NCBI GenBank assembly: GCA_026770705.1
Contig: JANJGN010000035.1
Location: forward strand, 13,392,001-13,456,000
Length of the DNA stretch: 64,000 nt
Origin: Isurus oxyrinchus
Taxonomy: Eukaryota
Reading direction: 5' to 3'
Below the pieces are notes generated by a model, which saw nothing but the letters and a program-made list of their open reading frames with translations, was not told the origin of the DNA and ran no database searches. Positions 1-64,000 of the stretch are shown here, in pieces; position 1 is the first letter of the stretch; each line of letters begins with the position of its first letter. A program made the position numbers and the translations under genes.

Positions 1-336
1 GTCTCTTTTCTCAGCAACACCCAAGAGGTCACTTACAATTAAGGGCGTAAATTTCACTGAAATATTTAGGCTGACCATATTCAAAAAGCAGAGGTAATAT
101 CTGGATCTTCATGGAGATGCTCTTGTAATAATTTGGTGTGCTGTTAACATTGAGCTCCAGATTAAAGCGCAATGGATCAAAAAGGCTATGGTACAAATGC
201 GGCAGGTTTGCACTGGAAGGGAATGTTGGGAATCCAGGAATGGGCTGCTAACTCCACTGTGATCAGGACAATTGCCCTATTGATCCAGAGAAGAGTCATA
301 ATAATTGCTAAAAGATTAGCACAAGATGTAAATGCT

Positions 337-690
337 TTCTTCTAATTTGTTCATGAGATGAAGGGTCGCTGTCTAAGCCAGCATATATTGCCCAGCCCTA
401 AATCTCCTTGTTCAGCGGTCATTTAAGGGTCTACCACATTACGGTGAGCCTGGAGTCACATGTAGGCGAGGCCAGGTAAGGATGGCTGGTTTCCTTCCCT
501 AAAGGACATTAAGGAATTGGATGGTTTTTTACTACAATTGCCAACGGTTTCATAGTCATCAAAAGGCTTCTTTTAATCCAGATTTGAAATAAAATTTCGC
601 CATCTGCCATGGAGGGATTCAAAAACGGGTACGAAGTGCATTATGCTGGGTGTATGTAATATCAAAACAGTTCTGTCACAGCCTTTCCTT
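337..690 (-). mobile_element. tRNA-derived shark SINE, eroded
   Basis: Contains ggagtcacatgtaggc...ttccttccctaaaggacatt and the LINE-shared tail gccagcatatattgccc. Paralog at ~43330-43710. Confidence 0.8.
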
Positions 691-699
691 ATGTGACGT

Positions 700-935
700 G
701 AGAAAACATTTTCACACAACGAGTAGTTCGTGTCTGGAATGCACTGCCTGGAAGTGTTGTGGAGGCAAGTAAAATCGAGAGGGAATTCGCTGATTATTTG
801 ATTAGAAACAATGTGCAGTATTCCGGGGAAAAGACAGGGTGATGGAGCGAGGTGGTACTGCTCATTTGGAGAGCCCATAGCAGATGCGATTGGTCGAAAG
901 GTCTCCTTCTGTGCCATAAATTTCTGTGACATCTT
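700..935 (+). mobile_element. CR1-type LINE 3' end fragment
   Basis: FSQRVVRVWNALPGSVVEA, typical of the CR1 ORF2 C-terminus. Confidence 0.75.
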
Positions 936-1174
936 CAAAGCTTACCGGGCTTTATGAAACACCAGCTGGTCATCTGCACCAGGAGCAGTCAGTAATACTG
1001 ACTGGGGGAGGAATGCAACTAAGTGATTGGTTAGCTGTCTTGGACGCTTTGGGCTTTATTCACCCATGTAGCAATGCGGAATTCATTGCATGTCACTGAG
1101 ACACTAGCCTCTCAAATAGAGAGTCCAATCATTTTAACCTCTCTGGAACAGTCTTAATTTTTTAATCACATGAA

Positions 1175-1697
1175 ATCCACTCTTTGGTTTACCCAATGCG
1201 TGTTGGCCTATCAGTTCCAAGTTGTAGTCCCAGGCTGGGTATTGCAGACTGGCACATCCAAGGCCCAGGGCTACGTGCTGAGGAATGTACTGGAGCTTGG
1301 GGCAGCTGCCACAAAGGCGCATTGGGGAAGGTTTGCTGGCTAAGGTCTTTCTGCCATACTGCACCGAGGGGCTGGGAATTGTTTAGACCCCCAGGCTGCA
1401 TAGAAATCATTGAATGTATGCAGTAAATACCAATTTTATCATAATCGTACTGAAACATTCCAGAATGCAACATAATCTAGGTGGACAACTTAAATACCTT
1501 AGCACTGACTATCTGTTATGACCATTATTAATGCTGTAATGTTCATTGATTGTATTCAAACAGCTCCGGGCGTGATATTGACATTGTGGAAAACTTGAGT
1601 ATGATCGTACGTTTTGTAATGGCCATTTTGAAATGTGTTGTAATGTACTTTCAGCTATTTTATCAATAAAGTATATTACATGCAAAACAAAAATAAT
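1175..1697 (+). mobile_element. Tx1/L1-clade LINE 3' end
   Basis: CRLAH-SKAQGYVLRNVLELGAAATKAHWG-like C-terminus, followed by aataaa and an A-rich tail. Longer paralog at 44290-45097. Confidence 0.7.
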
Positions 1698-2499
1698 GCC
1701 ATTTGTGACTGGTTTTAGGAAGCCCTTGGTATGCTGTTCCATTAAATGCAGGAGGTCACTCGGTTGGCCATTCCTCCCAGGCCAAATGTATTCCCTCCAT
1801 GAGCCCTTGATTTGTATATTCATATACGGGGTGTAGGCGAAGCTGGCTAGGCGAGCATCCAGAAACTACACGTGGCTCTGCACGAGGGCCCTTTTTCTTC
1901 CATAGCATTTATTTATGGTTTTGACCTGTGCTGACAAGGCTCCATTTCTAAATGCTAAAATGATAAGACATTTTGAAGTACAATTGCCCGGAAGGAAAAC
2001 AATATAACCAGGTTCAGGAGGCTGGAGGACTGGGGAGACAAGCGTCGAAAACAAAACGCATGAACATGACTAGAGGTGAGCTTTGACCACAATAACAAGG
2101 AAATGCAACTTAAACTTTAAAACAAGTAAGAACTCTGCAAGGGGATGTGCATGGGACTAAAAGGCATTGGGCCATAATTATATACATAGTGGAAAGTGTC
2201 ATAACAATTTGAGAAAACTCTCAATAACAACATATTTTGCTTTATAAATTGTCTAATATACCCATGTGCAGTCAGGTCAAATGGACTGATGTCAGACCAA
2301 AATCATGGACTGAAACCTGGGGTTGTCAAGCAAACTATAACTGATCACTATGTGGAACAAAATCATGGAACATCTGCGTTGACTCCACTTGTCATACAGC
2401 TGAATATTAGTATAAGAGCAACTTGTCGCTCATTTTTCGGATGCACAGACTCTGGATTCTGAGCATCCAGAACAAGAATGGCTGATTTCCAACAATGAG

Positions 2500-2845
2500 G
2501 AAAAGTATGCATATTAGGAATTCACCAAAGCCCCTTCGACAGCACCTTCCACACACACGATCACCACCATCTTTATGGACAAGCACCACAGATAGATGGG
2601 AACACCACTACCTGGAAATTCCCGTCCAAGTCACGCACCATTCTCACTTGGGAATATGTCGGCCCTTCCTTCACTGTCGCTGGCTGAAATGCTGGAACTC
2701 CCTCCCTAACAGCACTTTGGTTGTACCTAAACGGTAAGGTCTGCAGTGGCTCAAGAATTCAGCTCACCACCACCATCTCAAGCAGCAATTAGGGATGGGC
2801 AATAAATGCTGCCACAGCCATCGAAGCCCACATCATGTGAATTAA
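2500..2845 (+). mobile_element. CR1-superfamily LINE 3' end (SINE partner family)
   Basis: WNSLPNST...AHHHHLK, then the tail gggatgggcaataaatgctg. Paralog at ~46710-47035. Confidence 0.8.
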
Positions 2846-3244
2846 TTACAGTAATGAATCTTCAAAGGGGCAGAGGGAAAAAAGCTGGCTCATGACGAGA
2901 ATATTTCTTACGAATGTGTTCACCGGCTTGACCTGCACCATACAATTTCTTCAGACTCTAACGTTTGAATTGCTTCTCCAGCGGCCATTTATTGATAGGA
3001 AAACAAATCTCTTTTAAACCAGGAAGGAAAGCCTGATCGGCACACTCAAATGTTTGTTGAATTCATCATTTTCAAATTGACAAAAAGAAAGATGGTTTGA
3101 GTGTTTTGCAAAATAACTGGCACTGTCTGTGACCAAATATGAATCAAATATGGAACATTTATCAAATATGGATCTCTTTTCAACTGTGATGCATGTGCGC
3201 CCTTCCATGAGCCTCGTGGACCATTTGTCCGAAAACCATATGGA

Positions 3245-4120
3245 CGTAACAAATAGGAGCAGGAATAGGCCATTCGGCCCTTGAAGCCTGCCCCCCATTC
3301 AATAAGTTAATGGCTGATCTGCCCCATGCCTCAACTCCTCTTTCGTTTCAGCTCCACATAGCCCACAATCCCCACTATTTCAAAAAACTATCTCCGTCCT
3401 CTTGAAATACTTGCAGTGATCTCCATACCTCTGTAAGATAGAGAATTCCAGACATTCACTGCCCTCTGGGAGAAGACGTTCCTTCACATCGCAGGTTTCA
3501 ATGGGTGTCTCCTTATTCTGGGACAGTGTTCCATTGTTCTAGATTGCCCCACTGATTACAACATGTTCTCAGCACCTATCTGTCAAGGCCGCTAAGGATT
3601 CTTTACATTTCAATAATTTCACCCCTCATTCTTCTAAACTCTAACCAACAAAGGAGTAACCTGCTTAGCTGTTATGCATAAGTCAAAACCTTCATCCCAG
3701 GAAACATCTGAGTGAATCTATTTTAACTGCCTCTACTGCCAGGATATCCTTTCTTAAATAAGGGGACCAAAACTGCACACAGCACTCCAGATACGGCCGC
3801 AGCAGCACCCTATACAGTTCCAACAAGGCTTCTCTTTTTTTTAACTCCAGGCCCCTAACATTTAAGCTTCCTTAATTGCCTGCTGCCCCTGCTTTCTAAG
3901 TTTTTGTGTTTCCTGCACAAGAACAGCCTGGTCCCTGTGTGCTGCACTATTTTGTAACCTCTCACCATTTAAATAATAGTAAGTATTTTGATTCTTCCTA
4001 ACAAAGAGAAGACCTCATACCCTACTACATTAGACTCCATCTGCAAAACTTTTTGCCCACTCACTCAACATCTCGCTACCCCCTTGCAGATGCCTTATGC
4101 CCTCATCAGAACATGCCCCT
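3245..4120 (-). mobile_element. CR1-type LINE fragment
   Basis: 3' end ataggagcaggaataggccattcggccc, with antisense RT C-terminal region. Paralog at ~47405-48290. Confidence 0.8.
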
Positions 4121-4149
4121 CTACTCAGGTACAGTTGTCTCTATAGGCG

Positions 4150-4845
4150 CCTCTTTCACAAACTGATTCCGTTTCTCACTTTGCTTTTTGTCCATCAAAT
4201 TTTTCTGAGTCCGAAATAATAAAAACAATTAGTTGTTCCTTCATTGTTACCTTGATTTCTCTTCGAATTCTCGGATTCTCATTCGAACGGATTGCAATCT
4301 ATTGGAATTGGTCATCACATGTTCACAGAAGATGCTCTCACACTTTCGCCCTTTGGCATTACAGAACTTGAGTATTGGTGAAAAACGATCTTCGTCATGA
4401 ACTCTATTCTTCAGCGACATAATTCTCTAAGAAATATGTTCTTTCATTCATGCCTTCGTTCTCGTCAAACATATCCCAACTCCTGTTGTCAAAGTAAGTT
4501 TCCAGATGGTGAATGGTCGTATTATCCCAAAAAATAAACACTTTCCTGACAGGCTTTGGAATTTTGGGGCTATTTTCCTCGATATATATTCGAGGAGGAA
4601 CTTCGCATTGTGATCTGAATCTGCAATCTCTGGTTGAAGGAGAGGCTTGTAAGAATTAGTGATAGAGCAAAAACATGGACCCAGTGCCTTTTCCCACCAG
4701 TTGGTCTGTCCATACATTGTGAGCTACAGAGAGTGCCACAGTCACAGTGATTCATGTCACCTAAGGACATCTTTGGCGAATGTGGAGATGGAGCAGCCAA
4801 TTCTTGGACCGTTTCGCCACCTCTCATCTGTATTGGAACTCAGTG
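4150..4845 (-). mobile_element. Rex1/Babar-like LINE endonuclease-linker fragment (decayed)
   Basis: Minus-strand SPKMSLGDMNHC, NSYKPLLQPEIADSDHN and KPVRKVFIFWD...FDNRSWDMF resemble APE GDFN/SDH motifs and the following Rex/Babar linker. Paralog at ~48340-48770. Confidence 0.65.
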
Positions 4846-5849
4846 GAATATATAACAGAATAATGTGTGCGGGATTCAGTTTGCAAGGCAGGTAGGATGG
4901 GGAAGGGAGGCACGCACAGTGGGTAAAGGGTAGCGAGGCACATGCGTTCCTTAACTCTAAAATGTTTCCCTCAATTAATTCACGTACATGCGTCTGCATT
5001 ATCCACCTGGAGATACAGTTGTGGCAGTTAGAATTCAGGTCTGGCGAAGGAGATCAAATCCATAAATGTTAATTGCACTCTCTGAGATGTCCCGAATTTC
5101 GCCAGCTTTCAGCTGAGGCAGAGCGTACTCGCCTCCATGAATCCTGATAAAATTACTGCACCAGCTCGGGTCTCATCAATTTACTTCCTGCCTGACCTCA
5201 CGCTGCTAAGGGCAATGGCTGGAGGTGACGTGCGCTGCCGTAACTTTTTCCCTCACCATCTAATGCGTTCCTCCCTTTCCTTCTCCGCCTGATCTGAGGC
5301 CCAAATTTCAAGTTGCCCCTTGTCGGTGAACGTGGTCCCCTCCCTTTCTCTTGCCAACATCGTCCCTGCCTTCATTGAGCAAGTGTGGACCACGAATTCG
5401 GTCCTCCCGCAGGGGCAAGTTGAAGAGTTTTACTTGCAAGGTGCTGATTGGTTCAAGCCCAAGGAAGACATTGGAAGTCGGACATGGTGTAATGGTGGTG
5501 TGGTGGGAGGGTGGTGATTGGGGAATACTGTATCAATTTCCCCCATCCTCGGCCATTCTCGCCCTACCCCAGATCATTGTAGCTTGCTGCACCATGGTGT
5601 TTTCCGGTCTCACGGCCCCGCTTCCCCCAAGCCTCGGCAGTGCCACTCTCGGCGTCCCACCTGGGCCTCCCCGCCACACCACACACAAAAATGAACTTCA
5701 GAAACAGGCCCATAACTCCAAATGATAGGGGAAAGCGACGGGCATATCAAAACTTGCGTAGCCACAGTCCCCTAGGACTGTACATTCATGTACAGGGACA
5801 GCCAATTCCCTCCAGACTGCAACATTCTGCCACCTCTCTCCATGTAAAT

Positions 5850-7405
5850 AGTTAACTGAGTTTTTTTTTTATTCAGTCAAATTGGCCAAACTATTATTTT
5901 CTCTCATATATACCATCTGCCTAATTTCTGCCAATTCACTTAACCCAAATCTAAAACTTTGCAGAATATTTGTATCCTCCTCACAACATTGTTTACCCCC
6001 TTTCTTCATATGATCGTAAAATTTACCTGTATTGCAGATAGTCCTTTCCTGCAAGTCATTGATATCGATACAGTCGAATTGAAGATGCAGCACTGTTACT
6101 TGCAGCGTTTCTTTAGTTACAGCTTGGCTCCCTGTAAATGGCACATTTATATTGATTCTCTGTTTAATTTGTTTTAAACTGTGCTCTATCCATGCTAACA
6201 CCATGAGCTTTCAACTTCTGCAGTCCCTTTTACGAGACCACATATTGGATGTATTTTTGTCGGGGAAATACACATGTCCACATTCTCCTTTATATAGCCT
6301 GTTTGTTATGACATCAAGGACTCTAATAAAATTCTCAAACACGATTTTTCCTTCACCAAACCATATTGAATCTGCCGGATTGTAACATGACTTTCTCCAA
6401 GTCCTGCTAGTGCCTCCTTAATAATGTTTCTTAGCACTTTTGCAGTGACAGATATTGGACTAACTGTCCTATAATCTCCTGCTTTCACTCTCCTCTTTTT
6501 TCAATTGTGCCGTTATAGTTGCGGCTTCCCAAATCACTGGGAAATTTGAAAATGTTAGGGAATTCTGAAGGATTGCAACCAAATTAACCACTATACCAGC
6601 AGCCAGATCTGCAAAGACCCCACCATGCAGGTTATCGGTTCAAAGGGATATGTCGGCCTTTAGTCCCAATAGTTTTTATAGTATAATTTCCTCTAATGAC
6701 AGTGATATTTATTAAGTTCTTCTCTTCCTCATTCCCACTGCTCTTCTAATTTTCCTGTGATGATTGTATGTCTTGCACCGTAAAGACTGAAAAGCAATGC
6801 AGTCTCATAATCTCTGCTATTTCCCCTTGTTAACCCTCTGGCCTCACTCTCTGAAAAAACAGCACTCACCATCGCTGCTCTTTTACTTTTATATATACCT
6901 GCAGACGCTTCCACAACCTGTTTTATAATAATATTTTTTGTTGTTTCCCCCTTCGTTGGCATTGTTGCTAAGTGCCCAGAAGAGTGCAAGACAAAAAGCT
7001 TCAACATGTCCCTCTATTCACCAACAAATAGGTTTCATATTTCTCGCTGATTTTTCTCTCATAGCGTAATTCCTGCTTGGTCATTTAGCCTCATTTGCAA
7101 CTAGCTAATACCTTTGCAACCCTTTGGTCTACCCTTAGCAACATTTTTTTTTTTACTTCAATGCGATGCCATCCACAATGTCCTGCATCAGCCATGGATG
7201 GCGAATTCATCCCGTAGACCACTTCTTACTCAACGCAACACATTCTTGCTGAAAGTTGTGATATATCTCCTTAAAAGTCCGCCATTCGGTCTCTGATGTT
7301 TTGCATTTTAACTTAAACCACCTTTGCAAATCTGTTTTCATAAATTAGTAATTGCTTTAACTTATGTTTAAGGCACCAATTTGAGTCACAAATTTCAAAC
7401 ACTCA
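5850..7405 (-). mobile_element. CR1-type LINE RT fragment
   Basis: Minus ORFs AGDYRTVSPISVTAKVLRNIIK...QYGLVKEKSCL and INDLQERTICNTGKFYDHMK. Paralog at ~49760-51700. Confidence 0.85.
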
Positions 7406-7670
7406 AATTGATTGTTTGCTGGGAAATTGCAGAGCCCGACAGTGATAACAAGCCCACGCCAAACAAGAACTGAAACTTGGAAAATAAACTGCATCCGGGC
7501 TGAGCATTGTTCGCTACAAATGGACAGTAACAAGAGTTGAAAGAGTTTGAACACTCTGATACGGAGAGCAGGCTGCCGTTTCAGTGTTGCTGTTTGCTGC
7601 TCGTAACAATGTTCCATATTTATTCTGAGGAAAGAATTGTAAAAATACACATATGCAAGTATATTTTTCT

Positions 7671-7740
7671 AACCAATGTTTATGACCACAAGAAAGAGTT
7701 AATGTTCCTCAGTTGCTTCCTGTTTTCACATTCACCTCTG
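7671..7740 (+). promoter_or_regulatory. Candidate haematopoietic enhancer: CCAAT + RUNX + MYB + ETS motifs
   Basis: aaccaat, tgaccaca, cagttg and gcttcctgtt are all retained in the paralog at 51956-52024. Function is inferred only. Confidence 0.35.
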
Positions 7741-8132
7741 TACCTCTGGCGAGATAATAAGGCCATTTCGGCTTAGATACGAATTGCAACGTGCACCTGC
7801 ACTTCTGCAGAAATATGTTACCAGGGCCAGACTTTCTGCACGTTGTCAATGGCAACAGAACCACAGCCAGTTCTTTTACAAAGCTGCACATCCTTCATTG
7901 CAGGGGGTGAATAAGAGAACAGGGTGAGAGGAAATGAACGTCCCGCCCCCACCTCATCCCCTACCCCCACCAATCCTGCCCTCTTCCTCGCTTTCATGAA
8001 ATTATTTGCCATAACTATCGAGGATTTAAAGCCAACAGCTCGAAGACTGTCAGCATTTGAGGTAAATCCAAGAAACACACACACAGAAGCAGACCATACG
8101 ATCCGTCGACCCTGTGTCCATATTAAAATCAC

Positions 8133-8324
8133 AGTTTGTTATATCCTTAAGGCCCGAAATGTACACACCATTTCTATGCTGGTGCCCAGGTGCAGATCAC
8201 CCAAACTCCGGAATTAGTTACAAGGTTCTCAAATAATCGGGGGATGGGTTGCCCTCAAGATTAAAAATGGAGACTCTGAACAATCAGCTTCTGCTCCAGA
8301 TCATTATGGGCCCAGGAAGATAAC
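8133..8324 (-). pseudogene. Inverted, heavily decayed relic of MS4A-like exon 1 (copy A)
   Basis: Paralog of 52439-52623. Translates as GQPIPRLFENLVTNSGVWVIC with stops, and shares atgatctggagcagaagctgatt. Confidence 0.4.
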
Positions 8325-8582
8325 ACGTTATAAGACAATCTCCAGAGTTTTTGCTGACCCTTACCCCTCCTCGAGACCTATAACCAGCTTTTGGGGAACA
8401 GGTTTAGAGTTTGTGTTTACAGAGGGTCCATATTCGTGTCAAAGATTGGCCGTGAGCTTTGTTGTTGGGTGAAGAATGTAATAAGTCAGACCCCCTGGAT
8501 TTGCAAGATTCTGCAGGGATGGAAAATCAATGGATTACTAACCAGTTGCTTGCAATTCATAATCTCTATGAACAAAATTGAA

Positions 8583-8606
8583 CCCCCCCCCCCCCCCCCC
8601 CCCCCC
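8583..8606 (+). repeat. Poly-C tract (24 nt)
   Basis: Seen directly. The paralogous position near 52883 has only C6. Confidence 0.95.
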
Positions 8607-9365
8607 ACGGATTGTGGAGGATGTCGGTTTCTGTTTCTGCAATCTTATAAAAATGAAGAGCATTTTATGAAATATGGGCACCACAGGGACCAAGGTGGCG
8701 GTGAGCTGTATTCAGGAAAGTCTCTCTTGCATGAGATCAGGCGCTCCAACGTTTTGATGGGGCTTCGCTGGGTCCATTTCAAAGGCTACCAAAAAGCCAA
8801 CAACAATGCCATCTGTGCCTAGATTCACATGGAGACCAGGCCATGTAAGGTGACAAAATGTCCTTCCCATAATGGCGCATCAGTGAATCAGATGGTTTTG
8901 TTTTTCTTAACGTCAATTAATAGCTTCTAGACGAACGATTTAACCCCTGGGCATATTCATTGAACTTAGATTCCACCTGCTGCTGTGATGGGATTGGAAT
9001 CCATTCTGCTGGGACCACAGGGTTACCACGGCAGTGACTGGACCGCAACAGAAAATATGGCACTTGAGAGAGGACAGATGATGATTTTATCTTGTTACTA
9101 TTAAACACATGCCATTCCAGTCCTTAACTGGTGCGGCGGAGATAAACCTTCAGTCCCACACCAATGCCATATTGACTTTAGCCTTCCCCTGCTCTGTCCC
9201 ACTGAGCCATTCGTTTGTCTCAAGAAATCATGGAAGGACAAACATGAAATGAATGCAGGGGGATGAAGAAATAATTGGGCACTTTGAGCCATAACTGTCC
9301 GCTTTGCAATGACTACTACCAGTGAGCAAGTCAACACACTCAGGAAGTCCGGCATGAGTACCTTG

Positions 9366-11900
9366 TAGAGTCATAGAGTTATTCAGCAAATATCAGGCCC
9401 TTCTGAGCCTCATGTCCGTGCCACCCATCGATACTCTATATACTCTAAACTCATTTTCCAGCACTTGGCTATGTGGCCCTGTATGCTATGGCGTTTCAAG
9501 TCCTCATCTAAAGACTTCTTAAATGTTCTGAAAGTTCCTGCCTCTAAAAAACCCTCAACGTACGTGTTCCAAATTCCTAGCAACCCCGGGGGGAAAAAAT
9601 CAAATCTCCTCCATACCTCCTGCCACTTATCTAAATTCATGGCCGGTATTTTTATATTTATCTATTTAAATACGTCTTGAATGTTCTGAATATTCCTGCC
9701 TCTACCACACCCTTAAACAGTGTATTCCAGAGACCTACCACCCTCTGCAACCGCATCAAAGGGAAAACAAATCTTCCTATTTATCCTATCTGTACCGCTC
9801 CAGACTTTGTATACCTCTGTCAGGCCGCCCTTCAGCCTTCTCTGCTCTAAGGAAAACAATCCCAGCCTGCCCAGACTCTCTTCTAAACTGAAACACTCAA
9901 GCCCAGGCAACAACCTGGGGAATTTCCTCTGCACCATCTCCCGTGTAATCTCATCCTTCCAATGATGTGGTAAGCAAAACTTCACACATACTCTTGCTGT
10001 GGCCTAACAAGCATTTTATACAGCTCCAACATAATCTCACTGCTCTTATATACTATGCCTCGATTAATAAAGGCAAGTATCCCATAGGCTTTCTTAAGAA
10101 CCTTATCTACCTGTGCGGTTGCCTTCAGTGATCTACGGAATTTTGTACCATATCCTTCTGATACTCTGTTCTTCCCAGGGGTCTACTATTCATTGTGTAT
10201 TCCATTGACTTGTTCATCCTCCAAAATGCATCACCTGATACTTCTCAGGATTAAATTACATTTACGAGTGCTCCATGCAACTTAAAAGCCCATCTATATT
10301 TCTCTGTCATCTAAGGGTTTTTCCCTTACTATTGACGACAATAGCAATTTTCGTGTCACGTGCAAACTTATTCATACCTCTTATATTCAAGTCTGAACCA
10401 TTAATGCACACTACAAACAGCAAGGGTCCCAGCACCGATCCCTTAAGTACATCACTGATCATAGGCTGAGAGTTGCAAAACTAAACATCAAGCTTCAAAC
10501 TCTGCCTTCTGTTACAAAGCCAATTTTGGATCCAATTTATAATTTTGTACTAGATCCAAAGAGCTCTTACCATCATGATCATTCTCCCATGTGGGACCTT
10601 GCCAAATGTCTTACTGAAGTCCATGTGGACTACATCAACGGTACAACCCTCATGGACGCATTTAGTCACCTCCTGGAAAAATTCAATCGAATTTGTTAGA
10701 AATTATCTCCCCCTGACAAAGCCAATCGGACTATCAATGATTAATCCCTACCTTGTTAAGTGGAGATTAATCCTGTACTGTCTCGACCACTGATGTTCGA
10801 TTCACTGGCCTGTACTTACCTGCTTAGTCCCTTCTTGTCTCCAAAAAATGGTTCCACACTCGCTGTCCTCCAGTCCTGTGGCACCGCTGATATGGTCAGA
10901 GAGGATTTGAAAATTAGTATCAGGGCGTCTACCATCAGCTATCTTGTTATTCCTTATCCAATCCTCCATATCGCTTGACATCCAGTGATCCCTGGAATTA
11001 CTTGCCCTACCCTTTACCTTTACATGAACTCTCACTATTTACATTGGAATGCCTCTTGCACTGGTCTCATGTAATGTTCTGACAATTAGCTGCCCGCAGT
11101 CCACTTTGGCCGGGTCCTGCCTTATCTTACTGAAATCGTCCCTTCCACAATTTAGGACCTTCATTTATTGCCCTTCTTTGTCCTATTTCATAACTAATTT
11201 GAAGCTTAATTTGTCATGGTGTCTATCACCAAAATGCCACCCCCTAACCGCCGCACCCCTCGAAACCCAATACTACCAATTGCCTGGATTTATTCCCTAT
11301 GATTTGGTAGAGTAACGCCCCTTCTCTTGTAGGCCTTTCAATGTGCTTGCTCAAAACACCATCGTGGATGCACTTAACTAATTCCACTCCTCTAAGCCTT
11401 TCACAATAAGGATATCCAAGTTAATATTGGGGATGTTGAAACTTCCTGCTATTATTTTCCAATTATTAATTCACTTCCCTGAGATTTGCCTGCATACCTT
11501 CTCCTCTATCTCTCACTGACTGTTTGGAGGCCTATCTTACACTCCCAGCAAAATGTTTCCCCCTTTGCATATGGCCTCATTAGAGGAACCTTTAAAGATA
11601 CCAGCCTTCGTCACTGCAGCAATTGTCTCCTTGGTCAATAATACAATGCCACCTATTCATTTACACCACGCACACACCTGCCCCCGTCATATCTGAAGAT
11701 GCCATGCCCTGGAAAGTTGATATGACAGGCAGGTCTTCCCTTTCCACATCAACGTCCCTGTAATAGGAAAAATTACATATTCCATAAGGTTAATCAACAC
11801 CCCCAATTCAGCTGCTTTACTTGTAAGAAGCCTTGTGTTAAAACAGATGAAATGCGGTCATGCCCTAGTCACTTGTGCTTTAACGGCTCTATACTTGGTC
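9366..11900 (-). mobile_element. CR1-type LINE, multi-fragment
   Basis: Minus ORF VQRKFPRLLPGLECFSLEESLGRLGLFSLEQRRLKGGLTEVYKV and the tagagtcatagag tail repeat. Confidence 0.9.
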
Positions 11901-12209
11901 TTCCATACTGACTGGGTTCCACTTCTATGTATGTCTATGCATGACCGCCCGACTGTACCCCGTCTAAGTATGCCATTATGCTGCATCCCACGTCACAAGA
12001 AAATAAAGGAAATTTACAATACCAGGGACAAAGTTAAAGGCAGCCCCTTGAAAGGAAAAATGCAAAGCTATAGATGAACAGTGGAACCCCAAAGATATAT
12101 GCTCAAACTGAGACTGTGCAGTCGAATTTCCCACTTCCTTCACCCGCCCCTATCCAATCCCGTGAAATCAGCGCAAATATCACAAATTCACCATCCACCA
12201 TCACTGTTA

Positions 12210-12525
12210 GCAAAGAGGTAGTACCCCTGAGTAATATAGCAGTGTAATGTCTTCGGGGCCCGGGAATCAGCACAGATGGTGAAGCTTGAACAAATATTCT
12301 CATAATGACCATGAAACTATTGCCGATTTTTGTTGAAAGCCCATGTGGTTCAAAATTCCCCTTAGGAAAGAAAATCTTCCGTCCTCACCTGGCCTGGTCT
12401 ACATATGATTCAAGACCCACAACAATGTGGTTGACTACTAATTGTCCTCTCAACAAGGGACAATTAGGGCTGGGGGATGAATGCTGGCCTGGCCAGCGAC
12501 ACACACATCACATGATCGAATTAGA
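12210..12525 (+). mobile_element. tRNA-derived shark SINE, eroded
   Basis: cttaggaaagaaaatcttccgtcctcacctggcctggtctacatatgattcaagacccac. Paralog at ~54175-54480. Confidence 0.75.
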
Positions 12526-12854
12526 AAAGATCATGATGAGTTTTAAATACCTGAAAAAGTCATCACTTTTCTAATTAAATATAAGTTGGTTTCTAACCAG
12601 AATGGGATTCAGACAATTTGAAAAACAACATGACTCTAAAAATAATTTTCTGATGGAGTGCAATCCTTGAATTCATAATTTCTAAAACATTTTTAATGTG
12701 ACATTTATTTGGGTTTCTTTGCAGAATTTTTCTAAACTTGTGCCCTTTGGCGATGTTAATGATCCGATAATGGGGCCAATATGGAATCACATTCATTACA
12801 GGCAGCACGGTTATTCATACAACAGGGGGTGAAACCCAGGATCATTTATATCAA

Positions 12855-12985
12855 ATAAGCAAATTCCTGGGGATGCTGGAATTCTGGAACAGAAAGGGAA
12901 AATGTAGGAAAAACCCAGCAGGTCTAACAGCATCGCTGGTGAGTGAAACAGAGTTGAATTTTCGAGTCCGTATGACCCTTCTTCG
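12855..12985 (-). mobile_element. Penelope-like element terminal (pLTR) remnant
   Basis: gatgctggaattctg...cagcaggtc...ttcgagtccgtatgacccttcttc, the same family as 45723-46501. Confidence 0.7.
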
Positions 12986-13599
12986 AGTTTCTGCTGTGTA
13001 AGGATCAGTCATCTTTCTGATCCATGGTACAATTTTGAGACTTCCTACTTAACCGCCAATTCCCTTTAGCCAGGTGGAGAGCTTCTTGTTGGGGCCAAGG
13101 GGGCAATTGTTTCACCGCATATCTGTGTAAGCTGCTTGTTATTCAATGAGTTGTGCATTCAGCATTGCGCCATATCTGACCTTCTAAAGACCTGAAAGCC
13201 TGCCGTGTGCATATAAGATTCTGTTTTAAATGTCTAGTTGAATGTGTTAAATGCTAGTGCATAAGCATTGCAACGCATCCACTGTTGGTGAAAGCATTCA
13301 GCCTGACAGGCTGTTCATGCAGAATAGAGTTCATGCCATCAATTCAAATCCAAGTCTGACTTAACTATCCTCTGTGTGTGTTTCTTGTCAGTAATTTACG
13401 TGCTAAATGGGCACACTGAGACTCCAGGTTGTGCTGCAATACTCCAATGATGGTCATAGACTGATTGCCGGGGAAAGATGCCAGTACCTGCCTTCTTATA
13501 AAATGCGGTATCAGTTTTTTTGTCCCCCAAAAGGTGTTCGGTTAAGGGGTCCAGCAACCTCTGCTTCGCTCAGGGCATTTTGTCTACTGCACGAAAGAG

Positions 13600-14420
13600 A
13601 AGCAGTGAGTGTTCAAATGCAGCAAGGCCTGGACAATACCCGGGGTTGGGTTAAAAAGTGGAAAATGACATTCACGCCACACAAGTGTCAGGTAATAACC
13701 ATCTCCAGCAAGAGAGAATCAAACCATTGCACCTTGACGTTCATCACTTACCATCACTTAATCCCCGACTTTCAACTTGCTGGGAATGCCATTGATCAGG
13801 AACTTCTCTGGACTAGCCAAATAAACACAGTGGCTACAAGAGCAGTTCAGGAGCTAGGAATCCTGTGGCGAGTAATCCATCAACTGACTCCGCAAAGCCG
13901 ATCAACCGTCATCAGGCACAAGTCAGGGGAGTGATATAATGTTCCCCGTTTGCCTGGATAAGTGCATTTCTCACAACACACAAGAGGCTTGACACCAAAC
14001 AGCTCAAAGCAGCAATTTGATTGGCACCCCATCCACCAACATTCACTCCATCCTCCACTGATGCAGAGTAGCAGCCAGCAGTGTACAATCCAGAATTCAC
14101 AAAAACTCCATGGACAGCACCTCACTATCCCATGACAACTAGCATAAAGAAAGACAAGTTCAGCAGATAGATGGGCAGAATATTACCTGGTAGTGCCGCC
14201 CCTAGTAACTGACCAAGTCGAATTGAAAATATATCAGCAATCCCTTCACTGCCGCTGGGATGAAATCCTGGAACTCCCTCCCTAACAGCACTGTGGGAGC
14301 ACCTACACCACACGTGTTGCAAAGATTCATGGAAGCAGCTCAACACCATCTTCTCAAGGAGCAAAGAGTGATGGGCAATAAATGCTGTCCCAGCCAGGTA
14401 AGCCTACATCCCATGAATGA
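13600..14420 (+). mobile_element. CR1-superfamily LINE 3' part (SINE partner family)
   Basis: MQQGLDNTRGWVKKWKMTFTPHKCQVITIS ... WNSLPNSTVGAPTPHVLQRFMEAAQHHLLK. Paralog at ~57000-57820. Confidence 0.85.
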
Positions 14421-14984
14421 TATTTCTTTTTTTTCAATGGATTTGTGTTTCTATCCCGGGTATTGTGCTTCAAGGCTGTTGAGAATTCATCCGCATGTTT
14501 GTTGCTGATCTCTTGTCTAGTAACTCAGGTGTGTGAAACTATTTGTATCATTTCTGGTTCTGTTTTGTAATGATTGGGAACACACACAGTCTTAATTCTT
14601 AAAGCACTGGTCAGTCAATTTGCATTTAAATCATTGTCAAATTCGAACAATATCACTGCAATGTGTCCAAACAGAATAACCCAAAATATTCACAGTGAAA
14701 CTTTTTTATTTAATACAATATGCTGTGTAACAGAATGCATTAATAATATTTAGTTGTAATTCTTATTCCAGCAAATGGAATTTAACTTAAGGGAAGAGAT
14801 TTTCATGAGGATCTGATGGAATGTAAATTTAAATACACCACGGGGAACATTAACTTTGCTGATGGTTGAACTGAAATGTACTTTCACAACAAAGGGGCTT
14901 GAGATTATTGGACGAATGTCAAACGGAAAACTGAAGGTCACAAAGCAAATGAGATGCTGATCGATCGGAGGGCATTTTTAAAAA

Positions 14985-15260
14985 AACTCGTTCATGGAAT
15001 GTGGGCTCGGCCAGCATTTATTGTCCATCCTTAATTGCCCTTGTTCAAAGGGCATTTACGAGTCAACCATTGCTGTCGTTCTGTTGTCACATGTAGGCCT
15101 GAAGGGGTAAAGAGATGGATTCACGAACAGATTCTTGGTCATCAGCACTCGATTGGCTCCAGTGTTTTGTTATTTCGCTTCATTTCCACTATTCGCTGTT
15201 GCAGGACTGGATCACATTTCATTAACCCTGGGATTCTAGACGTCTTTTACCACATCCCCT
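14985..15260 (-). mobile_element. Shark SINE, internally deleted
   Basis: gccagcatttattgtccatccttaattgcccttgttcaaagggcattt...gtcacatgtaggcc. Confidence 0.7.
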
Positions 15261-16581
15261 CAATATTTCTGAAGACCAGAATTTTGGGAATAATGCTTGA
15301 TTCAGTGGCAGGAAAGCATCACGTTTAAATTTTCAATGAAATGTAAAAAAATCAGGACCACAAATTGTGGATTTGTCGGTATCTCGCTTAGAACGTCACA
15401 AGCTTCAATTCTGAGCTATATTATCAGATAGTGCGTGGTTCGTTTACATTTAAGTGAAAAGTTAGCTTGTTATCGGCTGTGAAGGTGCCTTTTTATTCCG
15501 GAAGGGGACGTGTCACATCTTCATGTGAATGTTCGACACTGCACTGGTCACAGCAAGGGTGCGTCATCAGCCCCTCAATTAGTCTACAACGCAGTGGAAG
15601 CGAAGGTCCAGCGAGAGGGATGATCCCATAACCATCACCAACAAAAAGAGAAACAAAGTCAGAACTCACATGTAAACACGTAAGTTACAGACTCGTGCCT
15701 TACTGCAATATTCTTCCTACAGTCACAATTTCAACAGATAATATTTTATATTAAGGATACTATATGGAAATTCTCCTGGACGATGTGTGGAGAGGTATCA
15801 ATAATTGCCCGCTTAAATTGACTTTCCATGTCCATTCCAAGCCAACTCACATGTATAATTCTTACATGATCGAAATACTTGCGAAACGTAAACTTCTCTT
15901 CACAGCTTGTTGAGCTTTCTCTGTATTCTCTCACAGGATACTCAGAGTGCGGATGCCAGGACTTTATATTTTAAAACAGAAATTGTGGCCATGTCAGGTT
16001 ATCTTATGGAAGAAGCAGTTATGCCTCTGGGAAAAGGTACTCTAATAAGGCCGCCTGTAATGGGAGATTGTTTGGGCGATAAGCGTTATGAGAGGAGAGC
16101 TTTCTTGTGCATTTATGATATTGAAACGATGATTACTTTATCAAAGTTTTAAAAGTTACAAGCAATCAGGACAGAAAGCATGTTTTGGGAGAGCCTATTC
16201 TTTTTGAAACCCTCTTACCTGTATTCAGCACCCAGGCGGCTTTACAGCAGTTAACCACAGCTTGGGATTGTTGTGCCTACTTGCTGGAACAGGAAATCCT
16301 TCCTCGTACACAAAACGCATTCTACACATTTACATTGTTGTTTCTCGTTGTAGTGTGATTGTTTTATAACACTACAGAAGTTTATTCCGGTAACGATTGT
16401 TGCATCATTTGCAAAAGGAAATCCTTCAGCTTATTACTCGATTTATTACGTTAGGGAAGCCGATGTGAGGGAAGCATTTATGAAATAAATTAAGGGAGCA
16501 AAGTCACCTGCTTGGAAATCTGTATGTGCTCGACGAACCATAGGAGCTTGCCTGGCCAGATTATTTCCAAAAACCTACTGG

Positions 16582-16589
16582 TATAAAAG
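16582..16589 (+). promoter_or_regulatory. Candidate TATA box of the MS4A-like gene
   Basis: tataaaag lies ~1 kb upstream of the coding ATG. A possible short non-coding exon ends at gag|gtatc (~16633), and there is an acceptor tttttttattag at 17533. Confidence 0.3.
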
Positions 16590-17561
16590 CAGTTAGCAGG
16601 CTAGAGATTTAGGACAATGCCAAATCCAGTGAGGTATCAAACGAAATTAGATGTCAAGACTGCGTTAGTGCAATTATTTGCTTTTTTTCTACAATGGGCA
16701 GTGCAAAGTCAAATTGACGAACTATACTCCTTAAGGGTGTATTATTATGGTTACTTTTGCCATCATCATTATTATACAGGGAAGGAAACTTTAACTGATT
16801 GTTATAATTTCAGTTAACAACACAGATTTAGGAGAATGATTTATCAAGCATATCTTCCAACAAAATTAGCCTTCAAGATTCCATCAGTGCAACCATCGGC
16901 GTTTTATTCTCGACAATGGACAGCACCACTTCAAATTGCGTAGCGACACACCTTAAAATTAAATTATTACATTACTATTGCCAACATCAATATTAAACAA
17001 ATAATTCAAATTCCTGTGGAACGTTTGCAAAGGGCTGCATTGATACAGTAAATTGGTTGCCGTGGAAACTCCAGTTCTCTTGACAATTGCTGCAAAATTC
17101 TAAGTGGACAGAGTAAATTCTTGCAATTTCCGGAGGCATGTCAGACAACTGAAACAAAAAATAATTTCGGAAATGAATGATTAAAAATTAAGCTATCGAT
17201 TGACACCAAGTCGATTCTTCTGACTGGAAAAGGAAGTTTCCTTTGAAGGTATCGTGTCTTGGGTTCTTTTGAACTGAACTATCAAAACTTTCAACACGTG
17301 ATTCGTGAAAAATGATTGAAAGCAACAGAACATTAACCGAACGAACTACATGTCGGATTCACAGCACTCGAGCCTGGTTAATTGGTAAAAAATGTGTTTA
17401 TTCATTCAGCGCCATATTGTTAATAATCCCAAAAAAATCGGTTAGCAACCTTTGCTTTAAAGGGGCTTATTGTTCGATCGGTATTAAGCGAAACGTTGGC
17501 AAGCTAAACTCTGAAGAACTATTTTTTTATTAGGGTTTATCATTGATCCATGATTTGAAAC

Positions 17562-17726
17562 ATGGCTGAATCAAAAAGCACTGCATCCGGACGCCCCATT
17601 CACGATGTACACAGCCAATACAAAACAGCAGAATACCCGGTAATGAACCGAGGCTCCCAGATTCTATCATTAGCCGTTCAGGAAAGCAGACGCGGGATTA
17701 AGCTGCCTCGAACGAAAACTCTCTGT
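17562..17726 (+). CDS. MS4A: MS4A-like coding exon 1 (cytoplasmic N-terminus, 55 aa)
   Basis: Kozak context aacATGG. Translates MAESKSTASG...EYPVMN...KLPRTKTLC, then donor gtaaga. The end matches the MS4A K.LG| junction. Confidence 0.7.
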
Positions 17727-17944
17727 GTAAGATAACACTTTGATTTTAATTCTAAATGTAATCACATTTGGCTGGGTTAAAATATTAATAGATAATGTTA
17801 CACAATATTCATTGAATTAAATGGCGCCGTCGGTTATCTATAACAGTATCATGAAATAGATAGTAACATTAGATCGATTAGATCTACACAATAATATCAC
17901 ATGTATAATTTCATTAGGGATTCAAGTCGACAATTATATGATTA

Positions 17945-18330
17945 TATTTCGGGACGTCGGCTGACAAGCTGTGTATTTAATGTTCATTTAAAGTTTCCCC
18001 TTTGAAAACACTGAGCTGGGCTTCTGTCTCGATCCGTCACAGGGTCTGTAGCGATGATGCTCCCAAAATATTAGCGTGGATGGCGTGGAGAAGTTTGAGC
18101 CAGCGAGGGTGGGGAAAAACATAATTTATTTGCAAGTAACGGTGTTGTGTGATTGAAATAGGCTCTTGGCTATGGTCACCCACCCACAGACAGGCTGGCC
18201 TTGACCTTTTCGGAGGTACTAGTTGCTGCTATGCTAGTTGCTGTCCACAATCTATGGATAGCTTCCCAGAGTGAATCCTGCAGACAGAGCTCATTACGAT
18301 CTCCAATCCACCCGTGGAGAAGGAAATTTT
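17945..18330 (-). mobile_element. Highly eroded LINE 3' end in MS4A intron
   Basis: gggacgtcggctgacaagc...tgtattt resembles the antisense tail of the SINE-partner LINE. Confidence 0.45.
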
Positions 18331-18369
18331 ATTTGACCTGATCCCGACTCTATGTGTTAATGCCCTACC

Positions 18370-19250
18370 TCAGGGTATTTTATGAAATGTTTTCCCCGAT
18401 CCCCCATCTTCGTCCTCTTCCAATTCCTGCCCCTGTTTCTATCTCCTCTCCCCATCCCTTTCCATTCTCCCTTTCACTCTCAATCCCTTTATTTCTCTCT
18501 GGCACTCCTCTCCATCCTCCATCCATCTCCCTCTCTCTTTGTTAATCAATTAATTCAGGATGTTTATGCAAGTTGATCCCTAAACAATCATCATTTCTTT
18601 TTCCATCTTCCTGCACTTCTTCTTATTTTTTTCTGCCCTCTCCCCATCTACCTTCTCGCTCTCTCCCCTTCTAAGCAACCACCCCCTCCCTTCCCACCCC
18701 AATCTCTGTCCTGCTCTCTCTTTCTCTCTATCTATCACATCTCCAACGCAACACTGTTACTCGCTGTCGCTCCCTCCTCATCTCTATGTCTCCAAACTCT
18801 ACTCTATATCTCCCACAGAGCGCCACCTCCCTCTCTTTCTATCTGTCTCTTCTCCCCACACACATGCCTTCCCCTTGTGTCTCTGACTCCCTCCCTCTAT
18901 CTCTGTCCGTATGCCTCCCACCCATGTCCAGATCCAGCACTCCGTCTTTTTCTCCCACACCTCCCTTTTGTTATTTCTCTCTTTCCCTCTCCTTCTATCT
19001 TTCTCTATCCCAATCTCACCCACACATAGTCACCTCTCTCTCTTGCTGTCAGTTTCTCTCTCTCTCTCTCTCTCTCTCTGTCTCCCTCCTTCTCCATCTC
19101 TCTCTCCTTCTGATGCTACCCCTTATCATACTCTCCCTCTCTTTCCATCCTTATCACTGCCAACGCCGCCCATTCCCGCTCTCCTTATCTCTCTCTCTCG
19201 CTCTTTGCTTGCCCCCTCTCTTCCTCTCTCTCTCTCTTATTCGCCGTTAT
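18370..19250 (+). repeat. CT-rich polypyrimidine tract / (CT)n microsatellite in MS4A intron
   Basis: Seen directly, including a (ct)n run near 19055-19079. Confidence 0.9.
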
Positions 19251-19310
19251 GTTTTCTTAGATTTGATGTGTTTTATCTGTGTGCACACTGTCGTACTTGC
19301 TATCTTTTAG

Positions 19311-19436
19311 GTTATTCAGGTTGCCTTGGGAGTCCTGTTTATTATCTACCGGATTATTCTCTACTGGACAGCAATAGCTCCGAGCCCAGCGCCCTTATCA
19401 AGAATATATAGAACACACTGGCTGAGCGGTCTGTCG
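19311..19436 (+). CDS. MS4A: MS4A-like exon 2 (TM1 and start of TM2, 42 aa)
   Basis: Acceptor ctatcttttag. Translates VIQVALGVLFIIYRIILYWTAIAPSPAPLSRIYRTHWLSGLS. Donor gtaagt; 126 nt, phase 0-0. Confidence 0.85.
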
Positions 19437-20414
19437 GTAAGTTTCAGGTCTAGGTCTGGAGCAGTCAATGTGAGAATGAATGGGACGGCTCGATTTGAGC
19501 AGATTAGTATGGGGAATAGCGTCCGTGCTTTCATGTAGCACAGCATAACCGACTGTTTCTCAATGTCAACCTTCCAGAAATTAACGCCAATCTTTCGCTT
19601 GCATTTCTAGGATGTTGATAATTCCCATAGCTACTTAGAAGCACATGGAAACCTGTACCACTCGGTCAAATTATAATAATAACGGCTATATTCTTCTCCC
19701 TCGGAGCAGAAATTGTCATCTCCCACAAAACAGCAAAGAAATTTATATACAAACCGGATTTTCAGATGTGACAGCACCTTTCTGTATTTCAGCCGCTGTC
19801 TGCTTCAGTATTAAATATAACTCCCTTTTTTTTTACATCCGCAAGCTCTGAAACTGTGCTTCGGACGTGTCACGTCCAGATCCTTTCTGTAATTCTCAGA
19901 GCAGAACCTCTATCTCCCAAACACATTTCAGTGATTTCCTTGCATGGAATCCCGCTATCCGCCACGTTGTCACGGGCTTCCAATTGACTGGCAATGGTCT
20001 TTTGCATCGATTTAGAGCTGGGACAAATGTCCCCTCAGATGACAAGCAGTGAAATCCATCTTTCACAGTCTCACCCATGTGTCCATGGAGCGTGTGGCTG
20101 TGTTAATTGCGCGCAATCAGCTCAAGTTGCTTCTTGCTGCTTGCAACATTCAACTCTCGTCCACATTGCTCATTTGCGCCCGAAACTTACTGGAGTCTGA
20201 AAACTTGAATATATGGCTCCCTATCCGTCCATTGCACCCTCGACAAACACCGCGACAAGCTAACACCATTTCACAGATCAGTGAGAGATATATCAGGGCA
20301 AATAACGTGAAGAATCAAACAGGATAAATTAAAAAGGATTCATGGTTTAAGAAATGTGTTATCATTAAAACACGATCTATCAAGTGAAATGGATATTTAC
20401 ACTTTTCGTTCCAG

Positions 20415-20471
20415 TTTATGTTTTGTGGTAACTTGCGGTTCATTGTAGAAGTGGAAATGAATAGACGCCGT
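20415..20471 (+). CDS. MS4A: MS4A-like exon 3 (57 nt)
   Basis: Acceptor ttttcgttccag. Translates FMFCGNLRFIVEVEMNRRR. Donor gtgagt. Size and sequence match the short FIISGSL exon of MS4A genes. Confidence 0.85.
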
Positions 20472-20846
20472 GTGAGTATATCCTTATTGTAATTTGGTGC
20501 ATTAAAACTTTTCAGCTCCAGGAGTACTGTTTTGATGTTAAATTCTGTGACGCAGATGAAACCACAATTTGATTCCACACACACAGGCCTGGGCAGAAAT
20601 ATAAAGAGGCATCGGAGAAGTGATTCGGAGGCTGATACGGGAAATAAATTCTCGTTTCAGGATTTTTTTCCAAAGTATATAAATGGCCGCATTTTGTCAA
20701 ATTCCGTGAACACAATTAAAACTGTTTTATTTTTAAAACATGCAATGCGCATTGACCGGAATTTCTATGTCTTTCCATGTATGCACCGAATGTATGTGAA
20801 ATATCATGGACAGATATAAAAATTAATTACTGCTTACTCTCCGAAG

Positions 20847-20987
20847 CTGTGGGCATGTGTGGTGGCGAATATGACCAGCGTCATTGTTCTGGCGGTGGAT
20901 GTGTACCTGCTTCACTTTGATATCTGCATTTGGCCCGGATTAATATTATACGCTACCGGAGGCGGCCGACGTCATTGTGCTGTTTAT
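20847..20987 (+). CDS. MS4A: MS4A-like exon 4 (TM3 and second extracellular loop, 47 aa)
   Basis: Acceptor ctctccgaag. Translates LWACVVANMTSVIVLAVDVYLLHFDICIWPGLILYATGGGRRHCAVY, with two loop cysteines. Donor gtgagt. Gapless against paralog 58896-59036. Confidence 0.85.
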
Positions 20988-21665
20988 GTGAGTACAGAAT
21001 CATTTCCTCCAACGCGGCTGAATTATGCGAATCGGCAAAGTCAGCTCCAGCGCATGCTTCATTTATTTTCTTTAGACTGAAAGGGAATGGATAGTATGGA
21101 GGGGGCTTCATCCCGTATTACTGACCCAAACCAACCTCCTTCCACCTAACCACCTGAACCTGGCGATAGAAGAAAAACAATTTGCCTTTGTCTGAGACGC
21201 TTAACCTGGTGAACCATCCTCTCTTGCTCCACAAAACTATTAATAGGCAAATGTCACAACTAGATACAGATAGCGATATATGTTAGGAAGGCAAAGCATT
21301 CGAAAAATGAAATGGGTTGGAGGAGCAGCCTCGGCTGCCTGGCTGCTGAGCAGCCTAGTGCAAGTTGGTATATGGGCAGCAGTGTTTTGTTTCATTTCAA
21401 ATTTAGCAAAGAGCTAAATCAAACAGGCGGGCCAAGAGACCATTGGAATATTCAAGACTAGAGGTGCCAGGTAATGATGACAGTTTTCGCGTCCAGCTAC
21501 ATAGTTGCCGCTCAAATGCACACAGAAACCATTTAGAGAAGTTAAGCACGCCAAGGCTAAGTAACTCCTACTACAACCCATCCCTAACAACCCGCGCACC
21601 CGGAACATTTCACAGCCATTCACCAATGATAATCTCATATTTATCATTTTGGATACACCCAATAG

Positions 21666-21792
21666 GTGGGAAGGGCATTGCCCTGCGTGTCCCTGCTGAA
21701 ACCCTGACGATTTTGTAAATATGTGTTATATTCGCCACTCAGACATCTGTTTTCGAGTGGAACGGTCCCAGCGTAATCACTTCCAGGCATTA
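21666..21792 (+). pseudogene. MS4A-like exon 5 (TM4), disrupted
   Basis: Acceptor ccaatag. Translates VGRALPCVSLLKP* (TGA at 21705-21707). Donor gtaact. The 129-nt paralog reads through and contains SAFGFRV, like MS4A SAFGCK. Confidence 0.55.
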
Positions 21793-22739
21793 GTAACTAT
21801 CTTCTTCGGAATGCTCAAAACCAGCTTTGTTGAATGGCCTGTTTGAGGCCAATTCATTCGTGATGTATTTTTTTCTTTACAATGAGGGTCTATATATATG
21901 GATGATATAGGCGTGGGTGTAAATAGATCAGAGTCAGATGCCCGATGAGTAGAACGTTAACCTTGTTTGTCGCATGTCATTAGTTTATCTGCTCCCCTGT
22001 CTACACATTGTCAGATAGTGAGGCAACGCTATTAAAATGTCGCCCATATATTCAATTTCCCTTGGATGCCCATTGGATGGCAGGTGGCTCTCTCTCTCTC
22101 AAGACGTTGTTGCCCCAGGCCAATGCCCCATCTCATCTCTTTACGTTCCTCAAGTGTGACTATATTCTCTGCCCAATACTAAGGGTTAAGATTCTTTGTG
22201 AATTGTGGTCTCCCAGTGGCACGAGAAATATCGTGATCGGAAGTCGATTTCCTTATTTCTGATTTTAATTAACGTGTTCTTGGTACTGATGCCCAGGGTT
22301 ATCCTTATGAGCTTCTAGTTATCCTTTGGATCCTAGCGATGTTGGAGATATTCATAGCAATCGCTGTTTCCTTTATTGGATGGAAGGCACTGGACAGAAA
22401 TTCGAAGACTCAGGTCCATAAGGTTAGTGAGGACCTTTTAATACTTGGTGTTGATCTGAAGAGAAACAAGCGACTTGAATTTATACAACACCTTTTCTGA
22501 ACATCAGAAAGCCCCTTACACGGAGCGAAACTGTGTCCTACTTATAAGAGCATAATTATCACAAGCTGATAATTCGTGTGTGTTGGGTAAGAGCTCGGAG
22601 GTTCAGAGGGTTTTGCGTGCCCTTGTGCATGAACCAAAAGTGTTACAATTAATTTGGAAAGCAAATAAAATGTCATAATTTTTAATATTTTTTTATTACA
22701 AAAGGATGTACCTAGCATTGGTGAGCCCCCACCTGTAGT

Positions 22740-23290
22740 TCTGTGTATATTACTGGCCTCCTTTTTTAAGGAATGTTGTAAATGCATTAATGGCAGTCAG
22801 AGAGGTTATGCTAGTTTAATACCAGGAGGGCATGCGTTATCTCATGTGGAAACGTTGGGCAGGTTAGGCTTGTATCCACTGGAATGCAGAAGAGCAAGCA
22901 ATAGCTTGGTTGAAAGCTTTAACATACTGAGGTGACCTTAGAAGGTGGATGTAGTGAGGATGTTTACTATTGAGAGAGAATCCAGAACTCGGTCATCATT
23001 GGTTAAAAATGAGTCGCTCATTTATGAGAGTGATGGGAAGACAATTTCTGACAGGGTGGTGAGTCATTGGCATGCTCTTCCTCAAAAGGTGGTGAAAGGA
23101 GATTGTTTTACTCTTTTAAAGGCAGAGCTGGATTGATTCTTTATTAAGGATGGGCTTAACGGTTGTCAGCGGTCAGTGGGAATTCAGATTTGAGGTTATA
23201 TTCAGGTCAGCCATGAACATATTGAATAGTGCAGCCGAATCATGGGGCCGAGTGGCCGTCTCCTATTCCTTGTTGCTATGCCCCTATGCT
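22740..23290 (+). mobile_element. CR1-type LINE 3' end
   Basis: LGRLGLYPLECRR...RVVSHWHALPQKVV. Longer paralog at ~60640-61420. Confidence 0.8.
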
Positions 23291-23719
23291 CAAATCCATA
23301 AAATCAAGAGTAAAGTGTTAACTTGGTATGGTATGGCCTCTGTGACATAAAGCAGTGGGTGCTGGCAGACAATGATGCTTTTCAGATACGAGTATGTTCT
23401 CCAAGTGTCAATTTTGGGTGAATTAATCTTTCCTAAGTTCTATAAATGAACAAGAGTATGCTGTAGGGAGTAACTTGATAAAATTTACATCTGGTTAAGA
23501 ACTGGGTAATTTCGTAGATATGATGACCGGGATCGTTGACTCCAGATGGCATAGACAGAGTAGAGAAATGGGCTGAAGTGTGGTAGATGGATCCGAATGC
23601 TGGTAAGTACGACGTTTGAAAAGATGAATATGTAAGGGCAATGTACACATACCATTCTGAAACGCGCAGATGTGAAGAAATGTCTTCCTGTCCATACGGG
23701 CCAATCATATTTTTGTTTT

Positions 23720-24040
23720 TGTTCATTCATGGGATGTGCACATCGCTGGATTGCGGCCAATATTTAGGGCCTGCCCTTGTTCAAAGGGCGTTGAAGTGTC
23801 AGCCACATTTAGGCCAGGCAAGGCAAGGACAACAGATTGCATTACCTGAAGGACATAGTTAGCCACGTTGAGCTTTAAGACAATCAGCAATCATTTCACC
23901 ATCATCAGTATCAGACTTCCAATTCCACATTTTTGTTGAATTCAAATTTCACCATTGGCCATGTAGAATCCGCATCCCCAGGTCATCACCCTCGGTCTGT
24001 AGAATACTGGTCAGTGGCAATAGCACGATGCACCATCTCT
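23720..24040 (-). mobile_element. Shark SINE, eroded
   Basis: ttcattcatgggatgtg...ttgaattcaaatttcacc. Paralog at ~61860-62180. Confidence 0.75.
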
Positions 24041-24955
24041 AAGTGCAGTTATGCAGTAAGAAATCGGCTGAATGTGCTACAACTTTATAAGTTGCAACCT
24101 CTGTATCAACTGCAGCTTTTGTGAACAATTCCTCACACAATTTGGAGATGATATACTAAAGCTTTTCAAGGTGCTGGGAGGATTTGATGGAAGAGATAGA
24201 GAGCGGCAGCTCCCTCCCGTGAATAGGCGGATAGCTAAGGAGCATGGATTGAACTTAATTGACTTAACGGGAAATAAAGCTCATTTATTTCACACACAGT
24301 TTTCTGAATCTGGGACGTTCTAAATGAAAAAAAAAAGAGTCTGGATGTTGCTTGCAAAAATAATTTTAAAAGGGAAGTAGACAGGCTATTGAGAATGAAA
24401 ACTTGACAGGTTTACAGAGAAAAAGGATGGGGAGGAGATGTTGGAAACACAATCAATGCATTCCTTCAAGAGTTCAGCTCACGGAGGATAGACAGATGTG
24501 CTGTTGATGTCGGAACCAGACCCGCACAGACAGCAGCAGGTAGAGGACATTTGAATGCTTTCTGGGCCAAGGCTAAGCTGAATGTAATTAGGCCAAAGCA
24601 GCAGGGGGTAAAAAGAGATCTGGTAGTCAGTGTTATGCGTGGAGCGGGTGCTGCGGCTGCCTGGGGCACCAAATTTCAGCTTGAAAGGCAGCTCCCATCA
24701 GCTCGTGATCCAGACCACACAGGCGACATAACGGCTTACGTTTAACACTCTGACATTGGTAATGTTTGTTTCAATATAACAGACCACTCAGTACGTCAAG
24801 GTGTGTATAAATAAAATAACATTTTTTGTGGAATATCATCTTCCGGACTCAGGATTTTGCTAAACCTTCACTCGCTAAATGAGTTACGTTTATTTTCTGA
24901 CTCAGGGCGAGACGGTTACCAACATCCTAGAGATACTCTCGTAGTTCTGAACATG

Positions 24956-25098
24956 NNNNNNNNNNNNNNNNNNNNNNNNNNNNNNNNNNNNNNNNNNNNN
25001 NNNNNNNNNNNNNNNNNNNNNNNNNNNNNNNNNNNNNNNNNNNNNNNNNNNNNNNNNNNNNNNNNNNNNNNNNNNNNNNNNNNNNNNNNNNNNNNNNN
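24956..25098. other. Assembly gap (143 N)
   Basis: Run of N. Confidence 1.
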
Positions 25099-25199
25099 AG
25101 ATATCTTATAAACACTCGTTGAATTAATATTTTTTGCGAAATTCCACTGGTATTCTAAATAAATCACGATTGTTTTAGTGAATTCCTTGTTAGCTCCTC

Positions 25200-25915
25200 A
25201 GAAGTACAGAGGATTAAGTTTACCTTGGTCTACATGTGCATCGATCCCTGAAGGCAGCAGCATACGTTGATAAGGTGGTGAAGAACGCAAATGGGATACT
25301 TGCCTTCATAGTCCAAGGTATGGAATATAAGATCAGGGAGGTTATGGTGGACCTGTATCGAATGCATTTGAGCCCCATGTGGAGTGTTGTGTGCTGTTCT
25401 GGCCGCTATGCAAAAGGAAGGATGTGATTGCACTAGAAAGGGTGCAGATGAGATACACGAGGGTGTTGCTGGACTGGAGCATTTCAGCCATGAAGACAGC
25501 TTGGGTAGTTTTTTCCTGTCTTCCTTAGAACAGGAAGCTTGAGGGGTAAGCTAAAAGAGAAAGCAAAATTATGAGTGGCATAGATAGCATAGATAAAAAA
25601 AAAAAGCAACATTCCCCATCAGTAGAGGTCTCAATTATCAGGGGACATAGATTTAAGGTAGGTGGCAGGAGTTTTAGTGCAGATCTGAGGATTTACTTTA
25701 AACCTTGGAGGTGGGAGATATCGGAAACTCACTGCCTGAGGGGATGGTAGAGGCAAGAACTCTCACAGCATTTAATAAATATTTGGATGAGCACTAGACA
25801 AGGGTTGGCACACAGGGCTACGGCCAGAAGCTGGCAGCAGGGATTACAATTGACAGGTGCTTGAATGACATGAAGCGCCGAAGCGCCAGGTTATGTGCTA
25901 CGTAACTCTATGACC
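25200..25915 (+). mobile_element. CR1-type LINE 3' part
   Basis: HRSLKAAAYVDKVVKNANGILAFIVQGMEYKIREVMVDLY. Paralog at ~63410-64000. Confidence 0.9.
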
Positions 25916-28669
25916 CGATGAGAGTTTTTGTGCAATGTGCTGATATCAATTATGATTTCATTCACAGCCGCCCAATGAGTCCACTCTTCACGGCATCAGT
26001 TCTCAAACAGCCATACACCAGGGCCCGTCCAGTTGCATGTGATGCTGGCAGGAGTGCTCTCGTGTGCTCTTCATTGGCACAGCAGGAGGTCCAGAGGGAG
26101 GAAATTTGCCGCCATCGGGATGATGTGCAGTTCATGGCTGGGCTTGTTTTTAGTGTCCAAGACCACAAGTAGCTGACTGAAGCTATAGCAACTTGACCAA
26201 CACAATAAAGAGACTAAGTGGAGCTGACCACCTGAACACAAAAGAATAAGAGGAGGACATCATTCCCTTCATTACAGTGCTGGCTCTTTGAAATATCTGT
26301 GCAATTAATCAGTGTTCCCAAGATATTTTCCCATAGCCCCGCAAATATTTAATCAATGCAGATTTCAAGGTTAATATTGAAAATTCTTCCGCCAACATTT
26401 CAAGCAATTTAAAAATATTTGCTCGTCTTCTGTTTCACTCTTATCCTTAGTTCAAATTCCTCCCCTCTCCCCTTTCGTTCTCCCCTCCCCCACCTTGCCA
26501 TCTCTCTAATCAATGATATATTTCCTAACATACCTGTCTGATTTCCTTTCTTTTTCGCCATCTCTCAATAATATGCCTCTAATTCCATCCTCTGCCAAAT
26601 GCCAGTGTCTAGCACCGCACCTGCTTGTCTTCACCTCTCCTCAATTTAACCAAACCCCTTGCGCACACTCATCTATCCATCCTTCACGAGGACATTCTCG
26701 AGTTCAAATTCCCACGTGTTGCACTTTTAAAACGAGGTTTGTTAGAAAACATCATCAAACCTCTGGGAGAAGACACTTGGCAGAAAGTGCTTCGTAACAA
26801 CCACGCCCAGGATAATGTCAACTCCTTCCTCAATCCTTGCCCTCGCAGGTTCACTCTCCTTTACCCGTCTGCCCTCATTTCTCCATCATTTCCACACAAT
26901 GCCCATGTCTCTAACTATGCCTTTCACTTTAAAGAATCTCCAACATCGTGAGGCCGTAGGGGGGCCATCTGTTAATTAAGATAATATTCCTACTGAGCCT
27001 CCTTTTATCCTCTGAGTTAACCACATCTATCTGGAATACAGCAGCTTGGCTTCCTTTCTCTTTCAGTGGTCAAAACCACCGTGTCATCGACAAACACAGC
27101 AATTCTTTGCAAGTTTAAAAATAAACCCGCACCTGTGTCATTTCTCTCCTGACTTGTGTCCATCCATCTATTCCCTCAATGCACCTCGCTGAACCACACC
27201 ATTGGATGTGATTAAAGTTTAAGGATTAAAAGCGCCAGTCAAAGCAATTGAGATGACAAAAGCCAATGTCCGCTGGGCCGTTATCCCCATATCAAACCGA
27301 AGGCTTTACTCAGAGTCGACAATATTCTGAACACCCGGCATTCTGCTGCAGTCTCTTCCTTTCAGAAATCAGTGAAAATGAAGTACAGACAAACAGAAAA
27401 AAAACAAACCATAGGAAGTCTGAGTTACCTTTAAGCTCATGGACCGAAATGCCACTGGTGGGTTTAACACTGTCCCTGACGTACAGGCCCAAGGAAACAC
27501 ATTGGTCTCCGTGAGTGAGATCCCACATGGAAGGAATGAATGATTAATATTATTAAACACGCTGCACAGAAAGCGTGGGGAAGGGGAGAATGTCCAGCAT
27601 TTTAACGGACACGTTGTCCAGTGCAGTCTATTTATTACACAGGCTACGGTTCTCAGGATGTACAAAGTTTCTTGGAATTCACTTTCATCCTTTCAGGGAG
27701 ACGGGAACAAATTTTCTCACAATCAACTAACAATAAATAAACGGCATTGTTTTCCCACTTACTATCCATAATGTCTTTCCATGATTCACATCTTATGCAA
27801 CATTCTAAAGATCCAAAGGAGGAAAGTGAGAGAGACAGCAGTTGTCGCATCTCATGGTCCTGTGAAGGAGCCGTTCGTTTGTTGAGTGAAAGACGAGATA
27901 AAGGGAGGCAGTGGAGCAGCCTGCGAGGGGAATGATTTGCAGAGGGTGGATTGGGACTGGGGAAAGTGAGGGGGGCCGTATGTCTGTTGTGAGGCTATGG
28001 AGGAGGTGGGAGAGAAAATGAGGGAACCCAGGATAGCTTAGTCAGTACAATAACTGACAGTGAAACTGAGAGCGTTGGGTTTGGGTGCTGCTTTTCCACT
28101 GCCCATGAGGCGATGGAACATATTTCCTGCTGCAATCTCCTGCTCCTTGAACAATGGCTGAGTTTGAGCCATGACACATTACAATAGTCGGCTCTTCACA
28201 ATCCGTTTAAAAAGCAGATACCTCGATCAGAACATAACTCCTGCTTCTATACTCATCAGAATGGGAGGCAATGTATTCATATTTTAGTCTAGCTACAAGC
28301 ACAGAACGTCCTTTGCTTAACTGTTCCTGCTGACTCACCAATGCAAGCATAATTCAGGATGGCGCACTGACCGCTGTCTGTCAGATTAACAGGTGCAGGT
28401 GTAGCAAGTGTTTGCCCTCTCAGCTCCTCCAGGTTCGGTAAGTCCACAGTTAATTTCCTACCTGACATGCACCTAACTTACTTGTCCCCAGATCCGCTGA
28501 TTCTCACAGGATCCCGAGAAATTATCGACCTTGATCCCTAATATACTGAGCCGGGAAGGAACATCCTCATGTATTAAGAGTTCAAAAGATTCACAGGCAC
28601 CGGGGCGCTCGGACTTCCACATTAAATCAAACTTTGCATTCACATTGTCATCGACACACATCCTCAACA

Positions 28670-29040
28670 CTTCCCCATCTCACCTCCCTTCCACATCCCC
28701 TCGCCAATATACAGTCTACTTCACCTCAGCAGCACCCTCTCCTCCACCTTCCACTCCCCTCCCCATCGCCCTTCCACATTCTGATTCCCCTACCCCGCAC
28801 TCCGCCTCCTTGCGCTCTCCCCCTCCCAAACCTCCCCACCTGCTCCACGTCCACCTCTCCACTTCCCTCTCCATCAAACCCATCCACCCCTTCCTCTCAC
28901 TCACCACCTTCCCTGCAAACCATCCACTCCTCCACCATCCTTTCAAAATATCCCCTGCCCCGTCCACTCTCGTCCCCTTCCCATACCCCCCACCTGCTCC
29001 ACCCTTCTTGCTCCTCTTCTGCCCCTCTACCCCACATTCA
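28670..29040 (+). repeat. C/T-rich low-complexity tract
   Basis: Seen directly; it is the source of spurious Pro/Ser-rich ORFs. Confidence 0.85.
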
Positions 29041-29829
29041 GTGCAGCGAAATTCATGGATACGATGGATCAGTTGGTTAATGAGCCTTTCAGAAGACAGG
29101 ACATGCCGAGAAACTGCCACTCAACTTATCTCAGGGTGATCGGTTTCAATATCCCGGCAAAAAGGGGAGAGCATCAGCAGTTGACGTGCTAAGTTCCACC
29201 TGAGAGAAACCTTTGCGACTGTGTGGTCAGTGCACGGAAATAAGTCAAAATGGTTCAGGTTTCTGTGCACAATGTACCTGGTGGGCTGTAGTGGTTCAAG
29301 AAGGCAGCTCGCCACCAACCTTCTCCGGAGCGACTAGGAATGGGCAATAAATGCTAGCTCAGCCAATGAAGCCCACATCCGGTGTTTGAATGAAAGAAAG
29401 CTAATAGTGTTCCTGATGTACATATAGAGGAGTTATATTGAACAACAAGTTGGTAGCGTGAACTGCGAGAGAAACTCCCACAAGGATGTACTAAATGATC
29501 AACATGAGTGAACACACTTTGGAAATGCGGCGGGAGGGTATTAGGGAGCAACTATAAGAGGTGAAGTTCTTGTATTTGCAAGTCGATTAACTGCCCAACA
29601 ACATGTCATTGCTGCAACTTAGAGAGTGACAACCAAATAGCCTTTTATCTTTCAATAATCACACTTTCCCGCCACCAGGAACAAATGACCTCTTAGTCTT
29701 TGTTCGAAGTTCGCCCCTTCCTGCACCTTCGATTTATAATTTCCCGATTTTAATTCTGCAAATATATGTCGCTCCTGATCTAATGTCAGCCTTCAAAACA
29801 TGGAGGGTCCAACACAAACTTTTGGTGAG

Positions 29830-30170
29830 GCATTGGGCTAGTGGTTTTCTTATAGGCTGGTAATATAGCAATGCAGTGTAATGTTTTTTTTTGCGACACG
29901 GTGTTGAATCCGACCATAGCAGATGGCTGAATTTCTACTCAACAAATATCTGGAATTAAATATCTAATGATGACCATGAAACCAGCGCCAAAAAAACACA
30001 GCTAGTGCACTCATGCCTTTCGGGACAAAAATCTGCCGACCTCATCTAGCCTGGCCTACGAGTGTCTCCAGACCCACAATAGAAATGTGGTTGACTCTTA
30101 GAAATGCCTCCTGAACAAATATAGGCTCTAAATGCTGACCTAGCCAGTGATAGCTATCATCCCAGGGACA
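29830..30170 (+). mobile_element. tRNA-derived shark SINE, eroded
   Basis: aatctgccgacctcatctagcctggcctacgagtgtctccagacccacaatagaaatgtggttgactctt. Confidence 0.75.
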
Positions 30171-30400
30171 AATTCTAAAATCAATTGCCGCATCACACGG
30201 TACCACATTGACAGATCGAGTAATTGCCGCAGGGAGAATATTGATGAATGAGAAGCCATAGGGAGAGAATGGGCCGTCGGGATTGCAAATGTTCTGCAGA
30301 GGCTGGAATTGATTCGAAAGGAATGAAAAATAAAATAGACAGATATTGCAATGCCTGTTTTTAGGCATTGAAGAACGCTGTGTCAAAATCAGCACTCCGA

Positions 30401-30473
30401 ACTGAGATAGTTTATTCGCTAGAGCTTCAGACTTTTAATCTGAAAGTGCAGGATTCAAGCACCTGTTTGGGAA
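30401..30473 (+). tRNA. tRNA-Lys(UUU) pseudogene
   Basis: Gapless 73-nt alignment to the vertebrate tRNA-Lys-TTT sequence recalled from memory (about 55/73). The anticodon arm tcagacttttaatctga is intact; the acceptor stem and D-arm are broken. Confidence 0.8.
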
Positions 30474-30599
30474 TCACTGTTTAGCCTTCGAGCTTCAACT
30501 CTGTCTCAAAGATTCCAAAGAAGAAAGGAATTCATTTTGAATGCGACTGTCCAGTGTTTGCTTTGCCAGTGCCCTGTTAAATCAATTTCATTTTCTCTC

Positions 30600-30695
30600 T
30601 TTCGAAGGGTCACAGGGACTCGAAACATTAAAGCTGTTTCGCTCTCCGCAGAAAACTGCTAGACCTGCTGAGTTATACCAGCATTTTCCGTTTTG
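30600..30695 (+). mobile_element. Penelope-like pLTR remnant
   Basis: gaagggtcacagggactcgaaac...agacctgctgagtt. Confidence 0.65.
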
Positions 30696-32409
30696 GTTGG
30701 AATGAACTTTACTGTTGCCTTATCGGTGGTGTAACTGAAAGTCAGATTGTTTTGCAGATTATCGTAATTATTACAGTAGTAATGTTTTGCTTTCCACATT
30801 TCTTTTGTAAAAAAAAAACATTTAATTTTAGTTTTATAGAAGAAACGACTCCCGAGAGTTGGTGGTCTTATTACGACTGAAATGTAAGCCTGCATCTCGA
30901 AATTGCAAAAATGCATTGTCACAGTCGTTTTAAGTATCCCTGTGGTATTTGAAAAAAACTCAGCATTTTCCATCGGCTGTGTCATAATAATTGGCGAAGG
31001 TTTCGGCCACCCGTGAAACTATCAAAAACAAATATTTCCTTCTGAGTTTGCTTCCTGACCCGAACTGTTTCAGAAGTGGCTTCAGAAACACAGCCTTTTT
31101 ACCATGTCCCAGTATCAGCAGCTTCAATGGATTTCTCTCTCTTTCAGAATGTTATTCGGCTTTCGCGCTGAGACTATTTTACTCCTTTTAGAATTGACTC
31201 TTGATTGATCGAGATATGCTAATTCTTCAGCCTCGGGAAAAAAGATGCTTTATCGGTGTGCAACTATATTTTATACTAAGGAGACTGCGATAGATCCAAT
31301 AATCATCCGTCTGAGGTCAAAAGAAAGAAGCCTTATGCAAATTGTGCTCCTAATTAACCAAATAAAAAGTGGAATGCTGCTGCTGAATCTGCAATTTTTC
31401 CACCCCAGTTTAAAATAATACAGGTGTTGCTCTGAAGAGTGTCTGCAAGAATATGACAAAAAGGGGCAGGAGTAGCACCCACTGGCCGTTATTACTACTC
31501 CAGCGTTCAATATGGTCATGCATCATGTAAATGTCAGCTGCATGAACAGTCCTCCTGTCCCTTTCCCCTGACTGGACATGCAGAAATATTGAAAATTGCC
31601 TTGACTAGAATGAGCGCAGTTCCACCATTTGAAAAATTCAAAATCTGCAAATACCTGAAATGAAGAGATTTTGAGAGGTAAGTTGACGGATTGAAAGTCG
31701 CTGGGGACTGCCAGACCCTCAGAACAAGGCGTTGGCGATTATCTCTGAAACGAGGAAAATGTTTTTCTTCAAATTCTTCTGAACGCTCTGAATTCTAAAT
31801 TAGGGAGAACTGCGCATACTTTATGATTATAATCGGGACTGAGGTCGCTAATTCCCGTTCTCCTGGCACAACAAAGATTTATGAGGAAAGTTCAGGAAGG
31901 TGACATTGAGATAGGAGCTGAGCCTGGAGCATGTTGAATGTTGGAGTTCTCCTGAACGGCAGCAGATTCTGCTTCTGTTCCTGGTACGCATCAGAGAAAA
32001 TGTATGTAACATTTGCCTGAGTGCAGCAGGAGTGCAAATTCCTAATTTTAATTGGGAATACAATTTGTAATCTCTGTGTTCAACTTGCCTGTGTTCAACT
32101 TGTTAGAATTAAGAGCAGACTGGTGGAGACATATTTGATGTTAAAGTTGTGAAATCGGGAGAAACCTATTCAGCCTGTCCTCTAGAACAGAAAGGGCTAG
32201 TACAATCAACGCTCCAGTCAGGGCGTATTGCTTACAAAAATAATTCTTGCTGTAAATTTGCAAGAAATTGGCGGAAAAAAACAATGGCACCAATACTTTC
32301 ACACACTTCGGTCGAAATTTTAAAGATTAAACCATTAATACACCATGGAGCTGGAGGGAAATCCAGCATCAGTTGTTTAAAGTTCGTTATTTTAAATGAG
32401 GTGGATTGT

Positions 32410-32474
32410 CGCCCGACCAAGGACTTGAACCCTGTTCCTCGGATTTAGAGCTCTTCCGAATGAGTTACAGGGGT
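32410..32474 (-). tRNA. tRNA-Lys(UUU) pseudogene with internal deletion
   Basis: cgcccgaccaaggacttgaaccctg...ctcttccgaatgagtta matches the antisense of tRNA-Lys-TTT, with ~7 nt missing in the anticodon arm. Confidence 0.7.
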
Positions 32475-32839
32475 TTCATGCAAAGGCTACTGAATCTTCT
32501 GAATTCTGATCGCTGGATAACTGCCTATACTCGTTGATTATATTCAATTCAGTGAGGGTATTACCCCGTGTACTATCAGATTAGGGGATATGAAGACTGA
32601 TTAAGGAGGTGCAATTGAGAGAGAAGATAATTGATGAAGATATTGAATGGATCAGCAGACGTGAAGGCCGGGAGATGCTACTCCAGCTCCCATTTCTGAT
32701 GTTCTTCGAGACACTCATCAGAGAATCAAGCGGGATGATATTGATCTGGGGTGGAAGGAGTGCAGATTCAGCCGCAGCTTTCCGCTTTGTAATCAGTTAC
32801 TCAGCCAGATAGTTTACAAACCGCGGCCTTCTGTTGTCT

Positions 32840-33360
32840 CCAGTATGTTAAAATGAAGAGTAGGTTGTTGGAGATATCCATGGTGTTAAAATGGTTATAC
32901 ATTGAAAAAAAATCAGAGTGTTAAAATTAGAGTTCGCCCTTTTCAAAACAAAGATGAGACTGTTTCTCGCTCTGAGGGTTGTGCAAATTTGGAACTCTGC
33001 CTGAGCAGGCGGCGGACGCGGGGATGAATGAATTTATTTATGGCGGAGGGAGATGGGTTTTTGTATAGAAGCAAAACGCTGCGGATGTTAGAAATCTGAA
33101 ACAAAAACAGAAAATGCTAACTGAAACTCAGCTGGCCAAACAAATTCTGTGCAGGGAAAAAAAGGAGTTAAAATTTCGAGTCCTTATGACTCTGCGTCAG
33201 AATAGAGACCCTTGTTCGAAGGGAATCAATGGGTACGGGAAGCTGGGAGGATAAATGTGATTGTGGAACTCAAAACACAAACAGATCAGAGCCATGAACG
33301 TCTTGAATGGGGGAGCAGGCTCGAGGGGCCGGATGCCCTACTTCTGCTCCTATTTCCTTT
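32840..33360 (+). mobile_element. CR1 3' end interrupted by a Penelope pLTR remnant (~33068-33203, minus strand)
   Basis: CR1 motifs agggttgtgcaaatttggaactc and aggctcgaggggccggatg flank gctgcggatgttagaaatctgaaacaaaaacag...ttcgagtcc. Confidence 0.7.
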
Positions 33361-34499
33361 GTCCTGAAAAATGGGAAAATCTGGGACAATCAAGCGCCAA
33401 GTCAGGATGTACTTTATCTGGCAGAAAGGCTCACTGGAAATAATCAACACGATTCTCAAAAAAAGGGTCAAACCTATGAAGATTTGGCGAATATGTGGGC
33501 TTTTTAATACATCCTGAAGGTCATTGCAATCTATTGCATTCAAACAGCAAGAATCTCAGCGTCAACCGCTTACAGTGCTCCGGTTCACACGAGTTGAATA
33601 CATGGAGCTGAACGAATCACCCAAAAACGAATCTGAAACTGTAACACTCAAATGTATATTGGAATCCTCTTGCAACCCGGCAATCTTTTAGCTCACCCAC
33701 AGAGCTTCAATGTCTGTCAAAAATATCAAACCTTCCCAATATATCACATTACATTCCCAGAACATTGCCCGCCATAGACCATTACCACGACAGGCAGACC
33801 CACTCCCGGCTTCACAGAACACTTCGTCTTGTCCCCAATCCTCGCTGTTCCACACAGCCGCGTGATATGACAACTGTTATTTCCCACGTTTCCGTTATGA
33901 GTCCCTGCAAACTTTTGAAGATAACGTTAATTAAAATACATGCATTTGCAGTAACGGCAGCTGGGACGTTACAATTTGAAAGACAATGTCCTTAGGGTCG
34001 GAAAATAACATCATCCGATTAGCCATGGGAAATGCGATGTCAGTCACCTTGAAAGCGTGCCATTGTCACTTGAGCGTATCACATCATTTTGGGGCAGTCA
34101 TTAGATTTTAGAAGAGCGAGATCTTCCTTAAAACATTGCAAGTGTTTACCGTCTTCCTCCGCGTTTTCTGAACTGCTATCGATCACTCCATCCTTGCTGC
34201 GGATTTTGCTCTAAGGTCACACGGCGACATCGTAGCTCAATATCGCCTAAAGAACCTGAATATCAGGAAGTGAACGAACGGCATTTAGGTACAGGTGCAG
34301 AAAGACAAGTTAGACCCTCATGTGTTAGGACTTCATTCGTAAAGCTTCGTAAACAGTGAAAGGATAACCGTCAGGGGACATGCCCTTACTCAAGAGGTTC
34401 AATACCGACCACACTGGGATGAATGAAAACTAAGAAGAGCCACGACGTTAGTGAATTTTGGAGTAGGAATGAAAACCAATAGGTTCTACGCATTTTTAA

Positions 34500-34830
34500 A
34501 ATTCATTTATGGGATGTGGGCTTCGCTGGCTGGGCCAGCATTTGTTGCCCCTCCCTAATTAACCCTTGGAAATGTGGTGCTTAGCTGCCTTGTTGATCGG
34601 ATGCAGTTCCTGTGGTGTAGGTACAACCACAGTGCTGTTTGGACGGGAGTTTCAGGATTTTGACCCAGCGACAGTGAGATTACGGGCACCATACTTCAGA
34701 GTCAGGGTGCTGAGTGAATTGGAGTGGAACTTCCAGGTCTTCGTGTCCCCATATATCTGCTGCCTGTCTCCTTCCAGATGACAGTGCTCATGGGTTTGTA
34801 AAGTGCTGTCGAATAAGCCTCGGTGAATTC
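34500..34830 (-). mobile_element. CR1-superfamily LINE 3' end (SINE partner family)
   Basis: gggatgtgggcttcgctggctgggccagcatttgttgccc...gggagtttcaggattttgacccagcgacagtg. Confidence 0.85.
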
Positions 34831-34949
34831 CTGCCAGTGCACTTATTTCTCATATTCCTAACATTTGAATGCCAAATCAATTAAATGTTCTTAATCTCTG
34901 CAGCTATCACCTGGCGTGAGTAATTCCTGCATTTGCCCTTTTCAATACA

Positions 34950-36420
34950 AAATTATGTAGAGTTGAGAAGGGTGACAGGTGATCTCCTGGAAGCGCATAA
35001 CATTTCAAGGAAATTGAGAGGCTAGATTTTTGAAGGCTGTTCCCTAAGCCTCGGGATTCTAACTGTATGACTCAGGGTGATAGGAAAAGAAGGAAACGAG
35101 GACAGGTGGCAGTATTGAGTAAGGAGATCATTGCAGTGGTGGAGATAAACGAAATTCCAGAGTGTTCAGGGAAAATACTTATTTAGTCCGAGGTAAGGAG
35201 CAAAAGTCGACACTGGCATGTTCCGGTGTAGTGTACAGGCCACCAATAATGGAACGGATGTAGAAACAACTTTTGGCGGGAAACGATGGAGAAGATGAAT
35301 AATTATAAAGCAGTTACGACAGGTGATGTAATTTTTCTAATATAAACTGAGAAAATACTGTTGAAAATTGCAGAGAGATGCAAAAATTATTCGTATGTAT
35401 TCTGGATAGAATTCTTCTTTTTTTGGACCTCTTAACATTTAGGTTGCCTATGGAAAGAGTAAAATGGCAATCCGATGTACCATTAAATCACAGGGAGAAA
35501 GCCAACTGATATGGTGTAAGAATGGATCTGGCCCTGTTAAATAGAAATCAACAGCTACCTGGCGAAATGGTAACTAAACAATCGTTGTCATTTAAGCATG
35601 AGATATCACAAAAGGCAGTTCTAATAAACACAAAGTTTGTTTCTATGTGAAAGTGGTAGAGATTGACAGGAAGTGGATAAGGTTTGATTATGTCTGCAGT
35701 AAGTTGGATACTGTGATCAGGAATCGGGCTGATTTCAGAAGGTGCAAAAGGGAAGTGACAAAACAAATATAAGGAGCAAACAGGGAGTATGAGAAGGGAC
35801 TTCCGAACCCATCCACAACCTCCCCAACTGCAACAATAGGAAGTATTGAATTCTCCACTATGACTTATGAAGATACAAACAACGAGTATGAGTAGTCCAT
35901 TCTGCCCCTAGAGCCCGCTCCACTTCCAAAAAGATCATGGGTGGCCTGCTATGTAGCTCAAATCTGCACAGCGGAATAACCCCGTTAGCCATGTACCCCG
36001 TTGCTTGCAACTAATCTATCCGCCTTTGCCTTTAAAGTATTCAAATACTTTGCCTCCACCGCTATTTCAGAAAGATGGTTCCAAAGACAAAGAACAGTCT
36101 GACAATAAATTCGACTCATCTCCGTTTCAAGTTAACAACTGCTTCATAAAAACAGCAAGCCATTGGGTCAGAATCTTACAGAAGAGGAAACATCTTCTAC
36201 ACATCCACTCTATCATGGCCTCTCAGGATCTTTTATGTTTCAATCAGGTAGCCTCTTTGCCTGCTGAAATTCAGCAGCTGAAAGCCTAACTGGTCCAATC
36301 TTTCCTCATGAGACAAGCTGCCCAATCCAGGTGTTAGCCTGGTAAACCCTCACTGAACTGTTCCCAACGCACTTACATCCTTCATGAAATAACTTGACCA
36401 ATACTGTAAACTGGCCCCTG
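34950..36420. mobile_element. Eroded CR1 fragments (+ strand 34950-35800, endonuclease region; - strand 35870-36420, 3' end)
   Basis: GVVYRPP (ggtgtagtgtacaggccacca) and GDVIF motifs; antisense CR1 tail gagtagtccattctgcccctagagcccgctcc. Confidence 0.65.
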
Positions 36421-38089
36421 CCCTCCAGCCTGTAATGTCTGCTGTGATCCTTCCCCCTCCTTCCAAACAATTTCCAAAGAAGACAAGTAGGGGAAGGGAG
36501 CATGTTAGGTGAAAGGTGAACCACTGATGTTGCCCTATCAACAGGTGTGAGAACGGGACAGGCGAGGGAGGGTCTGTCCCCTCCTCCACCAACAACGCCT
36601 TCCTTCTCTTCTACCACCACCACCCCTGTCCGCCTGCCGTCAGCGAGGTTCTTATTTTACTCCACCCCCTATCTAAGCCCTGGAAAGCCACTGCATGAGG
36701 GCGCTGGTCGCGGAACGCAGGTATCACACTCTTTTCCACGGAGCTCCCAACTTCAGCACAGCCACTTGCCAAATCACTCATCCAGTCCGCGGGCCGTCAT
36801 TCGTCAAGCCCCGCACCCCCCACGGTCGGCCGCCCCACCCATGAACACCAGCCACATCATGAAGGAGTTGGGGCGCCTTGATGAACACTGACTCACCCAT
36901 TCGACAATTAGCAACTCAAAGCTTTCCAGTTGGCAATCTTAATTCCATGGAATTTTCTTCTAGCTTCAACAGCCCATCTTTGAAATGACATTCCCGATTT
37001 AAATAACATCTAATCAGAAACCCCTCTGCCCCATGGCGCACAATGGAACAGTCCACGTTTGCGGTTTCCAACATTTAAAGTAATAGGGATACACTTACCA
37101 AATTGTTGCTGCAATCTGTTCACAAACTTTTGATCTGTTATCTCCTAAAACTGGTTTTAACCAATATTACGTCAAATTTACTTTGGATAAAGTGCGACAT
37201 TCCCAATCTGGATCACTTCAATATCTCAGGTGCGCTTTTTAAATTGAACACAAAGTCACCCCCTCCTCAATTAAAGATGGATTAGTTCACTATGGAACAG
37301 GCCAGTACGAGATTAATTGGACTGATTCACGTGATAGGGAGGGGATCAACGCCAGTCTAAGGCCTCTTTAATTCGGGTTTTCCACATAATATTAAAAAGT
37401 AATAGTTGTTATCATGAAATCATACCGAATTTAACAGCATTTACGAGCAAATCTAGTTTAAGGATAACGCGGTTACAAAGATGATATTTTATATCCCCCC
37501 ACCCATCCCCCCGCAGCTTTGATTTGAGAATGACCATGTTGAACTGAGGCAGTGGCTCAGGTGACGTTGGACCTCCTTCCCGACCTCCATCCCTTCCCCA
37601 CCGCCCTCCTGCATTAATTGATGACAAGGTTATTCAGAGACTCATCAATGGTGTTGCTCTGAGTTCTTGTTGTGTTTGTGTTCCCTGATGCTGGTAATCA
37701 TCACAGTTTAATCTTTGAAGGATGGCGACTCTTCAATAGGCAGGAAGGTGGAGATAAGGCCACAATTAGGTTAGCCATGATTGGCAGATCAGACACGATG
37801 GGCCGAATGGCCTTACACCTGCTCCGTTTGCTTAAGCTTTTGTTGCAATTAGACGGTGGTCTCGTGCCAATGTCGCTGAACTGTTAATACCGAGACCAAG
37901 GCTAATGTACTGAGGGTATGGTGGAACTTAATATCCAGTGAAGTAATTTAAATTCACTTGCCGATGCTGCCTTGTGCAACAGTATATGTTTTGAATTGGT
38001 TCTGTGAGACATCGCACAACATCCCAAAACTAAGACGATTCAGAACATCCTTATCGAAAAGTAAACCCTTCTTATGTGATTGAGGGAAA

Positions 38090-40385
38090 TCAAACCTCCT
38101 TGTCTCTATAAAATCATCCACGCCTTACCACCCACAATGCGTCTGTAGACTTACTTAGGCCCTTGCAACCTGCGCTATGTCTGTAAACACTCCCAGTCCC
38201 TATCTTTGTATAATTGTGGCTTTCCTCAAACCTCTCCCTAGCGCTGCAACCCTTCCTACCCTATAAATCCCTGAGCCACTAAAACTCTCCATCTGCCTTG
38301 AACCAAAACTCTAGCAGCTGCAAACCTCCCTACGGATTCACAATCCGTCAACTCCTCCCTATCTTTGGAAACAACTCCAGGCCCTTAAAACAGTCCTCTA
38401 GCCGTATATTCATTCATGCTCCACAATCCTTCGTACATTACAACATCCTCCAGCGACTAATATCCTCCCTATCTCTGTAACCTTCTCTAGCACGTAGAAT
38501 TTTCAACATTTCTGAATCCTTAAGAGCTGATACAACGCTCCCAATGTCTGTAACTGCTGCTCGCCCGTCAATACTCCCAGTCTATGTAACCCCCTCCATT
38601 CTCAAAATGTCCTCTATTTCTGTAAACTCCTCCAGCACCTTCAAACCTGCACTTCTCCATAATTCCCTGCTGCCCTAAAACTCTATCTCACCATCTCTCT
38701 AACCTTTTCAGCACTGACAGCTCCCTTAAACTTGTAAACTTCCCCATCCTCTACATCACCCCCTACCTCTGTAACCTCTTCTGTCCCAACAATCCTCCCT
38801 GTTGCAGTAAGTTCTCCAGCACCTTCCAACGCTCCTTATCTAATTAATAGTTTTTAGTTCCTAATAAGCTCCCTACCTTTGTTACCTGCAAAGCCGTCCA
38901 TAACACTGACTGTCTTTCAAATTCAAACATACCTTAAAACTGTCCCTATCTCTTTACGTACCATAAGCCCCTCTAACCCGAGCATTCTCTGAAAATTGAT
39001 CCACTTACCACACCACCTCTCTCTGTGACCACCTTCAGCATATTAAAACCACTATAGCACTTATCCAAACTCCTGTACAACTTTGTTTTGCTGTAACAAT
39101 CTCGTGCTCTTCAACGTTCACTATCTCTGCAAACTTCTCCAGTCATAAAACATTTCTTAATTCTGGAATCTCCTTCAGCCTCATAAACCCTCCTGATCTT
39201 TTTAACCTCCTCCAGCCGCTAAAATCCTCCCTACCTATGTAGCATTCTCCAGCCCCTGCAACCATCCCTATATCTGTAACCTCCACCAGCCCCTACAACC
39301 CCCCTATGTCACCTGCACCATCCCGTACAATGGTCCCGCTGTCTGAAAAAGCCTGTTGCCAATACAACGCTCCGTAACTCCGTATACCTAGTCCAGCAAC
39401 TACCATTCTTCCAATCTATTACATCGTCCAGCCCCCCATAACAAATTCTATCTCTGTAAAACTCTCCACACCCTGCAACCATCCCCATCTAAGGCATCCT
39501 CACTGCTCCTATAACCTGTCTTAACTCTGTCACATGTTCCAACACCTACACTCGTTCCTATCACTTTAACTTCCTACAGCCCACACAACACCTCTATCTC
39601 TGTCCCTCCTCCAGCCCCCAAATCCGTCTCCATCTCGCTAACCTCCTTTGACGCCCACAAACCTCCGAACCAATGTAACATCCAACAGTCCCATAACACT
39701 CCCCATTTGAATTACCTCCTCCGGCCCATTCAAAACTCTGTATTTCTGTAACCTCCTCCAGCACCTAATTCCCTCCCAATCTCTGTCACCTCGTTCAACT
39801 CCTACACTCCCAAAACTGCGTCACCTCCTCCAAACCCTACATTTCTCCGTATCTTTGTTATCTCCTCCAGCCACTGCTACACTACCTAAAAGTGCAGCCA
39901 ACTCCAGCACAAGCAACCCTCCCTATCTGTGCAGCATCCCCCAGCGCCTTCAACACTCCCTATCTCTGAAACTTCCTCAAGTACCATCTCCAGCTCCTAA
40001 AGGTCTCGAACTCCATAACCTCCTCCAAACCCACCTGCTGTCCATCTATCTGTAATCTCCTAGAGCCCCTAAACCCCTCTCTATCTCTCTAAAATCCTCC
40101 AGCCTCGGCACCCCTCCGTATCTGTGCAGCATCCTCCAGCTCCTAAAAACTTTCTAACAATGTAACCTCGTCCAGTGCCTGTAACGCTACCCATCTCAAT
40201 AAACATCTGCAGCCCATTCATCCACTCCATATCAGTAAGCTCCTTCAACTCTTATAACACTTCCTATCTCTGTAACCTCCTCCAGCCCCTACAGCCCTCC
40301 CTATCTCTGTAAGCTCCTCTAGACTGTACAATCCTCTATATCTCTGTAACCTCCTCCAGCCCCTACTACCTTTCCTATCTGTGTA
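38090..40385 (+). repeat. 37-bp minisatellite (about 60 degenerate units), LINE-derived
   Basis: Unit approximately ctatctctgtaacctcctccagcccctacaaccctcc. The period is 37 at 40264/40301/40338. Confidence 0.9.
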
Positions 40386-40689
40386 AACTACGTCAAACAC
40401 GTCAATCATTACACCTATGCTTTTACTGGCAGCTTTCCTAATGGAAGTTGGCTGCAACGTTTCCTATATTTCAAAAATAACTACATTTTAAAAGAAGTAA
40501 TTCAATATCAATATTTTATTTTTGGCATATTATATATCAGGAAATGCAAGTTTTTCTTATATATCTGTTGTACAATTAGTCATTCAAAACATAGATTCTC
40601 ACAAAATAAAAAACAAATGGACGTAGTACTTTTCACAATTATTTGGGCTGCACTATGTATGGTAGTAAATGTGGCAAGGTGATTTCGGG

Positions 40690-41750
40690 TTCAGGTTACT
40701 GGGCTAATAATCCAGGGTCCAGTGGTTCAGGGGTTATGTTACTGTACTAATAATCCAGGGGACAGGGGTCAAAGGTTAATGTTACTGAACTAATTATCCA
40801 GGGAAGACTCGTGTACATTTTATGTTTTTCTACTAATAACTCGTTATACAGTTGTGTAATGATTATGTTACTGGATAATAATCCAGGGTATAGGAGCATA
40901 GGGATAATTTCAATGTATTACCATTCCATGGTACAGGGCTGTTGGGTGTTATGTTAATGGACTAATAATCCACGGAACAGTAGTGTAGCTTTTATGTTAT
41001 TGGACTAATAATCCGTTGTATATTTGTCTAGGTGTGATGTTACTGGACTAGAAATCCAGGGTACAGTCCTGCCGGGATTATGTTACTGGACGAATAATCT
41101 AGGGTGCAAGAGCGTAGATATTTTGTTACTGGATTTATAATCCAGGGTAGAGGTTCGTAGCAATTATGTAACTGGACTACTAATCCAGTGTACAGGAATG
41201 TTGATGTTATGTTAATGGGCTAATAATCCAGGGTTCTGTAGTATCAGTTTTATGTTACAGGACTATCAATCCAGGATACAGAACTGCAGAGATTATGTTA
41301 CTGTACTAATAATACTGGGCACAGTGGTTTATGGGTTAGATCACTGCACTAATAATCCCGGGTACAGCTGTTTAACCGTTATGTTACTGAACTAAAAATC
41401 CAGGGTGCAGCAGTCTAGGTGTTATGTTGCTGAACTAATAATCCAGGTTACAGTAGTTAAGGGATTATTTTATAGGACTAATAATTCAGGGAACAGAAAA
41501 AATGGGATTATGTTACTGGACTAATAATCCAGAGCACAATCGTGTCACGATTATTTTTACTTGAAAAATAATCCAGGGTACAATAGTTCAGGGATTATTT
41601 TACAGCACTAATAAACCAGGAAGCGGTACTGTTGGGGAAATGTTACTGGATTAACAATCATGGGTGAACTAGTGTGGTGGTTACATTCGTGGAATTATAA
41701 TCCAGCATACATTACTGTGAGGGCCCTATTACTGGACTAATAGTCCAACT
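40690..41750 (+). repeat. 43-bp minisatellite (about 24-25 units) with internal hairpin ctgga-ctaataa-tccag
   Basis: gttact recurs at 40695, 40738, 40781 and onward, around the core tgttactggactaataatccaggg. Confidence 0.92.
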
Positions 41751-41779
41751 GACAATAGTGGTCTTGCTTTTTAAGATCT

Positions 41780-42010
41780 TCTTATGGGATGTGGGCATCG
41801 GTGGATAGGTAAGCACTTTTGACCATCATTAGTTGCTCTTGTGAAGGTACTGATGATATGCTTACATGAACGGCAGCAGTCCCTGCGGTGCAGTTGTACC
41901 CACAATGCTATTAGGAAGGCAGGAGCAGGATACTAACCCAGCGATAGTGAAGGAACAGCAACATATTTCCACGTCAGGCTGGTGAGTGGTTGGAGAGGAA
42001 CTTACAGGGC
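41780..42010 (-). mobile_element. CR1-superfamily LINE 3' end (SINE partner family)
   Basis: atgggatgtgggcatcg...cccagcgatagtgaaggaac. Confidence 0.75.
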
Positions 42011-44289
42011 TTGGACTTTTCTGCATTCTTTAAAACTTAAACTACTTTCCATTATCGATCAATGGCGCTAGGCTGTGTATTAAACTAAAATAAAGAAAGC
42101 TGTATCAACATGAAAATTGTTAATTTGTTCATAGTAAGCACATACCATGGCAATGTTTTTCGTATGCTTTCATTGTGTTAAAAGAAGATTGAATAATTGA
42201 TTCAGTCTTTTATTTAAATTCCAAACGCAAAATGATGCAACAAACATGGAGAGTCAGCTGCACCTGACGTGACAAACAACAGTCATCTACAAACCTCATT
42301 AGACATAAACGTATTTAACAGTTAAGCTAAAGCCAAATGCTGAGTCGAAGCAAAAAAAAAATGAAAAGAAATACAACATTTGAGACTTTTTGCCTGCATT
42401 CAGTATGCATCCAGACTGGTGTAAAACTTACCTCAATCACAACTTTGATTTTCAGTACAGAAACAACACCACGGTAACCCTCATCAACAGCCCAAGTTGG
42501 CTATTATTAATTCCAGCCAGCCGCTATGTTCACGGCCGCGCACCCCTGGAGAGGGAGCACGCAGCAACTGCCAGAATTTTCCAGCCCATCCTTGATCGGC
42601 GGACACCATGAGGACTGGGGTTCTTTATTGACCCTGTTAATCACATTTCGGTTTAATGTTTGTAACTTTCCCTTAAAATTTGTCTTCATTTGCAGTTTCC
42701 CTTTACAAGGCTCAGCTTTACATTAAACACTAATTTTATTAATTTAGGTTATTTGGTTGACTCAAAAGAGGAACACGGAACAAAAAAAAAATGCAAGAAT
42801 TTGTTACTTCAGTCATTTTGTATCAGAGAACATGAATGCTGCTGAAAAAAGTGACACGGCAACATGTTATGGCTTGCACTTCTCAGGCCAGTTGGTAGTC
42901 TTGCAAATTGACTTGATGAGTGCAAGATTAGAAGCTTCAACATCTCTCTTTTTTCAGCAACACTCAGGATGTTACTTACAATTTCAGAGTACAATGTCAC
43001 TGAAATCTTTGGGCTGGCCATATCCAACACTCAGAGATAATGTCTGAATAGGCATTGCAGCTGGACTTATAAAATGTGGTGTGCTTTTAATTTTGAGCTC
43101 CATATTCAAGAGCATGGTATCAGAAAGGTGGTGCTGCACACGTGGCAGATGTGCACTGGAAGTGAAAGTTGGGCTTGCAGGAACGGCCAGTTAACAACAT
43201 AGTGATCAGAATGTGCCAAAGACCAACGTGAAAATTGCCGCATTGTTCCTGAGAAGAGACATGCCTCTTAGACAATGGATATTGTGTAATTAATATTTAC
43301 CAAAGAATTTGCACCAGATGCAGCTATTTTTTTTTTCTAATTTGTTCAATGTGATGTGGGTGTCAACGGCTAGGCCAGCATTTATTGCCCACCCCTGAAT
43401 ATCTTTGTTCAGAAGGCAGTTCAGAGTGACGCACATTGCTTTGGTTCTGGAGTCGCATGTTGGTCAGGACAGGAAAGGAAGGTAGATGTCCTTCCCGTAA
43501 GGATAACAGTAAACCAGGTGAGTTTTTTTAATCAACAATGGGCATTTGTTTCGTAGTCATCATTAGGCTTTATTTTAAGTTCAGATTTGTATTGAATACA
43601 GATTTCACCTTCTGTGATGAATGGCTTCGTGCCTGGGCTCCCAGAGCATGACCTCTGGTCTCTGGGATGCCAATCCAGTGGCAAAAGTCCAAAGACAGTA
43701 CCTCCCCATATGTGAATGGGGAAACATTTTTTTACATAACGCATAGTTCAGGGTTGGAAGGCACTGCCATGAATTTGTGGTGGAGGCACGTACAATCGAA
43801 GCACTCAAAGGGGAATTAAATTATTATTTGAATGGGGACAATGTGCAGGCTTCTGGGGGAAAACGCAGTTCATTGGCCCTAGGTGATAAGGCTAATTTGC
43901 AGAGCCGGTGACAGATGTGATGTGCAAAAAGTCTCTTGCTGTGTCGTAAATATTCTATGATATCATAAAAGCTTACTAGGTTTTAAAACACACCAATCAT
44001 CGTACACACCAAGCACCGTGAGCAATACTAGTTGGGGTGAAAATGCAATGGTTTACATTCGGGGACGCTTTCGGCTCCATTCACCTTTGCAGTGAGGCGG
44101 AATTTATTGTACGGTACTGGGTCACTGGCATCTCAAATAGTGAGTCGAATCACTTTTAACACACGGGAACTGTCCTCATCTGTTCAACCCATCGGCGAAA
44201 CAACATTTATTCCACCTGAAATGAACACCATAGCAAAAGTGACTTGTACTGTGAGCTTGCAAATCTCTTTTAGTCACACCAAATTTTGA

Positions 44290-45097
44290 CACCCCGGGGC
44301 TGAAACTAGATATGCGAGTTTAAGCAGGCAGAATCCAGAATTTCACCAGCTCTGTAAGTTGCACTCGAGATGGATATGGTGCGGAAGGAACCGTTGACCA
44401 CCTGCTGGTGAAATGTGCCTTTGCAGAGAAGACCGCGAGAAAGGTGCAATGTTTTTTTTGTCGAAATTCATCCCGAGCAGCTACATGACACAGAAATCTT
44501 TGCCTTCCGGGCTGTTCCCCAGGAGCGCATACCGAGATCAACATCAACTTCAGCTGCAGGATCATAAATTCAGTGAAAGACGCTCCTCAGTCTGACTGAA
44601 ACCTGTTGGCCTTCTAGTCCAAAGAGTTGTCCATGGACTCGTATTATTGACTGGCACATTACCAATCCCAGGACTACGTGCTGGGGAATGCACTGAAGCT
44701 TGGAACAGCTGCCGGAATGATGCAATGGGGAAAAGTCATTTTCTAAGATATTTCTGCCATAGTGCACAGAGCGGCTGGGAAAGGTATGGACCACTCGAGC
44801 TGTATGACTCATAATGATTGTGCATTGAATACCACGTTTATCATAATTTTACTGAAGCACCTAAGAAAACTGTATGATCAAGGGAGACAAGTTAAATATC
44901 ATTGCACCGTCTGGCTGTTTTGACCATTATCAATGCTGTAATTTTCTCTGATTGTATTGAAGCATCTCAGGGTGTGACATGGTCTATCCGGAAAAATTGA
45001 ATATGATTGCACTTTTTCTGGTGGCCGTTTTGAAATATTTTGTAATGTACTACCACGTATTTTAACAATAAAATATATTCTTGCAATAAAAAAAAAG
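44290..45097 (+). mobile_element. Tx1/L1-clade LINE 3' end with zinc-binding motif
   Basis: CTRDGYGAEGTVDHLLVKCAFAEK...FIPSS...GLFP...IINSVKDA, ending in aataaa and poly-A. Confidence 0.8.
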
Positions 45098-45722
45098 AAT
45101 GCTATTTGTGACTGGTTGTTGGATTCACTTAGTATTCCACATCATTAAAAGCAGGAGATCACTCAAATGGCCATCTCAGCCCAGGTCAATTGCAATCACT
45201 CCTTGTGTCCTTGTGTTTATTCATTTATGTGGTGTGGCAGATGCTTGCAAGGCCAGCATCGGAAACGTGCCGTGCCCTGTACAAGGGCCCCTTTTCTTTC
45301 ATAATATTTATTTATGACTTTTATGTGAGAGCAGGACACTCCATTTCCAAACGTTTAATTGAAAAGCCATTTTGAAATACAATTGCCTGAAAGTTAAATG
45401 TTATAACCAGCTTCACGAGGCTGGAGGGCTGGCCAGACAAGCGTCAGAAAACAGTTCATGCAGTAAAATAAGAAAAGGTGCACTTTGACAAGAATAGCGA
45501 GAAAATGCAACTTAATCTGAACATCAAATAAGACCCCTTCAACTGGGATTTGCATGGGGCTGAAAATCATTTGACATAAGTATGTAATTCGTGGAAAATG
45601 TCATGGAAAGTGAGAAGCTCGAGATAGAAATATGCAATGCCCTGCGCTTTATAAATTGCATAATGCACCCATGTGCAGTCGTGTCAAATAGATCGAGGCC
45701 AGAGCAACATCATGCGATGACT

Positions 45723-46501
45723 ATAATAATAAAAACAAAAAACTGCGGATGCTGGAAATCCAATTCAGAAACAGCATTATTGGAAAAACTCAGCAGGTCT
45801 GGCAGCATCGGCAGAGAAGAAAAGAGTTGACGTTTTGAGTTCTCAATACCCTTCAACAGAAGTAGGTGAATCAAAGGAAAGGGGTGAAATACAAGTTGGT
45901 TTAAGGTTGGGTGGATTGGGGTGTCTTACGCAAACTGGAGGAAAAGCACCTCATCTTCTGACTAGGCACTTTACAGCCTTCCGGACTGCATATTGAATTC
46001 AACATCTTTAGGTCTTGAACTCCCTCCTCCATCCCCACCCCCTTTCTGTTTCTAACCCCTTTCTTTTGTTTTTTTCCAATAAATTATTTAGATTTTTCTT
46101 TTCCCACCTATTTCCATTATTTTTAAATATTTTTAAATCTTTTATGTTCCCCACACCCCCACTAGAGCTATACCTTGAGTGCCCTAAAATCCATTCTTAA
46201 TTAGCACATTCGTTTAGGTAATATCACCAACTTCAATACCTTTGTGCTCTTTTGTTCTTTTGTCTATGACATCTTTTGATGATCTGCTGCTATCACTGCT
46301 TGCTTGTCCCTACAACCACACCACCCCCCCTTCACTTCTCCACACTCCCCCCACCTTAAACCAGCTTATATTTCACCCCTTTCCTTGGATTCACCACTTC
46401 TGTTGAAGGGTCATGATGACTCGAAATGTCAACTCTTTTCTTCTCCGCCGATGCTGCCAGACCTGCTAGGTTTTTCCAGGTAATTCTGTTTTTGTTTTTT
46501 T
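45723..46501 (+). mobile_element. Young 5'-truncated Penelope-like element with inverted terminal copy and 14-bp TSD
   Basis: RKLEEKHLIF*LGTLQPSGLHIEFN is the GIY-YIG C-terminus. 45730-45910 is an inverted copy of 46345-46500. TSD atcatgcgatgact (45709-45722) / atcatgcaatgact (46502-46515). The paralog near 2300 is an empty site. Confidence 0.9.
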
Positions 46502-49500
46502 ATCATGCAATGACTCCTGAGGTTGATAACCAAACTGTGACTGATCACTATGAGGAACAAGGGGATCGGAAAGGCGCTTTGACACAACTTGTCACAGACA
46601 AGAATATTGGTTTAAGAACAAATGCTCACTAATTTTTTAGAACCATTGGCTTTGGATTCTGAACAACCCGAAGAAGAATGGCTGAGTTCCAGCGCCGAGA
46701 TACAGTATGTATGTCAGGAATTCACCAGAGTTCCAAAGAGAGCACCTTCCAAACTCCTGATCACGGACATTTACAGGACCAGAGCAGCAGATGGATTGGA
46801 AATCCACCACCTGGAATTTCCAATCAAAGGCACTGATTTAGAAATATATCGGCTGTTCCTTTACTGTCGCTCAGTCAAAATCGGGCACTCTCTCCTTAAC
46901 AGCACTGTGGGTGTACTCGCACCACATGGACTGCAGCAGTTTCATAAGGCAGTTCCTCACCATCTTTTAAAGTAGCAATTAGTGCTGGGCAACAAATGCT
47001 GCCCCCAGGTAGCAAAGCCCACATCCCGTGAATGAACTAAGGGATACAATTTCAGAAAGAGCACAGGGAAAAAAGCTATCTCGGGACGAGCACATATCTT
47101 CAGAATATTTCCAGTGACCTGAACTGTGCCGGACCCTTTGACCAGACACAAACGCTTAAATTTCTTCTCTAGTGGCCATTCATTGATCGGAACACAAAAC
47201 CCCTTTAAGTCAGGCAGTAAAGCCTCATACATATTCAAATGCTTCTTGAGTTCATCATTTTTGTATCAGCTGAAAAAAAACATTTCGATTCATTTGCCAC
47301 ATCACAAGCATTTTCTTTGATCAAGTATGGATGAAATATGGAAGATTTGTCAAATTTGGTCTTCTTTTCAATGCACATCGGGGATTATTTGTCCTAAAAC
47401 CACAAAGCATAAGACATAAGAGCAGGACGAGGCCATTCGGACCCTCAAGCCTGCCCCGCCTTTCAATAAGGTCATGACTGACCTGCCCCACGCCTCAACT
47501 CCACATATGTGCTTGCTCCTCATAGCCCTCAACTCCCCGATATTTCCAAAACCTATGTACCTTGTCTTCAAATACTTTGTGATCTAGCCGCCACAACCCC
47601 CAAAGGAAGATAATTGCAGACATTCACTACATTCTCTGTTTTTAAAAATTGTCTCCTTATGCTGTAAATGTGTCCACTAGTTCAAGATCCCCCAAGAACT
47701 GTCAACAGCTTCTCAAAACCTACCTGTAAAAAGCTCTCAGAATCTTCTAAGTTTCAATATGATCACACGTCATTCTCCTAAACTCTAACAACTAAAGGCT
47801 TAATTGTTTAGCCATTCTTGATAAATCAAACCCTTCACCCCAGGAATTAGCCGAGTGAATCTCATATGAACAGCCTCCAATGCCAGCATATTATTTCTTA
47901 TATACGGGAATGAAGACTGTGCACAGAATTCCAGGTGTGGCCTCAAAAATTCCCTGTAGTTTTGTAACAAGGCTTACCTATTATTAAACTTCTACCACCT
48001 AGCAATACACGCCAACATTACATTTGTCTTCTTAATTAATCGCTGCACCTGCTTGTTAACTTTTTGTGTTGCATGCAGAAGAACACGCAGGTCCCTCTTT
48101 GTAGCACTTTTTCGTAGTGTCACTACATTTATGTATTAGTCTGCCTTTTGATTTCTCCTACCAAATTGCATGACATCACAATTTCCTACATCAAACTCCA
48201 GCTGACAAACTCTTCTCGAATCAGTCAAACTGTCTATACCCGCTTGCAGAATCCAACTGCCCTCATCACAGCTTGCTGTCCCAAGAAGTTATAATCCTAT
48301 CTATAGATGCCTTTTTCACAGTCTGAATTCCCCTTTCCACTAAAATATCTGCCTTCTTATTTATGTCTTCATCCTCCTTAAAAAAATCACAAATCGTGTT
48401 GTCAAATTAAATTTGCAGCTGGTTAATTTCCGTCTAATCCCAAACTTTAACCACTTTCCTGAATGGCTTTGCCGTTTATTTTTTTTTTCGATATTTAGCG
48501 AGGTGATACACTACATTGTGATCTCAATCTCCAATCTCTGATTGAAGCTGGGACTTGGAAGAATCAGTGACACAGCAAATAAATAGACTCATTGCCTTTT
48601 CCTGCAAGTTGCCCTGTCAAAATATTATGAGTTACAGAGGATGTCTTTCAAAGCAAAGTCTCAGATATTCTTTTCATCTCAGTCGTGAATGTAGGGAGGG
48701 AGTAGCCAATTCTTGTACTGTTCATGATCAACACCCGCCGCTTCACCGCCGTATTGTCATGCAGAGGAATATATGCAGGAATAAATTGGGCTTGATTCAG
48801 ATCGCAGGGCAGGTAGGAAAGGATTGGGAGGCACGCAGAATACGTCAATATTAGCGAGGAAAATGCTTTTTGTTAACTTTAAGATTATTTCATCAGCATT
48901 CATTCATGTATATTAATCCACTATGCCCGCCCAGAGAAGGGTTTGTAGCAGTTGGATTCCAGTCTGGCGAAATAGATCAAGAGCATACATGTTAATTGCA
49001 CTCTCTGGGAGGTTCGAATTTCGCCAGGTTTTGGCTGAGGCAGAGCATACTCCAGGAGAAAAGTCCTGTGCAAGACCCAGTCTCATAAATTTAATGCCTC
49101 AGTGACCTCACACTGCTAAGCGCAATGGCCTGAGATGATGGGTGTTGCCTTCTCCTTTTGCTGACCGTCTTACTCCTACCACCCTTTCCTTCTCCACCTC
49201 AACTGAGGTCCAAATGTTGTGGCACCCCTTGTCTATGAACGTGGCCTCCTTCTGATCCCTTGCAAATTCCTGCCCAGTTTGCATTGAAGCCGCTTGGGCA
49301 CTGAGTGCAGCAACTCGCGCACTGGCAATTCAACGAGTTCAACTTGAAAGGCGCAAGTTGGTAAAAGACAATGCAAGACATGGCGAGTCGGATATGGTGT
49401 AAGGCGGTGGGGGGATGGGAGTTAAAATTTCACTTACCACCGGCCTCGCACATCCTCTCCCTACACCGGGTAGTTGCTACTTGCCGCACCACTGTTGCTG

Positions 49501-50079
49501 CCTGGTCTTGCAGCCCAGCTTCCCCCAGGCCTCGACAGCGAAGCTCACCGCTGCCCAGTTGGGCCGTCCTACCACACCACAAACAACAATGAACTTCAGA
49601 AAAAATCCCAAAATCCCAAGAAAGAGACGTAAGCAATGAGCAGTGAAAAACCTATTTCACCACAATCTCCTTAGAGCGCTATATTCAGGTACAACGGCAG
49701 CGAGACCCGCCTATACTGCAGCATTATGCAGCCCCTCTCTATATTAATAGTTTGCTGCATTTTTTAAGCGAAAGTCATCGAAGTTTCATCTGCCCAAATT
49801 ATAGTCCATCTTCCAAATTTCTGCCAATTTGCTTAACCGAATTCTATGCCTTTGCAAAATCTTTGTATCGTCCTCACAATATTGCTTCACCCTATCTTTA
49901 TAAAATTAAAAAATTTACCAACTTTAGAGCCCTTCCCTTCATACAAGTAATTGATGTTGATACAGTAGAGTTTAAGATCTAGCACTGATCCTTTGAGCGT
50001 TTCTCTACTTACAGCTGGCCACCCTCCAAATGTACAGTTTATCCCGATTCTGTTTCCTTTCAGTTCGACTATCTTCCAT

Positions 50080-50477
50080 TAGACCATAAGAAAAAGGAGC
50101 AGATATTAGGCCATTCAGCCAATGGAGCGTGCTCCGCAATTCAATCCTGGCTTATAACTTTCTCAACCCCATTCCTCTGCCTTCTCCTCTTAGCCTTTGA
50201 TCACCTTACCAATCAAGAACCAGTCTATCTCTGGATTAAATACGCTGAATGACTTGGCCTCCACAGTCTTCTGCAGCAATGAATTGCAAAGATTCACCAC
50301 TCTCTGGCTAAAGAGGCTTCTTGTCATCTCTGTTTTAAAAGGTACTCACTTTACTCTGAGGCTGTGCCCTAGGGTCCTAATTTGCCCTACTAATGGGAAC
50401 ATCTTTCCCACTTTCACTCTATCCAGGTCTTTCATTATTCTGTAAGTTCAATCAGCTCCCCCCTCATCCTTCTAAAC
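50080..50477 (-). mobile_element. Younger CR1 3' end nested in an older CR1
   Basis: agaccataagaaaaaggagcagatattaggccattcagcc...; absent from the paralog near 6190. Confidence 0.75.
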
Positions 50478-52438
50478 TCCATGATAACAGCATGGACTCT
50501 TATCTTCTATAGTCCCACTTGTGTGGCACTTTACTGCATGTCTTTTTATGAGGCAAGTACACGATATCTGCACATTCCCCTTTAACCAGCCTGTTGTTGT
50601 AACGTCAAAGGACACTAATAATCTTCTCAAACTCGATTTTACCTTCAGCAAACCATGTTGAATCTGCCGGATTGTAATATGATTTTGTCAATGTCCTGCT
50701 AGTATCTCCTTAATGATGTTCCCAAGCATTTTCCCAGTGACAAATAGTGGACTAACTGTCCTATTGTTTCAAGTATTGTGTCTCCTTTTTGTTCAATAGT
50801 GGCGTTATTCTTGCAGCCTTCCAAATCACTGGGACATTTGCAAATGATGGAAAATTCTGGAAGATTGCAAACACTTCAACCATTATCCCGGCTCGCTCTT
50901 CCTCAAAGACTCCAGCATGCAGATTTTCTGTTCCAGTAGAGCTGGCAGCCGTGCGTCCCATTAGTTTTCTTAACATGATTTCCTGAAACCAGAGTGATAT
51001 TTTAAGTTCCTCTCTCCATCTTTTCCGCTGCTTTTCTGATTTTCATGAGCTGATTTGGTGCCCTCGAACGTGAAGACAGAGACGAAATAGACTCTCAAAG
51101 ACCTTGTTCGTTACGGCATTAACTCTCCACACTCATTCCTTGCACGAACAACGCTTGCCATCACTGCTTTTTTTCCTTTTATATGTACTTGCAGCAGCTT
51201 GCACTCGCTGTTTTATATTAGTACTCGTGGATGTTTTCCCCGTATTCACTATTATTGCCCTGATGAGTGCAAGACAAAAAGCTTTGTTAAGTCACTTTTT
51301 TCACCAATACTCATGTTTTATATTTCTCGCTGTTTTTTTTTTCTCTCTCATAACCTAATTTCTGCCTGGTCATTTAATCTCATTTGCTATGATCTAATGC
51401 CTTTCCAACCCTCTGGCTCGCCAATGATTTTTGCAGCATCTTACTTTTACATTTTTATTTAAATGAGAAGACATCCATGACGTTCTTCTTATGCACGGAT
51501 GGCCAATACCTCTCGTATAGTCTTTCTTACACAGTGCAACATATGTTTGCTGCAGATTGTTATAGATCTCTTTTAATGGCTGTCATTAACTTTCTGATGT
51601 CTTACATTTTAATTATAGTCACTTTACCAAATTCTAGTTTCATGAACTAGTAATTGTCTTCATTTAATTTCAATGCACTAGTTATGGACACAACTTTCAA
51701 ACCATCAAACGGGTCGTTTGCTGGGAAGTCACAGAGTGAGACAGAGAATACAACCCCTCCCCATACCAGAACAAATACTTGTTAAAAAAATAGAAATTGT
51801 GCTGAGCATTTTTCTCTGCAAAAATACATTATCAGAGCACTCTGATACAGATAGAAGACGGCAGTTTTAGTGTTGTGGTTTGCTGCTCATAACAATGTTT
51901 GATAATTGTACTGGGGAAGTAATGTTCAAAATGCACGTACACTGGTATTTTTTTTAACCAATATCTGTGACCACAAGAGAGATCCACTTTCCCTCAGTTG
52001 CTTCCTGTTTCACATTCACCTCTGCACCTATGATAAGTAAAGTTGTTCATCTCCGTGTAGGTACAAATCAGCAATAGGTGTCTGAGGTACCTACTTCTGC
52101 AAAAAAAAGAAACGCTGCCTGTACACGGCATCTGCATTGCAATACTTTATGCACGTCTTCAATGGCAACCAGAAAAACAGCCAGTTCATCCAAAAAGCTG
52201 CACATCTTTCATTCCAGTGATTTAACATGAGGACAGCTTGTAAAATACTGAACATTCTCCACACCTCGCCCGCCCCCCACCATCTCTCTCCCTTTCACAA
52301 TCATGAAATTATTTGCCATAAATACTCAGTTTGCAAAGTCCACAGCTCGATGGCTGGTGGCAGTTGTGGCTAATTCTTGAAGTACACAGCACAGAAGCAC
52401 ACCATTTAGTCCGTTTATCTTGTGTGCGCATTACTCAC

Positions 52439-52623
52439 ACATTAATTCGCGCACAAACTGGACGCGCCTTTGCTGCATTGGTTCCCGGGTGCTGATCATC
52501 CGAACTCCGGCGTTAGGTACAGGGTATTCGACCATTCGCGTCATGGGCTGCCCACGCGATTATAAATGGAGACTCCAAACAATCAGCTTCTGCTCCAGAT
52601 CATTATGCGCCCAGGCACATAGT
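52439..52623 (-). pseudogene. Inverted relic of MS4A-like exon 1 (copy B)
   Basis: Acceptor ttataacag and donor gtgagt. VEYPVPNAGVRMIS...QRR aligns with AEYPVMNRGSQILS...SRR of 17562-17726; atgatctggagcagaagctgatt aligns with atgatttgaaacatggctgaat. One in-frame stop. Confidence 0.5.
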
Positions 52624-55574
52624 CTGTTATAATACAAACTCCAGATTATAGGCTGCAACCTTATGCCTTCTCAGAACCTCTCACAGGCTTTTGAAGAACA
52701 GGTTTAGAGTTTGTGTTTACACAGGGTTCATAGACGTGACAAAACGTGGCCAATAGCTTTAATGTTTCGTGAAGTATGTAATAAGTCAGACCCCCCATTT
52801 GACCCGATTCTGAAGGCATATTTATCATTCGATTAGTAACGAATTGCCCAACATTCATAATCTCTATGATGGACATTCAAATCCCCCCACGGCTGGCTGG
52901 GTATTTCGATTTTTGCTTGTGAAATTTTTTGGGGATGAAATGCCTTTTTATGGGAAATGGGTGCCACAAGGCACAAGGCCACATTGAGCTTCATTCAGGA
53001 ACATTATGTTCCCGTTAGTTTCCCAACCACAGATGTTCGAATCATTGGCCTGAAATTACCCACTTTATCCATTCTACCCTCCTTGAATAATGATTTCACA
53101 TAGGCTGTCCCTCAGTCCTTTGGCAGCTCTCTTAAATCGGCTTTACCCCCATTTCAAAGCAATTATTTCTGGATCTTTTTTGCCCTCTCTGATAAAGACT
53201 TTGATTCTTACAGAGTTTTTGTCACGAGCACTAAATGGTACTGCATTGACCCTTCTACCATTTCCCTGCCTTCATTCCCTCAGATTAAGTAGAGTACCAC
53301 CCCTTCTCTTGTAGGACTGTCTACGTGCTGTTTCAAAAGCAATCCTCGAAGGACATCAAGAAATCCACCCCCTCGAAGCTTTTCACAATAAGACCAGTTA
53401 ATATTGGGGAAGATGATATCCTCTGCTTTTAGTACCCTATTATTTTTATACTTCTCTGAGATTTGCCTAAAGAACTGCTCCTCTATATCCTACTATCTGT
53501 TGAAAGTCCCACGAACTCTCCCAGCAAAATGATTGCCGCAAATTTGCTTTTAAGTACTACTAATATGGCCTAGTTTGAAGAAACCTCAACGGTACCATCG
53601 ATCTTTCCTGCAGTAAATGACTCCTTGCTCATGAATGCAATGACACCTATTCTTTTACACACCCAACCGCTTGCCCCGTCACTTCTGAAGATTCAATGTC
53701 TTGGAATATTGAGTTGACAGTCCTGCCCTTCCCCCAACCATGTTTCTATGATAGCAACAACACCATATATCCATATGTTAATCGACACTCTTAATTCTTC
53801 TGATTTAATTTTTATACTCATTGTGTTAAAATATTTGCAATCCATCCTTGCATTATTCCCTTGTCCCTTATGTGTCTATACTTTCTATGCTTTCCAGACT
53901 GATCTAGTTTCTCTTCTATGTTTGGCAGTACATCAACCCCTGCTGTAACTCTCCTCTGTATCCCATCAGTCTATGCCCCATCACCCCATCACGAGAAAAT
54001 AAACGATATTAACAAACCAGGGACAAAGTAAAAGGCAGCCACTTGAAAAGAAAACTTTGGTAAACAGGGAAATGGCAAAGTTCAGGGTTCAGACTGAGCA
54101 TGCACAGTGCAATTTCTCACCGCACCACCCCATGAAGGCAGCGAAATTGTGACTTGGTCCTCCCACCCCCATCACAGGTGGCTTAGTGATATTTCCCCTG
54201 ACTAATATTGCAGTGTAATGACCTGGGGACCGGGGTACCAGGACAGATGTTGAAATTTGACTCTAAGTCTAATGATGACCATTAAAGCATTGCTGATTTT
54301 CAGGAAATCCCATTTGATTCATTAATCCACTTCAGGGGATGGACAATGTCGTTATGGCCTGGCCTGGACCACATGTGACTCCAGATGGACTCCTAAGTGT
54401 CCTGTGAAAAAGGGGCAATTAATAATGGGCAACGAAAGCTGGCCTGGCCAGCCACGTCCACATTCCATGAGGGAATAAAAAAGTAACATCGCCGTTCATA
54501 AAGGAAAGCCTGAAAAAAATGCCACTTTTCCTATTCAGTATAATTTGGATTTACACAACGATGGCATTCAGAAGATTTGCGAAACAATTGGGCTTTGAAA
54601 CATCATGCTCCAATGGAGTGAAATCCTTGAATTCATAACTTTTAAAAATCTTCTTAGCAAGATATTTATTCCAGGTTTTTCGGAGATTTTATTTAACCTT
54701 GTGCATTTTGCCGATGTTAAAGATACTTTATTGAGGTCAACATGTTTTTGCATGCTGAACAGGCAGCCCCGTTACTCAAGCAATCGGGGGTGAACCCCAG
54801 GCGCATTTAGATAAAAAAAAAACAAAAAGCGGTGGAAGCTGGAAATCTGAAACAAAAGCACAAAATGTTGGAAACACTCATCAGCCTAAGAGCATCGGCA
54901 GAGAAAAAAAACAAAGTTAAGGACCATGATAACTCTGTTTTTATCGACAACCAATTATATTAACATGCCTTCTCCAATTTTAATCCGTGGGTCAAATTCT
55001 ACACTTGAATTCAAAAATATAGTGCTGTTAAAACTCAGCCATTTTGAGAGCATGTGTGAACAGAGTGACGGAGTGAACGTTTCAAGCTCCAATGAATCTA
55101 ACCTTGAAGGTCTATAATCTTTGATTAAATTAATCCTGATCCTAATATCAGGAAGACCGTGACATTTTATTTCAGCAAGAAGGTTGATAGGAGTCAGATC
55201 CTGAGTTCCGTTAATCGACAGCTCTGAACCCCAAGCCTGTCCTATAACATTTCAATTCAGTTCCAATAACGATGTCACCCCTTCCCCGGAGGAATCGGCG
55301 GTGGCGTGGCGGTGTGGCAGGTATCATTTCGCCACTCACAGTACAGGTTACAGTCGCCGTGACATTTCTTTCAAATATTGGTTGTTCTTCACTGGTTTCA
55401 ACTGACAGATGAACTCACAAGCAGAAACAGCGATTGGTCTTAAAGTTTGTGATACTGGTTACTCAAAAGGACCCTGCATTAAAGAAGTCCACTCTGCCCA
55501 ACGAGGCGACATAAGTGGACTGTACAGAACAGGGTCACTAGTCAGTTGCTGATGTAGGCTAAGTGCTCTATCAC

Positions 55575-56200
55575 CACACCAAAACCAGCCAGCCACCCAC
55601 CAAAATGCGCCCACATCCAATCCAATCCATCACTCCTCCCTGCCTCCTCGAACACACCAAAAACCTCCACACAAACCCCACAACCACCCCTCCTTCCTAC
55701 CACACACCTGTCAACATCCCCATTCAGCTAAACTCCTAACACTTCCCTAACAAAACCGCCAACAAGCACCTACCCACTCCACAACCGGTCGTTCATCCCT
55801 GCCTCCCAACCAACCAAATCCACATCACCCACCCCTTCTCTCTGCCCCCAGAACGCACCATAAGCCCCTAAACTCCCCAGACTCCCTAACACACCTCCTA
55901 CCAACAAACACCCAACCACTTCACCCCCGCCCCTCCTCTTACACAACTCACCCAGCAACAACCCCCTAGCCGCTACAACCTCATATCGTCTGCTTTACTG
56001 TACCCACCCATCAGCACACCCCAGCTGCCAGATGTCCACCCTCTTCTCCCTGCACCTTATCAACGCCACCTCACACTCCCGACCTCCCAACCCCTCTACC
56101 ATAACACCCACAAACCTCCAACATCCTCTTACCAACCCAACACCATCCCCTTCTCCATACCAATTCACCAACCTCTCGCACACCCCCACAACCAACGCCA
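55575..56200 (+). repeat. C/A-rich low-complexity tract
   Basis: Seen directly. Confidence 0.85.
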
Positions 56201-58235
56201 CCTGTTAGACCCAAAGTAAAAGAAAAATGCTGCAGATGATGGAAATTGAAAAAAAATAAAACAGAAAATTCTGGAAACCATTAGGAGTCCCGGCAGAATC
56301 CGTGGAGAGGCAAACAGTGCTGAATTTTCTAGTCCATATCAGCCTTCTTCGATTTTCTACTGTGTATGTATCAGTCATCTCTCTAATCTGTGGTATCATT
56401 TATGGGCTTCCCATTAAGCAACCAGTTCCTTTTTGCAACGTGGACAGATTCCTTTTGGGGCCAAGGGGATAAGTTTCACAACAGACACTTGTGAAAGCTG
56501 CTGGTCGAGGAATGAGCTGTCTGTTCAACATCGGAACCTTTCTGACCTTCTAGTGACCCAGACATCTACAATGTGCGGACAGGGCTCTTCTTGATTTTGC
56601 CTGCTGAAAGATGCATTGTTGTTGAAAGTAAAAAAGTCTAACTGCATATGATGAATAAAAGCACTTAAATCTTGCAGCACCACCTCTGATTGCAGAAAGT
56701 GTTGAGCCTGAAAGGTTCAATCGAGTTCATGGCACCAAATGTAATCAAACCCTGACTTACCTCCCATGTGGATGTGTTGCTCAGTATATTCTTTCCTGAA
56801 CTTTCAAACTGAGCCTCCCAGCTGTGCCTCCATACTCCACCAGCGGCCATAAACTGTGTACCAGGGATAAGTTTCAGATCCTGCTTTCATACAAAATGAA
56901 CCATCAGTATTTTCCCCCAATGGGTGATCGGTTAAGGGGTCCAGCAGCATTTGGTTCGCAAAGTGAACTGCTAGATGCAATTGATCATCTCCACGTGAGA
57001 GAAGCAGTCCATGTCCAAATGCAGCAATGCACGGACATTGCCCAGGCTTGGGCTGACAGTGGCAAATAACACTACTGACATAGAAGAGTCGACCTCCAAC
57101 AAGTGATAATCCAACCAACACCCCTTAACATTCAATGGCATTACCATCACTAGAATCGCGACAATTAACATGCTGGGGGTTCCATTGTCCTGATAGTGAA
57201 TTCTACTAGCCGTATCAATATTTTGCCTCCAAGAGCAGGTCACAGGCTAGGCATCCCGTGGCTTGTAACTCTGTTACTGACTCCCCAGAGTCTATCCTGC
57301 ATCTACAAGGCACAAGTCAGGAGTGCAATGGAATACTCCCGTCAAGCCGGGATGAGTGCAACTCCCGCAACACACAAGAAGAATGACACCAAACATATCA
57401 AATCAGGTCGCTTGATTGCCCCCCCCCCATCCACAAACATTCACTTCCTCCACAATGATGCACTGTAGCTGCAGTGCGTACCATCCCAAATTTGCAGTGC
57501 AGGAATTAACCAAGGCCCCTTAGGCAGCACCTCCCAAGCCAACGACCACAACACTATAGAAGGACAAAGGCATCACGCAGATGGGAACACTAGCACCTGA
57601 ACGCTCCCCTCAAAGTCACTCCCCATTCTGACTTGGAAATATTACTGCCATTCCATCACTGTTGCTGGATTTATTTCCTTAGTGCAGTTCGGTTGCTCCT
57701 GCACCTTTTGGGCTGCAGCGATTCAAGAAGGCAGGACACCACCACATTCCCAAGGGGCAATTATGGATAGGCAATAAATGCTTGCATAGCCAGCGATGCC
57801 CACATCCCGTGAATGAATTAAAGAAAAAGCTGAGTTTATTCTCCGATCTCTGGTTGTTCAATGACTGGTGTGCTTCACGTTCGAAGTTAATTTATCCACA
57901 TGCTTGATGCTGATTTCTTGTTCTGTAACACAGACATGTGGAACCATTTGCACCGTCATCTGTCTCTGTTTCGCAAACAGAAGGACCCTATCCAATGTTA
58001 TTTCTTTATTTACTGACCAATCACCTTGCATGTAACGCAATTAAAAATTCAGCCAATATCTTCCATTCTCGTTGTTCAAGCAACATAATCCAAAATTTGC
58101 AGAGCGCAAGGTCTTAATTTAATTCAATGTACTAAGTAAAACATCCCTTCATACAGCAAATTCGACATTCGTATTAAGGCAAATGGAATTTAACTTAAGG
58201 AGAGATATTTCAATGAAGATGTGATGCTAGGTGAA

Positions 58236-59868
58236 GTTATCTTTTGTGGAAGCCTCTTTTACTTTCTAGGCTCGCAGCCAAATTCACTTCTTCTGAGTAT
58301 ATCCATATTGGAATTCGTTGAAACAAAAAATTTCAATTGCAGGAGACCTGTTTTAACATTAAATTCTGTACCAGCCGATTTAGCGTGAATTGACAAGTAG
58401 CCTTGATGACACAATGTTCGCTGAGAAGGTACCTCTGGTGATGGGGTTGACCCTGTACTGTGTTATCGTTGAAGGTAAATGATAGTGAACTGGAAAACCC
58501 GTTTAACACTTCTCCAATTTCATTTCAATAAAGGAACACAGTCAAGAGCACGGGTGCAGGTTAAATATAGATGGAAACACAATTCAATTCTCCGCACACA
58601 GTTATGGGCAGGATCATATAGAGGCATCAGGGAACGTGAACAAAGGCTGACAGGGGAAATTATTTTCCGATTCAAGATTTATGACCAAGTATATACACGG
58701 CCAAAGTTTGTCCAATGCCTTGCATACAAATTAGACTGCTCCTGTAGAAGAAAATGATTGCAAATTGCATTGAGTGAAATTTTGTATGTCTTTGGCTGGG
58801 TGCCCTGAATGTATTATCGTCCAAGGATCCATTGGCTTTGTGTGAAATATCACAATGGACTGATATCAAAATCAATTACTGCATTCTCTCCGAAGCTGTG
58901 GTCCTATCTGGTGGCGAATTTGACCAGTGTCTTTGTGTTGGCAGTGGATGTGTTCCTGTTTCATTTCGATGTTAGCACTTAGCCCTGGCCAAGATTATGT
59001 GCTTCCAGAAGCGTCGGAGGTCACGGTACAGTGCCTGTGAGTACAGAAAAAATCTTTGTTTAGTGCCGATTTATGCAAAGCCGAAAAGGCAGCTCCAGCA
59101 CCTGTTCACTTTATAGAATTGTTGAGAATGGACTATACAGAAGGGGCTTGCTCCCGTGTTACTGTCCCACACCAAACTTCTTCCACCTATCCAACTAAAT
59201 CTAGTGATCGAACAAAAAATATTTGCTTTTGCCTGAGACTCTTAACCTCGTGAAACAGCCTCTGCTGCTTCGGAGGAGCGTTACCATCCAAAACTCACAC
59301 ATAGACATAGGGGGTTATAGAACATTAGGAAGCAAAACCGTGTCAAAAATAGGTTGGAGGAGCACGTTAGGGTGCGTGGCTGCTGAGCAGACTGGTGCAA
59401 GATTGCATTTTGGTAGCAGTGTTTTTTTTACTTCAAATTTAGAGAAGAGTGAAATGTGGCAAGGAGTGGGGTGGGGGGCCGTGTGGGGGTGTGGTGGTGG
59501 GGTGGAGGGAGCATGGGAATAGTCGAGACTCTGGAAGCCATGTACTGATGAGACTATTCCCTTCCAGCGACCTAATTGTCACTCAAATGCCTAAAGAAAT
59601 AAATTGGACATGCTAAGTACACCAAGGCGAAAGAGCCAGCACCGTGACAATGCTTGCTTCCCCCCTCCTACCCCCGGGATATTATACAGCCTTTTGCTTG
59701 CGGCAACCGCATATCTATCGTTTTCGATTCACCCAATAAGTGGGAAATGCATTACCCTGCGTCTACCTGCTGAAATCTCTACTTATCTCTAAACATCTCT
59801 CTCAGATTCACTGCTCAGCCTTCGGTTTTCGAGTGGAAATGCCAACGACTTGTCACCTGTGTGCATTG
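58236..59868 (+). pseudogene. MS4A: MS4A-like pseudogene, copy B (exons 3-5 only)
   Basis: Exon 3 at 58236-58292 reads IFCGSLFYFLGSQPNSLL, with the donor mutated to ctgagt. Exon 4 at 58896-59036 has TAG at 58980-58982. Exon 5 at 59740-59868 has its acceptor mutated to aa. Confidence 0.8.
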
Positions 59869-62800
59869 TCAAATCGCTTTTCCAGAATCCTCAAAAGCAG
59901 CTTGGTTGATCTACCTGTTGGAGTCCAATTCTTTTGTGATTTTTTTTTCCACGAAGGGGACTGTATATATGGATGATATTGGCGTGGGTGTAAATAGATC
60001 GGAGTCAGGCGCCTGATGGTTTGAAACTTATCTGTTATATGACTTTTAATTTGTACACTATTCTGTGCACTCATTGCCAATGCAACCATCACATATCTCA
60101 CCATCTGAGATAGTGAGACAACATGAATAAAACGACGCCCAAATATTTAACTTTACATGGAAGTCCATTCGATGGTAAATGGCGGAAGCTGTCTTCCAAT
60201 AGTGTTGCCCCAGATCAATGCCTAGTCCCATCGGTTTACTTTCCCTAAGTGTGACTATATTCCCTGCCCAATAATTTGGGCTAAGCTTCTTTATGAATTA
60301 TGCTGTCACAGTGGGCACGAAACTCCTCGTGGCCAGAATTATTTTTGTTTATTTCCAATTGTCCTTAACATGTTCTTGCCACTGATGAACAGGGGTGTCC
60401 TTTTAAGTTCCTAGTCGCCTTCTGGTTCCTAGTGTTGTTGGAGATATCCATATGAATCAGTTTTCTTTTGTGCCTAGGAGACGCTGGGCACCTATTCGAA
60501 GATGAATATTCATAAGTTAAGTGATGCACAGGACCAGATAATGCTAGGTGTTGATTGGAATAGAAACAAGCGACTTGAATCTCTGCAACAACTTTTCTGA
60601 ACATTCGAAAGCGTCTTAAAGGAGAAAAAGAGTATCCTATCAATAGGAATGTGAGTATGGCGAGCTGATATTTCGTGGGTGTTGTTCAAGAGCTCTGAAA
60701 TTCAGATGGATCTGGGAGTCACAGTGCAAGAATCACAAAAGTCTAGCGTGCAGACTCAGCAAGAGATTAGGAAAAATAATGTAATATTATAATTTATTGA
60801 GAGGGAAATTTAATACAAAAGTAGGGAGATTATGCTTCACTTGTACAGGGCACTTCTGAGAACACATCTGGAGTTTTGAGTACAGTACTGTTACCCTTAG
60901 TTAAGGAAGATATAAAATAATTAGAATCAGTTCAGAGAACATTTACAGGACTAACACCAGGAATGGATGGGTTACCTTACGACGAAATGTTCGACAGATT
61001 AGTCTAATATCCAATGGAATGTAGGACAGAAAGAGATAACTATATTGAAACATATGTCAGCCTGAGGGATGTTGATAGGTTGTATGTGGAGATGATGTTT
61101 CCTCTTGTGGGAGAATCTAGATCTAGTGGTCATTGTTTAAAATAAAGGGGTGGTTCCTTTGACACAGAGCTGTGGGGAATTACTTTCCCTCAGGCAGTGG
61201 TGAGACTTTGGAATCCCTTCCTGAAAAGGTAGTGGACACACATTATTTCAATATTTTTAAGGCAGAGTAGATATATACTTGATTAACAAGTGTGTAAAAT
61301 GTTGTCGGGGATCGGCAGGAATGTGGGACTGAGGTAACTTTCATATCAGCCAACGTCTTTTTGAATGCAGGAGTACGTTAGACGGGTTGGCTGGCCGACT
61401 CCTGTTCCTTGTCCATATGTTCATATGGTCAAACATACAAAAACAATAAATAAAGTGTTAACTTGTTACAGAATGGCCGCTGTGATATGAAGCTGTGGGT
61501 GGAGGTGAAAAATGAATGCTTTTCGGATGCTAGCGTATTCTCAAGGGTCACTTTTGGATCAATTACTCTCTCTTAACTTCAGTAAACGAACTAGGGTATG
61601 GTGCAAGAAGCAACATGATAAATATTGCGTTCGGAACACAAGTTGGCATTTTAGTATGAATTGGTGAGTGGGGTTGTTGACTCCAGATGGCATAGGGAGA
61701 ATAGCGAAATGGGCAGGAAATTAATAGATGGAGCTGGATGCTGTCATTTATAACGTTTGAAAAGGAGAATATGGCAGTACAAATTTCAAATTACATTCTG
61801 AAATATGAAGGTGATAAGGGCGGTCTTTCCATTCACACAGACCCATCATAACTTTTTCTATTTGTTCATGGGATGTGGTCGTCGCTGGCTTGGTGTCAGT
61901 GTTTGTTTCCACATTCTTGGTCAGAGGGTATTTCAGAGACAACCGCATGTATTCCAGACCAGGTAAGGACGGCATATTTCAATACCTAAAGAGCATTAGT
62001 GAATCATACAGGTCTTCAAAGCAATCGCCAATTGTTGCGCCATTCTCATCAGCAGGATTATAATTCCTGAGTTTTATTGAATTCGAATTTCACCATCTGT
62101 CGTGTGGTATCCGGGTACACAGATAATTACCCTGGCTTTTTGGAATAATAGTCAGTGACAATGTCACTATGCCAACGCCTCTAAATGGAGTTATACTGTC
62201 TGAAATAAGCTGAATGTGCACCAACTTTATAAATCGCTGGTTGAGTCAGCTGGAGGGTTTGCGGACAATTCGTCACATGATATTCTCCGAAAATTTAATG
62301 GCTTTAAAAGCGGTACAGGTGAAGTGTCTAGGCTTGTTACACGCGAAATGGATCTCAGCTGTAAGGAGAGGTTAATTTATAGCGAAGTCGCTCCTAATGG
62401 GCAGAAAAATGTATTGTAAGTGACTTACTAAATCTTTTGAAGTTGCTGGGAGTATTTGATCTAAGAGACAAGGAACAGCAGCTCCCTCTAGCGACTGGGT
62501 GGACTGCCAAGCGCCAGAGAATTAACATAATTGCAAGTAGCTTCAGAGGAAATAAAGCTCATTAATTTCTCACACATTGTCTGAATGTGGCAAGTTCTAC
62601 CTGAATAGGAAAAAAAGTGTGTCTGGAAATGGCTTACAGAAATATTTTTTAGCGGTAATCGGACAGCTCGTTGAGAAACAAAAATTGACTGACTTCCGAA
62701 GTTAAAGGTTGGGGGGCAGATGTGGGACAAAGCATCACTCTGATCCTTCAACAGAAAAGCAGGTGGAGGATGGGCTGTCGAGCTAGGAACCAGACCCGCA

Positions 62801-63549
62801 CGGATAGCAGCAGGTAGAGGATTATAGAGTACTTGTCGGGCAAATACAAGGCTGAAAGTGATTAGGCCACAGCACCATTTGTTCATGAGACATTTGGTAG
62901 CCAGTGTTATTTGTGGGGAGAGGAAGTGGCTGCCCGGGACAACAAGATTTCCGCCCAAATTCCAGGTCCGGTCTGCTCGTTTTCAGGCTAGGCAGGTGAT
63001 ATAACTGTTACTGTTCAAATTACGTCCCGTTTATTGCAGCTGTTAATAAAATTACCGCTTTGTCAGCATCAATGTTAGTTTAAATGACTTAACTAGGGTG
63101 CGTAAAGTTTACATCTGGGCTCGGGATTCTGCATAGTCTTCACTAGTTTATTGAATTATGTTTATTTTATGACTCAGGTCGAGAAAGTTGCCAGCAACCT
63201 AGGTTTATTGCAATATTTGGGAAAATGGTGTTCACTTCTCTAAGAGAATGTCACATGTAGCTAGATCCACACATATAATATCATAGGCACATACAGACAT
63301 ATATAAATAATCGTTAAATTAATAATTTTTTTCAGAAATTCTTTTAATTCTCAAAATAAATCACTACTAGTTGAATGACTTCCATTGTTTGCAACTAGGA
63401 TGTAACGATGACCAGAAGGACCTAGAAATAGCTATGCATAGATCCTAGAAGGAAGCAGCACAGGTGCATTAGGCAGTTTTGACGGCATATGAGATACTTG
63501 CATTTTTTAGACGTGGCATAGATTATAAGAGCAGAAAAGTTAAGTTGGA

Positions 63550-63683
63550 AACAAAAACAGAATTACCTGGAAAAACTCAGCAGGTCTGGCAGCATCAGCG
63601 GAGAAGAAAAGAGTTGACGTTTCGAGTCTTCATGTTTTTGTTTTTGTTTTGGATTTCCAGCATCCGCAGTGCTCTTTGTTTTT
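63550..63683. mobile_element. 134-bp Penelope-derived insertion with perfect 13-bp TSD, inside a CR1
   Basis: TSD aagttaagttgga at 63537-63549 and 63684-63696. An antisense pLTR piece is joined to a sense tail. Absent from the paralog near 25340. Confidence 0.88.
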
Positions 63684-64000
63684 AAGTTAAGTTGGAGTTG
63701 TTTGGAAAGCTAATTTGGCCATATCTAGTGTACTGTCTGCAGATCTTAACGCCACAGTATATGAAAGGTCTGAGTACACTCTCCATTGTGCAGAGGAGAT
63801 TCACCGGGATGATGTCTGGGCTGGAGTATTTCAGCTATGAATTGGGACTGGTCAGGCTGAGTTGGAATACATTAGAGCAGACAAGGCTGAGAGGGGACCT
63901 GAAAACGATCATCAAACTTATGAGGGGCATATGTAGTGCAGTTGAAGAAAAGCTTTTCCCCTTAGCGGAGGAGTTAATAACCATCAGCATCGATTTAAGG

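Follow-up and report, generated by a model that had tools for sequence, protein, structure and literature searches.

Known MS4A genes are composed of phase-0 exons, among them a 57-nt exon for the second transmembrane helix (TM2). According to a review of the family, MS4A proteins are 200-300 aa long, carry two cysteines in the second extracellular loop and typically show the motifs LGAXQI in TM1 and GYPFWG and FIISGSLS in TM2. CD20 has its coding sequence spread over six exons. The family is thought to have arisen in cartilaginous fish, where the shark members described in the literature consulted are three dogfish ESTs only, and the three dogfish MS4As studied were judged unlikely to be blood-cell genes (PMC2826416). 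Orthologues of the human MS4A genes have been reported in mammals only, and the term CD20-like, when applied to the gene described here, is therefore valid at the family level only.

In a stretch of 64,000 nucleotides from the shark Isurus oxyrinchus (hereafter the window) we find what is probably an intact, fast-evolving gene of this family. It has five coding exons on the plus strand, all open and in phase 0, with roughly one membrane helix per exon. The layout would be that of a four-pass membrane protein with both termini in the cytoplasm. Exon 1 (17562-17726; 165 nt, 55 aa) begins with ATG and encodes the predicted cytoplasmic N-terminus; it contains YxxM at Y25, which we take to be a PI3K-type docking motif, and closes with KTL, as MS4As do ahead of TM1. 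Exon 2 (19311-19436; 126 nt, 42 aa) covers TM1, the first extracellular loop and the start of TM2, and exon 3 (20415-20471; 57 nt) the remainder of TM2 and the intracellular loop. Exon 4 (20847-20987; 141 nt) encodes TM3 and, at its end, the second extracellular loop, in which Cys143 and Cys160 lie. All three acceptors close with AG; the donors of exons 1 to 4 read, in order, GTAAGA, GTAAGT, GTGAGT and GTGAGT.

An initial annotation of the locus had proposed these four exons as a gene spanning 17562-21792. Their coordinates and lengths, the open phase-0 frames, the GT-AG sites, the spliced length of 163 aa and the two-cysteine loop are confirmed. The short exon, described there as FIISGSL, in fact reads FMFCGNL, of which F1, G5 and L7, with E12 further on, match MS4As. 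Two of the three hydrophobic segments claimed are strong (KD peaks 2.5 and 2.1), and the segment across exons 2 and 3 peaks at about 0.9. The annotation also missed a fifth exon beyond its end (22297-22422, plus strand), which was expected first from the family layout and found afterwards. Exon 5 is open in phase 0, encodes TM4 and the start of the C-terminal tail, has the donor GTTAGT at 22423 and carries the LE motif of MS4A TM4 (Glu180). Its best 19-mer (KD 2.93) ranks top among the 42 hydrophobic acceptor-anchored plus-strand frames listed. A 16-codon segment at the acceptor at 21743, within the annotated range, was considered as the last exon and dismissed because TM4 lies further downstream. 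With peaks of about 2.5, 0.9, 2.1 and 2.9 for the four helices, TM2 is weak and the other three are clear. Lysine and arginine are commoner on the predicted inner side of the membrane.

The first coding exon is overlain by a CpG-retaining region (17001-18000), probably the promoter and 5' end of the gene. Its CpG observed/expected ratio of 1.09 is the highest among 64 non-overlapping 1-kb windows (sliding-window median 0.50); it holds 37 CpG where 16.9 would be expected (Poisson p=1.6e-5, or 1.9e-4 with exon 1 removed). An acceptor at 17534, ahead of exon 1, suggests a non-coding exon upstream, and an upstream ORF of two codons begins at 17550. A promoter scan was disregarded since its model describes bacterial promoters. 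The 3' end (22423-22669, plus strand) is uncertain between read-through and splicing to a sixth exon. Read-through to the TGA at 22498-22500, with AATAAA at 22664, gives 230 aa; no sixth exon was found among 12 strong acceptors between 22.5 and 42.9 kb. The read-through length falls within the range that the review gives for MS4As, and the two loop cysteines agree with its description.

MS4A motifs anchored on splice acceptors mark exons 2-5 in the right order, and about 7e-6 such chains would be expected by chance. The motifs were taken from the published alignment but written after the peptide had been seen, so the test is not blind. It covered 3,643 plus-strand and 4,396 minus-strand AG positions (8,039). 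The TM1 motif matches once among all of them, at 19311, and the TM2 motif in one of 183 open 57-nt AG..GT segments, at 20415; neither matches in 766,284 simulated bases. The TM3 motif has five matches, including 20847 and a paralogous site at 58896, and the TM4 motif three: 22297 and 22312, which fall in one exon, and 43111.

Agreement with the family is partial at the level of individual residues. TM1 keeps the L, Q and following G of LGAXQI at family spacing, and the Gly before the exon junction has become Cys. Just one aromatic residue and one Gly are left of GYPFWG in TM2, and three of eight positions of FIISGSLS (F, G, L), with E12 in addition. These TM2 motifs are typical and not universal, and a number of sequences aligned in Fig S1 of PMC2826416 deviate from them too. 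In TM3, both copies of the gene described below have N-x2-S and the closing Asp (N8, S11 and D25 of exon 4); the common S-x3-A-x2-G is not kept and an Asp occupies a Gly column. TM4 has the LE-x-x-hydrophobic motif.

Database searches were made with single exons. Pfam returned no CD20 match for single exons or parts of them (0/3, 0/4 and 0/7), a weak test with pieces of 20-77 aa; a YbaB match (E=0.077) is taken as chance. A sequence search of the PDB found no MS4A: exons 2 and 4 had no match, and exon 5 and a TM3 profile gave single-helix chance matches alone, among them cytokine receptor beta and CD3 gamma (E 0.28-0.94). The CD3-gamma likeness was discarded as non-significant. In the protein database, exons 4, 5 (with the read-through) and 2 yielded 4, 174 and 13 candidates, none of them scored. 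These three empty searches would be compatible with a gene missed by annotation, provided that the database includes this species' proteins. A representative library gave four weak matches to exon 5 (E 1e-4 to 6e-4) over short repeated stretches. In the ESM Atlas, the nearest named clusters listed for exon 5 are both CD20-family (0.78 and 0.77, against a lead threshold of 0.9), with PF04103 on 43% and 13% of members and the top cluster named MS4A3 (recognition 3188; 8 of the 10 best share family or clan). Exon 2 drew unrelated bacterial clusters alone (0.76). To look for further genes, the 150 longest of the window's 227 stop-to-stop frames of at least 68 aa were scanned with Pfam, and the matches, to nine frames, were all below cut-off; Rfam gave one borderline tRNA-like match and ARAGORN none. 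Literature searches, mostly of titles and abstract starts, found no publication on this gene and a single study of shark MS4As.

The empty single-exon searches, together with motifs composed after the fact, are what would be expected if chance open AG-to-GT segments had been joined by pattern-seeking. Several observations make this extremely improbable: (i) the family layout called for exon 5 before it was found; (ii) the motifs are nearly unique among the AG positions and stand in the right order; (iii) the Atlas gave CD20 without that hypothesis as input; (iv) the paralogous copy adds further family residues. The claim of a divergent MS4A is supported in part: motif order and spacing, identities counted by eye, the Atlas lead and the IFCGSL of the paralog support an MS4A family origin; single exons find no CD20 match.

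Identities were counted by eye at 105 core positions that are free of gaps in Fig S1 of PMC2826416. They amount to 29/105 with dogfish (Squalus acanthias) MS4Ax1, 27/105 with salamander MS4Ax1, which is identical at 12 of 25 TM4 positions (also by eye), and 19/105 with human CD20. With dogfish and salamander so close in these counts, they do not establish a chondrichthyan-specific lineage as the initial annotation proposed. The dogfish protein resembles ours in its N-terminus (49 aa there, 55 here), in the 19-residue stretch that corresponds to exon 3 (the matching CD20 stretch in Fig S1 has the same length), in L-x-A-C at the start of TM3, in N8/S11/D25, in the LE of TM4 and in the two loop cysteines, with HC at the second. 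It differs in having small or neutral residues where ours has R69, R105, D134 and E168, a less polar TM2 and a first outer loop 5 aa shorter. The distance between the two is much too great for them to be clear orthologues. With human CD20/MS4A1 and FceRI-beta/MS4A2 the predicted protein shares the four-pass plan, KTL before TM1 and two cysteines in the second outer loop; unlike them, its predicted tail has no ITAM and five coding exons were found. Its outer loop is shorter than that of CD20.

TMEM176A/B have a related four-pass fold, and identities to MS4As of just 18-28% raise the question of whether the gene belongs to that or another CD20-domain group and not to MS4A proper. TMEM176 rows do agree with it in the Q..G columns of TM1 and the G column of TM2. 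The assignment is nevertheless very unlikely: the TM3 N-x2-S of MS4As is missing, with its Asn, from mammalian TMEM176 rows, and the LE of TM4, present in most MS4A rows, from most TMEM176 rows, and our protein has both. The short outer loop and the 55-aa N-terminus also suit an MS4A, as does the name of the top Atlas cluster. The gene adds a divergent new member to a known family; it does not represent a novel type of gene.

At this locus an intact gene and a dead copy of it lie inside an old duplication of ~25 kb. The window also has a gap of 143 N at 24956-25098. By self-blastn, copy 1 (1-24930, plus strand) carries the intact gene and may reach left past the window; copy 2 (42945-63202, plus strand) matches it at 65-73% identity, with a mismatch of 27.0% across 14,311 non-coding columns. 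Copy 2 lacks an equivalent of about 14832-20415, and missing from it are the promoter, exons 1-2 and the exon 3 acceptor. What is left on its plus strand is an exon 3 remnant (58236-58292) with the acceptor deleted and the donor GT changed to CT, an exon 4 (58896-59036) of the same length and splice sites as in copy 1 with a stop at codon 29, and an exon 5 (60393-60516) with a stop at codon 21, a 2-nt deletion and the donor lost. The exon 3 remnant reads IFCGSL, keeps four of eight positions of FIISGSLS and retains I2, S6, P15 and L19, family residues gone from copy 1. Zebrafish, with its MS4A17 cluster, has 21 closely related copies, in contrast to the single intact gene and the single old pseudogene of these 64 kb. 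An immune or chemosensory MS4A array, of the kind that the initial annotation cites for the family, is thus not borne out within the window, and more genes may lie outside; clustering is common among MS4As without being obligatory, and birds have one gene.

The dead copy provides a measure of constraint. Had the gene evolved neutrally over the whole branch, all five exons, the ATG and the splice sites would have stayed intact in 1 of 20,000 simulations (5e-5); for decay over half of the branch the figure is 0.28% and over a quarter 0.049. Long neutrality is excluded. Neutral decay confined to the last tenth of the branch would spare the gene in 29% of cases. Across the full set of 106 codons open to comparison with the dead copy, dN/dS comes to 0.77, so that the gene may have begun to decay recently. 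By helix the ratio is 0.26 for TM3, 1.21 for TM4 and 0.96 for the TM2 part. Exons 4-5 alone give 0.70, like non-coding pseudo-codons (17.6% of null draws are as low). Non-synonymous differences per site are fewer in helices than in loops (0.22 vs 0.39; Fisher p=0.006), and the exons show a single gap over 324 nt where 6.4 would be expected (p=0.012). We considered positive selection for the loops but did not accept it: their pN of 0.39 is above the non-coding 0.27, yet their pS is 0.39 too (ratio 1.03).

These values bear on whether the MS4A gene has recently become non-functional or come under relaxed selection, its frame open but its protein no longer folding or working. The overall and TM4 ratios would agree with this, as would exon nucleotide identities between the copies (72% and 70%) equal to that of the flanks (72%), the weak TM2, the three protein-database searches without a close relative and the charged residues at columns that are small or neutral in the family: R69 in exon 2 and D134 in exon 4 (mostly Gly), R105 in exon 3 (mostly Ser) and E168. 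Against it stand the exclusion of long neutrality, the constraint on TM3, the shortage of indels in the exons, the CpG peak at the 5' end and the presence of D134 in both copies, which makes this residue older than their split. On balance we regard such decay as unlikely, and the gene, though strongly changed, as probably still working.

The same charges admit a further reading, which we consider improbable, in which the gene is a lineage-specific MS4A with a rewired membrane core, signalling together with a receptor to which it is paired by charge. R69 and R105, with D134 and E168, in place of family Gly/Ser may create a charged interface or a polar path within the membrane (by position, R69 and D134 would both lie in its outer half), and the N-terminal YxxM could join them in a receptor signalling role. 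FcR-gamma and the classical Fc receptors have been reported absent in the sharks' group (PMC4016189).

We propose, for an intact, fast-evolving MS4A gene, transcription from the CpG-rich region at ~17-18 kb and splicing to a four-pass protein of ~230 aa, with a C143-C160 disulfide predicted in the second outer loop and both ends cytoplasmic. By analogy with the family, the protein would most likely be a non-enzymatic membrane partner that forms oligomers, either with itself or with another receptor, aids the passage of that partner to the surface and tunes calcium signalling. Broad or germ-line expression would be more likely than specifically lymphoid or olfactory expression. The old tandem duplication would have been followed by loss of the promoter and exons 1-2 from copy 2, which then decayed, while in copy 1 the frame, the splice sites and TM3 would have been preserved as the loops drifted.

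The known nature of MS4As is unchanged by this gene. Its identity of ~28% to dogfish MS4Ax1 and its invisibility at the level of single exons suggest that the MS4As of early-branching vertebrates have been inventoried incompletely. Where MS4As have been reported absent, as in elephant shark and fugu, divergence may be the reason, as PMC2826416 itself allows. A concrete gene model is now at hand for asking whether early MS4As were immune, sensory or broadly expressed.

The candidate gene is probably functional and, on the features of its sequence, would be a new, unusually divergent MS4A of a known family. The four forward-strand exons proposed in the initial annotation (17562-17726, 19311-19436, 20415-20471 and 20847-20987; 165, 126, 57 and 141 nt) hold up: all are open, in phase 0 and bounded by canonical GT-AG sites, and once joined they encode 163 amino acids. 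The phase-0 layout with a 57-nt exon would match that of known MS4As. That model was incomplete, as exon 5 (22297-22422) lies beyond its end at 21792. Exon 5 begins 1.3 kb past exon 4, contains the LE motif known from helix 4 of MS4As and starts at the top-scoring position (hydropathy 2.93) among 42 candidates in a forward-strand scan of phase-0 acceptors for hydrophobic frames. The five-exon product has four predicted helices (TM1-TM4; hydropathy peaks about 2.5, 0.9, 2.1 and 2.9), with Cys 143 and Cys 160 between helices 3 and 4. Introns 1-3 (within 17727-20846) measure 1584, 978 and 375 nt, each divisible by three, so exons 1-4 share a single frame of the genomic sequence. The length of intron 4, 1309 nt, departs from this rule, and the resulting shift in frame may be why exon 5 was overlooked.

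The 3' end would take one of two forms: either exon 5 reads through to a TGA at 22498-22500, giving 230 amino acids, with an AATAAA at 22664, or it is spliced from the donor GTTAGT at 22423 into a further downstream exon. No sixth exon was found among 12 strong downstream acceptors. An assembly gap of 143 N (24956-25098) stands right at the end of the duplicated block carrying the gene and could hide a last exon. A two-codon upstream frame (17550-17558; ATG, one codon, TGA) lies in frame, ends 3 nt before the main ATG and could damp translation.

The MS4A identity first proposed is supported by four indirect lines (a motif chain, identity by eye, an ESM Atlas lead and exon 3 of a paralog), although no exon or exon part scanned singly against Pfam matched CD20. 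Short motifs taken from a published alignment (PMC2826416, Fig S1) were anchored at the 8,039 AG positions of the two strands, with a single match for TM1, five for TM3 and three for TM4; the 57-nt TM2 motif matched once among 183 open 57-nt segments. Matches at 19311, 20415, 20847 and 22297 run in the order TM1-TM4, where ~7e-6 such chains would be expected per window, a figure that overstates significance because the motifs were written after the peptide had been seen. Across 105 gap-free core positions, compared by eye with three rows of that figure, the protein shares 29 with dogfish MS4Ax1, 27 with salamander MS4Ax1 and 19 with human CD20. In the Atlas, among named clusters only, both rows shown for exon 5 are CD20-family (0.78 and 0.77), with PF04103 on 43% and 13% of members, and 8 of the 10 best matches have a common family or clan; this is a lead only, because the score is below 0.9. 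Paralog exon 3 reads IFCGSL, retaining family residues gone from the intact copy.

The fit to the family is not clean. Single exons found no relative in a protein database, and single exons or parts found no MS4A in a PDB sequence search. A representative library gave four weak matches made of short repeated stretches, and exon 2 fell into unrelated Atlas clusters. TM2 is weakly hydrophobic, the protein does not match the GYPFWG and S-x3-A-x2-G motifs described in passages of PMC11663944, and R69, R105, D134 and E168 occupy columns where Gly or Ser predominates in Fig S1 of PMC2826416. In PMC8776166 and PMC4774009 the available passages report numbers of exons and splice variants, with no exon sizes, and a literature search for an MS4A 57-nt phase-0 exon layout found no paper. 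MS4A genes in cartilaginous fish are already known (PMC2826416); no paper on this gene was found in a search that covered subscription journals poorly and excluded Tables S1-S2 of that study.

The gene lies in an old tandem duplicate, block 1 (1-24930) being 65-73% identical to block 2 (42945-63202), with 27.0% mismatch over 14,311 non-coding columns. These include 1,638 transitions and 2,222 transversions, a low ratio for vertebrate DNA, for which saturation, misalignment or an unusual local spectrum of mutations may account. The paralog in block 2 has no equivalent of about 14832-20415 (promoter, exons 1-2 and the exon 3 acceptor), its exon 3 donor has changed from GT to CT, exon 4 carries a stop, and exon 5 combines a stop with a 2-nt deletion and a lost donor; these lesions make the paralog a pseudogene. 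A Pfam scan of 150 frames, with 77 shorter ones left out, revealed no other gene in the window: 9 frames had matches, all under cut-off. Because the paralog is dead and no other gene was found, the suggested MS4A array is not seen within these 64 kb, which hold one intact gene and one pseudogene.

Long-term selection on the intact copy is well supported at the sequence level because of neutral simulations, constraint in TM3 and the helices, an indel shortage and a CpG peak. In simulations parameterised with the non-coding divergence and indel rate, five exons, ATG and splice sites stayed intact over the whole branch in 1 of 20,000 runs. Had the copy lost function recently, intactness would be less surprising: the intact fraction rises from 0.28% over half the branch to 4.9% over a quarter and 29% over the last tenth. 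Such a loss would also be compatible with dN/dS against the pseudogene of 0.77 across all 106 codons, with values of 1.21 for TM4 and 0.96 for part of TM2 (small partitions, several tested), and with exon nucleotide identity to the paralog equal to that of the flanks. Set against it are a TM3 dN/dS of 0.26 and fewer non-synonymous differences per site in helices than in loops (0.22 vs 0.39, Fisher p=0.006), both from small partitions among several tested, and one exon gap in 324 nt where 6.4 were expected (p=0.012). CpG observed/expected also reaches 1.09 over 17001-18000, the top of 64 windows (37 vs 16.9 expected, p=1.6e-5), the kind of trace that a promoter free of germ-line methylation would leave. 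A second CpG-retaining region (33001-34500, up to 0.92) has no gene found nearby.

The surroundings hold repeats that look like remnants of shark LINEs and SINEs. The one Rfam match, a borderline tRNA at 30401-30473 (29.6 bits, cut-off 29), was not called as a tRNA by ARAGORN and is possibly a tRNA-derived SINE head or a tRNA pseudogene. Between the blocks lie degenerate tandem arrays, C-rich with a 37-bp unit at 39203-40386 (2.6 and 9.2 copies, strong negative GC skew) and with a 43-bp unit at 40695-41620 (21.5 copies, 66% matches). Younger repeat copies in or beside block 2 (45766-45921, 46340-46494 and 63549-63684) are mutually 86-94% identical and have decayed far less than other repeats here.

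The DNA itself shows how the gene is built, its family signatures and its duplication history; its function is drawn by analogy with the family. The product would be a four-pass membrane protein whose termini both lie inside and whose outer loop holds a disulfide; as part of an oligomer it would assist receptor trafficking and modulate calcium entry, as described for CD20, FceRI-beta and MS4A6D (PMC11663944, PMC8776166). It is improbable that, through the added intramembrane charges and a YxxM near its N-terminus, it serves as a charge-paired partner in signalling; the group concerned is reported to be without FcR-gamma (PMC4016189). Chemoreception has been shown for mouse MS4As (PMC11026480), and a response of human CD20 was seen in HEK293 cells (PMC7776563). 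Three dogfish MS4As were found to have broad or gut expression and judged unlikely to be expressed in blood cells (PMC2826416). Because of this expression and the CpG peak, a broad or germ-line role would be at least as likely for this gene as an immune or olfactory one.
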